Source of the DNA: Isurus oxyrinchus
Lineage: Eukaryota
Assembly: GCA_026770705.1 (NCBI GenBank)
Contig: JANJGN010000026.1
Span: forward strand, 31,124,001 to 31,188,000
Length of the DNA stretch: 64,000 nucleotides
Reading direction: 5' to 3'
Each line of letters starts with the position of its first letter. Positions within the stretch are counted from its first letter, which is position 1. Under the pieces are notes generated by a model. The model worked only from the letters and a program-made list of their open reading frames with translations. It made no database searches and was not told the origin of the DNA. Positions 1 through 64,000 of this stretch are shown piece by piece. The position numbers and the translations under genes are program-made.

Positions 1-205
1 GTCACTGTGTGACGTCAGTCGGCCTGGTTTGAAAGTTATTTGTGCTTCCTCCGAGAAGACAGGGGACTAAAATAATTGTTAAAGCTTTAAATCTTATATA
101 AATATGCAAAGAAGAAAAAACGATTAGTGAAGACAAATGTAGGTCTTTTACTGTCCGAAATGGGAGAATTTAGAATAGAAAACAAGGAAATGGCAGAGCT
201 ATTTA

Positions 206-678
206 AGTTTTTCTACAGGATGGACACGGAGCTGTGTATCCGTGGGTCTCAGAGCGCAGTCATGCACGGCAACCTCTGGCAGCTCCACCCAGAAACTCTC
301 AGCTGAAGCTTGCTCTCTGTGCTCAGTTCCTCTATAAGCCCCTTCTTGGTGAAGTCGGCTGATAAGGTGATATGTTGGCCAATTAGCAACAGGTTGACCG
401 GAGCCGACCGGGAGACTGCCAACACCAGAAAAGGCAATGAGCAATAACTGCTGGTTTAAAACGACAAGCCATCATCACCATTTCTCTTTCCCGCATTGTC
501 CTGTCCGAACATTGTTTACAAACAGAATCGCCGCTGGAACTGTTGTCTGGAAGAAAAACTGAACATTTAGAAACATTCGTCCCTTAACCGAACCTAATAG
601 CTATTTTTCTCTCGGATCCCACATGTGCATACACAGCAGAGAACGCTAAAACCAGCTGAAATAAACAGGGAAACACAT
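206..678 (-). pseudogene. TCR alpha/delta-type V pseudogene with decayed leader and 23-RSS
   Basis: Acceptor ttttcttccag, then exon from 546 reading NSSSGDSVCKQ...MACRFK...LFWCWQSPG; after frameshifts it ends ..VAVHDCALRP (245). Heptamer CACGGAT 244-238, 23-bp spacer, nonamer AGAAAAACT 214-206. Frameshifted leader-like stretch ~678-622. Confidence 0.8.
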
Positions 679-1689
679 CAGTGTTCGCGGGTCGCAACGT
701 GAGGACCGACCCCTTCTCTGCTGTGGCAAAAACCTCCACTAGCTCAGGAGCAAAATGAACTATTTCACCCTAAGACACACATAGGAATGGAGCCGTCTCT
801 GCCCCATATCATATCCTCTTAGGATAATATCACACCATCAGTGATAAGTGGGAACTGGGTCTGGCCTCTGTGAGTTCACTTGGCCGGCATTCCCGCCGCC
901 GGGACAGACGCACGTGCATTTATTCCTCGCGTCTTTTCAGTTGTATCAGTGAAGTTTAAAAACTCCCCGAGGTGTCGCTGTAAAAGACCCAGAGAATTAT
1001 AATTGTGGCAGGGCGTGTGAGTTTTAAAAATGTTAACAGGGGCCGTGACAGTGAGTTTTAGTGGGTTTAGGATTAAAGTCAATTTGCACAGAGTCCGTTA
1101 TTTTGGAATATGAATAAAGTCTTAATTCTTGGACTTCTGCTTCCCTACGGAAAGGTTACTTGTGGCGCTGCCATGTAAGCTGAAAAGAAGCTTTGTGGTT
1201 GGAGCTCTGACAAAGTCTGGCTCACTCGATTAATGTGTAATAGAACTTTAAATCTCGATCCCCAACTTTGAGGGTAATGTTTTTTAGTTTTAATCATGTT
1301 TTATTTTTGTCTAAAACATTGAAGGAAAGTATATTAATAGAATGCACAGTTACTAAAGGAACAGACATTCAAGTTCATCCACGCTATGCCGAAGAGAGAA
1401 TTATGGAGAAATTAAAGCATTAGTCCTCTGATGTTCACTTTCTTCATAACCATGTCTTGCTTTGAAGCTGAATGATGACGGGAATGGACACTGGGGGTTG
1501 TTTGAATCAGCGGCGTAAACCAGAGTTCGACACAAGATACTCTGAAAGGATATGAGCTTGTGAATGCATTTAAAACACAACCGGCAATTTATTAAAATTG
1601 AACTGTTGAAGTAGAAGTTGGGAGATAGATTGAAAGTACAGCAGCTCACTTTAGGACTGGCAACACGAAATTCTTCAAAGACATACATG

Positions 1690-1860
1690 CCGATACATAC
1701 GCACTCACGCAGGCGCACACAGGCACCACCACCCCACACACGCACACAGACACACGGACGCACGCAAACACAAACACACACACACACAGACAGACGCGCA
1801 TACGCACGCACACACCGACACACACAAACACACAGACACACACACATACAAACATACATT
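1690..1860. repeat. Degenerate (CA)n/(CACG)n microsatellite
   Basis: Directly visible; explains ORFs 1401-1859, 1618-1869 and 1646-1912. Confidence 0.9.
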
Positions 1861-2279
1861 GATCAATGAAGCGGAGGAAAATAGATTGTGCTCCTTTATG
1901 GAATTGTTGCAAGTTACTATTGCGCGTGGGAGTTAGGATCTTGCCTAATAAATGAACAAAGACGGGCGGAAAGGCAGCGCTTATCCTTAATGATCATGTG
2001 AACTAGAAAAAGACGGCATGGTATCTTTGCACCTCGGAGTTACATGAAGTCTACACGAGTGTTCACTTTGCTGGTTTCCGTGTGGGAGGAACTGCAGACG
2101 GGAGAATGTCGTTCAGTTAAATTTTTGAATAAAACTAATTAAAGAAACGGATTCGGAAGTAAAGGCATTATTTAAAAATGGAAGTTGTGTTTAGTTTATA
2201 TTATCAATTATTAAAGTATTATCAATGAGATGTTGGAAATATTTTCCATGAGAGTTTCAACCAGTATCTACTTCCAACT

Positions 2280-2760
2280 ATCATAGAAACGTGCAGCAGG
2301 AGCGAAGGCAGCTGGTAGTTAGCCATCCAGCCTAAACTTATTTCTCAGGGTTTGATCAGTCGCCTTATATGTTAAGACACGAAGGTGCATATGCTTTTTG
2401 TTAAATATTATGAAAGCTTCTACCTCTGGCATCTGTTCTCCTGTGAGTTACAGAAGTCCGCCGCCCTCTGGTTGAGAAAAAATCTCATTTTCCCTTTTAT
2501 ACCTCCCACTTCTTAATCTAAATCTATTCTCCCTTAGTTCTGGACCACTCAACAGAAGAGCTTAGATCATCGTATGCACTCTTTTCAAAGCTCTCGTTAT
2601 TTGATAAGCTTCCTTTAGGTCTCCCTCAACCTCCCCTTTTCCAACGAAAAGAACACAAGACTGCCCAATATTTCCTCATAGCTATTACTCTACAGTCCAT
2701 AAATATCCCCTGTATCCTCTCTCGTGCAATCACATTAATACTTTTTATAAAGTATCCCAT
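2280..2760 (-). mobile_element. Decayed CR1-type LINE 3' fragment
   Basis: Similar to the CR1 3' ends at 15674-16250 and 61760-62350; boundaries approximate. Confidence 0.6.
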
Positions 2761-3680
2761 TCTGTTCAAACTTATTATTCAATCCTAATTTCAGTCATAT
2801 GAATGAAGTATCGCATTGTTGTGTTCAAACTCCTTGGGGGTCATTGTCTTCCTGTATCCCCTGTGTATAGGTTGTGAGTAGTTCTAATGGGAAGTGAGAA
2901 AGCCATTCAGTGTAAGCAGCCAGCACTGATGCTGAAGCAACATTAACAATTTCCCTTCACTGTCCCAGCTCTCCAGTTTAGAGAATTTAGATTCTCTTGT
3001 AGCTGAAAAAAACAATGGCATTGAGTTGCTGCCCAAGCGTCCTGCGATCTGTTTCTTCCAGGGACTTGCATTCATCAGTTAAAGACTGGGAGTTCACACT
3101 GGCGGAATGACGGCGCTGAGCTGACTATGCTCAGAATGAGAAGTGAGAAAGAACAAAAGCACAACATGTGACTCAGGGACGAGCAGATTCAGCCTCCGAA
3201 ATGGTCCTTACTAATTTTTTTAACTGGCTGAGAAAGTCTCCCAACACATTGTTGGGTGACAGAATGAATCAAATTCTAGAATAGTTTGCATCGAGTATCT
3301 TTCTCATTCATACCCAAATAATTCACAACTAAATGTGCATCGATAACCTCCACAGGATAACACAAATTGTTTGCTTATCTATTTATATGTTGTTACGTTT
3401 ATGTATATTGTATGTTTGTCTGTGCGTGAGCGTGAAAATGCTTATTTCTGCCTCCCTGAGTGTATCACGAGGCTTGGTGAATTATGCTGCAAAGATTTGG
3501 ATATACAAAAAATTTCAGCAAAACCCTGCAATTATTTCATGATCATATCACTGCAATAGTCTTGAGTGGGAGATAAAACAGACACCTTGGAAATCTGGAA
3601 TCGGCTCAAGCAAAGCTGTGCGATAGCGCCCTCACTATTTACAATCTGTCTGACAGTGTCTATTCACCTAAACAAAAATC

Positions 3681-3699
3681 AGCTGCCCTCTCGTGGCAG
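3681..3699 (-). promoter_or_regulatory. CTCF-binding-element-like motif
   Basis: Minus strand CTGCCACGAGAGGGCAGCT matches the CCASNAGRKGGCRS core. Confidence 0.5.
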
Positions 3700-4659
3700 T
3701 GTTAAGCACCGCTTCTGTGGAAAACTGTAACTCAGTCACCTCCGCACCAAAATTAAATTGACCATCAAATTATCAACAGTTTGAAGAGGACTGCGGTGTC
3801 ATTGTGCACTGTGCGGTGAGCTTACAAACCACTCTTGATTTCTTCAATTCTGCAAACAAGAGATTCGCCTGCCCTTGAAATTTTCCAAAACAAAACTCAA
3901 TTTTCAACTCACTTCTGGCCTGTCAAGTATTCTACCTGCCATAAATGTTGAAGGAGAGAATCCAGAATAAGCAGCAGCCAGTTCTCTCAAAAGGCCATCA
4001 CTGACGAGGAGATCCAACACCAGATCAACTGCACCAGTTTCACCTTCTGAAAACTACGACAGCGAGTGTTCACAAAAAAGACCTGCGCAAGTGAACAGAG
4101 GTCTGAAAGTACAGAGCAGTTGCCATCAAGAGGCTCCCGTACCGCAGTGAGACTTGGGCTGGTTATCAATGAAACCTAACAGCTCGAGAGGATTTCCATC
4201 AGCAATGACTCGCCACGCCATTTGGTTTCATGGTAGAACCATTGAACAAACAGTTGTGTCCCACTTGAAGTCAGCTCCATAAGCATTCACGAAAGACTTG
4301 TGCAAAATCAATTACAGTGGTCTGGAGACTGTGTCAGGATGGCCTAAAAGCGTCTCCCCCACCAGGTTCCTTTCTCTCAACTTTCCAATGGCCAACGCCT
4401 CAGAGAAGGGCAGAGAAAGCATCCCAAGGGCACCCTGAAGATCTCCTTGAAGTGCGGGGTAGATCTCGCACTGTACACCAGGGATGAGCAAACTTCCTTG
4501 CCCGAGGGCCACATCTGGGTATGGAAATCTTTTGTGGACCGTAAATGCTGCTGAACAATTAAAACAAATATTGATTTTGGTACAAATAAACATTATACAT
4601 TTGCGATTAGAATTGTTAAACCATCACAGAATTTATAGAATTATTCAAAATCACAAGAG

Positions 4660-4985
4660 TCTGGAAAGGGTATATTGGGAGAAACTCCTCCCATTTGTGG
4701 AAGGATCGATAACCAAAGGAGACAGCTCTAAGATAATTTGCAGAAGAAGCAACGGCGACATGAGGAAAAACTTTTCCATGCAGCGAATGATTAGGATCTG
4801 GAATGCAGGTTGATCGGGACTTTCAAAAGGGAACTGGGTCGTTATCTGTAAAAGATTTTAAAAAAAGACACAGGTTACGGGGAAAAGACTATGAATAGGA
4901 TTGGATGAATTTATCCTCCGGGGGCCAGCAAAAGCGCGAAGGACCCAACGATCTTCTTCTGTGCTCTTCCGACTCTATGAGTCTA
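4660..4985 (+). mobile_element. CR1-type LINE 3' end fragment
   Basis: ORF tail ..RSNGDMRKNFSMQRMIRIWN resembles the CR1 ORF2 C-terminus; ends in ctatga-type tail. Confidence 0.7.
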
Positions 4986-6000
4986 TTACGATGCATTGCA
5001 ATAATTTAACCAAACAGCCGCTTCTCACACTCTCTTGACTTCAAGTAAACAGCATAGTTTGTCACCCCTCATTACTAAGACATCAACGTATGGTTTCAGA
5101 CTTGTTCTGGAAATACACAATAAGTAATTGCGATGCTGGTGATTAGGTTGGTTCTGTAGAGCGTTTTGCTGCATTTCAGCAAAGAAAAGGTTTGTGTGTG
5201 CACATCGGTGGAGCCTAACATAACAGGGATTTTCTCTGCCACCTTGAAGATAATTGGGAGTGCAGGTTCTCTCCAGGAAGCAGAAAATCTGTCAAGTTAT
5301 TCTGGATTGTTGTTTTCCATGAAAGTTTTATCTTTATGCTGGAAAAGCTTCAGGTTGTCAGCCTTCTCTGTCACATTCTTCTGCCCTCCAGAAAGTTTGC
5401 AATGTTATGACAATAATGTGATTATGGGAAATTTATCTCTTACTTTGCCCTTGTGACAGGATGTTAAGGAAACTGGCCGACAGCCACAAAAGTTTAAACA
5501 AATCAAAGAACAAAGTCAGAAATTAAGGTAGAGAATCCTAGTCAGTCATCTATCTGCATTACAGCCAACACAGCTTCTGATGTTCTGATCTAATCAACTA
5601 TTTTATCTGCATCCCATCTGAAAGGTGCATCTCCGGACCTGCAGTAATCCCTCAGTTCTGCACTGCAGAATCAGCCTGATTGACTGGGACTTGAAGCCAG
5701 AACCGCCTGATTTAGAGGCAACAGCGCCACCAAGTGAATCACCATTGTCGCAGGGCAAGTAGAATATAAGTTTGGGTAACTTGGATTATTCATGGTTAAT
5801 TTTTTACTATTCAGGAAACAGCGGTGTTTAAACAGGAAATGGAGGAGGAGTCAGGTTTCTGAAGGGGAAGATGGTGAACCCCAGCCTGACACTGGGTTCC
5901 AGCCTGTTTAAAAAGTGAACGGAACAGCTTCAAATTAACAATTAGGAAGCAGTGTCGGGGAGTCTTTACAAGGCTGGAGAAACTTCTACCGAAAAAGCAA

Positions 6001-6469
6001 ATGATGGTGCTCTTCCTGTACCTCTGTTTGTTTCTAGTTAGCTTTACTTGTGAGTGCTGATCATTTATTGATCGTAGAGTCATTAATATTTTAAATATTC
6101 TGGTTTACTTTGTTGCATTTTAAAATGTCTCTTTTCATCGAGATTTGCTCCTTTATAATTTGCTCGTAGGTGTCCGGGCCAGCATTGTGCTAACCCAACC
6201 GGATTCCATCTCCAAAAACATTGGTGACACTCTCCAACTGTCTTGTGTGGTGAGTGGGTACGATATCAACCAACATCATATGCACTGGATTAGAGAGGTC
6301 GCCGGGGGAGGGTTGGAATCCATACTCGCTTATAGGAAAGGGTACAACACCTCTTACGCGCCTGGAGTTCAAAGTCGAATCACTTTTTCAACTGAATCTT
6401 CCACAACCTATGTTGAGTTGAATAATTTGAAAACCGAGGACACGGCCATCTATTACTGTGCGAAGCAGT
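6001..6469 (+). CDS. IgH-like V gene segment (leader exon 6001-6049, V exon 6170-6469), intact
   Basis: MMVLFLYLCLFLVSFT, GTGAGT donor, ...cgtAG acceptor, phase 1. V reads SIVLTQP..LSCVVSGYDINQHHMHWIRE..GLE..YAPGVQSRITFS..LKTEDTAIYYCAKQ, with canonical C, W and YYC. Confidence 0.93.
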
Positions 6470-6508
6470 CACGGTGAGAGAAACCAAGGCTGGACCCAGG
6501 AAAAAACA
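6470..6508 (+). other. 23-RSS of the IgH-like V
   Basis: CACGGTG, 23 bp, GAAAAAACA. Confidence 0.8.
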
Positions 6509-6841
6509 GAACGAGGGGGAATCTAAACGCTCCAGGCAGAACACCTCGTTCAGAAACAATGTTCGTAATACAGTCTGACTCTGAACCTCGAGTTACCCCT
6601 TAACAAATGAATTTCAGCAAAACAATTGTTTGCTTTCTCATGTGTATTATGTATAGCAAAAATGTTTGGAGACCCAGGGGCTAACGTTTCAACAATATGC
6701 TATTGAAGGATTTTAGAAGGACTGGCGATACATTCCTATCAGTTGGAATGAATCTGTCCTGAACACTTCTCATCGTTGACAGTAAAGCAAACGCTCGTGA
6801 AATGGAGTCTGAAAGTCAGGATTTGATCAGAAAGGGAATGC

Positions 6842-6917
6842 AGTATTTGTGCGGGCGTGTTGTCACTGTGATACTATGGGGTGGGGTATCACATTACTAA
6901 CTGTCAATACAAAAAAC
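6842..6917 (+). other. D segment (coding 6871-6889 ATACTATGGGGTGGGGTAT) flanked by 12-type RSSs
   Basis: AGTATTTGT-13bp-CACTGTG, D, CACATTA-12bp-ACAAAAAAC; G-rich core typical of shark D segments. Confidence 0.85.
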
Positions 6918-7245
6918 CCGACAGAACTTATAGGCTCAGTCTGGATCACTGACTGCGAGTATGAGTTCGCTATACATGTGGTGAAGCAGTGTTGATATTG
7001 TAATCCAGAACTGAAACTCTCGCCGGGTTTAAGAGAGAGAGAGAGAGAACTGCTAGATAATTATTCAGGAATCAGTTGGTGATTGGAAGAAGCATTCAAT
7101 TTGGGCAATCAAATGAGGAAAGACTGATGTATAAACATGAAAATTAATGAAATTGTACCTTTGTAATGCTTTAGAAATCTATTGTTAGTTGTGCGATGTT
7201 ACTTTCTAAAAGAATGGCCTCTTTCCTCAATTTTATGCAGGACCC

Positions 7246-7344
7246 ATTTATTGTGTGGCCCATTGCAGGGAATGTAACACAGTGGTACTGATAGCCTTGA
7301 CTACTGGGGACAAGGTACCAAAGTTACAGTGACGGCAGGTAAGA
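7246..7344 (+). CDS. IgH-type J segment (coding 7285-7338) with 23-RSS and splice donor
   Basis: ATTTATTGT-23bp-CACAGTG, then TDSLDYWGQGTKVTVTA and G|GTAAGA phase-1 donor; WGxG is the JH signature. Confidence 0.92.
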
Positions 7345-7944
7345 AACATGCACTATCTTAATAATTAGGTTATATTCCTGTCTTTATCTTAAATTATGTT
7401 TTTTTTTAAATTAATTACTTTGGCCATCCATTATGATTAGTGGGCTCTTTAAGTTTGAATGCAATGTTACTTGTGATTGTGCTCAAGGTGCTGTTAGAAT
7501 AAAGCGACTGTTCCAGAGTAGGTGCCGGTCTGGGGTTGAACCTCTCACTAAACTGTTGATGTTATACGGACAGAATCTGACAACAGTAAACAAATGAGTT
7601 CTGTGACAGTCTATGTCTCTGGCCCTTTTCATGATATACTGATATTCTTTGAGATGATGTGATACCGTAGTATTGCGACAGAGTTGAACATTCGCGAATC
7701 TTCGCTGTGAAACACAGAACTATTTCAAATAGACCATTGCTAAGTCCGTCATTTGAAATACACTCCGAGAGCAGATCTGTTTTATGTCATGTTATTATGT
7801 TTTACAATGTGGATAATTTACCGCGAGCATCTAGTGAGAAAAGAATATTAGAATCACAGATCATTTCAATGTGATTTTATTGAAGAAAGAAAAGCATTTG
7901 CCGGTTGTGCGTAACTTTTGGAACGATACACGATATATTCATAA

Positions 7945-8110
7945 AAAAGCAAAATACTGTGGATGCTGGAAATCTGAACTAAAAACAGAAAATGCAGGAA
8001 CAACTCAGCACGTTTGGCAGCATCTATGGAGAATGAAACAAAGTTAACGTTTCGAGATCGTATGGCTCTTCTTCAGAGTTCTGACTCGAAACATTAACAC
8101 TGTTTCTCAC
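7945..8110 (-). mobile_element. Short Penelope-derived terminal element with hammerhead-like core
   Basis: Same sequence as the end of the GIY-YIG element at 47375-47510; CTGAAGA (8076-8070) ... GAAAC (8053-8049) on the minus strand. Confidence 0.65.
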
Positions 8111-8789
8111 TCAATTTGTTAATATTGATTAAGTTTATATTGGAAGCCCTAAATTGAACAGAGTGATGGAGTGTAGTGTGATAGCCTCTAAAACACAAAA
8201 GTTATCAGACACAAACAGTTGCAAATTTCACATTTGTTCATCTTATTAAAATACAACAAACATTTACAAATTTCGGAGGTGATTTAGAGAACGATTTAAA
8301 TTCGTTTTTTCCTAATATGTGAAATACGCCCTGAGAATAGACGGAGTTTATGCTATATCATTTTGTTCAAAAACATATAATGTTTATAAGGGTGCAAGCA
8401 GATAGTAAGACTGCTCATTTTAAATCAATGAAGTTGAATTTGCTTCAAGTAAAATAACATTAACCAAATGTTTTCATATATTGAGTGGACACTAAATTTT
8501 TAATATTGATAAAGTATCCTGTTAACCTAACTTGAACGGTAAAATCTCGCGAATTACCAGGCAGGAGCAGGATTGAAATTGATATTAACTAATACCTTTA
8601 TAATACAGGATACATGAACGAATGGATATTATCTTGCACGAATATTATCTGACAATAATTCGAACTTTTTATCGCATCAAACATAAACAACCTTCTACAA
8701 TTTCATTGTAAACTGGCCAGGATTACCATGAGTGCAAATTCTGAAGGGTTGCAGAGAATATTTATTGATATGACAGAGCCCTGGAATAA

Positions 8790-10960
8790 TAGAGTCACTG
8801 TGGGCAGGAAGGCATTCGGGGCATCGAGTGCATGCTGGACGTCTGTAGAACAAACCAGTTAGTCACACTCCAATGCTGTACCCTCATAGCCCTGGAAGTT
8901 TTGACTTCCCTGTCGTGTCAATCTAATTTCCTTTCTCAAATCATTGATAGTGTCCACCATTGCCAGCATATTTGGCAACGAGTCATACCATGCGCTTCAC
9001 AAAAGTCTCTTCCTCACACTGCCAGTACCTTTTTGTCAAAAACTTTACAACACGTGTCCCAAAACTCTTGAACTATTAATTAATGAAAACACCTTTTCTT
9101 TGCCTATTTCTGTGACACTTTTTATATTTTTGCACATTTTATCAAATCTCCCCTTACTCTCCTTTCCTCCAAGGACAACCCAGCTTCTCCAATATAACAT
9201 TGTAGCTGAATTTCCTTAAGCCTAGAAGCATTCTGGTAAATCCCCTCTGCATCCTTTCAAGGACAGCCACAGCTTTCCTAAAGTGTGGTTACCAGAACTG
9301 GATGCAAAACTCAATTTTCTACCTCACCAGTGATTTATTAAGGATCAGCATAATTTTCCTGATTTTGTACTCAATTCCTTTATTTATGACGCCCAAGATC
9401 CAAATGCATTGCTAAATGATCTCTCAATATGCCCAGCCACATTCAAAGGTCGATGCATATGGACCTCAGGTCCCTCTCCCATCGTGCATTCCTTAGAACG
9501 GTACCTTTAAATCTATATTGCCCCTCCCAGGCTCGACTGCGAAAATGCATCACCTCTCAATTCTGTGTTAAATTCCATCAGAACTTGTTTACCCCTCTGC
9601 TAGCCCATCTAGTTTCTGTTGCAGCCGCTCGTATCACGCTCACTGTTTGTGACACCTCAAGCCTTGGTATCATCCACATATTTTGAAACTTCATTCCGCA
9701 TTCCAATGTCCAAGGCATAGAATCTCAATTTATTGCATTTGATCTGCTTTTTACTTGATCAATTTTGCTGATATGCATTATGCACCCTCTATTTTGTTTA
9801 ATCACATTTACTATCTCCCCCCTCCATCCAAGGAGCAATGACTTTGGTTCTCCTACGTTTTGCTCTTATTGGAATGTAACAAGGTTGCACCGAAAATATC
9901 TTGTCCTTAAAATCATCCGTTGTTCCGTTGCTGCTTTTTTTCTCAGTCTTTGGTTCTATTTTAACTAAATCCCCTCACATTACATTAAATTTAGTCCTCT
10001 TCCAATTCAGAAGTTTTACTTTAGATTGTTACTTGCTGTTCTGTATTACTAGTCAGAACCATATGACACGATGATCACTTCTATTCATGTGTTTTCCACA
10101 GACATTTAGCCCATGTAATCCACGTTATTCCCCAACCCAAACTCCAGTAATTCCTCCTTCCTGGTTGGGCCGGAAGCAGACTGGATAAGGAATTCGCCCT
10201 GAACACATTTGCTAAATTCCTCCCACTCCTTATCCTTCCCTAAAACATTATTTCAATCGACATTTGGGTAATCAGAAAGTCCCAAAATAACACAAGTATT
10301 TGCATCTCTGTGATTTCCCTACAGATTCGCTCTCCTTTTTTCTTTCTCTCTCACTCCTGCCTCTCTTTCACTCTTTCTCCCCACCACCCCACCCCCACCC
10401 CCACCCCCCACCCCCACTCTCTCCCACTCATCCCTCTCTCTTTCTCTCTCTTTCGGACTCTCCATTTGGCCAATACAATACCCTTCACAGCGTGGTCAAC
10501 CGTTTTCCACTTCTCAGCTCGAATCAAATTGATTCTTCTCTTGTCGCCTCAAGGACATCGTCTCCTTCCAACACTGTAATGTCTTTCCCAGTCAACACCG
10601 CAACCCCACCTCCTCTTCGCCCTCCCCTGTCTTCGTGCTTACCATTTCTAAGCCGGATTTCCCTCATAGTTACTACATCATTGTCCAAACGGATATTTGT
10701 GATTGCAACTCACCAACTTTATTCACCAGACTCTTTGCTCTCACATACCCACATTTCAAACCTATCTTTGGATTGCCCGTCAACCATTTTAGTCCATTCT
10801 ATCTGATATGATGCTATTTCATTCTCTATTAATATCCAACAGTCTACCTCAATTTATGTATTTTATTAACCTGTTCTCCTAAGATATGTTGATGTCCACC
10901 CGCCCTCCACCCCCGAGAATTTAGTCCAAAACATCTCCAGCAACTCTAGTGAATGTTTTT
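8790..10960 (-). mobile_element. Heavily decayed CR1-type LINE
   Basis: Patchy similarity to other CR1 copies in the window; boundaries approximate. Confidence 0.6.
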
Positions 10961-13130
10961 CTTCATTCTTTCATGTGGGCGGCGCTAGCTAGACCACCAT
11001 TAATTGCCTATTCGTATTGGCCTTAAGAACCTGGTTATTAGTTGTCTCCTTGAACCGCTGCAGTCCATGTGGCCTAGATACTCAAGCAGTGCTGTGAGAA
11101 AGACAGTTCCAAGGTTTTAACTTGGTGCCAGTGAAGGAATAGTGGTGTAGTACCAAGTCGGGATATGTGTGCCGTTTGCAGGGTAATTTGTAGGTGATGG
11201 TGTTCACATGCATTTGCTGCCAATGTCCTTCTAGGTGGCACAGGTCACTTGTTTGGAAGGTACTGTCGAAGGAGCCTTAGTGAGTTGCTGCTGTGCATAA
11301 TTTAGATGATACACGCTGCTGCCACCATGCGTTAGTGGTGGAGGGAGTGACTGCTAAAGGTAGTGGATAGAGGGCAGGGGTCGCAGTCAAGCGGGCTGCT
11401 TTTTCCTGGACGGTGTCGAGCTTCTTGAGTGTTTTATGGGCTGTACTCGCCCAGGCGAGTGGACAGCTTGCCATCACACTCCTGACTTATGTCTTGTAGA
11501 TGGTGGACAGGATTTGTACAATCAGATATTAAGTACCTCGCTACCGAATTCCCAGCCTCTGAACTGCCTTTGTCGCCAAAGCACTGCTATGCATTGTCCA
11601 CTTCTGTTTTGGGGAAATGACTATCCCAAAGATGTTGATAGTGGAGGATTCAGCGGTGGTAATGCCATTGAATGTCAAGGGGAGATGTTTGGATAAGCTT
11701 TTGTTGGATATGTTCGTTGCTTGGCAATTGTGTGGCGAGAATGATATTTGTCACTTATAAGATCAAGCCAGAAAGTTGTTCTTGTCTTGCTGCAGCAGTT
11801 GGACATGTACGGCTGCAGTGTCTGAGGAGTCACGGGTGGTGTTGAACATTGTGCAATCATCAGCAAACATCCCCACCTTATAATAGAGGGCGGCTCATTG
11901 ATGATGCAGCTGAAGATAGTTGGGCCTAGGCCACTACCCCGAGGAACTCCTGCAATGATGTCCTGCGACTGAGATGGATGACCTTCAAAAGCAATCATCT
12001 TCATTTGTGCTAGGCATAGCTCCAGTCAGTGGAAAGTTTTCTCCTGATTCCCATTGACTCCACTTTTGCTACGGCTCCCTGATGACCTAGTCAGTCAAAA
12101 GCTGCCTTGTCGCCAAGAGCCGTCATTCTCACTTCACATCTTCCTTTCTGCTATTTTGTCCTTGTTTGAACTAAAGCTGTAATAAGGCCAGGAGCTGAGT
12201 GGCCATGAAGGACCTCAAACTGAGCGCCGGTGAACAGGTTATTGCTGAGTTACTGACGCTTGATAGCACTGTCAATGACACTTTCCAACGGTCTGCTAAT
12301 GATCGAGAGCAGACTGATGGTTCAGTAATTGACCTGGTTGGATTTGTCCTGCTTTTTCCGCACAAGACACACTGGGAAATGTTCCACATTGCCGGATAGA
12401 TGTCACTTGTAACTGTGCTGGAACGGCTCGGCTAGCGGTGTGGCTCATCCTGGAGCACTGCTTTTGCAGTATGCAGTGCCTTCAGCCGTTTCTTGATATC
12501 ACGTGGTTTGAATCGAATTGGCTGAAGACTGGTATCTGTTATGCTGGATACCTCAGGACCAGGCCGAGATGGATTACCCACTCGGCACTTCTGGAGTAAG
12601 GTTGTTGTAAATGCTTCAGCCTTGCATTTTGCACTGATGTGCTGGGCTGCTCCATCATTGAGGATGGGGATATTTGTGGAGCCTCCTCCTCATATTCATT
12701 GTTGAATTGTCTATCGCCAGTCACGGCTGGAAGTAGCAGGATTGAAGAGCTTAGAGCTGATCCATTGGTTGTGGGATTGCTTAGCTTTATCTATAGCATA
12801 TTGATTCCGCTCATTGACACACAAGTAGTCCTGTGTTGTGGCTTCACCAGGGTGACGCCTTATTTTTAGGTATGCCTGGTGCTACTCTTGGATTGCCCTC
12901 CTGCACTGTTCATTGAACGAGGGTTTATGCCCCGGTTTGAAGGTAATGGTGGAGTGAGAGATGTACCAGGCCATGAGGTTACAAATTGTAATTGTGTACA
13001 TTTGTGCTGCTTCTGATGGCCCAGTGCCTCAAGGTTGCACAGTCTTGAGTTGCTTGATCTGTTTGCAATCTATCCCAATGAGAGCGGTGGTAGTGGCACA
13101 CAACACGGTGGAGGTGTCTTCAATGTGAAC
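10960..13130 (-). mobile_element. Non-LTR retrotransposon (CR1-clade RT) fragment
   Basis: ORF remnants GVPRGSGLGPTIFSCIINE and LAWASTAHKTLKKLDTVQEKAARL; same family as 27090-27890. Confidence 0.85.
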
Positions 13131-13279
13131 ACGTGTGCATTAAGTTAAAATGTGACTTAATTGAGAAAACATTTCCCTTGGAAGGCGTCCGAGTTTATAA
13201 CCTGTGACTCCAGATTTTAATGCATTAACTTTCTGTTATTTCCCTTGATAGTTTTAGAGGTTACATTTTTGAAATTATT

Positions 13280-13640
13280 TCATGCAAGGTGGGTATCACT
13301 GGCAAGGCCAGCATTTGCTGCCCACCCCAAATTGCCTTGGATTGAATTGTGTCCCCTACTATTTCAGATGGCAGTTAAGAGTCACCCACATTTCTGTGGG
13401 TCTGGAGTCACATGTAGACAAGACCAGATCAGGATGGCAGATTCGCTTCCCTAACGGATATTAATAAACCAGATGGCTCTTTATGACAATCGATGGTAGT
13501 TTCATGGTCACCATGACTGAGGCTAGCTTTCAATAGTTGAATTAATTCCACCATCGCCGTGGTGGGATTTGAATCTTTGTTCCCAGTGTATTACCATGGG
13601 CCTCTGGATTACTAGTCCAGTGCCACTAAACCCCCGTCTC
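13280..13640 (-). mobile_element. tRNA-derived SINE sharing its 3' tail with the adjacent LINE family
   Basis: Tail ggcaaggccagcatt..gccc matches the LINE end at ~10975-11030; tRNA-like head (ggatttgaatc..actagtccag). Confidence 0.7.
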
Positions 13641-14769
13641 ATCCTAAAATTGTTTAATTATTGAAATATTTAATTAAATTATGATAAGCCAGTGGGCAAT
13701 CTGCTTACAATGTAAAGGTTTCCTAATTTGCTAACTTCTTCCGCCTCAGAAAGCCTCTCTTCCAGACAGCAATCCCGCTGGCTGTGAATTACCGGATACA
13801 ATTCTTTTTTATAGAAACCAGATCTTACTCGGTTTGCAGTATTATGTAAAGGGAAGGAAACGTTATTCGACGTCGAAGGGAGGTTTTTAAATGAACAGCA
13901 GCTTAATTTAAGTGCTTGCAAACTTAATATTGTCGGAAATTTACCATTACTCAATTAAGATAAATTACCTTGTTTAATTTGACAAACAATAGAGATGTAT
14001 CTGCCGAGAGCCAGATTGTTGCACCGTTGGTATCTGTTTCTGTGTGTCTGCTCTGTGTGCGGATCAGGAATCCACCCGGCTGGTTATAAACCTTTTAGCT
14101 CATTCTCGTGTATTTCAGATAGTGCAGTTCGACACATTGATTCAAGAAGGTTGTATTTCATAGAAAGGTTAAAGCTTGACATAAAGCTTAAGAAGGCGCC
14201 TCACAAGCAAGATCAGTAATCTAGTGTCTGATAGATAGAAGGAACAACTTAGAAGCACTACATAAAAGGCATGGAAGAATCTCTAATCTGTTCAGAACCA
14301 ATGCTGTTTCTGACCCACCGTCCCTTGGTGGGCCAGCTTAATGGAAAGCATTAAAGACTAGGGGGAGCTTAATGATCTCCAGCCAATCTTTTCTAAAGTT
14401 GACATTACAGCGTATGAGAGAACATTGTTAATGGGGCGTTACCCTGTCATCTGTCTTGTGTATCGAGGCAAACGCAGTGTTCAAGCAACGTTAATGTGCA
14501 TCGACGTAATAAGGTTGAAGACCTCGAGTCAGCAATATAATATAAATGGTTTCATCTCTCGTAAGAAATAACCAAACGTTAATGAGTTTAAACTTCCATC
14601 AAAGACTGTCATTTTTAAATGAAGAGATTTATCTTGAATATCAGATAATTACTTCATAAGATTTGCCTGACCCTGAGCTCAATTTCAGAACAAAATTATT
14701 CAGCAAGTACCTGTAAAGTCCCAGAAAGCAGCGCCTGTTAATCATGGATATTATTCCAGCAATTTAAAT

Positions 14770-15170
14770 GGACAGCATGGTGTTTCACTCAGTATCTAAC
14801 ACAGTAACCCATGTTACATCTGCCCTGAGATTTTGGAGGGAACATTACTCTGTATTTAACGTGTGCTACACAAGACCTGGGGAATGTTCAATGGTACAGT
14901 GTAAAGGGATCCTTGTTCTATTTATAGCCTGTGTTGCGCCTTACCGAGGAATGTTTGATGCAGACAGATTGATGGGACTTTATTCTCCGTATAATCAGTC
15001 CTTTACCTGTCCAAAGCGAGGTTGCTGGGATGGGATTTTACTCTGTATGTAACTGGCACTGTACCTGCACTGAGAATTTTAAATGGAACATTTGAGAGGG
15101 AATATTACTCTGCATCCAATCCGTGCCTGTACCTGCCCTGCGAATGCTGTGCGAGGATCTTTACTTTGTG
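14770..15170. repeat. Degenerate ~65-bp tandem repeat interrupting a V pseudogene
   Basis: Recurrent ..ttactctgtat(c)taac..gtgctgtacctg..gggaatgtttgatgg.. units. Confidence 0.6.
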
Positions 15171-15199
15171 CAGCAACAGTTTCTTTCGATACTTAACCT

Positions 15200-15296
15200 A
15201 TTCTTTACAAAGACATGAGTACTGACAGTTTGGTGTATTATTACTCTCTCTGAGACTCACAGTGATGTGGAGCAATCTCACCACCGTGCAAAAACT
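15200..15296 (+). pseudogene. 3' end of a TCR alpha/delta-type V pseudogene with intact 23-RSS
   Basis: STDSLVYYYSL*D (cf. DSAVYYCALRD), then CACAGTG 15258-15264, 23 bp, GCAAAAACT 15288-15296. Possible leader at 13995 and FR2 remnant at ~14700 are weaker. Confidence 0.75.
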
Positions 15297-15673
15297 ACCT
15301 TTGGACTGTCGCTGGGAGCTCCTGTCCCTTTGGGGTTGTATAGAATTGCGGGCAGATGTCGCCTCAATGTGCAGCCCGCTTTCAGGCGCTGAAACATACA
15401 TCTAGAGGAAGCCAACTTAACCTCGGATCAAACTGTCACCCAACTGTTTTGAGAAGTGGTTGTGAAAACAAACTGCAGAATCCTATCATACCGATAGGTC
15501 GAGCACAGCTTCAGTCTTCTGATCAGTTGTTTATTCACTTAATATTTCATATCAGCTGGGAGAGCGAGGCCTCTGGCACTCAAGCGTCACTCAAAGCACG
15601 CCACTCGGCACAAGGCTAATGAGTCTAAAGCTGCCTGAAGCTCAGGGACACACAGAGACAGCAGACTGACGTC

Positions 15674-18172
15674 ACATAGAAACATAGAAACTAGGAGCAG
15701 GAGTAGGCCATTTGGCACTTCGAGCCTCCTCCGCCATTCAATATGATCATGTCTGATCCTTTATCTCAAAGCCATATTCCTGCTTTCTCTCCAAACCTAA
15801 TATCCAAAAATGTATCAAATTCTTTGTTTTTCGAATATACTCAGTGGCCCGGCCTCCACAGTCTTTTTTGGTAGAGAATTCGACAGGTTGAACACCCTCT
15901 GGGTGAAGAAATATTTCCTCATCTCGGTCCTAAATGGCCTGCCCCTCATCCGGAGACAGTGGCCCCTGGTTCTAGACGCCTGAACCAGGGGAAATAGCCT
16001 CCCTGCATACAGTCTGTCTAGCTATGTTAGAATTTTTATACGTTTCAATCAGATGCCCTCTCAATCTTGTAACCTCCATTGAATACAGACCAGGTTAAAC
16101 AAATCTCTCCTCCAACTACTGTCCTGCCTTCCCCAGTATCAGCTTAGTGAATCTTCGCTGCACTCCTTTGATGTGAAGTATATCCTTTCTTAAGTAGGGA
16201 GACCAAAACTGCACGCAGTACTCCAGGTGTGATCTCACCAAGGCCTTGTATAACTGTCGTAAGACATCCCCACTTCTGAACTCAAATCCTCTTGCAATAA
16301 AGGCCAACATAACATTTGCCTTCCTAATTGCTTGCTGCACCTGCTGCTTACTTTCATTAACTGGTGTACAAGAGCACCCAGATACCTTTCTACATCCGCA
16401 TCTCCCGATATATCACCATTTTAGTAATACTCTGCCTTTCTGTTTTTCACACCGAAGTGTATAACTTCACATTTATCCACGTTATACTGCATCTGCAATG
16501 TGTTTGCCCACACACACGCAACTTGTCTAAATCTCCCTGAAGCCTCCTTGCATCCTCCTCACAACTCAGAGCCCCGTCCAGATTTGTGCCGTCAGCAAAC
16601 TTAGAAATATTGCATTTGGTTGCCTCATCCAAGTTATTTAGATATATCGTGAATAGCTGGGGTCCAAGAACTGATCCCTGCGGTACACCACTAGTGCGGC
16701 ACACCATTAGTCACCTCTTGTCACCTGGAAAAAGGCCCATTTATTCCCAATCTCCGTTTCTGGTCTGTCAACCAATTCTCAATCCAGGCCAGTATATTAT
16801 CCCGAATCCCATGTACTTAAATTTTGCAGACTAGCATATTATGTGGGACCTTATGACAAGTTATCTTGAATTACAAATACACCACATCCACTGGTTCTCC
16901 CTTAACTATTCTACAAGTTGCGTCCTCAAAAACTCCAGTAGATTAGTTAAGCACGATTTCACTTTCATAAATCCATGCTGACTTTATCTAATTCGTTAGT
17001 GCTTTCCAGATGTTCTGTTACCACATATTTTCTAATAGATTCTAGATTTTCTCCACTATTGATGTGCGGCTAATTAGCCTGTAATTCTCTGTCTTTTCCC
17101 TCTCTCCTTTTTTAAATAGTGGGGTTACATTTGCCACCCTCCAATCTGTAAGAAATGCTTCAGTGTCTACAGAATTTTGGAAGTTGCCCACCAATGCATC
17201 CAGCATTTCCAGGGCCAATTCCTTTAGTTCTCCGGGGTGATATTATCTAGCCCTGGGGATTTTTCAGCCTTTAACCCCATTCATTTCTCACGCACAACAT
17301 TTTTACTAATACTACTTTTCTTCAATTCCTCCGTCTGACTGGACCCTTGTTTCCCTAACATTTCTGGGAAATTAGTTGTGTTCTCTTTTGTAAAAGCTTT
17401 TACAGTCAGTTGTTATGTTCCCTGCAAGTTTACTCTCATGCTCCATTTTTCCCTTCTTGGTCAACCTTTTTCTCCACTTTTGCTGAATTCTAAACTGCTC
17501 CCACTCCTCAAGCTTTCTGCTTTTTATGACAAATATATATGTCTCTTCTTTGGATCCTTCATTTGTCTTGTAAGCTATGGTTGAACTACTGTTATCATTT
17601 TGCGACAGAGAGGAATGAATAATTGTTATAATTCATGCATATGCTCCTTAAATATTAGCAATTGCCTATCCACTGTCAACACTTTCAGTTAGGTTCCTCA
17701 ATCCATCCTTGCCAACTCGAACCTCGTACTCATCCAATTCCCTTTATTTAAATTCAGGGCCCTAGTTTAGGATTCAACTTCTTCACTCTCCATAATACTG
17801 AGCAATTCCATCATTTTATGTCTGCTCATCCCCTAGGGACCCCACACAGCAAGATTGTTAATTAATCCTTTCTCATTGCACAATGCCCAGTCTAGGAAAG
17901 CCTGCTCTCTAGTTGGTTCCTGAACGTATTAATCGAAAAACCAGCACGTACATACTCCAGGAAACGCTCCTCCACAATATTATTACTAGTTTGGCTTGTC
18001 AAATCTATATACAGATTAAAGTCACCCATGATAACAGCTGCACCCTTATTTCATTTTCTCTAATTTCCTGATTAATGCATTCCTTTACGTTCCCATTACT
18101 GTTTAGGGGCCTATAGGTAACCCCCGCCAACGTTTTCGGAGGCTTGGTGTTTCTTATCTCTACACAGGGACT
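15674..18172 (-). mobile_element. CR1 LINE (~2.5 kb, 5' truncated, EN/RT remnants)
   Basis: [30 protein letters not shown]; LYKALVRSHLEYCVQFWSPYLRKDI; catagaaa 3' tail; flanked by GCAGACTGACGTCA at 15661 and 18173. Confidence 0.93.
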
Positions 18173-19289
18173 GCAGACTGACGTCAAACGGACTGGTGAC
18201 TGACGTCACAAGAATGCCACCGACTGACATCACAGAGGAAGCGGGCTTCGGTCACGCGGACTTCAGACTGATGTCACATAGACTGCTGACTGATGACACA
18301 CGGACAACAAATTGCACTGCTAGCATCAGGGGTCATGGGACTAAGTAGGCTGGGGATTGTGATGGTAATGGGAAAGATAAGGACAATCGAGCAGAAAGAG
18401 TAGTTACGCAGATCAGAATGAAAAGGGATGCATATACAGAGATAACAGAAATAAACATAATGTTTCTGATAAAATAAAACAACAAATTCTGGAAGAGAAT
18501 CATTGGAGAAATTGAATGAAAGAAAGATCTGAGCAAGACTAATGGGGGCTCCTGTGGGTGCATCCGTTCAATGTTTCCATTGCCTCAATGGTGAAATGTT
18601 TGGTCAATGGTGTTGCTCAGCTGAGTAAGGCCTTCTCCATAGATCAGCATTATGCTTGTTCTAAATGTTTACTAAGGGTTCTGCTGTCTATTTCCTCATT
18701 AGGAAGGTCACTGCTGCTGTGAAGTTGGGGTAACGGAATTGGCATTGTTCTGTGGAACACAAGAGGACAATGAGGGACTGAATGCGCTCAGCATGACTGA
18801 GGTAAGGTGACGTAGACTGATATAGAACTAAAGGTACTAACACTGACTGAGGCTCAAGGACATAAAGACACAGGTTTCAGCAGGAAAACTGCTTGGACAT
18901 CTGGGGGTTGTAATGGGAAGGAGGAAGATAGGGAGAAGCAAGCAGAACCGATGTGGAAAATTAGCCAAAAGAGAGGAATAATGAGACAGGTAAATGGGAA
19001 ACAAAAAGCAGGTTGAAATAAAATAAAGTTTTGAAACTGGCACATGGAAGAGATTGAATGAAAGGAAATATGAACAATATTTCTGAGTAGATAAGTGAGC
19101 CACGCCCTGGTGTATTAGCTCATTGCCGGTCTGCATTTAAAGAGTCAAACTCTGTTTATATTACAAGAGGCCCTATCTCAGTTATTACTGCATTAGGACA
19201 TGTCCATGTTTATATTTCACTAGGTCCTGTAAATTTAACCGAAGTAGGGAAATACTAAGTTAAGGCTGAAAGTGAAGGGTTTATGAGTG

Positions 19290-19935
19290 TGTGTAAATAT
19301 GTCTTTGAAGTTACAATGTTAAGGAAGAACCTAAAGAGTGTTCGTGGTCCTTGTCTTTATTTTTTAAATAGAAGCATCGCGTACAAAGGCAAGGGAGTGC
19401 TGCTCGCCATCACAGAATACTCATTAGGCACCAAACGTTTTGTTAAATATTCGGCATTACATCTTAAAGAGAGAAAGGCCTTTCAGATGGATCAGAAGAG
19501 ATTCATTAGATTGATACCAAAGATGAAATAATTGACTTCTGCAGAGAGATCAAAGAAATGTTGATCTTCTTGCAGCTTTGGGGTTTAAGTGGTAATATGA
19601 CAGTAATGCTCAAATACATGAAGTCATTTGGGACAGAGGGTGGAAAACCGAACAGACACATTTAAAGCAATTTGCAACAGCACCAAAATCGGCACAAGAG
19701 AAAGCGATGACCATGAATGCTCTGTCTCAAAAGGCGGTGCAAGCCGACTCAATAGGATTGTTTAAAAGTCAATTGGATAAATCAATGATGTGCAAACATT
19801 TGCATGATTAAAAGAGAATTACACGAGAACTGAACCGATTTTTTTTAGCTCTTTCAACAATCTGGCACACATGATGAGCTGAAAGGCCTTTCATGTGTTG
19901 TATTATGTGCTGCACTATTTTCTAATTCTATGATG
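19290..19935 (+). mobile_element. Decayed CR1 LINE 3' fragment
   Basis: ..QKRFIRLIPKMK motif and ttctatga tail. Confidence 0.65.
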
Positions 19936-19979
19936 AGACGACCAACTCTTTAAATTACCTTAAGCCTCTTTGCATTTGT

Positions 19980-21000
19980 TACTGCTCTCGCTCTTTCTCA
20001 GTTAATATGATGCTAGTCCCTGTGTCAGTCATTATGAAACAATACCATGACCACGCTGTTAAATTGCGTTAGAAACCGTATCTGCTTAATTATGCTGCAC
20101 AAAATTCTGTTTATTGCACATGAGACTATGTATCTACTTATATTACATAAGCTTCCGTCTCAGTTATGACTGCAGTAAACCACAGCACTGAATTTGCTGC
20201 ACGGGACCATGTCCATTTTTTATTATATAATGCAACTTCTTCTGTTACATTAGACTCTGTCTTTATTTATATTAAACTCGACCATTTATTTGACTGTGCC
20301 ATTTTTGACCATGTCTCTCTTTATATTAGACTAGACCACGTCGCTGTTTATATTACACTATAACCTGCTTGTTTATATTACACTAGGCCCCGCCTCTGTT
20401 TCTATTAAACTATATTCCACCTCTTGTCTGTATTACACTAGGCTTTATCCCTGTTTGTAATATGCAAGGCCATCTCTCTCTTAAATTGCACTAAACCCTG
20501 TCTTTGTTTATGCTGAACAGGACCACGTCTCTGTTAGTATTATACTAAACCCTATAACTGTTTATATTATACTAGGTCAAGTCTCAGTTTATATTCCAGC
20601 AAGCTTAGTTGTTATTGCATCTTTCTATATGCTTTTAAATTAACCTACACCCTACCGCGGTTATTACTGCAACAGGACTTGTCTCAGTTTGCAGGACATT
20701 CATTCATGTTTCAGTTAACCTGACACTGGGACACGCTACGTCTCTTTCTTTTATATTTCACTTGATCTTGCATCCATTTTTATTATATACGACATTGTTT
20801 TTATTCATAATAAACTAGAAAATGCGTTTGTTTATATCACATGAATGTCTTAGCCATTACCAGACGAGACACTGCCTCTGTTTAAATCATAACGTTGGAA
20901 TTTCTGATTTTCATTTAATAACAGGCCCTGCTGCTGCTTGGCTGTATCAGTTTATATCACTCGAGGCAATTTGTCATGTGTAACTGGACTAGGCCATGCC
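19980..21000 (+). repeat. Degenerate 27-bp satellite (ttatattacactagaccctgtctcagt family)
   Basis: Recurring tt(t)atattacactag..c..tgtctc units; same family as 53790-55460. Confidence 0.8.
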
Positions 21001-21004
21001 TCTG

Positions 21005-23400
21005 CTGGCCCATCGAGTCTGCTCCGCCAGTCAACAAGATTATGGCTGATCTGATAATCATCAACTCCAATGTCCTGCTTATTCCTCACAACTCTTGATT
21101 TCTTGACAGGTTAAAGATCTCTCCACCTCAGCTTTGAACATATCTAACGGCCCAGCCTCTACAGGCTTCTGTGGTAATTAAGTCCACAGATTCGCTACCC
21201 TCTGAGAGAAGAAATTCCTCCTCATCTCTGTCTCAAATGGCGACTCTTTACTCTGAGATTGTGACCGCTGGCCCTGGTCTCCCACAATGGGGAACAACCT
21301 CTCAGCATCTACCCTGTCAAAGCCCCCCCAGGATCTTACATGTTTCATAAGGTCGCCGCTCATTCTTCTAAACTCCAATGAGTACAGGCCCAATCTACTC
21401 AACCTCTCCTCATAAGAAAATCCCTCCATCCCCGGGATCAACCTAATGAGCCTTCTTTGGACTGACTCGAAAGCCAATATATCTTTTGTCAGATAAGGGG
21501 ACCAAAACTGTTCACAATGTTCCAGGTGTGGTCTAATTAGTGCCTTGTATAATTTAAGCAAGACTTCCCTGTTTTTATACTCCATTCCTTTGAAATGAAG
21601 TCAAATATTCCATTTGTCTTCCCTATTACCTGCTGAATTTGAATGCTAGCTTTTTGTGATTTGTGCACGAAAGCCACCAGAACCCTCTGTGCTGCAGCTT
21701 TCAGTGGTCTTTCTCCATTTAAATAATATTCAGCTCCTCTATTCTTCCTGTCAAAGTGCATAACCTGACACTTTCCCACATTAAATTCCATCTGCCAAGT
21801 CTTTGCCCACTCACCTAACCCGTCGCTATCCATTTGTAGACTCTTTGTGTCACCTCACCACCTGCCTTCCCACCTATTTCTGTGCCATCCACAAACTTGG
21901 CGATAGTACATTCACTTCCTCCTCCAAACCATTAATATATATTGTAAATAATTGTGGCCACAGCACTGATCCCTGTGGCACTCCACTAGTTACAGTTTGC
22001 CAGCAACAAAATGTGCCTCTTATTCCAAATCTGTCTTCTATTAGTTAGTCAATCTCTATCCATGCTAACATACTACCCACAATCCCTTGGGTTCTTAACT
22101 TATTAAGTAACCTTATGCGTGGTACCTTAAGAAAATCCAAATATATTACTCCTGCTGGTTGTCCTTTATCTATCCTGCTTGTTACCTCCTCAAAGAATTC
22201 TAATAAATTTGTCAGGCATGATTTCCCTTTCATGAAGCCTTGCTAACTCAGCTTGATTATATTATGCACCTTTAAATCCTCTGAGCATCACTTATGATAA
22301 ACTTTAACATTTCCCCAATGGTGAATGTTAAGCTAACTGGCCTGTGGTTAAATGTTTATTGTCTCCCTCCCTTTTTGAACAAGGGCGTTACATTGACAGT
22401 TTTCCAATCCTCTGGGACTTCTCTGGGATCTAAGGATTCTTGGGAGATCTAAGGATTCTTGGAAGACCAGTGTGTCCACTATCTCTGCAGCTATTTCATT
22501 TAATATCCTAGGATGCAACTCATCACATTCAGGGGGGCAACAGCGTTTCGGCCCATTAGTTTCCTTAGCACATTTCACTGGTGATGATTGTATTTATTTC
22601 CTCCCCACTCCCCGCCATTTTGCCCTTGATAATTTCATACCTTTGGAATGTTATTAGTGCCTTTTACCATGAAGACTGATGCAAAGTATTTATTAAACTC
22701 CTCTGCCATTCCCTGGCTCCCCATTATAATTTCCAGAGCCTCATTCTCTAATGGGCCTAGTTTCACTTTGGCCTTTTCCTATTTCAAGTTCCTCTCCAGC
22801 CCTGAGGAGATGTCCTTAACCCTGGCACCTCGCAGACAACACAGCCTTCGGGACTCACGCTCACGGATGCAGAGAACAGCATCTATCCCCCTAATTAAAC
22901 TGTTTCCTACCACTGCATTCAATTTTTTCCCACCATTTTAATGTTTCCCTCTACCACGGTGCCGTGGCCAGTTCCCCCATCCTCCCTGCAGCCCCTGCTC
23001 TCGTCCACACAGCTTGCAAGAGCCTCGTGACTCTTGAACAATTGCAGGGGCCGAGGTTCCTCGAACGCTACCCCCTGGGTCCACACAGCTGCCTCACCTG
23101 CAGTCACAAACTCCTGTCCTTGATCACAGACCAGATTGGAATTACCTAATCTCATGTGGTGTGACCAACTCCCAGAGTAAAGTGTCCAGTTAGCTCTCCC
23201 CCTCCCTGATGTGGCACAATTTCTGCAGCTTGGATTCCAGCTCCTCAACTCGGATTCAAAATTCCTGGAACTCTCGAACATTTAATACAGATGTGCTCGC
23301 TTTGAATCAACTTGATGTCCAGCAGTTGCCACATGCTGCAGCAGCAGCAGCACATTACCTACCCTGCGATCAATATTGTATTTTATTTAATTTATTAAAC
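21005..23400 (-). mobile_element. CR1 LINE with internal deletions (RT plus upstream remnant)
   Basis: ORFs LYKALIRPHLEHCEQFWSPYL, WAKTWQMEFNVGKC, KGKSCLTNLLEFFEEVT and LHPRILNEIAAEIVD. Confidence 0.93.
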
Positions 23401-23504
23401 AATTATTCTGGTATCCCTGCTCTTTTCACTTGAAGAATCCCCCACTCTTTACATTTTTTTGGAATTAATTTTGTGGGGTGGAGTGCTGCTGAGAATGAAA
23501 AATG

Positions 23505-23569
23505 AAAGATAGAAAGAAAGGAAGGAAAAGGGAAGGAGGGAAGGAAGAAAGGAAGAAAGAAATAGAGAG

Positions 23570-23608
<39 letters not shown>

Positions 23609-23610
23609 AA
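23505..23610. repeat. (GAAA)n/(GGAA)n microsatellite
   Basis: Directly visible. Confidence 0.95.
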
Positions 23611-24002
23611 CAATTCACAAACAACAATGGGATAAAATAGTTTTTGTGGGGTTAATTGAGTGGTACATATTGGCAAAACCTCTCTGGGTTCTGTCTATGA
23701 TTGTAACCAGGGGATGATTTGTGTTCCATCTCAGAGGACAGTCGTGGATTCAGTTCAGAGTTTGATCAGGGAAGACATCACCTCAGGCAGTGCAGCACTC
23801 CTTCAGTACAGGAAAGTCTGGGCGCTCAGCACTGGGGATGGGCCTTGCACCTCTGGAGTGCGGGGCTTGAGCCTTGGACTTTCCGATTCGGCTACGAGAG
23901 ATAAAGTGGCACACACCAAAACACTCTAATGGAGAGGAAAGAATATGAGACGGAGACAGAAGATGAACCTTAAAGGGAGGATACAAATATTTTATTGCTC
24001 TT

Positions 24003-24885
24003 TCACCAATTAAATGAAGCAGTGAAGGTGGCGGAAGGGCACTTCAGCATATTCTTCAACTGCTCTCCGAACTTTGTCTGGGTCACTGCATAGATGAAAA
24101 CATTGGTGCAGGAGCTGAGAAGCTGGAGCATGTTGGTTGTCTCTTGAAGGATGAATTGCGGGTCATTGAAATCAAGGCCAGTGAAATATGCCTCACCTGT
24201 AATCTGCACTTGGAGGAAATGTCCGACATAGGTGACCCACAGGAGGAGAAAGTTGAGGGAGATGGCGAAGAGCAGCACAATGGGCCTTTTACGGTTGTCC
24301 ATCTCTGGATCACTGTGACTCTCGGCTCCCCGGAGCCTCCTGCGAGCTCTGCTGGCCGCTAAAATGTGCCTTATGGTCAGTGCATTGAGCAGCAGAATGA
24401 GGAGGAACGGGAGGAAGGGGGTTAAGATGCGGTCAAGTCAGTCAAAGACCTGCCAGATGGGCAATGTGTAATAGGTGGACTTGATGTTGCAGAACTAAGG
24501 CACCCCGTCCAGAATATACAAGGGCTGGAAGCTGAAGTAGAAAGGGACGCTCTTGACACAGCTCAGGGCACTGACCAGTCCTATAACCAGTGATGCAGTT
24601 TTCTCAGTGCAGTATCTGGCCTTCAGGCTCTGACAGCAGATGGCCACGAAACGGTCAGCCAGACTGAGCCATCTCGTGTGGCATAGATGAGCATGGTGCT
24701 GACAGCGCACCCTGGGGTGGTGAAGAGGACACTCTCACGAAAGTAGATGCCACTGATCCGGTTCAATTTGACAGCGGTGATGATGACCAGGAAATCTGTC
24801 ACCACTATCACCACCAGGTAATAGGTGATGCATTGGGAGAGCCCGCACCGGCCACGGGATAAGATTATGATCGCCACCATGTTGA
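24003..24885 (-). pseudogene. Class A orphan GPCR pseudogene, GPR139/GPR142-like
   Basis: Acceptor ttccttcctcacag, then VNMVAIIILSRGRCGLSQCITYYLV..TD, DRFVAICC..YCTEKTA and LQLLSSCTNVFIYAVTQTKF. Frameshift near 24660; stops at ~24495 and ~24440. Confidence 0.85.
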
Positions 24886-25049
24886 CTGTGAGGAAGGAAA
24901 AGAGAGATATGTTACCGAGCGAACTGCAAACACCAGCTGCTGCCTCATGCAACTTGTTAATAAAAAACCGTCCTCACCCGTGCCTGTGCCACCTCCTGAC
25001 TACAACCATTCCAAAGCCGTAACTGCTTGTTTGGCATCCAATTCTGGAT

Positions 25050-25790
25050 AAGTGCATATTTGATTCAATAGACATTTGAGACTATTGCCTTCAATCCCCA
25101 CTAAAAACTCTGTTCTCTCACCACTGAGTCCATCCGCCGAGGCTTGAGGCCCTTTACAATCTTGGCGACCTGTTCGAGCCAGAGCTGCGCTTCCAAACGT
25201 CCTCCGCCCTATGATGATCATCCTGCACCAAGACTGGTCACTTCCACATTTCTAATATCGACCATAATATCACACATCCCAAAACCTGCCTTCGGTTAGC
25301 AGCTGCTCAAGGTTTCCCCATACATTTGTAACATCTAGATGCCAACAATTGGAATAGTCTCTTGGCGTTCTTCCACTTTAGGTCATCAGTGATCTTAAAC
25401 TCATCTGAAGCACTTGGTGGGGATATTCCTATTCACAGGAAGTCCCATTCATCCACCAGCCCTGTGTTCACCCACTTACATTGGCTCCCAGCCTGGCAAC
25501 ACCTTGAATTTAGTTTCCTCATCCTTGCTTTCAAATCCACCCATAGCCTCGCCATTACTTACTCCAGTAACCCTCTAACATCGTTTTGTTCACAGCCAAT
25601 ATCTATAATCTTGTCTACCCCTGAAATTAAATGTTCCACCAGTGGCGAAGTTGTCTTTGGCTGCCGTGGCCTTAATGTCTGGATATCCCTCCCTCAAATC
25701 CTTCACCTTTCTTTCTTTCTACCAGACGATTCTCAAATCCTACTCATTCGATGAAGCTTTTGGTTATCGGTCCTCATTTCTCCTTATGTA
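25050..25790 (+). mobile_element. Decayed L2-clade LINE 3' region
   Basis: SPVFTHLHWLP..EFSFLILAFK motif typical of the L2 ORF2 C-terminus. Confidence 0.75.
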
Positions 25791-26532
25791 GCTGATATCA
25801 AATTTTGTTTGTTAAATCTGCTGTGAAGCACCTTCCCTCGCCACACAGTCTGCAGAGGTTGAAGTAAAAAGCTCAACTCTAATTTCTCAAGTGGAAACGA
25901 GGGATGGGCAATAAATTTTGACCTTGCCAACGACAGTAATAAATGAATATTATATTCTACTGCATAATAATAAATGAAAAATACTACTTCCTTCCAGAGG
26001 TTGCACTGCTGATTCCTGCAATTAATGAGTGTACAATTTATATCACAATGCATCTAATGTAATTATTGCACTGTAAAGAATCAGTGTAAATCATTGTAAT
26101 AAAATAAATGCAGACAATGATGTTTAATACTCTGTGATACGCCATTATTCCATACAATGCTAAAAACGCTATAATGCATTTTATTACATTGGAATGAAAG
26201 CTAATGTTTAACAATGTAACGTAATACTGTCCATACATTTTCATACATTATACTTCATAATTCAGCAACCCAACAGACGCTGTTTCTATAAACTTGCACC
26301 ATAGATCATTGAATAATATCTTGTGCTGCTACATCATGCAAGTGGAATTCATAAACTATAAGTCACCGTAATGCAGTACAATATCATATACTGCACCTCT
26401 ATACAGGAATACAGTTGACATTCCTTAAACTCAAACAGAGCGCTGAATATTAAAAAAAGACCCTTCCCGAAATCTAAGGCACAAGTGTTCTGGCGACTTA
26501 AAAGAAAGTAAATAATTAATTTGGAGTCTATA

Positions 26533-26592
26533 ACTTACCCGGGACACTAATAACAGCGAGAACAGGATAGTAAATAGCACAGACAGGTCCAT
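26533..26592 (-). pseudogene. Orphan signal-peptide (leader)-like exon
   Basis: MDLSVLFTILFSLLLVSR followed by GTAAGT. Phase 0 rather than 1, and no intact V exon downstream. Confidence 0.35.
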
Positions 26593-27089
26593 TCGCTGAC
26601 CCGTGCATCTCCTTTCACAAACTAAGGGAATTCTGCAAGCTGTGAACCTTAGCTCTGAGATGCTTTCAACTTATACTGGCTGAAACTCTCAAAGGGACAA
26701 TTAGGTTAGAACATGCACCTTAGTTACAGTTCAGTGAACAAACAGAAGGACTCACGGTTTCATGCCTTCCATTTGTAACATCAGCCAGGTGGATGGTTCC
26801 ATATCTTTTTGGGCGAGCTGCTGGTTGCCAATTCTGCGGCACAACTACCTCTCCTTCCGTCCAAACCATTTCTTGGAGTCCTCATTAAGCAGCCAATAAT
26901 TGTCGATATGGTCCACAGACCCAATCTCTAAGCTAAAACTGTTTCTTCCCATCTCTACTATGTTCCCAAATAGTTTGTGTTTTTAAGAGTCAGGTTAGAT
27001 CGTGTGTTTGATTGATTGGTAAGTATTTTAGTTCTTAATCATTTAGTGCAATCAAATCATTAAATTGACTTATCGCTGAACAATTTTAG

Positions 27090-27890
27090 AGAGACTGCCC
27101 TTGATATCAAGACAGCATTTGCCCGAGTGTGGCAACAAGGAGCCCAAGCAAATCTGCAATCAGTGGGCATCAGGGGAAAAAGTCTCCGAAGGTTGGAGTC
27201 ATACTTAGCACAAAGGAAGGTGATTGTGGCTGTTGCAGGTAAGTCATCACAGCTCCAGGACAGTACTGCAGGTGTTCCTCAGGGTACTGGCCTAGGCCCA
27301 ACCATCTTCAGCTGCTTCATAAATTACCTTCCTTTCATCATAAGGTAAGAAGTGGGGTTCTGTTGAAGGGTCATGAGGACTCGAAACGTCAACTCTTTTC
27401 TTCTCTGCCGATGCTGCCAAACCTGCTGAGTTTTTCCAGGTAATTCTGTTTTTGAAGTGGGGATATTGGCTGATGATTGCACAATGTTCAGCACCATTCG
27501 TGACTCCTCAGATACTGGAGCAGTCCATGTCCAAATGCAGTAATGCGTGGACAATATCCAAGCTTGGGCTGACAAGTGGCAAATAACAGGCAATGGCCAT
27601 CTCCAACAAGAGAGAATCCAACCATCATCTCCTTGATGTTCAATATCATTACTATCACTGAATCCCCACTATCAACATCCTGGGGGGATACTATTGATCA
27701 AAACCTGAGCTGAACTAGCCATACAAATACAGTGGCAACAAGAGCAGGTCAGAGGCTAGGACTCGTGCGATGAGTAACTCACCTCCGGACTCCCCAAAGC
27801 CTGTACACCATCTAAAAGGCACAAGTCAGGAGTGTGATGGAACACTCTCCTCTTGCCTGGATGAATGCAGCTCCCACAACACTCAAAAAG
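27090..27890 (+). mobile_element. LINE RT fragment with nested Penelope-derived insertion (27358-27453)
   Basis: GVPQGTGLGPTIFSCFINYLP; insertion flanked by GAAGTGGGG duplication at 27349-27357 and 27454-27462. Confidence 0.85.
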
Positions 27891-28349
27891 GATAGGTGGG
27901 ATGCAGATTTCAGGTTAATATCAGATCATCCATGATCTTATTAAATGGCACAACATGCTCGAGGAACTGAATGGCCTACTCCTGCTCCTTTTTGTACTCT
28001 CGTATCTTTGAATGGTCCAGTGCAGTCATAACTGAGATAAGGTCATCAGGTCAAGGGCAGTGATCACTGAAACAGGGTAAAGTGGCCATCTCACATTTTA
28101 AAGTTGCTCTGCCATTCAGTAATATCGTGGCTGATTTCCAAATTCAACGTCACATTCTCGCACTCTCCCCATATCCCCTGATCCTTTTAGTATCCAAAAG
28201 CCTATAGAATATTGTCTTGCATACACACATGAACACCCACCGCTCTCTGAGTTACAGAATGCCACAGATTCACAACAATAGTTCTACTGCAGATCCTTTT
28301 TCCTTCTCCGTTCTAATGGATGACTCTTTATTCTGAAGCTGTGATCCCG

Positions 28350-29140
28350 AGTCAAGTGGCAAGTAAATGCAGAAAAGTATGATCTGATTCATCTTAGTAC
28401 TAAAAGTGAAAAGAAGCAATATGAAATTAAGGGTTCAGTTGCAAAGGGAATGTAGGAGTAGAGGAGCCTTTGGGTCTATGTGCATAAATAATTGAATAGC
28501 ACAGGGCAGATTGAGAAAACGGTTACTAAATATACAGCATGCCAGTCTTTATAAATAGGGTATAAAGGATGCAAACAAGGGAATTATGACAAATCTGTGC
28601 AAAAGACTTGGCCTCAGCTGGAGTATTATGTGTCGTTTTGGCCATCGCACTTTCGGGTGGAAGTGAAGGCATGAGAGCTGGTGCAGAAAAGTCTCATGGG
28701 AATGATTCCAATGGAAATTAATTTAAGTTACGTGGATGGTTGGTCTCTGTGGAGAGGGGAAGATTAAGTGGAGATTTGATAGATATGTTAGGGATGTGCA
28801 AAATGATGCGGGAAATGGACAACATATGTCGGGAAGGATTGAGAATGAAAGGGCTGTGATACAAGGCGATTGGCAAAAGATGCAACGGCGACATGATGGA
28901 AATCTTTTCCCATGGACTGAGTAATTCACATCTGAAATGTGCATCCTGAGTGTGTGGTGGCAGCAGGTCCAATCGTGGTTTTCAATAGGGTATCAAATAA
29001 TAACCTGAAGAGCAAAGCATTGCAAAGCCAGAGAGAAAAGACGGAGAGTGGGACTGGGAGAGTTGCATTTGAAATGGGCTAGCACGGACATTACGGGGTG
29101 AATGGCCTCTATCTGAGATATAACCATGCGACGATTCAGT
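28350..29140 (+). mobile_element. Decayed CR1 LINE 3' part
   Basis: tggcaagtaaatgcagaaaagt..., cctcagctggagtatt..., gaatggcct tail. Confidence 0.75.
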
Positions 29141-30203
29141 GATTTAATAATTCTATACATTTTCTACTTGAGAAACAAAAAATCCTTAAATAGGAAGGAG
29201 GTGAGAAAATGGAAGAACTGAAGGAATGCCTTTAACAGAATAAATGGACAGGAAACACGAAATTTACTCTTTGATGGCATGTGGGCGTCGCTAGCAAGGC
29301 CAGCGTTTGTTGCCTATCTCTAATTGCCCTTGAATTGAGTGGCTTGCTGGTCCATTTGCGAGGGAGGTTAAGTGTCAAGCATATTGCAGTGGCTCTGCCC
29401 AGCCATTGATTCAATGGTGGAATTGGCCAATCATGGTGCTGTGACTGATGGAAAGTGTTGGGGGGTCGTCGATTCCAAGGGGCAAACTTCCATCATCTTT
29501 GTGAAAAGTGCATTCAACAATGTTTGTGGGTCGTAACCTCTACATAAATGCAGCCGGTTATTAAGATAGAACGGCCCTATTTTAAGAGGGATCACTGTTG
29601 AGGTACGCATGTTCTCACCCACTGCAGCGCGGCCCGTGAACACAAAGGGACCTTTCCCAGCTGCGGTAATTGTGGGAGATGCTGACCTCCATGGAAAGAT
29701 AATTGGTGGAGTGAATCCAAATCCAAACTACCCTCAGCTGGGAACTGCCCGGTCTCTTGCGTGTTCCCTCGAGGGGACGGAATCTCGCAGCCGATTGTAG
29801 CCCGAATGCTGGAAATCACAGGAGATGATGAAGGTTTATCAAGTCAAACGGGGAAACGCGGTTTCAACAGCAAAAGGGAAAGAAACTAATTTGCTGTTAT
29901 CTGAGGTAAAAGGCAGCAATAAATTCACCCTAGATTACAAATCGGTACATTATGAATTTTTCCAGGAAAAAGGAGATGAGAATGTGGAATAATTTCATGA
30001 ACTATGTTTGAAGGCGAATTGGACAGGAGAAGATACCAAGAATTATAAGGAGCGAGAAGGAAATGCAGATTTAATGAGTTTAATCACTTCATTCTGTACT
30101 GTAAAGTTGTAAGAGCCACTGAAAATATATTCATGAACAATATTTGTTCTCCAAATTTCCATGCATTGTGTATCTCCATTTGTCTGCAATCCCACGATGT
30201 TCA

Positions 30204-30550
30204 GGATTTTGTACAGCTCTCTCCGTGCTGTTTCACTATGTGTCTGTAATCACACTATGTTCAGGATTTTGTACAGCTCTCTCCATGCTCTGTATCACTG
30301 TGTGTCTCTCATCCCACCACGTTAAATTTTTGTATAGCTCCCTCCCGTGCTCTGTATCACTGTGTATCTGTAACCCCACCATGTTCAGGTTTTTGTACAG
30401 CTCTCTCCGTGCTCTGTATCACTGTGTGCCTCTAATCCCATCATGTTAAATTGTTGTACAGCGCCCTCCGTGCTCTGTATCACTGTGTGTCTGTATTTCC
30501 CACCATGTTCAGGTTTTTGTACAGCTCTCTCTGTGCTCTGTATCACTGTG
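30204..30550 (-). repeat. Tandem array of six ~61-bp units, each containing a 23-type RSS
   Basis: Heptamers at 30544-50, 30481-87, 30420-26, 30358-64, 30296-302 (CACAGTG) and 30234-40 (CATAGTG). Spacers 23, 23, 23, 24, 23, 21. Perfect ACAAAAACC nonamers at 30512-20 and 30388-96. Confidence 0.92.
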
Positions 30551-30856
30551 CTCTGCGCCGACTCAGTGCACAGTAATACACAGCGGAGTCGCTCAGTTGT
30601 AGTTTGGAGATAATTAACCGGCTGATTTTCTTGGCAGAATCGATAGAAGCAGAAATTCTCTCCCCGACAGCATTTTCTTTATTCTCCTCTCCTGAAGTGT
30701 GTCTCTGAAGCAGATATTCCGGAGCCTGTCCTGGGGACTGACGGTACCAGTGTACTGTGTACTGACAGATACCTGAATATTCACAGCTTAAAGTAACGGT
30801 GTCACCGGCAGCAGAGGTTTGTAAAGGCGGATTCTGGAATATCAGGAGACGGGAAC
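30551..30856 (-). CDS. TRDV: Leaderless supporting TCRdelta V of NAR-TCR type, intact
   Basis: Acceptor ttttcacccttcag (phase 1); GSRLLIFQNPP..VTLSCEYSGICQYTVHWYRQSPGQAPEYLL..LQLSDSAVYYCALSRR. Non-canonical CDR1 Cys, no leader seen upstream, perfect 23-RSS. Confidence 0.9.
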
Positions 30857-31579
30857 CTGAAGGGTGAAAAATTAACATTTTGCTTTTGTTTAGCTACTGC
30901 TGATATGGGGAATTTGTCAATCGCGCGAACAGCTTTGTTTTTTTTTTATCTCGATTTGAAGCCTGTTCGAACGCTGCTCATTGTTACTGAACTATGGTCA
31001 ACTGGGGAATGAGATGATATTTTCTCTTCCATAGCGAATTCCTCCGATCAGGACTTTACTATCTGAATGGGTTTTGGGAACAGATTCAGTAGTAACTTTC
31101 AAACGGGTGATGTATCTGTTCTGAAGCAGAAAAAATGCAGGAATATGGAGAATATGCATGAGTGGTGGGAACAATTGGATTACACTTTTAAAGGGACAGC
31201 ACTTACACGATGGGCCGGATGTCATCCTTCCGCGCTGTATGGTTCTATTATGTATATTAGATGTGTTTTTATTTTCCCTGCTGAGAGACAACCCCGAGGG
31301 AACTTCTTATTAACAGTGAAACAGTCAGTTTCCAAAAACTATTTGTCAGACAGTGACCCAGATATAACGCATCACTGCGCACAGCAAGATTCAACAGAAT
31401 GCGATTGCAATTCGGCAGCACCAATCGGGTCAAACAGATAGTGAATATCGATGGTGAAATGACACCCATTAGCTTCATTTTAACACTTCTCAGTTGCTTC
31501 CATCTGCTCTTGTGTCTATTAGTTTATTTTCTTCGATCAATCTCTGTTTCCCCATTTCTCTTTAATTTGAAATATTTAT

Positions 31580-32520
31580 AGTTAGTTTCATTTTATTTTT
31601 ACATTTATTTTGCACTATTTGTACGTCTTACAATCGTGGGAACTTGTCCCAATCTCTTTCAGTTGTCGGTTGGCTTCAGTCTGTTCAGTTTCCGCAGTGG
31701 TTTTACTGTTACTCACTGGGAACTGCCTCTTCCGCCTCTCTGACAATTTCAATTCTTTCGCCTTTTGACTGATTTCTCGGCGTTCTCTGGGCGGAGTTTT
31801 CTCTAAGTTTTTCAATGTACTCCATCTGCAGGAGAGAGACCAGCCATTCGGCACAGTGACTTATGTTGTGGGTATTCTCCATACCAGTACCCCCAACCCG
31901 AAATCTAATTGACCATTTCCATCCAGCTCCCTGAGCCGCCCTGTTCCGTTCTCCCTCCTGTATTTTCAGCCTTCCCATAAATCCACCAATAATGTCTGCT
32001 CCAACCACTCAATGTGGCATCAAGTTCCACATTCTGATGCGTCGTAGCGCACATTTTTCTTCTTAATATCTTTGTTCCGTTAGTGACGATCTGATATTAA
32101 TGTCCTACTGACCTGGACTCATGCACCAATATACAGCTGTAACCCATGCACTCCATTAAACCCGTTCATAATTTAAAAGATTTCTCTGAATTCTCTCCCT
32201 GGTTCTATGTTTTCCAGAGAAAGGTGACCCAGCCTGTTCAATCTTTCCAGAGAGTTTTGCATTTTTGCTGATTTCTTTTCTCAGAACTTTAAGAAATCAA
32301 TGCAAAGAATCTTACAAAGAGAAGCAGGAATGGCCATAACAACTTTCAAACCTGCTCGGACGTTCAATAATATCGTGGCTGATCTTCGACGTAAGCATCA
32401 CATTCCCATATTCCCAATTTATTTTAATAACCTAACATCTATGGAACACTCCCATTCATCCACTGAGTATCCGCAGCTCTCTGAGGTATTGAATGCAACA
32501 GGTTCAGAACAGTAGCCTCA
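31580..32520. repeat. Segmental duplication unit, paralogous to 37540-38520
   Basis: Shared blocks such as ttcagtctgttcagtttccgcagt.gttttactgttactcactgggaactgc and gaaatctaattgaccatttcca. Confidence 0.9.
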
Positions 32521-32602
32521 GGAAATACCCAGCAGTATCTGCTCTGTCAGCCCGTTGAGAATATATGTTCCAATGAGATCAGCTCACATTCCTTGAAACT
32601 AC

Positions 32603-33524
32603 TGTTGCGAAAGTATAATGAGTTTTATAATATTTTTTTTCTGGTTTATTCTGCAGTATGTTAATGGATGTAAGTATTGTTGGCTCTGTCTGTGTGATTT
32701 TATTGCATTTGGAGTCAAGTGTGCAGCAAGCTTGAAATTATCAAAGGAAGCTATTTGTGTGGAAATATGCTTGAAATGTTAAGACGTAAATGTGGATGGG
32801 GCTTAGCATGTAAGTGTAAAGGGAATTTGGGCTTCAAAGGGATGCTAGGCTGCATAAAATTAGCTAGATAAGAAAGGCTAAGACGTTCGTGTTAATGTGC
32901 TCCTAAGGGAGCTGACAATATTGACAACATGAAAGTTTTCATATAGTGAGGAAGATGCAGTTTTAAAGACATATGGGACAATAGAATTTACATGTTAAAG
33001 AGAGAGAAACATACATACGGGAGAATGAAAAGTGATGTGAGGAGAGGGCCATGTAAGATCTAACATGAATTCGTGAAACAACCTTTATGAAGCAGCCAGA
33101 CATTTTTGCATATGTCTGCTTTGTGATGTTAGTGATGTTGGGGAAGCCATTTGGAATTCCACTGTCAAGTGTGTGCTACGTTAACTTGCTGGTTCTGTTT
33201 TAAATCAAAAATCTATTTGGACTGTTGCCGTTAAGGGGTGTATAACTGGGTGTCAAGTTAATTCAGAATTTTAGGAGTTGTTATGGTAGTAAATACCTTG
33301 TCATCTCATGTATGTGTTTGGAATATTTTATTTTGTGAATAAATCTTCTAATTTAATTTCTTAAAAGTCTCTAAATGTCTTGCTGGACTCATTACTTCAG
33401 AATCAATGCAAATATCGATTGCAAAACCGTTGTGACAGAGCGATGAAGTTTCCCTTGTGGATTTGACCCACCTAGCACACATCACCTGCCATGTGATATC
33501 ATAACTGGGGGCTCTTTGCGGGAT
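32603..33524 (+). mobile_element. LTR plus tRNA-Pro-like primer-binding site (LTR retroelement remnant)
   Basis: TGTTG...CATAAC followed by TGGGGGCTCtttgCGGGAT (33506-33524), close to PBS-Pro TGGGGGCTCGTCCGGGAT; related LTR at 49183-50309. Confidence 0.7.
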
Positions 33525-33769
33525 GTTAGAAATTCCTTGATTAGTTCGGAGATGTTCAATCTTAAGGCTACGAGTGTCAGAAGAACATTGAATCCAGGAA
33601 TTGGTATGGGGCTTTTAAAGTGGTGAGACTGTAAAAGTGGCTGTATCCATAGCACACATCATCTGACACATCATAACACAAGGGAATGCAGATTGTCATT
33701 CCTTCACCTCTTCTCATAGGATAAACCATTTAACTCAGGAAGCTGCCTGATGAAACTTTGTTCACTTCC

Positions 33770-34680
33770 TTCAACACATATAGATCTTTTCTCGATTATG
33801 AATCTTAACCTTTACGCAGCACATAGAGTGGAGTACAGTGCAGTCCTTCCCACACACAATACTTCTACCAATTGGTTTTAATACCGAGGAGTACTGATTC
33901 ATCAGCTCAAGTGGCGGTTCGTACATAGCTGATAAGAAGTAGGAAGTTTGCTTCCTATGTTTGGGCTGGCGCCATGAGACGCCTTGCGGTCTGCAGTTAA
34001 TATTGAGGCTTCCCAAGGCAACTCCCTGCTCACTGTATATCACCGTGCAGCCACTTCTGGGTCTATCCTGTCGGTAGCACAGGACATGCACAGGGATAGT
34101 GATGGTGCTGTATAAGACATTGTACGTTATGATTCCGTGAGCTTGACTCTGCCAGGTTGTTGCTTGACAAACATGTGGGAAAGCTCTCCCAGTTTTAGCA
34201 CATACTTCCAGATGTTAGTAAGGAGGACACTGAAAGGATGGACAGGCCTGGGTTTGCCATTCTCATTTCCGAAGCCTAGGCAGATGGCCGGTGGTATGCC
34301 AAGTGATGTGGTCCATGTTCCATCCTTTTCTTTGAGACTTAGTAACCATTTGATACAAATAAGTAGCTTGCTTGGCCATCATTTCACCAAGCACTTAAGG
34401 ATAAACCACAACGCTTTGTGTCTGAAGTCATATGTAGTTTAAACCAGGTAAGAACAGCAGATTTCTTTCCATTAAGCAGAGTATAGTGCTGGGCAGTTCG
34501 AAACAATCGGCAGTAGTTTCATGATCACCATACTAAGAACAACATTTAACTCCTGGTGCTTGGATTCCACCAGCTGCTGCGGTGGGATATGAACCAGAGT
34601 TAGCACACAGAGGATTAACAGGGCTGCTGGGTTACTTGTCTAATGACAGTACCACGAGGCCACCCCTCCCCATGCAGATT
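33770..34680 (-). mobile_element. LINE fragment plus tRNA-derived SINE
   Basis: SINE part (34370-34670) resembles 13280-13640; upstream part resembles a LINE endonuclease region. Confidence 0.6.
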
Positions 34681-34726
34681 ATTTGCCTGGATACTTGGTA
34701 ACACGTCGCGGTTTTCAGTCACTTAC

Positions 34727-35071
34727 CAGCTGTGACAGTCACCTTTGTCCCGGATCCGTCTACAGAACCATCTTTCCAAACGGAACCACATCCATATTTA
34801 TACTGAGCTTTGCAGTAATAGGTGGCCGTGTCTTCAACTCTCACATCCCGAATTTCCAGCGAAAAAATCTTTTCTGCTTTATTTATTGACACAACAAATC
34901 TCCCCCCGCTGGATATCCGCTCGTGCTCAGTCCCGGTCTGGGTTTGTCTGAAGAATTGTCCGTCCTCTAAACGATGAGAATTACCTTTGAAAGCACAGGT
35001 GATGATGAGGGACTGACACTCCTTCCTGGTCACCGCTGCCGGGGTCTGTACCACTGACTGACTGAAAGAGC
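34727..35071 (-). CDS. Germline-joined NAR-TCR-type VDJ exon (345 nt, phase 1/1, open frame)
   Basis: Acceptor tttaatttccag; SFSQSVVQTPAAVTRKECQSLIITC..YYCKAQYKYGCGSVWKDGSVDGSGTKVTVTA; G|GTAAGT donor. No RSS between the V and J parts. Short NAR-like CDR2 region and FR1 Cys. Confidence 0.92.
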
Positions 35072-35213
35072 CTGGAAATTAAACAAAAAGAGTTTAACTG
35101 GCCGTCAGAGCCGAACCAAATAACGGGGCTAAAACTCATGACAGTGTTTATAATTGGGATGGACTCGGGCAGCTTTATCTTAATTCTACACAATATCGGT
35201 TTGTTTGATCGGT

Positions 35214-35295
35214 AGCCACGGGGTAAACAGGCACACAGGGTAAAAACAAATTAAATTCCCATCCTTCTGCTTCCTGGAGCTGATAGTTTGTATGA
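35214..35295 (-). pseudogene. Inactivated leader exon and TATA of the germline-joined unit
   Basis: ATG GGA ATT TAA (stop at codon 4, 35253-35251); donor GTGAGT changed to GTGGCT; TATAAA changed to TACAAA, relative to the paralog at 41019-41092. Confidence 0.88.
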
Positions 35296-35317
35296 CGGGG
35301 AGCAGGAGATTGCAGCA

Positions 35318-35812
35318 ATAAAAACAGAAAATGCTGCAGAAATTCAGCAAGTCTGGCAGCATCTGTGGAGATTGTAACAGCGTTAACATTTCCAATCGCT
35401 GTGGAGTGGTGTTGTTGCTAGGCTAGTAGTCCAAGGACGCAGGGTAATATCCTGTGGCCCCGCGTACGAGTTTAGCCACGGCAGATGGTGGAGTTTGAAT
35501 TGAATAAAAATCTGGAATCAAAAGTCGAATAGGATGACCATACAACCATTGTCGATTGTTGTAAAACCCATCAGGTTCACTAACAGCTTTTAGGGAAGAA
35601 AATCTGCTAATCTTAGCTGGTCTGGCCTACATATGACTCCAGACCCATAGTAATGTTGTTGTCTCTGAAATACGCGGATAGCCAATAAATGCTGGCCTTG
35701 CCAGTAGTGCCCACATCCAAAGAATAAAATAAAAGGTGCTGCCAGAACTGCTGAGTTATTTCCAGCATTTATTGTTTTTATTTCAGGTTTCCACGGTGTT
35801 CTGCTTAAATGT
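35318..35812. mobile_element. Composite insertion (Penelope-derived ends around a tRNA SINE) in the promoter of the germline-joined V
   Basis: Absent from the paralogous promoter at ~41100; flanked by AGGAGA(T/C)TGCAGC at 35305-35317 and 35813-35825. Confidence 0.8.
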
Positions 35813-37019
35813 AGGAGACTGCAGCTCTGAACTGCTCAGGGAGACTGGAACTCAGAGCTGGACTGAAATATTTTAGACAGTACAGTTGATTTGCAGAGGA
35901 CGATGTCCCGCAGATGATTGATTAGCTGCCCCATTCCCATCTCTCTGCTTGTGTGTTTTCTGAACAAGTGACAGGTTTAAAAACGGAACTAGCAGTTTCA
36001 TATTGCTTCGTTGGGCCTGTAAGCCTGATGTGAAGTCCCCTCTCCCATTTGTCTGATGTACAGTGCCCAGTGTAATGGGGCAAGGAAGGTGGATTTGTTT
36101 CCATTAGTGAAATCTGCAGCCCTCATTCTCCCACAGTAATGACCTGGCAGATCTGTCCATGTGTGTTTGGCAAATGGTATTTTATGAGAATGGAGTGTGA
36201 AAGAATCCCTCTTTCCTCAATTTTATTCTAACTGTCATGAAAAAACAGAAAATGCTGGAAAGAACTCGGCAAGTCTGGCAGCATCTGTGAAGAGTCTGTA
36301 TAACTCTTCTTCAGAGCTGCCTGTGCGGGAAATTATTAAACATCTCCCTGAACTGGCTGGTGGGTCTTCAGCTGAAAGTCTGTTCCAAGGGAAGGAGCCT
36401 TACACCCGCCATAGTCCAGGAACTGAGGATCAGATTACAATGTGAGACAGTCCAGAGACTTTGCCAATATTAAGGCGGAAGTACAGAAATACCACAAAGA
36501 ATAAGCTCTCTACTTCATTGAAACAAATGCTTGCTGCAACCTTCCCCTATGACTTGCATTTAAAATGATGTTTCCAGAAAACAATGTTTGATTTCTAGGT
36601 CTGGTTTATTCAGAGTTTCCAGTTGTAGTGTTAGAACATGAAGCCACACTTAGAGGACAGTTGAAATGGGGGCAAACACTGTGTTTGGGACTTGTTTAAA
36701 GTATCACACCCACTAACTTGGTGAAATCTGTTAGTTGTGTTTAAACTGTCCTGGATCTAACAATTCGTTCTGTTGAAGTGAACCTTGTGAACTGGCCGCA
36801 GTCAAATGCTCCTGGAAACTGACGGGTTCAAGGACATGGGGCTGCTCAGTAATCCAGGCAGGCATGAAAAGGGCAGAAAAGGGCCAAGAAACTACTTCAG
36901 GAGCAGAGGACCTCACACTATCTTGTTTGACTGTACATCACATAAACATGGCCGATCGTACGTCGCTCAAAAGTGGTCGATTGTTTAATCGACCTTTGAG
37001 TAGCTCCAGATGGGCTGCC

Positions 37020-37310
37020 GCTGATCCCTAATGTGCAATAAAAGACATAAGCATCATCTAATTCATCTAAAACTAAAATAAAAACCTGAAAAAGCCTTTC
37101 TGCTTCATCCACAAGTTTTGCACATTAAATATTGTCCAATTTCCTTCTGGTTTTGAAAGCTACTGGCGCGAAATGGTGCAGAACAGCGCATGACATAAGC
37201 ATGTTTTGCCTCAGAGCTACCACAAATACAAATTGCATTTTAAAGCACATTTAGTACAATGAAAGGTCCCTTCAGCAGCTAGTGACAGTGATCTTCGTGA
37301 AGCATGAATC
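37020..37310 (-). pseudogene. Probable highly decayed supporting-type TCR V
   Basis: Acceptor cgcctctcag; remnants SLAAEGT..KCALKCNLYLW* (CDR1-position Cys) and VDEAERLF..LDDAYVFYCTL. Same position relative to the duplicated block as the intact V at 30856. No RSS. Confidence 0.45.
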
Positions 37311-38279
37311 CTGAGAGGCGGATGTGGCCGATCACCCGAGTCACCGTCTGCAATGTGGGAACACGGATACATTTTGGCATCATAATTACCAACACTCAGA
37401 TTGTAGCAGTCTCATTTTAAGAGACCACGATTCTTTAAATGGAAGGAGAAATATTATCTGAATGTATTTCAATCAGCATTTATTTGGAAAAAAAAACATA
37501 ATTTCTTCTATCAATAGGTTTAAATTTTTTTCCAATTCCACTTATTTTGATATATTTACATTTAGTTTCATTTTATTTCTCCATTTCCTTTGTGCAGTTT
37601 GTGCTTCTTGCATGGGAACGTAGCAATCGTGAGAACTTGCCCCAAAGTCTCTCAGTTGTCTGTTGGGTTCAGTCTGTTCAGTTTCCGCAGTAGTTTTACT
37701 GTTACTCACTGGGAACTGCGTCTTCCCCCTCTCTGACAATTTAATTTTTTTTTTCCGCCCATTTACTGATTGACTGGTTGAAGTTTTCTCGAATTGTAAT
37801 TTAACATAATATCTGCCAGAATAGGAATAATCCATTCCGCTCAAATGATTTATGCCTGTGTACTTACTGCGGACCAGCCCCCATCTGTCTGAAATCTAAT
37901 TGACCATTTCCAGTCAGCTCCCTGAGTCAGTCTGTTCCGTTCTCCCTCCTGTATTTTCAAGTCTTCCCATAAATGTATCAATACTACCTGCTCCAACCAC
38001 TCCCTGCAGCAGCAAGTTCCACACTCTGACCTGCCTGTCTTTACACTTCTTCCTAATGTCATTATTTGTTCTGTTAGTGACTGTCTTATTCTAATGGCTC
38101 TAGGCTCACCCACAAATAAGCAGCTATTCCGCAAATACCCCAATGAACCCACTCGTTATTTAAACGATTTCCATGAATTCTGCTTTTCTTTCCCTGTTCT
38201 CCAGAGACATGATGCCCGGTCTGTTCAACCTCTCCACAGAAATGTAGATTATTCCTGATTTCTTTTCTCAGAAGTGTAA

Positions 38280-38840
38280 CAGATCAGAGCAGTTAATGTA
38301 ACAAACAGAAGCAGGAGCGGCCACGTCACTTTTCAAATCTTTTCCGACATTCAATAATAACCTGACTCATCTCCTAACTCAGCATCACTTTGCAGCAATG
38401 TCCCCATATCCCTTGATTCTTTTAGCATCCCGAAATCTATTGAACGCTTCCTTTAAAGCATCCAACTACTGGGCATTCACAGCTCTCTGAAGAAGAGAAT
38501 GTCAGAGGTTCACAACAGTGGCTTCACTGAAGAAATTTCTCTTCTTCTCATTTCTCAGGATCAAGTCCTTATTCTGAAACTGTGACCCCTAGTTATAGGC
38601 TTCTCAGCCTGGGAAGACACCCACCGGGAATCTATCATGTCCTGAATATTAGATGTTCTAATGAAATGACATCTCATTCATCTAAGCTCCAGCGAACATA
38701 GGCCCAGACAACTCAATCTCTTCTTATACGACAATCCCTTTATCTCAGGGATCAGTCTGATGAACCTTTGCTGCACGCCCTCCAATGCATGTAGATCCTT
38801 CCTTAAGTAAGGAGACCAAAACTTTACAAAGCATTCCAGA
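38280..38840 (-). mobile_element. CR1 LINE 3' fragment
   Basis: LECFVKFWSPYLRKDLHALEGVQQRFIRLIP. Confidence 0.85.
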
Positions 38841-39740
38841 CTGGAGCCCATTTCAGTCCTTCCTTCCATTTAACTCACTCACCCGCACTGGGCTCGGATT
38901 GTACTTTGATGGGCCAGAGATCCACCAATCCTTCTCTCGCTTTCGATGAATTATTTATTGCTGCTTCTAAATGAACATTCCCCCAATTTACAACTTACAA
39001 TTGTTTCCTTATGTTCCTGTTCTCCTTTATAAGATTAATGCATCACCCTCTCTATCTCACTGCACTGTGTTGTTTCACACACAGTAATCAGGGATACAGA
39101 TAAATTACAGCAATCACATCTCTCAAACATCTACATTCAATATAGAGAAGCGGCTGCAGTTCCAAACTTACACATTTCAGTCTGAGGGCGGAAAAGTAGG
39201 AAAGTGTTTGGTTATGTGAAAGAAATGGCGGGGACAATGTCACTAATTTCAGTCACTGATTGTCCAATAATAAAATTCTATCTGGACCCACATCAGGATT
39301 TCTTATATCTGAAGGCCGTTGTTTCACTTTCCCGTTTTTCTCCCGGGTCAGGTATGGAACGAGCCGCTGCAGGTATCCGAACTGGCCGCAGTTGTGCTGA
39401 GTTTATTCACCCGGTACCTCATTCCGCGGCTCGGACTGCAATCTGCTGCCCAGGAGAGAGCTCTGTGAACCCGCTCCCGGGCTCTAAGGGACAGACAGAG
39501 CTCCGTCGGTCACAGTTAGCACCGGGAGTGGAGTCCGGATTGTCGACAATCTGCGCTCATTAAAAGCGATTCAAAGTGTGAGAGTCCGTGATGTTGATGT
39601 TGTCACCGATGTGCCTGTTAAACCAATAATGGTCCAGATTCTGTCAACTCCCACATCCCACCCAAACTCCACTGATATCAATAATAAACTGATGGTGAAC
39701 GTTACCCGGGACAGGCTATAACCCGGCGGGGTTTGGAACT

Positions 39741-39838
39741 ACTTACCGGCTGTGACAGTCACCACTGTCCCGGATCCATCCACATATTTAGTATACCACC
39801 ACAGTTACACCGCTCTCAGTCTCCCCGGTACAAGAACC
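39741..39838 (-). CDS. NAR-TCR-type J segment (coding 39799-39747) with 23-RSS
   Basis: GGTTCTTGT-23bp-AACTGTG, then WYTKYVDGSGTVVTVTA and G|GTAAGT phase-1 donor. Confidence 0.92.
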
Positions 39839-40153
39839 ACCGACACCTCGACCTGGCGGTAAATCATCATCAGACAGTAGAAACCACCCAATTATTCAGC
39901 GGATTTAAATAAATAAACAATATTCCATGTTTCAAAGTCTCTCTCGGTTCAAACTGTTCTTTGTGAGGCGCTGAGCTCTGAGTAAATGGTCCCGAAAGCG
40001 AGATGTTCGCTTCATATAAACCGAGAAAAATATCAAAGAACGATAACTGAATGGTGGAAATTACAATGAAATGGAACCAGATTCCAGCTATAATAACATC
40101 AACCCGACAATTCACTATCCGGGCCCGGAGAATTTATATTTAAATTATACAGA

Positions 40154-40226
40154 GGTGTTTGTTCAGGTCTCTCCCACTGTGACTTCCCCACCCATACACA
40201 CAGTGTTACAAGTCAGCATAAAATCC
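40154..40226 (-). other. NAR-TCR-type D segment (coding 40198-40182 TGTATGGGTGGGGAAGT), 12/12 RSS
   Basis: GGATTTTAT-12-CACTGTG, D, CACAGTG-12-ACAAACACC; both heptamers perfect. Confidence 0.92.
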
Positions 40227-40548
40227 CCCGGGCAGTTGGTACGATTTGGGGACATTAGTTAAACAGCGGGGACTACGGTTCCCGGTTCCAGCTGCTAGAC
40301 CAGGATCACATCTGCCGTTAGAGGTTTCTAACTGGGATCAATCATTCCCATTTCCCATTCACTGACACCAATCCCAGGAAAGACATCACCATCCGCACAC
40401 ACTGGGCATTTATAAAACAAGATGTTAACAGCAATAATCCAATCTCATTATAAACTAGACTGTGGGGCAGACGGTGTGAGGCGGAACTGTGGGGCTTTAA
40501 CTGCAGAACTCCGCTTTTTCATTTGTTTCTGTGATAATCTGCAGTGAG

Positions 40549-40586
40549 AGTTTTTGTATCGCGGGAAGCCGAGACCCATCACTGTG
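40549..40586 (-). other. RSS (22-bp spacer) of the rearranging NAR-TCR V
   Basis: CACAGTG, 22 bp, ACAAAAACT. Confidence 0.92.
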
Positions 40587-41061
40587 CTGCTCCAGTACTG
40601 AGCTTTACAGTAATACGTGGCGGTGTCCTCAACTCTCAATTCCCGAATTTCCAGCGAAAATGTATTTTGTGCTTTATTCACCGACACAGCAAATCTTCCC
40701 CCGCTGGAGATCCGCTCCCACTCTGTCCCGGTCTGGGTTTGTTTGAAGAAATGTCCCGTTTGGAAATAATGCCACGAAGCAGCGGAGAAAACACAGGTGA
40801 TGGTGAGAGACTGACACTCCTTCCTGGTCACCGCTGCCGGGGTCTGTGTCACTGACTGACTGAAGGAGCCTGGAAATTAAACAGAGAGAGTTCAATGGAC
40901 CATCGGAGCTGAACCAGAGAACGGGGTTAAAACCCCAGACAATTGTCTGTAATTGGGATGGACTCGGGCAGCTTTATATTAAATCCACAAAATGTCGGTT
41001 TGTTTGATCGGTACTCACGGGGTAAACAGACACAGAGGGTGAAAACAAGAAGGATTCCCAT
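40587..41061 (-). CDS. Rearranging NAR-TCR-type V (leader 41061-41019, V exon 40869-40587), intact
   Basis: MGILLVFTLCVCLP, GTGAGT; RSFSQSVTQTPAAVTRKECQSLTITC..RISSGGRFAVSVNKAQNTFSLEIRELRVEDTATYYCKAQYWS. NAR-like CDR2 deletion, FR1 Cys, TATAAA at ~41091-41086. Confidence 0.93.
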
Positions 41062-41879
41062 CGTTCTGCTGCCTGGAGCTGAGGGTTTATATGACAGGGA
41101 GCTGTAGACTGCAGCCCTGGACTGCTCTGGGAGACCGGACCTCAGAGCTGGACTGAAATACTTTCGCGGGGCCGAGTTGATTTCCACAGGGCAGTTCCGC
41201 TGAGGTCATTGACGGGCCGCACGGTTCGAGTCGCTGGCTAAGTGTAGTGTGAATAAGAGACAGGTTTATAAAAGGAGGCTGCAATTTTCTGACTCTACAT
41301 TTGGATTGTGATCCGGATGTGAAAGCCCCTCCCACAATTCTCTGGTGTACGGGGGTGGGGGAGGGGAGCTTTTCTTTCTGCCGGTTGTGTTGCCGCCTTC
41401 CTTTCCCCTCAGTAATGAACTGGGAGGTCGGTGAATGTGTTTGTATTGGGTGGTGTTTGTTAAAGATGGAATGTGGGCCCAGGACACCAGGAGAATTCCC
41501 CCGCCCCGCTCTTACTCCAATATTCCGGAGATTGTTTAACATCGCCCTGAACGGACTGGCGGAACCTCAGTTAGACGTCAGACCTGAAGTTTCAGACTCG
41601 GCATCTTTCCTGGTCTGGCAACTGGGGGCCAGGTTACACTATGAGGGAGTCCAGTGACATTGCCAATATCCTGGCAGATGTACACAACATACGCAAATAC
41701 TAAGTAGCAGCTCGTTACCTTAATTGGCTAGGTGGCTAGTGTCAGCTTCGGAATAATGCCAATAGTACGGGATGTGGAAGCATAGGAACATACGAACAGG
41801 AGAAGGCCATTCAGCCCGTCGAGCCTGCTCCGCCATTCAATACAATCATGGCTGATCGAACACTTCAAAGCCTTTTTAA

Positions 41880-42400
41880 GCAGTAGTAATTCAGGCATGT
41901 CCGAGCGTAATGCAAGCAGACATGGGTAATGTCGCAATAAATGAGATTGGGTCTCATGTACCTCAACAGAGACACAGACTATGGTAATATAAAGAGTGAC
42001 ATTATCTGGTGTAATACTGGGACAGGATGTTGCCTAACACAAATGGAGATTACCTCTTGCAATAATAACTGAGATATGACATAGCCAAAGATGCAATCTA
42101 TTGCAAATAACTGAAAAAGGAACGAATGCAATATAAAGTGAGATGTGGTCTAGTGTAGTTCGATTGGGGCAGTGTTTAGTATAATATAAACATAAGCATT
42201 AAAATGCTGTAGTCAGTAATATCAAAAGTAGGGCCTCGTCTACCATAAGCGGAGGCATATCGAATGCAGTAACAGCTAAGACATCATCTAGTGTAACAGT
42301 GCAGTAATAAATGAGGCGACCTCTGGTTTAATATAAACAGAGGGATTTTACAGTGCACTAATAAATGAGTATTTCTTAATCCTTGAGTAACTGTGTACGA
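41880..42400 (-). repeat. Degenerate 27-bp satellite, reverse orientation
   Basis: ..gcaataaatgag../..tagtgtaatataaa.. units. Confidence 0.65.
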
Positions 42401-44109
42401 CCAGGCACTGAGTTTATGCACTGAGGTGGCCGTCACTCAATTCACAATAAAGGTGCTCAGATTCCTATACCACGAGTTTGTTTTATTTTAACTTGCTGTT
42501 TTTTTTTTTCCTGTTAGCTGTGTGCTAATGTTTGCCTTTGTTTTCCATTGTTTCCTTTAGCGTCATCCCCATTTTCCTGATTAAAATCTCCAGGATTCTC
42601 CAATTTTTATGTTTCCTGGTGTCACTGAGGAGTCTACAAACTATGTGTGCGTCCGAGAACTTCAGTCAGTGTCAGTCTCTCTTGTCCATTTGTATTATAC
42701 AGAGCAGTGATGATCCCTTTCCCGCAGTTCACTGCAGCAAGTGTCATATGGGAGAATAGCTATTATCAACTATTTACTTTATCTGCCTTTATATTTATAA
42801 ATACATTTCTGCTATCCTGTCCTCACCTCAGCATTATACATCTCTCTGTTAATATGTCTCTCTACCACTCAATGTAAACAATCTCACCTTTATTTATGTC
42901 CCTCTGTTAGTGTTTCTCTGCATTATCACCATATTGAGTCTCATTTTTATCAAACTCCCTACGCATTGCCCATCGTTCTTCGTCTCAACGTTATATTCGG
43001 CATTGTGTAGGTGTCTGAAAGCATGCAGACAGACACAGGGCTAATCCGTAGACTAGGTACACATTCGCCTGTCACAGCTCAATGTTTCAAATCTTTAACT
43101 GGTGAGAGCAGACGGCACTGAAATTATTCACCATGGGGACCTCATTCGCTGATCTTCCAGGTAGGTCTCTCAAGCCTTTAACCATTGAGGCCAGACAGAC
43201 ACTGAGCCGATATACGATGGTGATGGTGGAGGCGGCGGCGGAAGGATGGGGTTTCACTCACCGTCACCGGAACATTGTTCAGGTTTTAAACATTCGGTAT
43301 AAAGTGTGGGGCCGATGCACTGTGGAGCAGGCGGCACTCCGTGCATAGGGACAATGTGCAGATCTTCCTTTCAATCACTGCCATCGCACGATTCAATAAT
43401 TTTAACTCGCTGTCTCCTTTTCTGCTTCCTGCCTGGATTTGTTAACTCTAGTTATATAATTTCTGCTTTTATTTATGCTTCTCTCTCTCTCTCCCTCTTC
43501 CGTTTCCAATCCACAGGATCCCCCGCTGCCAGGCGGTGAGAAATTCTCCGTCTATTTACTGAATTCGCTGGACTTTCTTTATATGAGCAGCTGGGTTTGG
43601 GCGGCTGAGAGGAGTCGTGAGGTGCGGGGAGTCCCCTGGGGGTTCGGGGGTTGGGGGTGTCCCGTGGGGGGAGTTGGAGTCTGAGAGGTGGGGGAGTCCC
43701 TGGGAGTTCGGGGTTGTGGAAGGAGACTCGTGGGCGTCAGTGTGGCTCTGTACAAAGTTACCCAGAAGCTAGAAGTGGTTTTAATTCTAACTTTTTCTGG
43801 GCAACTCTTGATGTCGGACAGTCGGAACCATTCGAGGTTTGCAATGTAAATTGTATTTTCTGTTTGCTCCCAGTACAGAGCAATTGCCCATGGGAAGTTT
43901 CTACTTCCCGGACAATTGCCGTGTAAACCTTGCCTGGGAACTCCGGGCGGGGTGTTCCCCGGCGCATCTTTGGTGTATCTTCCACTTACACGGCCTTGGA
44001 GCTCGGACGTCATAGCCCAAAAAAATGTTACGGTTTTCTTGCTCTTTTAAGGAAGCTCCGCCTGAATCTGACACCAAGGTTGAATATTTGCCCTTGTTTC
44101 CCGGTGTTC

Positions 44110-44128
44110 GAGCGCCCTCTGCTGAGCA
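44110..44128 (-). promoter_or_regulatory. CTCF-binding-element-like motif
   Basis: Minus strand TGCTCAGCAGAGGGCGCTC. Confidence 0.5.
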
Positions 44129-44380
44129 TTAACTGAGCCGCTCGTTCTGGCATTTTGACCGGGATCCGCCGTGTCTCTGCCGTGGGGCTTGTGCACAGAA
44201 ATACTCGGCTGCGTGGCAGTTAAAGCCTCAGCTCCGTTATCTTGGTAGTTCTGTTAAGTGTAGAAGAGAATTGACCAACAATGTCTGTCTTTTTGTTTTC
44301 ATTCGCACCGATCAGATTATTGGGGAGCTGTGGATGTTTTGCTCGGGCTGCTGACTATACCAGAACAAATGGTTATGGAG

Positions 44381-44472
44381 CAAAAATAAAAATAGCTGGA
44401 AAAACTCCGCAGGTCTGACAGCATCTGCGGAGAGGAAGACAGTTAACGTTTCGAGTCCGCATGACTCTTTGT
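44381..44472. mobile_element. Short Penelope-derived insertion with 12-bp target duplication
   Basis: ATGGTTATGGAG at 44369-44380 and 44473-44484. Confidence 0.8.
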
Positions 44473-45391
44473 ATGGTTATGGAGATATGTTTTCAAGATG
44501 CAGATCACGTGGTATTACTGCCGTCTTCGGCATCATTTCAGCAACCGACCCGACCACTGTGTCTGGATGGCTCCATCCTAACAAAGTAGTCGGGTAGATG
44601 TCATCATTATCAGGATCATCACAATTATTTCAAGTAGCTTCATCAGCAGCAGCATCACCTTACAATTAATAACATGTGGGTTACAGCAGTCAGGGGGAGA
44701 ACGGATTTTTTCTGGGAAGGAAATACTTAGTGAGAAGTGATATAATGACGAGGACCGGGTGTGATATAATTCCCCATGATGTTCCCTGACTCTGTAACTC
44801 TGCAGTCCGCCAAATCCTGTCAGGGCAGAAGTGCAGATTCCCGGCGCACTGTACTGTTGATCCAACCAACGTCAAACCAGAAACAGTGGAAAACACCTTC
44901 CAAATCACAGGAAAGAAAGGAAGGTCAGAGCGAGAGAAACGAACAGAACTATGGGGGAGGCGGCCGCGGGCACTGTTGTCACTCGTAAAATCTATCGAAA
45001 TGAGCTGAATTCAAGACTAATGCGCTCAACAGAAATTATATAATTCCGCCGGTCTGTAAGGACTGCGTTACGTTCCTAGTTATTTCAAATCTGGGCAAAA
45101 CAGTCTGGCGACAGGAATTAGAGGATTGTTATATTATTCTGTAATTACAGATACTTTCATAGTTGAAATCAGTTAAAACAAGGGGCTGAATCTGTCGTGG
45201 CGAACAGAACAACTGGGCATCCCATCCCAATGTACTGGAGCTGTGCTGTTGATTAACACTGAAATAAACTTCCCAATTATGGGTCTCTAAGGAAACGTCA
45301 CACTAATGGGCATACATACGTGATCAAACGCAATTTCTCCTCAAGTATTGTTAAGCAACTATCTGTCAGGTGGTGGAAATCCACGGCCTGA

Positions 45392-45410
45392 TGCGCCACC
45401 TGGTGGCCGA
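45392..45410 (-). promoter_or_regulatory. CTCF-binding-element-like motif just downstream of a V RSS
   Basis: Minus strand TCGGCCACCAGGTGGCGCA, near-consensus; ~40 bp past the nonamer of the pseudo-V. Confidence 0.6.
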
Positions 45411-45448
45411 ATTTAATGAATCTTATTTTCTCTGATCTCACAAAACAC

Positions 45449-46534
45449 GGCAATGGTGCGAGTTGTCCCGAGGCCTTTCTCACTGAGGGTCTCAGCACAC
45501 AGTAATTCACGGGGTTGTCAGCGACCTGAAGCCCAGTCAAGGTAGAAGCAGCTATATTATTGGGTTAAAACAAAAAAACTGCGGATGCTGGAAATCCAAA
45601 ACAAAAACAGAATTACCTGGAAAAACTCAGCAGGTCTGGCGGCATCGGCGGAGAAGAAAAGAGTTGACGTTTCGAGTCCTCATGACCCTTCGACAGAACT
45701 TGAGTTCGAGTCCAAGAAAAAGTTGAAATTTAAGGTGTGTGTGTGGTGGGCGGAGAGATAGAGAGACAGAGAGAGAGAGGTTGGGGGGGGTGGTTTGGGG
45801 GGGTGGGGGGTTGGGGGTGTGGTTGTATGGACAAACAAGCAGTGATAGAAGCAGATCATCAAAAGATGTCAACGACAATGGTACAATAGAACACATAGGT
45901 GTTAAAGTTAAAGTTGGTGATATTATCTAAACGAATGTGCTAATTAAGAATGGATGGTAGGGCACTCAAGGTATAGGTCTAATGGGGTGGGGAGAGCATA
46001 AAATATTTTAAAATATTAAAAAATAATGAAAATAGGTGGGAAAAGAAAAATCTATATAATTTATTGGAAAAAAAAGAAAGGGGGAAACAGAAATGGGGTG
46101 GGGATGGGGGAGGGAGCTCACGACCTAAACTTGTTGAATTCAATATTCAGTCCAGAAGGCTGTAAGGTGCAGCCTAGTCGGAAGATGAGGTGTTGTTCCT
46201 CCAGTTTGCGTTGGGCTTCACTGGAACAATGCAGCAAGCCAAGGACAGACATGTGGGCAAGAGAGCAGGGTGGAGTGTTAAAATGGCAAGCGACAGGGAG
46301 GTTTGGGTCATTCTTACGGTATTTTTCGAATGACTGAAAAGCGATGTTTAATGTTCTTTCCACAAGAATGTGCCCGAATTTCGAAATCTGGAGCTGAGTT
46401 CTGGTTTTGACGATGAAGCTGCAAAAATTAATTCACATCGGAAGTTGAATAGATGCAATTTATGCTCATCGTGATTCCTTCCAGTTATTGGGCTTCTGTT
46501 GACCACTCTCCGACGGAACCTCCGGAACTCAATC
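45449..46534 (-). pseudogene. TCR alpha/delta-type V pseudogene split by a Penelope-like insertion
   Basis: Acceptor atttctgcag; GLSSGGSVGE..*LEGITMSINCIYSTSDVN*FLQLHRQ..APDF..HRFS, insertion, then LTGLQVADNPVNYCVLR; mutated heptamer CTCAGTG at 45487-45481. Confidence 0.8.
45565..46318 (-). mobile_element. Penelope-like element 3' fragment
   Basis: PVACHFNTPPCSLAHMSVLGLLHCSSEAQRKLEEQHLIFRLG; closely similar to 47375-48110. Confidence 0.88.
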
Positions 46535-46574
46535 CTGCAGAAATTATTTCATGGTTGACCATGGAAACATAATG

Positions 46575-46702
46575 AACAGATAGATAGATAGATTAGATAG
46601 ACGGATGGATGGATGGATAAATAGACAGATGGAGGGTGGACAGGTGGAGTGATGGACGGATGGACAAACAAAGGATTGGAGAAATGGATGGATGGACGGA
46701 TG
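46575..46702. repeat. (GATA)n/(GGAT)n microsatellite
   Basis: Directly visible. Confidence 0.85.
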
Positions 46703-47374
46703 TAAAAGCAGAAAATGCTGGAAAAGCTCAACAGGTCTGACAGCATCTGTGGAGATACAACCAGTGTTAACGGGTTAGAGTCCGTATGACTCTTCTACAG
46801 TTGGATGAATGGATCGGTGGAGTGTGGGTGGATGTGCCGGAAAAATGCTTTTCCACATTTTCAGCTTCACGATTCACTGATCCATAACTTGCCCCAGGCC
46901 CTTTATTCCATTTGTGTCTGTCTGGTGCTTTCAGTCCTTCCCGATTTTCTGGATAATTCCATTTCCTTGGCTGTTGACAACTGACGAGCTGAACGTCACC
47001 AAGTGCAACCTGCAGATATCCCTGCGGTGCTGATGATCCTTTTCTGGTGATGCTGAATCTTCATCTCAAAGTTAGAAAGCGGCTTCATGACTGTGATGAG
47101 AAACGGGGATTATAACATGTGCAACATGCGGCCTTTTCATGCACAACAAAGCATTCAGCATATCCTCAACCAAATTACTTCAATCGCAGCAGATGTTTGC
47201 ATACATACATTTTTCACATTTCCCTGGTAATTTCTTGCAGCTCTGTGATTCTGGTGCAGTCCACCATTCTGAACACCAAGGGAAAAGCGTGCATGAACTG
47301 TGACTTTCTTAAAGGCAAAATATTGATTGAAAACCGATTGTCACAATGAAACATATCCAATGGGTATTACAGAT

Positions 47375-48830
47375 TAAAAGCAAAAAACTGTGGATGCTGG
47401 AAATCCAAAACAAAAACAAAAATGCCTGGAAAAACTCAGCAGGTCTGGCAGCATCTGTGGAGAGGAACACAGTTAACGTTTCGAGTCCGAATGACCCTTC
47501 AACAGAACTAAGTAAAAATAGAAGAGAGGTGAAATATAAGCTGGTTTGGGGGGTTGGCGTTGGGGAGGGGGTAGGTGGAGTTGGACAAGAAGAGCTGGAT
47601 AGAGGGCCAGTGATCGTTGGAGATAACCAAAAGATGTCACAGACAGAAGGACAAAGAGGTTTTGAAGGGGGTGATATTATCTAAGGAATGTGCTAATTAA
47701 GGGTAGAAAGCAGGACGAGCAAGGTACAGATAGCCCTAGTGGGGGTGGTGTAGGGGGAAGGGATCGAAATAGGCTAAAAGGTAGAGATAAAACAATGGAT
47801 GGAAATACACTTAAAATAATGGAAATAGGTGGGAAAAGAAAAATCTATATAAATTATTGGAAAAAACAAAAAGGAGGGGGAAAATCGGAAAGGGGGTGGG
47901 GATGGAGAACGAGTTCATGATCTAAAATTGTTGAACTCAATATTCAGTCTGGAAGGCTGTAAGGTGCCTAGTCAGAAGATGAGGTGCTGTTTCTCCAGTT
48001 TGTGTTGAGCTTCACTGGAACAATGCAGCAAGCCAAGGACGGACATGTGGGCATGAGAGCAGGGTGGAGTGTTGAAACAGTTAGCGACAGGGAGGTCTGG
48101 GTAATACTTGCGGACAGACCGAAGGTGATCTGCAAGGTGGTCACCCAGTCTGCGTTTGGTTTCTCCAATGTAGAGGAAACCGCATTGGGAGCAGCGAATG
48201 CAGTAGACTAAATTGAGGGAAGTGCAAGTGAAATGCTGCTTCACTTGAAAGGAGTGTTTGGGCCCTTGGACAGTGAGGAGAGGGGAAGTAAAGGGGCAGG
48301 TGTTGCACCTTCTGCTAATGCATGGGAAGGTGCCGAGGGAGGGAGTTGAGGTGTAGGGAGTGATGGAGGATTGGACCAGGGTGTCCCAGAGGAAACGATC
48401 CCTACGGATTGCCCCCAGGGGCGGGGGGGGGGGGGGGTGAAAGGAAGATGTGGCATCATGCTGGAGTTGGCGGAAATGGCGGAGGATGATCCTTTGAATG
48501 CGGATGCTGGTGGGATGATAAGTGAAGACAAGGGGGACCCTATCATGTTTCTGGGAGGGAGAAGAAGGTGTGAGGGTGGATGCGTGGGAGATGGGCCGGA
48601 CATGGTTGAGAGCCCTGTCAACCACCGTGGGTGGAAAACCTCCATTAAGGAAGAAGAAGGATATGTCAGAGGAACTGTTTTTGAAAGTGGCATCATCAGA
48701 ACAGATGCGACAGAGGAGAAGGAATTGAGAGAATGGGATGGAGTCCTTACAGGAAGCGGGGTGTGAGGAGCTGTAGTTGAGGTAGCTGTGAGAGTCGGTA
48801 GACTTATAATGGATATTGGTGGACAGTCAA
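47375..48830 (-). mobile_element. Penelope-like retroelement, GIY-YIG endonuclease region
   Basis: ORF 47972-48625: FTCTSLNLVYCIRCSQCGFLYIGETKRRLGDHLADH..PVANCFN. Confidence 0.92.
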
Positions 48831-49182
48831 CGAGAAATCAATGTGGGAATATTCAGTAATCAGCTTTCCATACAAATTTCTGCTCTGAATTTATAACTTG
48901 AAACCCTTTGCGAATGTTCAAAACTATGGCAAAATTATTAATATTGCTATTAATATAGTCATTTTATATTGGGGAAATGTTTTTAGGTAAACAGCACAGA
49001 GTTCCTTAATACACAATTGACCCTCCCTCATTGCAGAAGAGGATCTCTACCTTTAACGAGGATAACTACCTGCTCTGTACACATTGCCATTCATGTTCAA
49101 TGTCCCACTATCAGGAGTAACTGTCGCTGTGCTAACTAACAGAAACAGTGACAGACAAATGGAGAGACAGTTCCAGATCCAT

Positions 49183-50309
49183 GTGTAATGGCGTGGGAGA
49201 TGATAAGTGGCCAGGCAGACCAAATCCACAAGGGAAACGTGGTCACGCCATCACAAAGGTTTTCAATTTGTAATTATTATGAGAAGATGAGTGAACTGCC
49301 TTCAGAGGCGAAGAGTCCACTAAGACTTTTAGAGATTTAAAAAATTAAATTGTAATACAAAATAAAAGATTTCAAAAACATACAACTGCTATTAAACAAT
49401 ACTGTAGCAAATCCTAAAATTCTGAATTAACCTGACTCTCAGTTACACACCCCCTTTAAGGCAGTAGTCCAAAATAATAGAATCACAAAATCTCAGAATC
49501 ACACAGTGCAGAAGAGGCCCTTCGGCCCATCGAGTCTGCATGGACACATGAGAAACACCTGACCTATCTACCTAATCCTATTTACCAGCACTTGGCCCAT
49601 AGCCTTCAATGTTATGAAGTGCCAAATGCTCATCCAGGTACTTTTTAAAGGATGTGAGGCAACCCAGCTCCACGACCCTCCCAGGTGGTGTGATTTTAGA
49701 TTTCAAAGAAAACCAGCAAGATAACCCAGTAATCACTTCGCAGTGGAATTGTAAATGGTTTGCTCCAGCTTCAGTTACTGGACAGAGCCGGCTTATGCAC
49801 AAAAGGCTGGAGGCGTCTTGAAGGCTGTTTCACACACTCCTGTTAGATCTTACATGGTCCTCACATCACGTAGCCTTTCATTCTCCTTTATGTATTTTTA
49901 TCTCTCTTTAATATGTAAATTCTATTGCTCCATATGACTTTGGAGCGGTATCTTTCCTATAATAAAGAAAAATTCATGTTCCAATATTATCAGTAACCTT
50001 TGGGAAAAATAAACACACTCCTTAGCCTTGCTTAGCTGGCTACTTGTGAACTTAAAATCCATACAATCCTTTCATTTATCTAAAAAGGCAAACTCCCTTC
50101 CCATCTTGCATACTAAGCCAGCACCATGTTTATTCATTAGCATTTCAAACACTTTTCTACACCTAGCTTCTTTTGATAATTCCAAGCTTGCAGTCTATCT
50201 GACTCCAAATGTATTTAAATACATAGACAGAAACAAATATACTCACTCTCATAAACCTACTTTACTATAATCCAGAAAAATATTATGAAATTATTATACT
50301 TTTATAACA
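49183..50309 (-). mobile_element. Solo LTR related to 32603-33505, with nested LINE-tail fragment (~49478-49690)
   Basis: Reverse complement begins TGTTATAAAAGTATAATAATTTCATAATATTTTT (cf. 32603) and shares GTTTCCCTTGTGGATTTG. Confidence 0.7.
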
Positions 50310-50859
50310 ATAGCAAGCTGTCATATTGCAAACAATTTATAATTCTTGGTATTTTTGCCATTGATAGTGTTTAATAAACACCAGCTGTGCTTCACTCTAT
50401 TAATGATTTGATCTATTGATAGTTCCAAACCTTCAACTTTCCCATACAATCGATGGCTTGCAACTGAATGATGTTTCTCACTGTATCAATAATCCTCCAC
50501 CCTTTCACCACTCCTAATCGATTGGTGTTTCACAAGCTATTAATGGTCTCCAATTCTGAAACGATTCAAGGCCCAATGAATATTCTTTTGTTTAAGGAAA
50601 TGAGCGAGTTGGTCCACAAATCATTTGAATTACTGTGAAGTTCTGATTAACCTGGTTAGATCTTAGAGTACTACTCACACAGTGAAGGAGCTGTACTGTT
50701 GTCAGGTTCAAGATCACACCCACAGTCAGTGCCTGTCCTACCAGCGGAACTCTACGTTAGGGTTTGTGGTACAATTGGGGCCAGGTTCAGTCTGATTTAA
50801 CTATGTACCTATGTATAAAATTGAACCATTGGATGCCTGGATTTATATTTATTTCATAT

Positions 50860-51186
50860 TCATTCATTGGCTCAGTTGGTAGCACTTTCCCGTCTGACAT
50901 GAAACTGGGGGCTATCTGCCCTCTCAGGTCGATGTGAAAGATTCCATGATACTATTCCATCTGGAAGTGCAGGGAGTTATCCCCGGTGCCTTAACATTTA
51001 TCAGTTAATAAACATTTTAAAATACGCAGAGGCGCAGATTACCTGGTCATTATCATGTTGCGGTTTGTGGGAGCTTGCTGTGCTCAAACAGGCTGCAGTG
51101 TGTCCTACATTACCACTGTCAATACACATCATAAATGCATTTTTGGTTGTAAAACACTCAGACTTCTGGTGATCGTGAAAAGTGCT

Positions 51187-51190
<4 letters not shown>
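50860..51190 (+). mobile_element. tRNA-derived SINE followed by (TA)n (51190-51238)
   Basis: tggctcagttggtagcact A-box head; conserved SINE body. Confidence 0.7.
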
Positions 51191-51232
<42 letters not shown>

Positions 51233-52399
51233 ATATATTCTTTTTTTTCCTTTTCCTTTTTATGAAGTATAGAAGCAAAATGTAAAGTGTTGGATTGAGC
51301 CAATAAGTCATAGACTTCTAGAGTGAACCCGTGCTCCCGGCTGGGAAGGACGTCATTCAGTTCCTCAGGATTGTACCAGCATTTTAAAAAATATATCGAA
51401 TTTATCTCATGCTGTCTCACCACCCCCCACCACCCATCCCGCAACCCCCTCCACCTCCCATCCCCCACCCACCCCACGAACATGCTGTTTCTCCATAGCC
51501 CAGCAATTTATGCCCATTGGGGATCATGCCTTCGTTGATAATGGATCAGACTCTGTCCAGTTGTCCCACTTAAATTGCTCTGGAGCATGGGGCACTGGGG
51601 CGGAAATGATGAATGTATCGAGGTAAGAAGGAATAACGTGACAACGGAAATAGTGTGGAACTTGCTGGAGAGCAGGAAGTGCTTCATTCTTTTCCAAGTG
51701 AGGGAAATAATAAATCGGGATTTTAAAACTGAGTAAATTTATGTCAGATATAGGTAGTATCACTTCCAAACTTATCACACTCTCAACGTTTATGTCAGGA
51801 GCTTCTATTTAATGTTGAGCGAAGCACTTAACACTGAACCGCAGAGACTGGTGGGTATATGCTCACCATCCTTGGAATAATTTAGTCCATTTTCCAACAG
51901 AGGTATTCCTTGGTAAGGGCATCCCTCAGCGTATTCTCAATCAATGTTAACGACATTAAACGAACAGCAAATACATTTTCAATAAAATAAAATCTGGAAC
52001 ATAATAGGTAACAATGGTTATTTATCTTTGTGGACTTCATTTGTCAGTAAATATGATGCGTTCGCTCACACACACACATTTCAGTTTAAGATCCCATCTT
52101 TCCTACCTCGGAGGCTCTGTAGCACCTGAAGAATCGGTGAAAATCACCGCCACCACAATTCAGGTGGTTCCATGTAGAAAAAAACTCTCCCCACTTCACA
52201 CTGGTTCAGTTGGTCATTAAAGCTCCTATCATTCCTACAATGTGCGCCTTGGTCCACATTCTTCGGTTGAAACAAGATCGTCAAGAATTAATCAATAGGA
52301 ATTGAGACACTTTGCTCTTCTCGTGACCTTAAAGTGCACAAATCAGCCACATTAATCTGCCACAGTTTCACCATAAGTATTGGAAGTTCGCACAGGAGG

Positions 52400-53695
52400 T
52401 AATGAGCCGATACATCAGTAGAAGTGGTTTCTTGATCCATTAAGCCAGCATGGATCTGTTAAGGGCAAATCATGTTTAACTATCTTGCTTGAGTTTTTTG
52501 ATGACATAGCAGCGATGGTTGATGAGGATAATGCTTTTGATGTGGTTTACATGGTCTCCGAAAGACATTTGATGAAATGCCGCACAACAGACTTGTGAGC
52601 AAAGTTGGAGCTCACTGGAATAAAATGGACGGTAACATCATGGATTGGGAACTGGCTGCGTGCCAGGAAACAAAGAGTAGTTTTGAACATGTGTTTTTCG
52701 GACTCGGGGAAGGGTTATAATGAAGTTCCCCAAGGGTCAGTGTTATAACGCCTAGTTTTCATCATATTTATTCATAAACTGGGCCTTGGTGTACAGTGCA
52801 CAATGTCAAAATATATGGACGATGTGAAATGTGGAAGCATTGTGGGCCATGAAGAGGATAGTTTAGAACTTCAAAAAGACATCGAGAGGTTGGGGGAAAG
52901 GGCGGACAAGTGACAGATGAAATTTTGGTGGGAAGAACGCAGACAGACAGTATAAAGGAAAGGGTGTGATTCCAAAGGGGTTGCAGGAGCCGAGTGACCT
53001 GGGTGTTAATGTGTATAAATCATTGAAGGTGGCAGGAAAAGTTGAAAGAGCGCGATTAATAAATCATGCAACATCCTGAGCTTTATTAACAGAGGAAAAG
53101 CGTATACAAGCAAAGAGGTCATGTTAAACGTGTGTGGCACACTGGTTAGGCCTCAACTGGAGAATTGCATCCAATTCCGGGCACTACATTTTTGGAAGAA
53201 TCTGAAGGCATGAGAAAGAGCACAGCAAAGGTTCATGGAAATTGTTTCAAGGGTGACGAACTCCGGTTATGTATAAAGAGTGGAGCAGTTGGCTTTAATC
53301 TCGTTTGAGGAGAAAAAGTTTAGCGGAGATTTGATACAGGTATTAAAAATCATGAAGGGCCGGGGCAGAGTAGATAGGGATTGTTCCCATTGGTGGAAGG
53401 ATTGAGAACCAGACGGCTCAGATTTAAAGTAATCTGGAGAAGAAGCAATAGAGACAAGAGGAAAAACATTTCACGCAGTGAGTGGTTAGTATCTGGAATG
53501 CATTGCCTGACAGTGTGGTGGATTGAGGGACAATTGATGCTTTCAAAACGAAACTGCATCCTTATCTGAAAAGAAAAAAGATGCTGGACTACAGGGAAAG
53601 CTGTGGCCCAAGGTCAATTACTCCTTCAGAGGGTTAGCACGGACAGGAGTGGCCGAATGGCATCCTCCTGCGCTGTAAGAATTCTATGATTCTAT
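52400..53695 (+). mobile_element. CR1 LINE RT/3' region, decayed
   Basis: aagggcaaatcatgtttaact (KGKSCLT), gttccccaagggtcagtg (VPQGSV), ttctatga tail. Confidence 0.88.
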
Positions 53696-53789
53696 CATTA
53701 ATGTCGGAAGCAGCAACGAAAATCGACATTTTCACAACATCTGCAATAGAAGAGTCCGTCCAATAGATGGCAGTGAAACAGTGAATACT

Positions 53790-55460
53790 GACATTATATG
53801 AAACATGCACTGTCTCAATCATTTCTGCACTGAACCCTTTCCTTGTTCATATTAAATTGGACCTTTGACTGTATAAATTACACTCAGTGATGTCTCTGAT
53901 CATATTACAGCAAGTTGTGTCTCAGTTGTTTCTATAATAGGTCAATCTCAGTCAATATACAGGACAAAGACCATGTTACTCTATACATTCTCTCAGTTAT
54001 CACTGCACTAAACCATGTCTTGGCTAATATGACAATAGTCCATGTCTCAGTTGTTACTGCACTGGTACTTGTCTCTACTTATATGAAACCAGAACATGTC
54101 CCTGTCTACATGACACGAGCGTCTGTCTCAGTTATTGCACTACTAGACTTTGCCATGTTTATATTAAACTAGGGGATGTCTTGGCGAACACTGCACCAGT
54201 CTATGTCTCTGCTTATAACACACGATGCTCTGTCATTGTTATTATTGTATAATACCGTCCCTCTTTCTTATTGCTGCACTTGCCCACATCTCTGTTTATA
54301 TTAATCCAGGTCCTATGTTGGTAGTTATTGCACTAGGCGCTGCCTCAGTTTATATTAGACAAGGTCCTATATCAGATGAAACTGCAACAGACCCCGTGTC
54401 AATTTCCTTTCACTAGATCCTGCCCCAGTCATTACTGAACTAGACCATGTCGGTGTTCATATTACACAAGACACTGTCTCAATTATTACTGCACTCGGCA
54501 CTGCCTCACATTTTACTCCACTACATCATGCCTCTGTTTATATTACACTAGATCACTTTTTTGCTCATATTCTGTTAGACCCTATCTCAGTTTATATAAC
54601 ACTCGACCCTGTCTCAGTTTATATTACATTAGACCCCGTCTCAGATAATATTATACTGGAGCCCGTATCGGTTTATATTACACCAGAGCACATCTGTGTT
54701 CACATTACAATAGACCCTCTCTCAGTTTATATTACACTATACCCTGTCTCGTTTAATATTACACTAGACATTTCCTCTGTTTATATTAAAATATTATTAC
54801 AACATTACAATGTTATTTCTGTGTAGGCCATGTCTCTGTTTATACTACACAAGGCCAAGTCTGTTATCACTGCACCAGATCCTGGCTCAATAATTGCTGA
54901 TACTAGGCCCAGTCTTCGTTTGTATTACCGTGGATGCTGTATCAATAATTGGTGCACTCGGCCCTGTCTCAGCATTACTGCACCAGATCCTGACTTTGAT
55001 TATACTGAAATAGAGTATGTCTATGATAATATTACACCAGTTCCTGCCTCAGTTATTTCAGTGCTCGGCCTCGCCTCAGCTGCTCCTGAATTCGGCCGTG
55101 GCTCTGGTTGTATTGCATGCGGAAATGTCTCAGTTATTACTGCTCTGGGCCCAGCGTCTGTATATACAACGCTAAACCCTGTCTTAGTAGCTGCTGCACT
55201 AATCCAAACATCTCTTTTTATTACACGTTCCCTGTCCCTGTTTCTATTCCACTAGATCATGTTTTTGTTTATCTTACACTATAGGCAATCTGAGTTATTA
55301 TTGCAACAGACCCTGTCTAGGGCATTATTAATCCATGTGCCGAATCAATCATTACTGTTCTAGCCCCGAGAGAGGATTAATATCAATTGACCCAGTGCTT
55401 AGTGCGCTAACCCTGCCTCGGTTATTTCTACGCTTGGCCATGTCTCTGTGATTCCTGCAA
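53790..55460 (+). repeat. 27-bp satellite array
   Basis: Best preserved at 54535-54790 (ttatattacactagaccctgtctcagt). Confidence 0.9.
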
Positions 55461-56639
55461 CTGTGAGTTGGAGAGATAATATTATACACAAAGATGTTGA
55501 GGTGGGAATTGTTCCCTGGCGTTGGCCTAAAACGGGCGGTATTGGATGGCCCGTTCTTTGCAGCACCTGATAGTTATTTTCATTTAGTTTTAGTCAAAGA
55601 AATGATGGTTCAGATATGGTCAGTTATGTGTGCCGTATAGAAAAAAATCATACTTCTTGCTTAGACCGCCGTTTCTCAAAGATAAATGATGATCTTTACC
55701 CGAATGTTTCAATACTTAATTTTCTTTTACTCAAACTGTCACTGCGGATTATTTAGTGCTGTAAATATTTATTGATAGCATGTTTCGTTGTTTGCTTTTG
55801 CTTAGAAAGTGATGTCATACTAACACTTCCGTCACTAAGACGAGCATGTTTATCACCAAACTCATTGAATGTCCTTTGTTTCTCTGTCCGAGGCAGCGTC
55901 TAACTCACTGAACCTCTTCTCTCTCTCTCTCTCGCTCAACCTTTCTTTCTCTCTCTCTCACGCTCTCTCGCCACCCACCATCTAACTCCCGCCCCCCACA
56001 CCCCCGCTCTCTCTCTCTCTCTCTCTGAGACAGTCCCTTATTCATTTTGAATCTCCTGATATCTAATAACACTCTTTGGAGAATTTTTTATCACAATTTC
56101 TCTTCATTTCTCCCAATGACAACTTTCAGCCGACTCCTGTCTTCAGTGATTGTGTTCAAATCCAAAACTATGCATTTAGTTAAATTGTAGATTGTTTAAT
56201 ACTGCAAGTATTTAGTGATAACCAGTCTGTTATGCGCATTAGTTTATAAAGTGATGTCAGACTGACGATTTCGTTTCTAAGGTGCTTTATCTATCTCCGG
56301 TGATCAGTTGGAAAGCGGAGTAAATCACATCCAGAAGAACCAGCAGTTTATTAACAAATGATCACCTCAATATCTCTCAGAAGCTCTTGATAATCTCGAA
56401 TGTGTGATGATTTGTGCAAGTGATGGCAAAAAACAAACTTTACCTACAACTGACATGAGACTAATACACCTGTAATTCTCCGGTTTATTTTTCCTGTTGA
56501 TGGGAAGGAGTGAAACTCCTGCTGCTCTCCAGAGACTTTCAGAATTTCTGTTTCCACTTTTTTTAACTGCTTTCTTCACAAATTCCACCACAACCACTCG
56601 AATCATGTTTGGACAGATTAGTTCAACTGCAGGTTGCAT

Positions 56640-57730
56640 ATTCAATGTAATCTTAACGAAAATAAACCAGGGCCTAGTCGAGTATAAAAAGAGACCGAAC
56701 TTGATGTAACATAAGCAGAGATATGGGTTACTGCATTAATAACAGAGGCAGTATCTGGTTTAACATAAAAGGAGATATCGACTAATGAATTAATAACAGA
56801 GACAAGACCTGGTGTTATATAACCAAGGATATGGGCTCGTGCAGTAATATCAGACACCGGACCTGGTGTAACATAAGCAGAGATATGGACTACTGCATTA
56901 ATAACAGAGACAGTATCTGGTTTAATATAAAAGGAGATATCGGCTAATGAAGTAATAAAAGAGACAAAGCCTGGTGTTGTATAACCAAGGATATGGGCCC
57001 GTGCAGTAATATCAGAGACAGGACCTGGTGTAATATAAACATAGGTATCGGTTAGTGTAAGTAATAACAGGCACAATACCTAGTGTAGTACAGGCAGAGG
57101 CATGTGCTAGTGCGGTGATAACACAAATTGACCCAAGGAGTCAAATAAACAGAGAAATTGGCTAGTTCAGGAATAAGAGAGAGGGAGGACTTGGTATAAC
57201 ACCAAATGAACCGATATTTGTGTGATCATAATAACAAAAATACTTCGTATAAAATAACAACTGTAAGAGGTCATGGCGAAACACTAGCAGAAACAGGGTC
57301 AACGTTAACAATATCAGAATCAGGTTACTATTGAAAACTGATTTCAGAAATAATGAGAGAGGTTTGCATAAGAATTGAATGACATGTAAGCTCTTCGGGC
57401 AACCATTACAGACACAGCGTTCTATACAATGAGATTGGATATAGAGAACAGATTAAAAGCGGTAAAGCTGTGTAATTAGTGCAATGTTTGATGATAACAG
57501 AGGACAACAGTGAATTACTGAATACATCACTGGATCCAGTGTGATAATGATACAGTCAGCACCTGATCCACCCAAATCGAAGTTGGGTCTGATATAATAG
57601 TTTGTATGAGACAGCGCCAGTTGATACAATAGCAAATCTTTTGCCTAATGCCTAATAACAGAGTCAAGCACGACTGAAATATGATGGGATGGAGTTGGTG
57701 CAATAACACTGACACAGTCTAGTGTAATAG
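56640..57730 (-). repeat. 27-bp satellite array, inverted, with 162-bp higher-order duplication
   Basis: aacataagcagagatatgg recurs at 56708 and 56870 (162 = 6x27). Confidence 0.85.
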
Positions 57731-60700
57731 CAAATGCCACATAACACTCTGGAATCACTCTGCAGGTCAGACAGAATCTGTGGCGGTAAGCAGAGTGAAC
57801 GTTTCATGGCGATGATCCTTCAGCAGAACCGGAGTCATCGATTGGAAACTTTAACTCTGCTTCTCTCCACAGCCACTGCACTCCCAAGTGGTACAGTTGG
57901 CGGTCCTCCTGCTTTTGAGCTGTAAGATCTATGTTCAGATTCCACGCCCAGCTCCGTTGACCACGGGAAAAGTGTTGATGTGACAGAACGCCGGTTTGCA
58001 ATCAGCCTCCAAAATCCTCCCGCCCCTCCACCCTTTCCCCAAGGCTGCAAAGTATATGACGATCTGGAAAACAAACAGGCTCGACACCTGCTGTCTGACC
58101 TGTTGAGGATTTCCAGCACATTCGGTTTTTATATTAGATTTCTAGCATCTGCCATATGTCGCCGTTGTACTAATGCAATGGGAACTGACATTATGTCAGA
58201 ATTGACGAATTAGCATCACTTTTACCCATGGGTCAAACGGTTGTGGGTTGAAGCCTCAATCCAGAGAGTTGACCACTGAATAACGGCCAGTGCTCACAGT
58301 GATAGTTTATATGTCAGCCTTTCAGTTCTTTTATCCATTATTTCCTTACACTCAGGGGGAGGAATTAAAGACAGAGAAACTCTGGACAGTTCCTCTATCC
58401 AGCAAAGGACGGGTTCCTGGGACATTGTTGCTGCTTTGACCTTCGCGCCCTCTCCAAAAAAAAAACAACCTCTGACTCCTTGCATTTGCAAAGGGAGTTC
58501 TGACTGCCGGGCCCGGGCCAGACTGAGTCCTGGTCCAATAATAATCACAGAGGCCGGCCCCAGTGTGTCAGTTCCAAAGGCTGCTGGTAATCTAACATAA
58601 AGAGAGGCAGGGGATCTCATGCACATCTGACTGAATTAGGGTGTGAAAGTGTGAGGAAGCAATGATGTTTAGGGCATTAGCGCAGGCTTCTGTGTTATGA
58701 TGAGTGACCCAGGGATTTGTGCGGTAAAAACGGAGCGGAAACATCATGACAGAGGCCCGGGTGACTGACTCCACCTGACTAAAAGATGTTCTACCCAAGG
58801 GGAGGACCATCATGGCGGACTCCAGAGATTTCTGATATCTGAAGTATCAATGCTGCATCTGTCAGAGGAACAGAAAATAATCTGTTCCCTCTCATTCTTA
58901 CCAACAGTTCTCCATTTACACAGACACGCAAGGGCCAAACACGCCAATGTTTAAATCTTCAGCGTGAGGCACATGATGACTGAAAGGATTAAACACCAAA
59001 ACCTCACCAGAGGAAGAATCAGAGCCTAAAATGTTAAATATAATCGTGTTTTCTACTAAACAAGCACTACTCAGTGTTATTATTTTGTTCAAAGAAGTGG
59101 TTTGTAAATAGTAGTGAACTTCTGAATGATTCTTGGCAATTATCGACTCACACGCACTCAAGCGCTGTCAAAAGACAGGGTTAGCAGAAGACGAAAGCTG
59201 TAAAATTACTGCGTTTTATTTGGGCTCAATGAGGGACCGAGGTAGATACAGGAAAGGTGCTGGGACAGTGATATAGATGACCATTTCAATTGGCCCCATT
59301 CCCTGTAATCCTTCAATTGTTAACGCCTTTAATTATTTATAGAATTCATTTTACAAAGTTACTATTAGTCTGGTGCCATCACCCTGTCACGCTGTGCATT
59401 CCAGTTCAGAACAACTCGCCGTGTTAAAAAAATAAACAATTATCCTCCTGTCTTCCTGTTCAACAAAGTAAATTTGCGTCCCCTGGTTACCGACCCTCCT
59501 GCCAATTGAACTAGTCTCTCTTCATTCACACTAACAAACCTTTCATGGTTTTGAACGCTTCTATTTAATCGACACACAGGGAGGTGGAGAGAGATACACA
59601 GAGAAAGAGACAGAAATAAAACTAAGGGAAGGAAACTTAAAATGAAAAAGGGAGACGGAATGTTGCAGAGATACAGAGGAAACAAGTTTCCAGGGAAAGT
59701 GCATGTGAAGGGAGTGTGTGTGCATGGCGGGTGGGGGAGAGGGGGGTTGGTGGGGTGTGGAGGGGGAATTAGAGTGGGGGCGGGTGGTGGAGCATAACAA
59801 CGGAAAATGAAAGCTTTTAAGATCTCATTTCCCCGCTTCAGGGACTCGAGGGAGCTCAATGACTGACCATCCAGTGATGTCCTGGAAATGGAAGCTCTAA
59901 ATGGATCACACGGTCTCATTTGTAAATGTCACTGCAATGTGATCTGTGTGATTCTGCCCTGACTCTGTGGCCAGAAATAAGCCGCCTTGACAGATGTTCT
60001 CACCAGATTGTGGCCCTGGATTTATTTTCTGCTCAGAAGTGAGATGTGCGGTTAGGAACCGGCAGCAGAGAAACAGGAAGTTGTGTTACCTGAGAATGAA
60101 ACAGCAGGTGTCAGTTTTATGTTATCACCGTGAACAGTCTTCCTGCCTGTGAGGGTGAACTCACTCTGACAGCATCAAGAACAACCACACAGATTGTTGC
60201 CAGTCTCAGCATAACATTCAACTCTATTCCAAATTTAAAGAATTAAATAAATGAGGTTATTTTGGTTATAACTTATTAACTGAAGACGAGATTGACTGAA
60301 TGTTATCACTGGGAGAAAAGGGGAAATTAAAACAATAATACCGCTCACAGGGGGTTATTCTAAAATGGAAAGTTTTAAGAGGGTTTGGTGCTGCCTCAGA
60401 GAAAGAGATGAGAGAAGTTAAGTGAGTGAGCTGGTGTCTTTATGGCACTGAATTTTCCTCTGATGAGATTTTGGTGCTAAATTTTTTCAGTGATAATGTG
60501 CCTTAAGCAAAAGATTTAAACATTGCTTCCTTGAAGCTGCCAGATCCGGCCCTTGTGATTCTGTGTAAGTGAGTAAAGTGAAGTCTGAGAGAGAGAAGAG
60601 AGGTTAACTGATTTAGGTGTAGTCTGAGACAGAGGAAGAGAGGGAAGAGGTTCAGTGAGTCATTTTAAAGATGTATTTTCCTTGACAATGGAATGGCCAG

Positions 60701-60926
60701 CTTGACATTACTTTCCAGAGCACTCAAGACAATGCATTACCGATAAATATTAACGGCAGCATAGGCAGCATATTCTCAATAAACTATCGTAACGTGTTGA
60801 AAAATAATTACAATGTCTTTTGAAAGCAATGAAGCATGATATGTTCTAGACGTACCCGCACCACACATATAGCTGCACACATTCATACACAAAGCCACAC
60901 ACACGCACAGGCACAAGCACACACTC

Positions 60927-61151
60927 NNNNNNNNNNNNNNNNNNNNNNNNNNNNNNNNNNNNNNNNNNNNNNNNNNNNNNNNNNNNNNNNNNNNNNNNNN
61001 NNNNNNNNNNNNNNNNNNNNNNNNNNNNNNNNNNNNNNNNNNNNNNNNNNNNNNNNNNNNNNNNNNNNNNNNNNNNNNNNNNNNNNNNNNNNNNNNNNNN
61101 NNNNNNNNNNNNNNNNNNNNNNNNNNNNNNNNNNNNNNNNNNNNNNNNNNN
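60927..61151. other. Assembly gap (N run)
   Basis: N characters following a CA-rich repeat. Confidence 1.
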
Positions 61152-61759
61152 GTTATTAGGAGACTGCAGCCACCCATTTGCCTGAGGATGCGGCTTCAGA
61201 CCCTGTCTGTCGCAATCAGTGACCACGCCAAAAGCAAACAGAAATTCCTGTTGAAAGAGGGAAAAATATCTGGATATTAAAGAAACCTGTGAGCAATTGT
61301 CATAGATAAAGTCAAGTATGAATGAGTCATCTCCAACACAATGCAGTTTGTGACTAAGTTGTGCAGTGTGCAGTGCAATGTGGTTCACCTTTATTTCTAT
61401 TCCTCAATCTCATTGATGAAGGGAATGTTACAAGATTCACCCCAAACTTTCAACACAAACATTACACACATCACACTAGAGCAATTAGAAATTGCACACA
61501 ACGTCTAATAGTTATTAACAAGACTAAATGTATTCTTCCAACACATTTTTACCTACAGGATATTATAACATTTTAAAAATTAATACCCACCTGTCCACCT
61601 GGCTCTCTCTCCAGCTCTATCCAGTTAGTAGAGACCTTTTATCATGCAGTAATAACTGAGACTATGTCTAGTGTATTAATAAATGGGATAGGGCCTTTCT
61701 AATATAAGGTGAGACATAGAAGAGTACAGTGATGAATGAAGCAGCCTAAAAGGTAATAT

Positions 61760-62915
61760 CACAGAATCATAGAATCACAGAACTTTAACGGTACAGAAGG
61801 AGGCCATTCGGCCCAACTTGTCTGCATCGGCTCTCCAAATGGGCATTCTGACCTAGTGCCATTTCCCTGGCTTTTCCCCGCACCCTAGCACTTTGTTTCT
61901 ATTCAAATAATCATTTAATGCCCTCTTGAATGCCTCAGTTGAACCTGCTTCCCTCACACTTCCAGGCAGTGTATTCCAGGCTGAACCACTCGTTGTGTGA
62001 AAAAGTAAGTTCTGACGTCACATTTGCTTCTTTTGCAAATCACTTTAAACCTGTGCCCTCTCATTCTTTATCCCTTTACAAATGGGAACAGTTTCTTCCT
62101 CTCTACTCTATCCAGCCCACTCATGATGTTGAAAACTTCAATCAAATCTCCTCTCAGCCTTCTCCTCCATGGAACACAATCCCAACTTCTCCAATCTCCC
62201 CTCATAACTGAAGTTTCTCATCCCTGGGAACATTCTTCTAAACCACTTCAGCAGTCTCTCCAATATATTCACATCCTTCCTATAATATGGTACAAAGAAT
62301 GGTACACAATATTCCAGCTGAGGTGTAATGAGGGCTTTATATAAATGCAGCATGACCTCCCTGCTCTTGTACTCTATGCCCCTATTAATAGAGCGCAGGA
62401 TACTATATGCTTTATTAACTGCTCTCTCCACCTGTCCTGCCACTTTCAAAGATCTATGCATATCTACACCCAAGTCTTTCTGCTCCTGCACTCCTTTCAA
62501 AACTCCACCCCTTATTTATTTTGCCTGTCCATGTTCCTCTTACCAAAATGCATCACCTCACACTTCTCCACATTGAATTTCATCTGCCACCTATCTGCCC
62601 ACTTCACCAACTTGTCTGTGTTCTCTTGAAGTCCCACACCATTCCCCTGGCAGTTTGCAACACTCCCAAGCTTCGTATCATCCGCAAACTTTCAAATTGT
62701 CTCCTGCACACCAATGCCTAGATGGTTAATATATATCAGGAAAAGCAAGGGTCCCAATACCGACCCCTGGGGAACTGCACTACAAACATTCCTCCAGCCC
62801 GAAAAATATTAATTGACCATTACGCCCTGCTTCCTTTTTTTCAGCTAATTTGGTATCCACATTGCTTCTGTCCCTTTTATTCCATGAGCAATAACTTTTC
62901 CCACAATTTGGTTGT
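61760..62915 (-). mobile_element. CR1 LINE 3' portion
   Basis: QEQKDLGVDMHRSLKVAGQV..LYKALITPQLEYCVPF. Confidence 0.92.
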
Positions 62916-63199
62916 CAGATAAATCCTAATATAATACAAACGGAAGCTTTGTGCAATGCAACAGAAGCTCAGGAATTGTCACTTGCAGTATATATAGAGG
63001 CATGGCTATGTGCATTAATAAATGAAGCATCATATAATATAGTAGAGATAGAGACATAGTCTAGTGCAGTAATAACTGAGAAAAGGTCAATTGTAGTGTA
63101 TATAGAAACATTGTCCAGTGCATTAATAAGTTAAACTGCAGATAGCATTATATACACAGATACAATGCTGAGAGAAAGATAAAAGGAGAAATGGTAAAT

Positions 63200-63860
63200 A
63201 ATTGGGAAAACTAATAGAATGTTATAATTTATTGCAAGAGGAATTAAATACAAATGTATGGAAGTTATGCTTCAGCTATACGGGGCACCCGTGAGATCAT
63301 GTTTCATGTATTGTCTACTGTATTGGTCACCTTATTTAAGGAAGGATGTAAATGTGTTGTAAGAGGTTCAGAGAACGTTTATTAGACTAACACTTGGAAT
63401 GGGTGGGTTGCCTAATGAGGAATGGTTGGACAGACTAGGCTTATGTCTTCTGGAGTTTAGAAGAGTAAGAGGTGACGACTGAAATATATAAGATCCTGAG
63501 TAGTCTTGACAGGGTGGATGTGGAGAGGATGTTTCCTCTTGTGGGAGAATCTAGAACTAGGGGTCACTGTTTAAAAATAAGAGGTCGCCCATGTAAAACA
63601 GAGATGAGGCGAATATTTTCACTCTCAGGGTTGTGAGTCTTTGGGACTCGCTCCCTAAAAAGGCAGTGGAAGCAGAGCCTTGAGGCAGAGGTGGATAGAT
63701 TCTTGCTAAGCAAGGGGGTGATAAGTTATCGGGGGTCGGCAGGATGCAGATTTCATGTTACTATCCGTTCAGCCATGATATTATTAAATGGTGGAGCAAG
63801 CTCGAGGGGCTGAATGGCCTACTCATGCTCATTGTTCGTATGCTCGTGTGATCGTATGGT
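63200..63860 (+). mobile_element. CR1 LINE 3' portion
   Basis: tggtcaccttatttaaggaaggat.. and gaatggcctactc tail. Confidence 0.88.
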
Positions 63861-64000
63861 CCGGTACAGTCATCAGTGAGACAAGTTCAGCAGGTCAAGG
63901 GCAGTGATAACTGAAGCATGGTTCAGTGTAAAACAACGAAACACAATTTGCAGTGAAATATAAATTAAAACATGGTTGTGCTACAGTGCGAACTGGATAA

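Follow-up and report, generated by a model that had tools for sequence, protein, structure and literature searches.

Between the rearranging V-D-J segments and the leaderless supporting Vδ of a NAR-TCR cassette lies a third, germline-joined V exon (V2), which is inherited in its joined form and whose own leader is dead. As the best overall explanation we tentatively propose that V2 is a pre-joined NAR-type exon which would be spliced in frame after the rearranging NAR V-D-J and ahead of the supporting Vδ, and that the stack so formed would carry a disulfide ladder. Splicing from J1 to V2 and from V2 to Vδ would make V2 the invariant middle domain of a TCRδ chain with three V domains. In such a chain the cysteine in the V2 CDR3 (Cys94) would probably bond the FR1 Cys of the V1 domain above, and the FR1 Cys of V2 would bond the CDR1 Cys of Vδ. 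A functional three-V chain is the likeliest single reading of the locus, with what we judge to be just under an even chance. Given such a chain the ladder is fairly probable, and the chain together with the full ladder is rather doubtful.

A NAR-TCR cassette with a third V exon

NAR-TCR is reportedly the doubly rearranging TCRδ of cartilaginous fish, said to have been described by Criscitiello and co-workers in 2006. Six-frame and RSS scans of the window (the whole stretch of DNA analysed, 64,000 nt) identified a cartilaginous-fish IgH/TCRδ region holding a NAR-TCR cassette on the minus strand, in the order L1, V1, D, J1, dead leader, V2 and leaderless Vδ (Table 1). Excerpts of two papers give as NAR-TCR features a leader-bearing V with an a-b loop Cys and no WYRK Trp, and a leaderless Vδ with a CDR1 Cys (PMC1845163, PMC12227049). 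V1 has a leader, identical in sequence to leaders in NCBI NAR-TCR gene models, and its own RSS-flanked D and J; Vδ has no leader, a CDR1 Cys and a 23-RSS. Both V1 and V2 contain RKECQSL, with the a-b loop Cys, together with FFKQ/FFRQ, and lack the WYRK Trp, which marks them as NAR-type V. The FR1 Cys of V1 and V2 and the CDR1 Cys of Vδ, on which the original prediction of a ladder was built, are all present. Numbered by residue, the cysteines are 18, 25 and 87 in V1, 18, 25, 86 and 94 in V2, and 24, 30 and 95 in Vδ.

Table 1. Features of the NAR-TCR cassette, listed in minus-strand order.
Feature	Positions	Strand	Remarks
Leader exon L1 of V1	41061-41019	minus	MGILLVFTLCVCLP; donor GTGAGT; TATAAA box upstream
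NAR-TCR V1 exon, unrearranged	40869-40587	minus	FR1 (a-b loop) Cys 40816-40814
V1 RSS	40586-40549	minus	22-nt spacer; directly after V1
D segment	40198-40182	minus	TGTATGGGTGGGGAAGT; 12-spacer RSS on both sides
J1 23-spacer RSS	39838-39800	minus	
J1	39799-39747	minus	WYTKYVDGSGTVVTVTA; phase-1 donor GTAAGT
V2 dead leader module	35292-35220	minus	Leader 35262-35220; altered TATA-like box, stop, damaged donor
V2, germline-joined NAR-TCR V(D)J exon	35071-34727	minus	345 nt; open; phase 1/phase 1
V2 cysteines	FR1 35018-35016; canonical 34997-34995, 34814-34812; Cys94 34790-34788	minus	
YGCG in V2 CDR3	34796-34785	minus	TAT GGA TGT GGT; Cys94 codon 34790-34788
Supporting Vδ, leaderless	30856-30551	minus	Phase-1 acceptor; CDR1 Cys 30767-30765
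Vδ 23-spacer RSS	30550-30512	minus	

Rather than exactly two somatically rearranged V domains, the cassette has a germline-joined third V exon between J1 and Vδ. No Vδ remnant was found between J1 and V2 (35320-39750), so V1 is without a supporting V of its own and a rearranged V1 must either splice to V2 or jump it. No leader-like exon for Vδ was found in 30400-34730, and no Cδ in the 64,000-nt window.

Further receptor-like sequence was observed in the window. Directly behind Vδ, the minus strand carries six tandem 62-bp units (30181-30550), each with the heptamer and nonamer of a 23-RSS-like signal. On the strand opposite the NAR-TCR cassette, 5999-7340 (plus) holds an IgH-type leader, V, D and J; the V (~6184-6470) has the heptamer CACGGTG, the D lies near 6865-6889 and the J reads WGQGTKVTV. 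Also on the plus strand, 14900-15296 is a decayed V-like stretch without an open frame, with a near-consensus 23-RSS at its end (15258-15296). Short decayed V-like pieces at 45484-45564 and 46320-46421 (minus) are matched by a Cetorhinus gene model. An assembly gap, a run of 225 N, occupies 60927-61151.

V2 is an inherited exon that has lost its own leader

The V, junction and J of V2 are contiguous and in frame, and the junction contains no RSS heptamer. Both splice sites are sound, the acceptor resembling that of V1 and the donor reading GTAAGT, and the phases match throughout: J1 ends in phase 1, V2 is phase 1/1 and Vδ starts in phase 1. The linkers that lead from a J into the next V differ by one residue between V2 and Vδ. 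Upstream, the V2 leader reads MGI*, with TAA at codon 4 (35253-35251) and GTGGCT at the donor, and TACAAA stands at 35292-35287 where TATAAA is expected, a site that we take to be the TATA box. Judged from its sequence, this leader cannot serve to express V2. The locus has the anatomy required for a three-V chain: an open and symmetric exon, a dead own leader, and no other Vδ for V1.

The nearest named proteins were from Carcharodon (94% over V2), which makes a lamnid-like shark the probable source of the DNA. Four DNA sequencing runs were aligned to the window at 88% likeness, and contigs of all four cover the V2 junction. Contigs from X6 and X9 (organism B, two studies) had 0 differences over 34753-34842, and the X1 contig (organism A) had 1 difference over 34753-34859. 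The V2 join is inherited and not somatic, because identical contigs occur in organism B in two studies and the same junction occurs in Carcharodon gene models; a somatic rearrangement and an assembly artefact were ruled out on the same evidence. As organism B is only ~1% from the window near the V2 junction, its identity says little on selection. Three of the four runs (X6, X9 and X15) also hold contigs that are ~10% diverged, with 18-19 differences in 184 bases, and that run ungapped across 34650-34833. The changes listed there, K109E, V103A and S102Y, match the second exon of Carcharodon P0007 and would belong to these diverged contigs. None of the listed differences falls in the Cys codon or the leader stop, which does not fix the Cys state of the divergent copies.

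Damage is confined to the promoter and leader of V2

Alternatively, V2 may be the relic of a germline-joined NAR-TCR V that once stood alone; its promoter and leader would have died, and it would now be skipped or carried as a passenger, its Cys without a role. We consider this somewhat unlikely. On this account V2 lies behind V1-D-J1 since a deletion or unequal crossover took V1's own Vδ, and loss of that Vδ by deletion could have made the present layout by accident. Consistent with such an event, the introns of J1 and V2 share 71% identity as old paralogues, and their homology ends ~690 bp before the expected Vδ position. The stop and damaged donor of the leader and the changed TATA-like box also fit a relic, as do the joined exons that are only partial in two gene models (the first of P0007 and the first of P0009). 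Furthermore, a comparison of V2 with the full P0007 exon shows 17/114 residues changed, which is not clearly fewer than the 20-24 estimated under neutrality at 8-10% nucleotide divergence.

Against a relic, the promoter/leader module took all three lesions, while the exon and its two splice sites are intact. This module makes up 22-29% of a rough mutational target (P about 0.05-0.08, post hoc and conditioned on the first lesion). The ~10% diverged copies bridge the junction without a gap in the three runs that hold them, and two full exons of Carcharodon have open frames, a state towards which gene models are biased. In a rough neutral simulation (5,000 runs) the V2 exon was still open in 49%, 17% and 3% of runs at 1%, 2.5% and 5% divergence, respectively, with an indel rate that was taken from introns 15-24% diverged and is probably too high. 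The framework pN/pS between V1 and V2 (0.08/0.24) spans time before the death of the leader, and hence was given no weight.

Origin and conservation of the CDR3 cysteine

The CDR3 of V2 is fixed at 17 residues, and its junction reads YGCG, as the original prediction stated. That prediction had also derived the Cys from a Trp in the neighbouring D. The D does contain TAT GGG TGG GGA, which differs from the junction at three third positions, two of them silent and one exchanging Trp and Cys, but the match is within chance: the best 12-nt match of D to the 43-nt V2 junction is 9/12, a value equalled in 14.9% of 20,000 junction shuffles (P about 0.15). A gain of Cys94 by a Trp-to-Cys change was set aside as unsupported. 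The codon after the matched stretch differs at all three positions (TCC versus AGT). In 20/61 homologous proteins, three of them V2-like, Tyr occupies positions +4 and +6 counted from the second canonical Cys (Y-x-Y), and the first codon of the YGCG stretch, TAT, may be V-templated.

An older V subfamily, with models reading YRYRCGS, is the probable source of the CDR3 Cys, which would then have been inherited and reused. Three Carcharodon and Cetorhinus models (P0010, P0011 and P0201) combine a V2-like, GNSH-type CDR1 with the junction KAQYRYRCGSTVSKDAYE. Their 'STV' may be a read-through heptamer, and the genes may be VD-joined and still joining a J, fully joined, or products of annotation splices. 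In a tree of 62 V regions (83 columns), V2 grouped with P0008 and P0007 (97/88), while the placement of P0009 and P0010 was unresolved; P0011 and P0201 joined at only 85/74, and the link between V2 and this older RCGS family is not firm.

Conservation of the Cys had been proposed as a check, and here the outcome was mixed. Cys94 is kept in 3/3 Carcharodon exons with the V2-type junction (twice in XP_041031384.1 and once in XP_041031398.1). This conservation is shallow, as a neutral Cys codon would survive in 98% of simulations at 1% and 89% at 5% divergence. A CDR3-centred search found the V2 junction in Carcharodon only, among 18 matches.

Candidate partners for the spare cysteines

FR1 Cys was present in 63/63 parsed NAR-V domains (with a pattern that accepted only C or G there) and CDR1 Cys in 52/54 parsed supporting Vδ, the two without it being P0011 and P0201 (Cetorhinus maximus). 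CDR1 Cys occurred in 2/63 parsed NAR-V domains. One of these is the Heterodontus domain that is modelled behind a J and before a Vδ. Most other NCBI NAR-V models are unjoined genes whose junctions carry RSS read-through signatures (HS, TV, SLW, xLC), for which reason their CDR3 cysteines were given no weight.

Tandem arrangements were seen in two gene models. In Carcharodon carcharias, P0007 (XP_041031384.1) carries the V2-type junction in two successive exons (YGCSS and YGCGS) ahead of one Vδ, the first exon being partial in the model; this protein bears the automatic name DSCAM-like protein. In the horn shark Heterodontus francisci, P0009 (XP_067869961.1) is modelled as J, partial NAR-V, full NAR-V and Vδ. 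Both of its NAR-Vs share one junction, unlike that of V2 and without Cys, and the full internal NAR-V has a CDR1 Cys. P0009 is possibly an independent three-V cassette, as judged from one gene model that was noticed post hoc.

XP_041031398.1 is modelled as leader, V2 and Vδ, with a leader identical to L1 of the window. Were L1 spliced to V2, with the unrearranged V1 skipped, V2 would become the fixed N-terminal binding domain of an invariant two-V receptor, seated on Vδ, and its CDR3 Cys would be exposed, or paired with a ligand or a second chain. Besides this model, the compatible phases of L1 and V2 agree with such a receptor, as does the sister family that is modelled N-terminally with the same Cys, and excerpts of one study describe germline-joined Ig that is expressed in sharks (PMC5192425). 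However, the splices of XP_041031398.1 are possibly automatic, the good acceptor of V1, ~150 nt behind L1, would have to be skipped, and a free thiol remains. Overall, we regard an invariant two-V receptor as improbable.

A three-V chain could also exist without the ladder, V2 serving as a spacer and Cys94 being free, paired within CDR3, or linking two receptors. The original prediction had held that the ladder would leave no free thiol, a rule that related models break: the white-shark protein P0008 has two CDR3 cysteines (KCGCGS), and P0011 and P0201 are without the Vδ CDR1 Cys. This loss of cysteine parity favours a chain without a ladder, and the CXC of the white-shark copy might pair within CDR3. 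In P0010, P0011 and P0201, moreover, 'RCGS' lies in the CDR3 of a domain modelled as leader-bearing and N-terminal, with no FR1 Cys upstream, and the Cys appears older than the tandem layout. On the other side, the FR1 and Vδ CDR1 cysteines are so constant that a V1 FR1 Cys left without a partner would be out of the ordinary, and an apical Cys also occurs, in a different loop, in the internal V of Heterodontus. A spacer role without the ladder is distinctly unlikely in our judgement.

Structure predictions bear on the same question. AlphaFold2 (36 sequences) folded V2 as a V domain (pLDDT 88, pTM 0.79), with VNARs as the nearest solved folds. In the model, strands 82-94 and 97-104 make up a CDR3 hairpin in which Cys94 immediately precedes the turn. 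In Ig topology the CDR3 tip lies at the end that would face an upstream domain and the FR1 a-b loop at the opposite end. Cys94 and FR1 Cys18 are therefore at opposite ends of the domain, and the two spare cysteines of V2 cannot bond each other. An intradomain bond between Cys94 and a CDR1 Cys was ruled out, since the V2 CDR1 has no Cys. With the hairpin extended, Cys94 may stand out from the domain core by more than the CDR1 Cys of Vδ does, which counts against the ladder. For the natural V2-Vδ protein P0008 (43 sequences), pTM was 0.54 and the linker and FR1-Cys loop had pLDDT <50; neither the model nor a fold search with it yielded interdomain geometry that could be used, and this undefined stacking sits equally well with a chain that has no ladder. 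No NAR-TCR structure was among the best 60 of 2319 solved-structure matches. A complex prediction of V2 with a V1-like stand-in (P0015, residues 19-129) scored 0.08, weighing neither for nor against the ladder.

Discussion

A literature search returned no report of a three-V or germline-joined NAR-TCR, a subject on which the text and supplements of Criscitiello 2006 and Ott 2021 may bear. The cassette shares with NAR-TCR, as far as excerpts of the published descriptions go, a NAR-type V that has a leader, D and J of its own and stands over a leaderless Vδ with CDR1 Cys, and an interdomain disulfide between NAR-V and Vδ that is itself termed 'putative' (PMC1845163). It differs by the germline-joined, leader-dead NAR-V in between, which would raise the number of extracellular domains from three to four, and by an extra Cys that lies in CDR3 and not in CDR1.

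In marsupial TCRμ, according to excerpts of two papers, a rearranging N-terminal V is spliced onto a germline-joined Vμj (Vμ + Vμj + Cμ), so that, as with V2, an invariant germline-joined V would lie beneath a rearranging one (PMC3457774, PMC7615758). The same excerpts describe Vμj as VH-related and membrane-proximal, as pairing with Vγ, and as thought to have arisen with retrotransposition. V2, in contrast, is NAR-related, retains the intron of its leader and would have another rearranging V, Vδ, beneath it. In a TCRμ, VH-related V domains would stand on Cμ and the joined V would adjoin C, whereas V2 is followed by Vδ.

The four cysteines of V2 include none in CDR1, which sets it apart from VNARs with both a CDR1 and a CDR3 Cys; a CDR1-CDR3 disulfide is presumably the mark of type II. 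V2 does share with IgNAR VNARs a VNAR-like fold and a non-canonical CDR3 Cys, which in VNARs forms a CDR3-CDR1 or CDR3-framework disulfide, as given in excerpts of PMC3149040. V2 has no partner Cys in CDR1, FR2 or FR4; the one Cys left over for such a bond belongs to the a-b loop, which in Ig topology lies at the far end of the domain. Germline joining as such is common in shark Ig, where excerpts of PMC5192425 list IgM1gj, joined light chains, and VD-J, VD-DJ and VDJ clusters. These genes, like V2, have segments joined in the germline and a leader intron that is kept. They are antibody genes on their own leader, whereas V2 is an exon of a TCRδ cassette whose own leader is dead.

More generally, sharks might stack at least three V domains in TCRδ by means of germline-joined, leaderless NAR-Vs, each stapled by an extra loop Cys, placed in CDR3 in lamnid sharks and independently in CDR1 in the horn shark; we consider this generalisation unlikely. 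If the three-V chain is real, it would be a longer TCR architecture, in which the binding domain stands off from the membrane by one further Ig length. Internal NAR-Vs also offer a natural test of the putative disulfide between NAR-V and Vδ: if they always come with an apical Cys, the a-b loop Cys would be a docking staple. Laddered stacks, if true, would represent a modular, disulfide-laddered extension of the TCR stalk.
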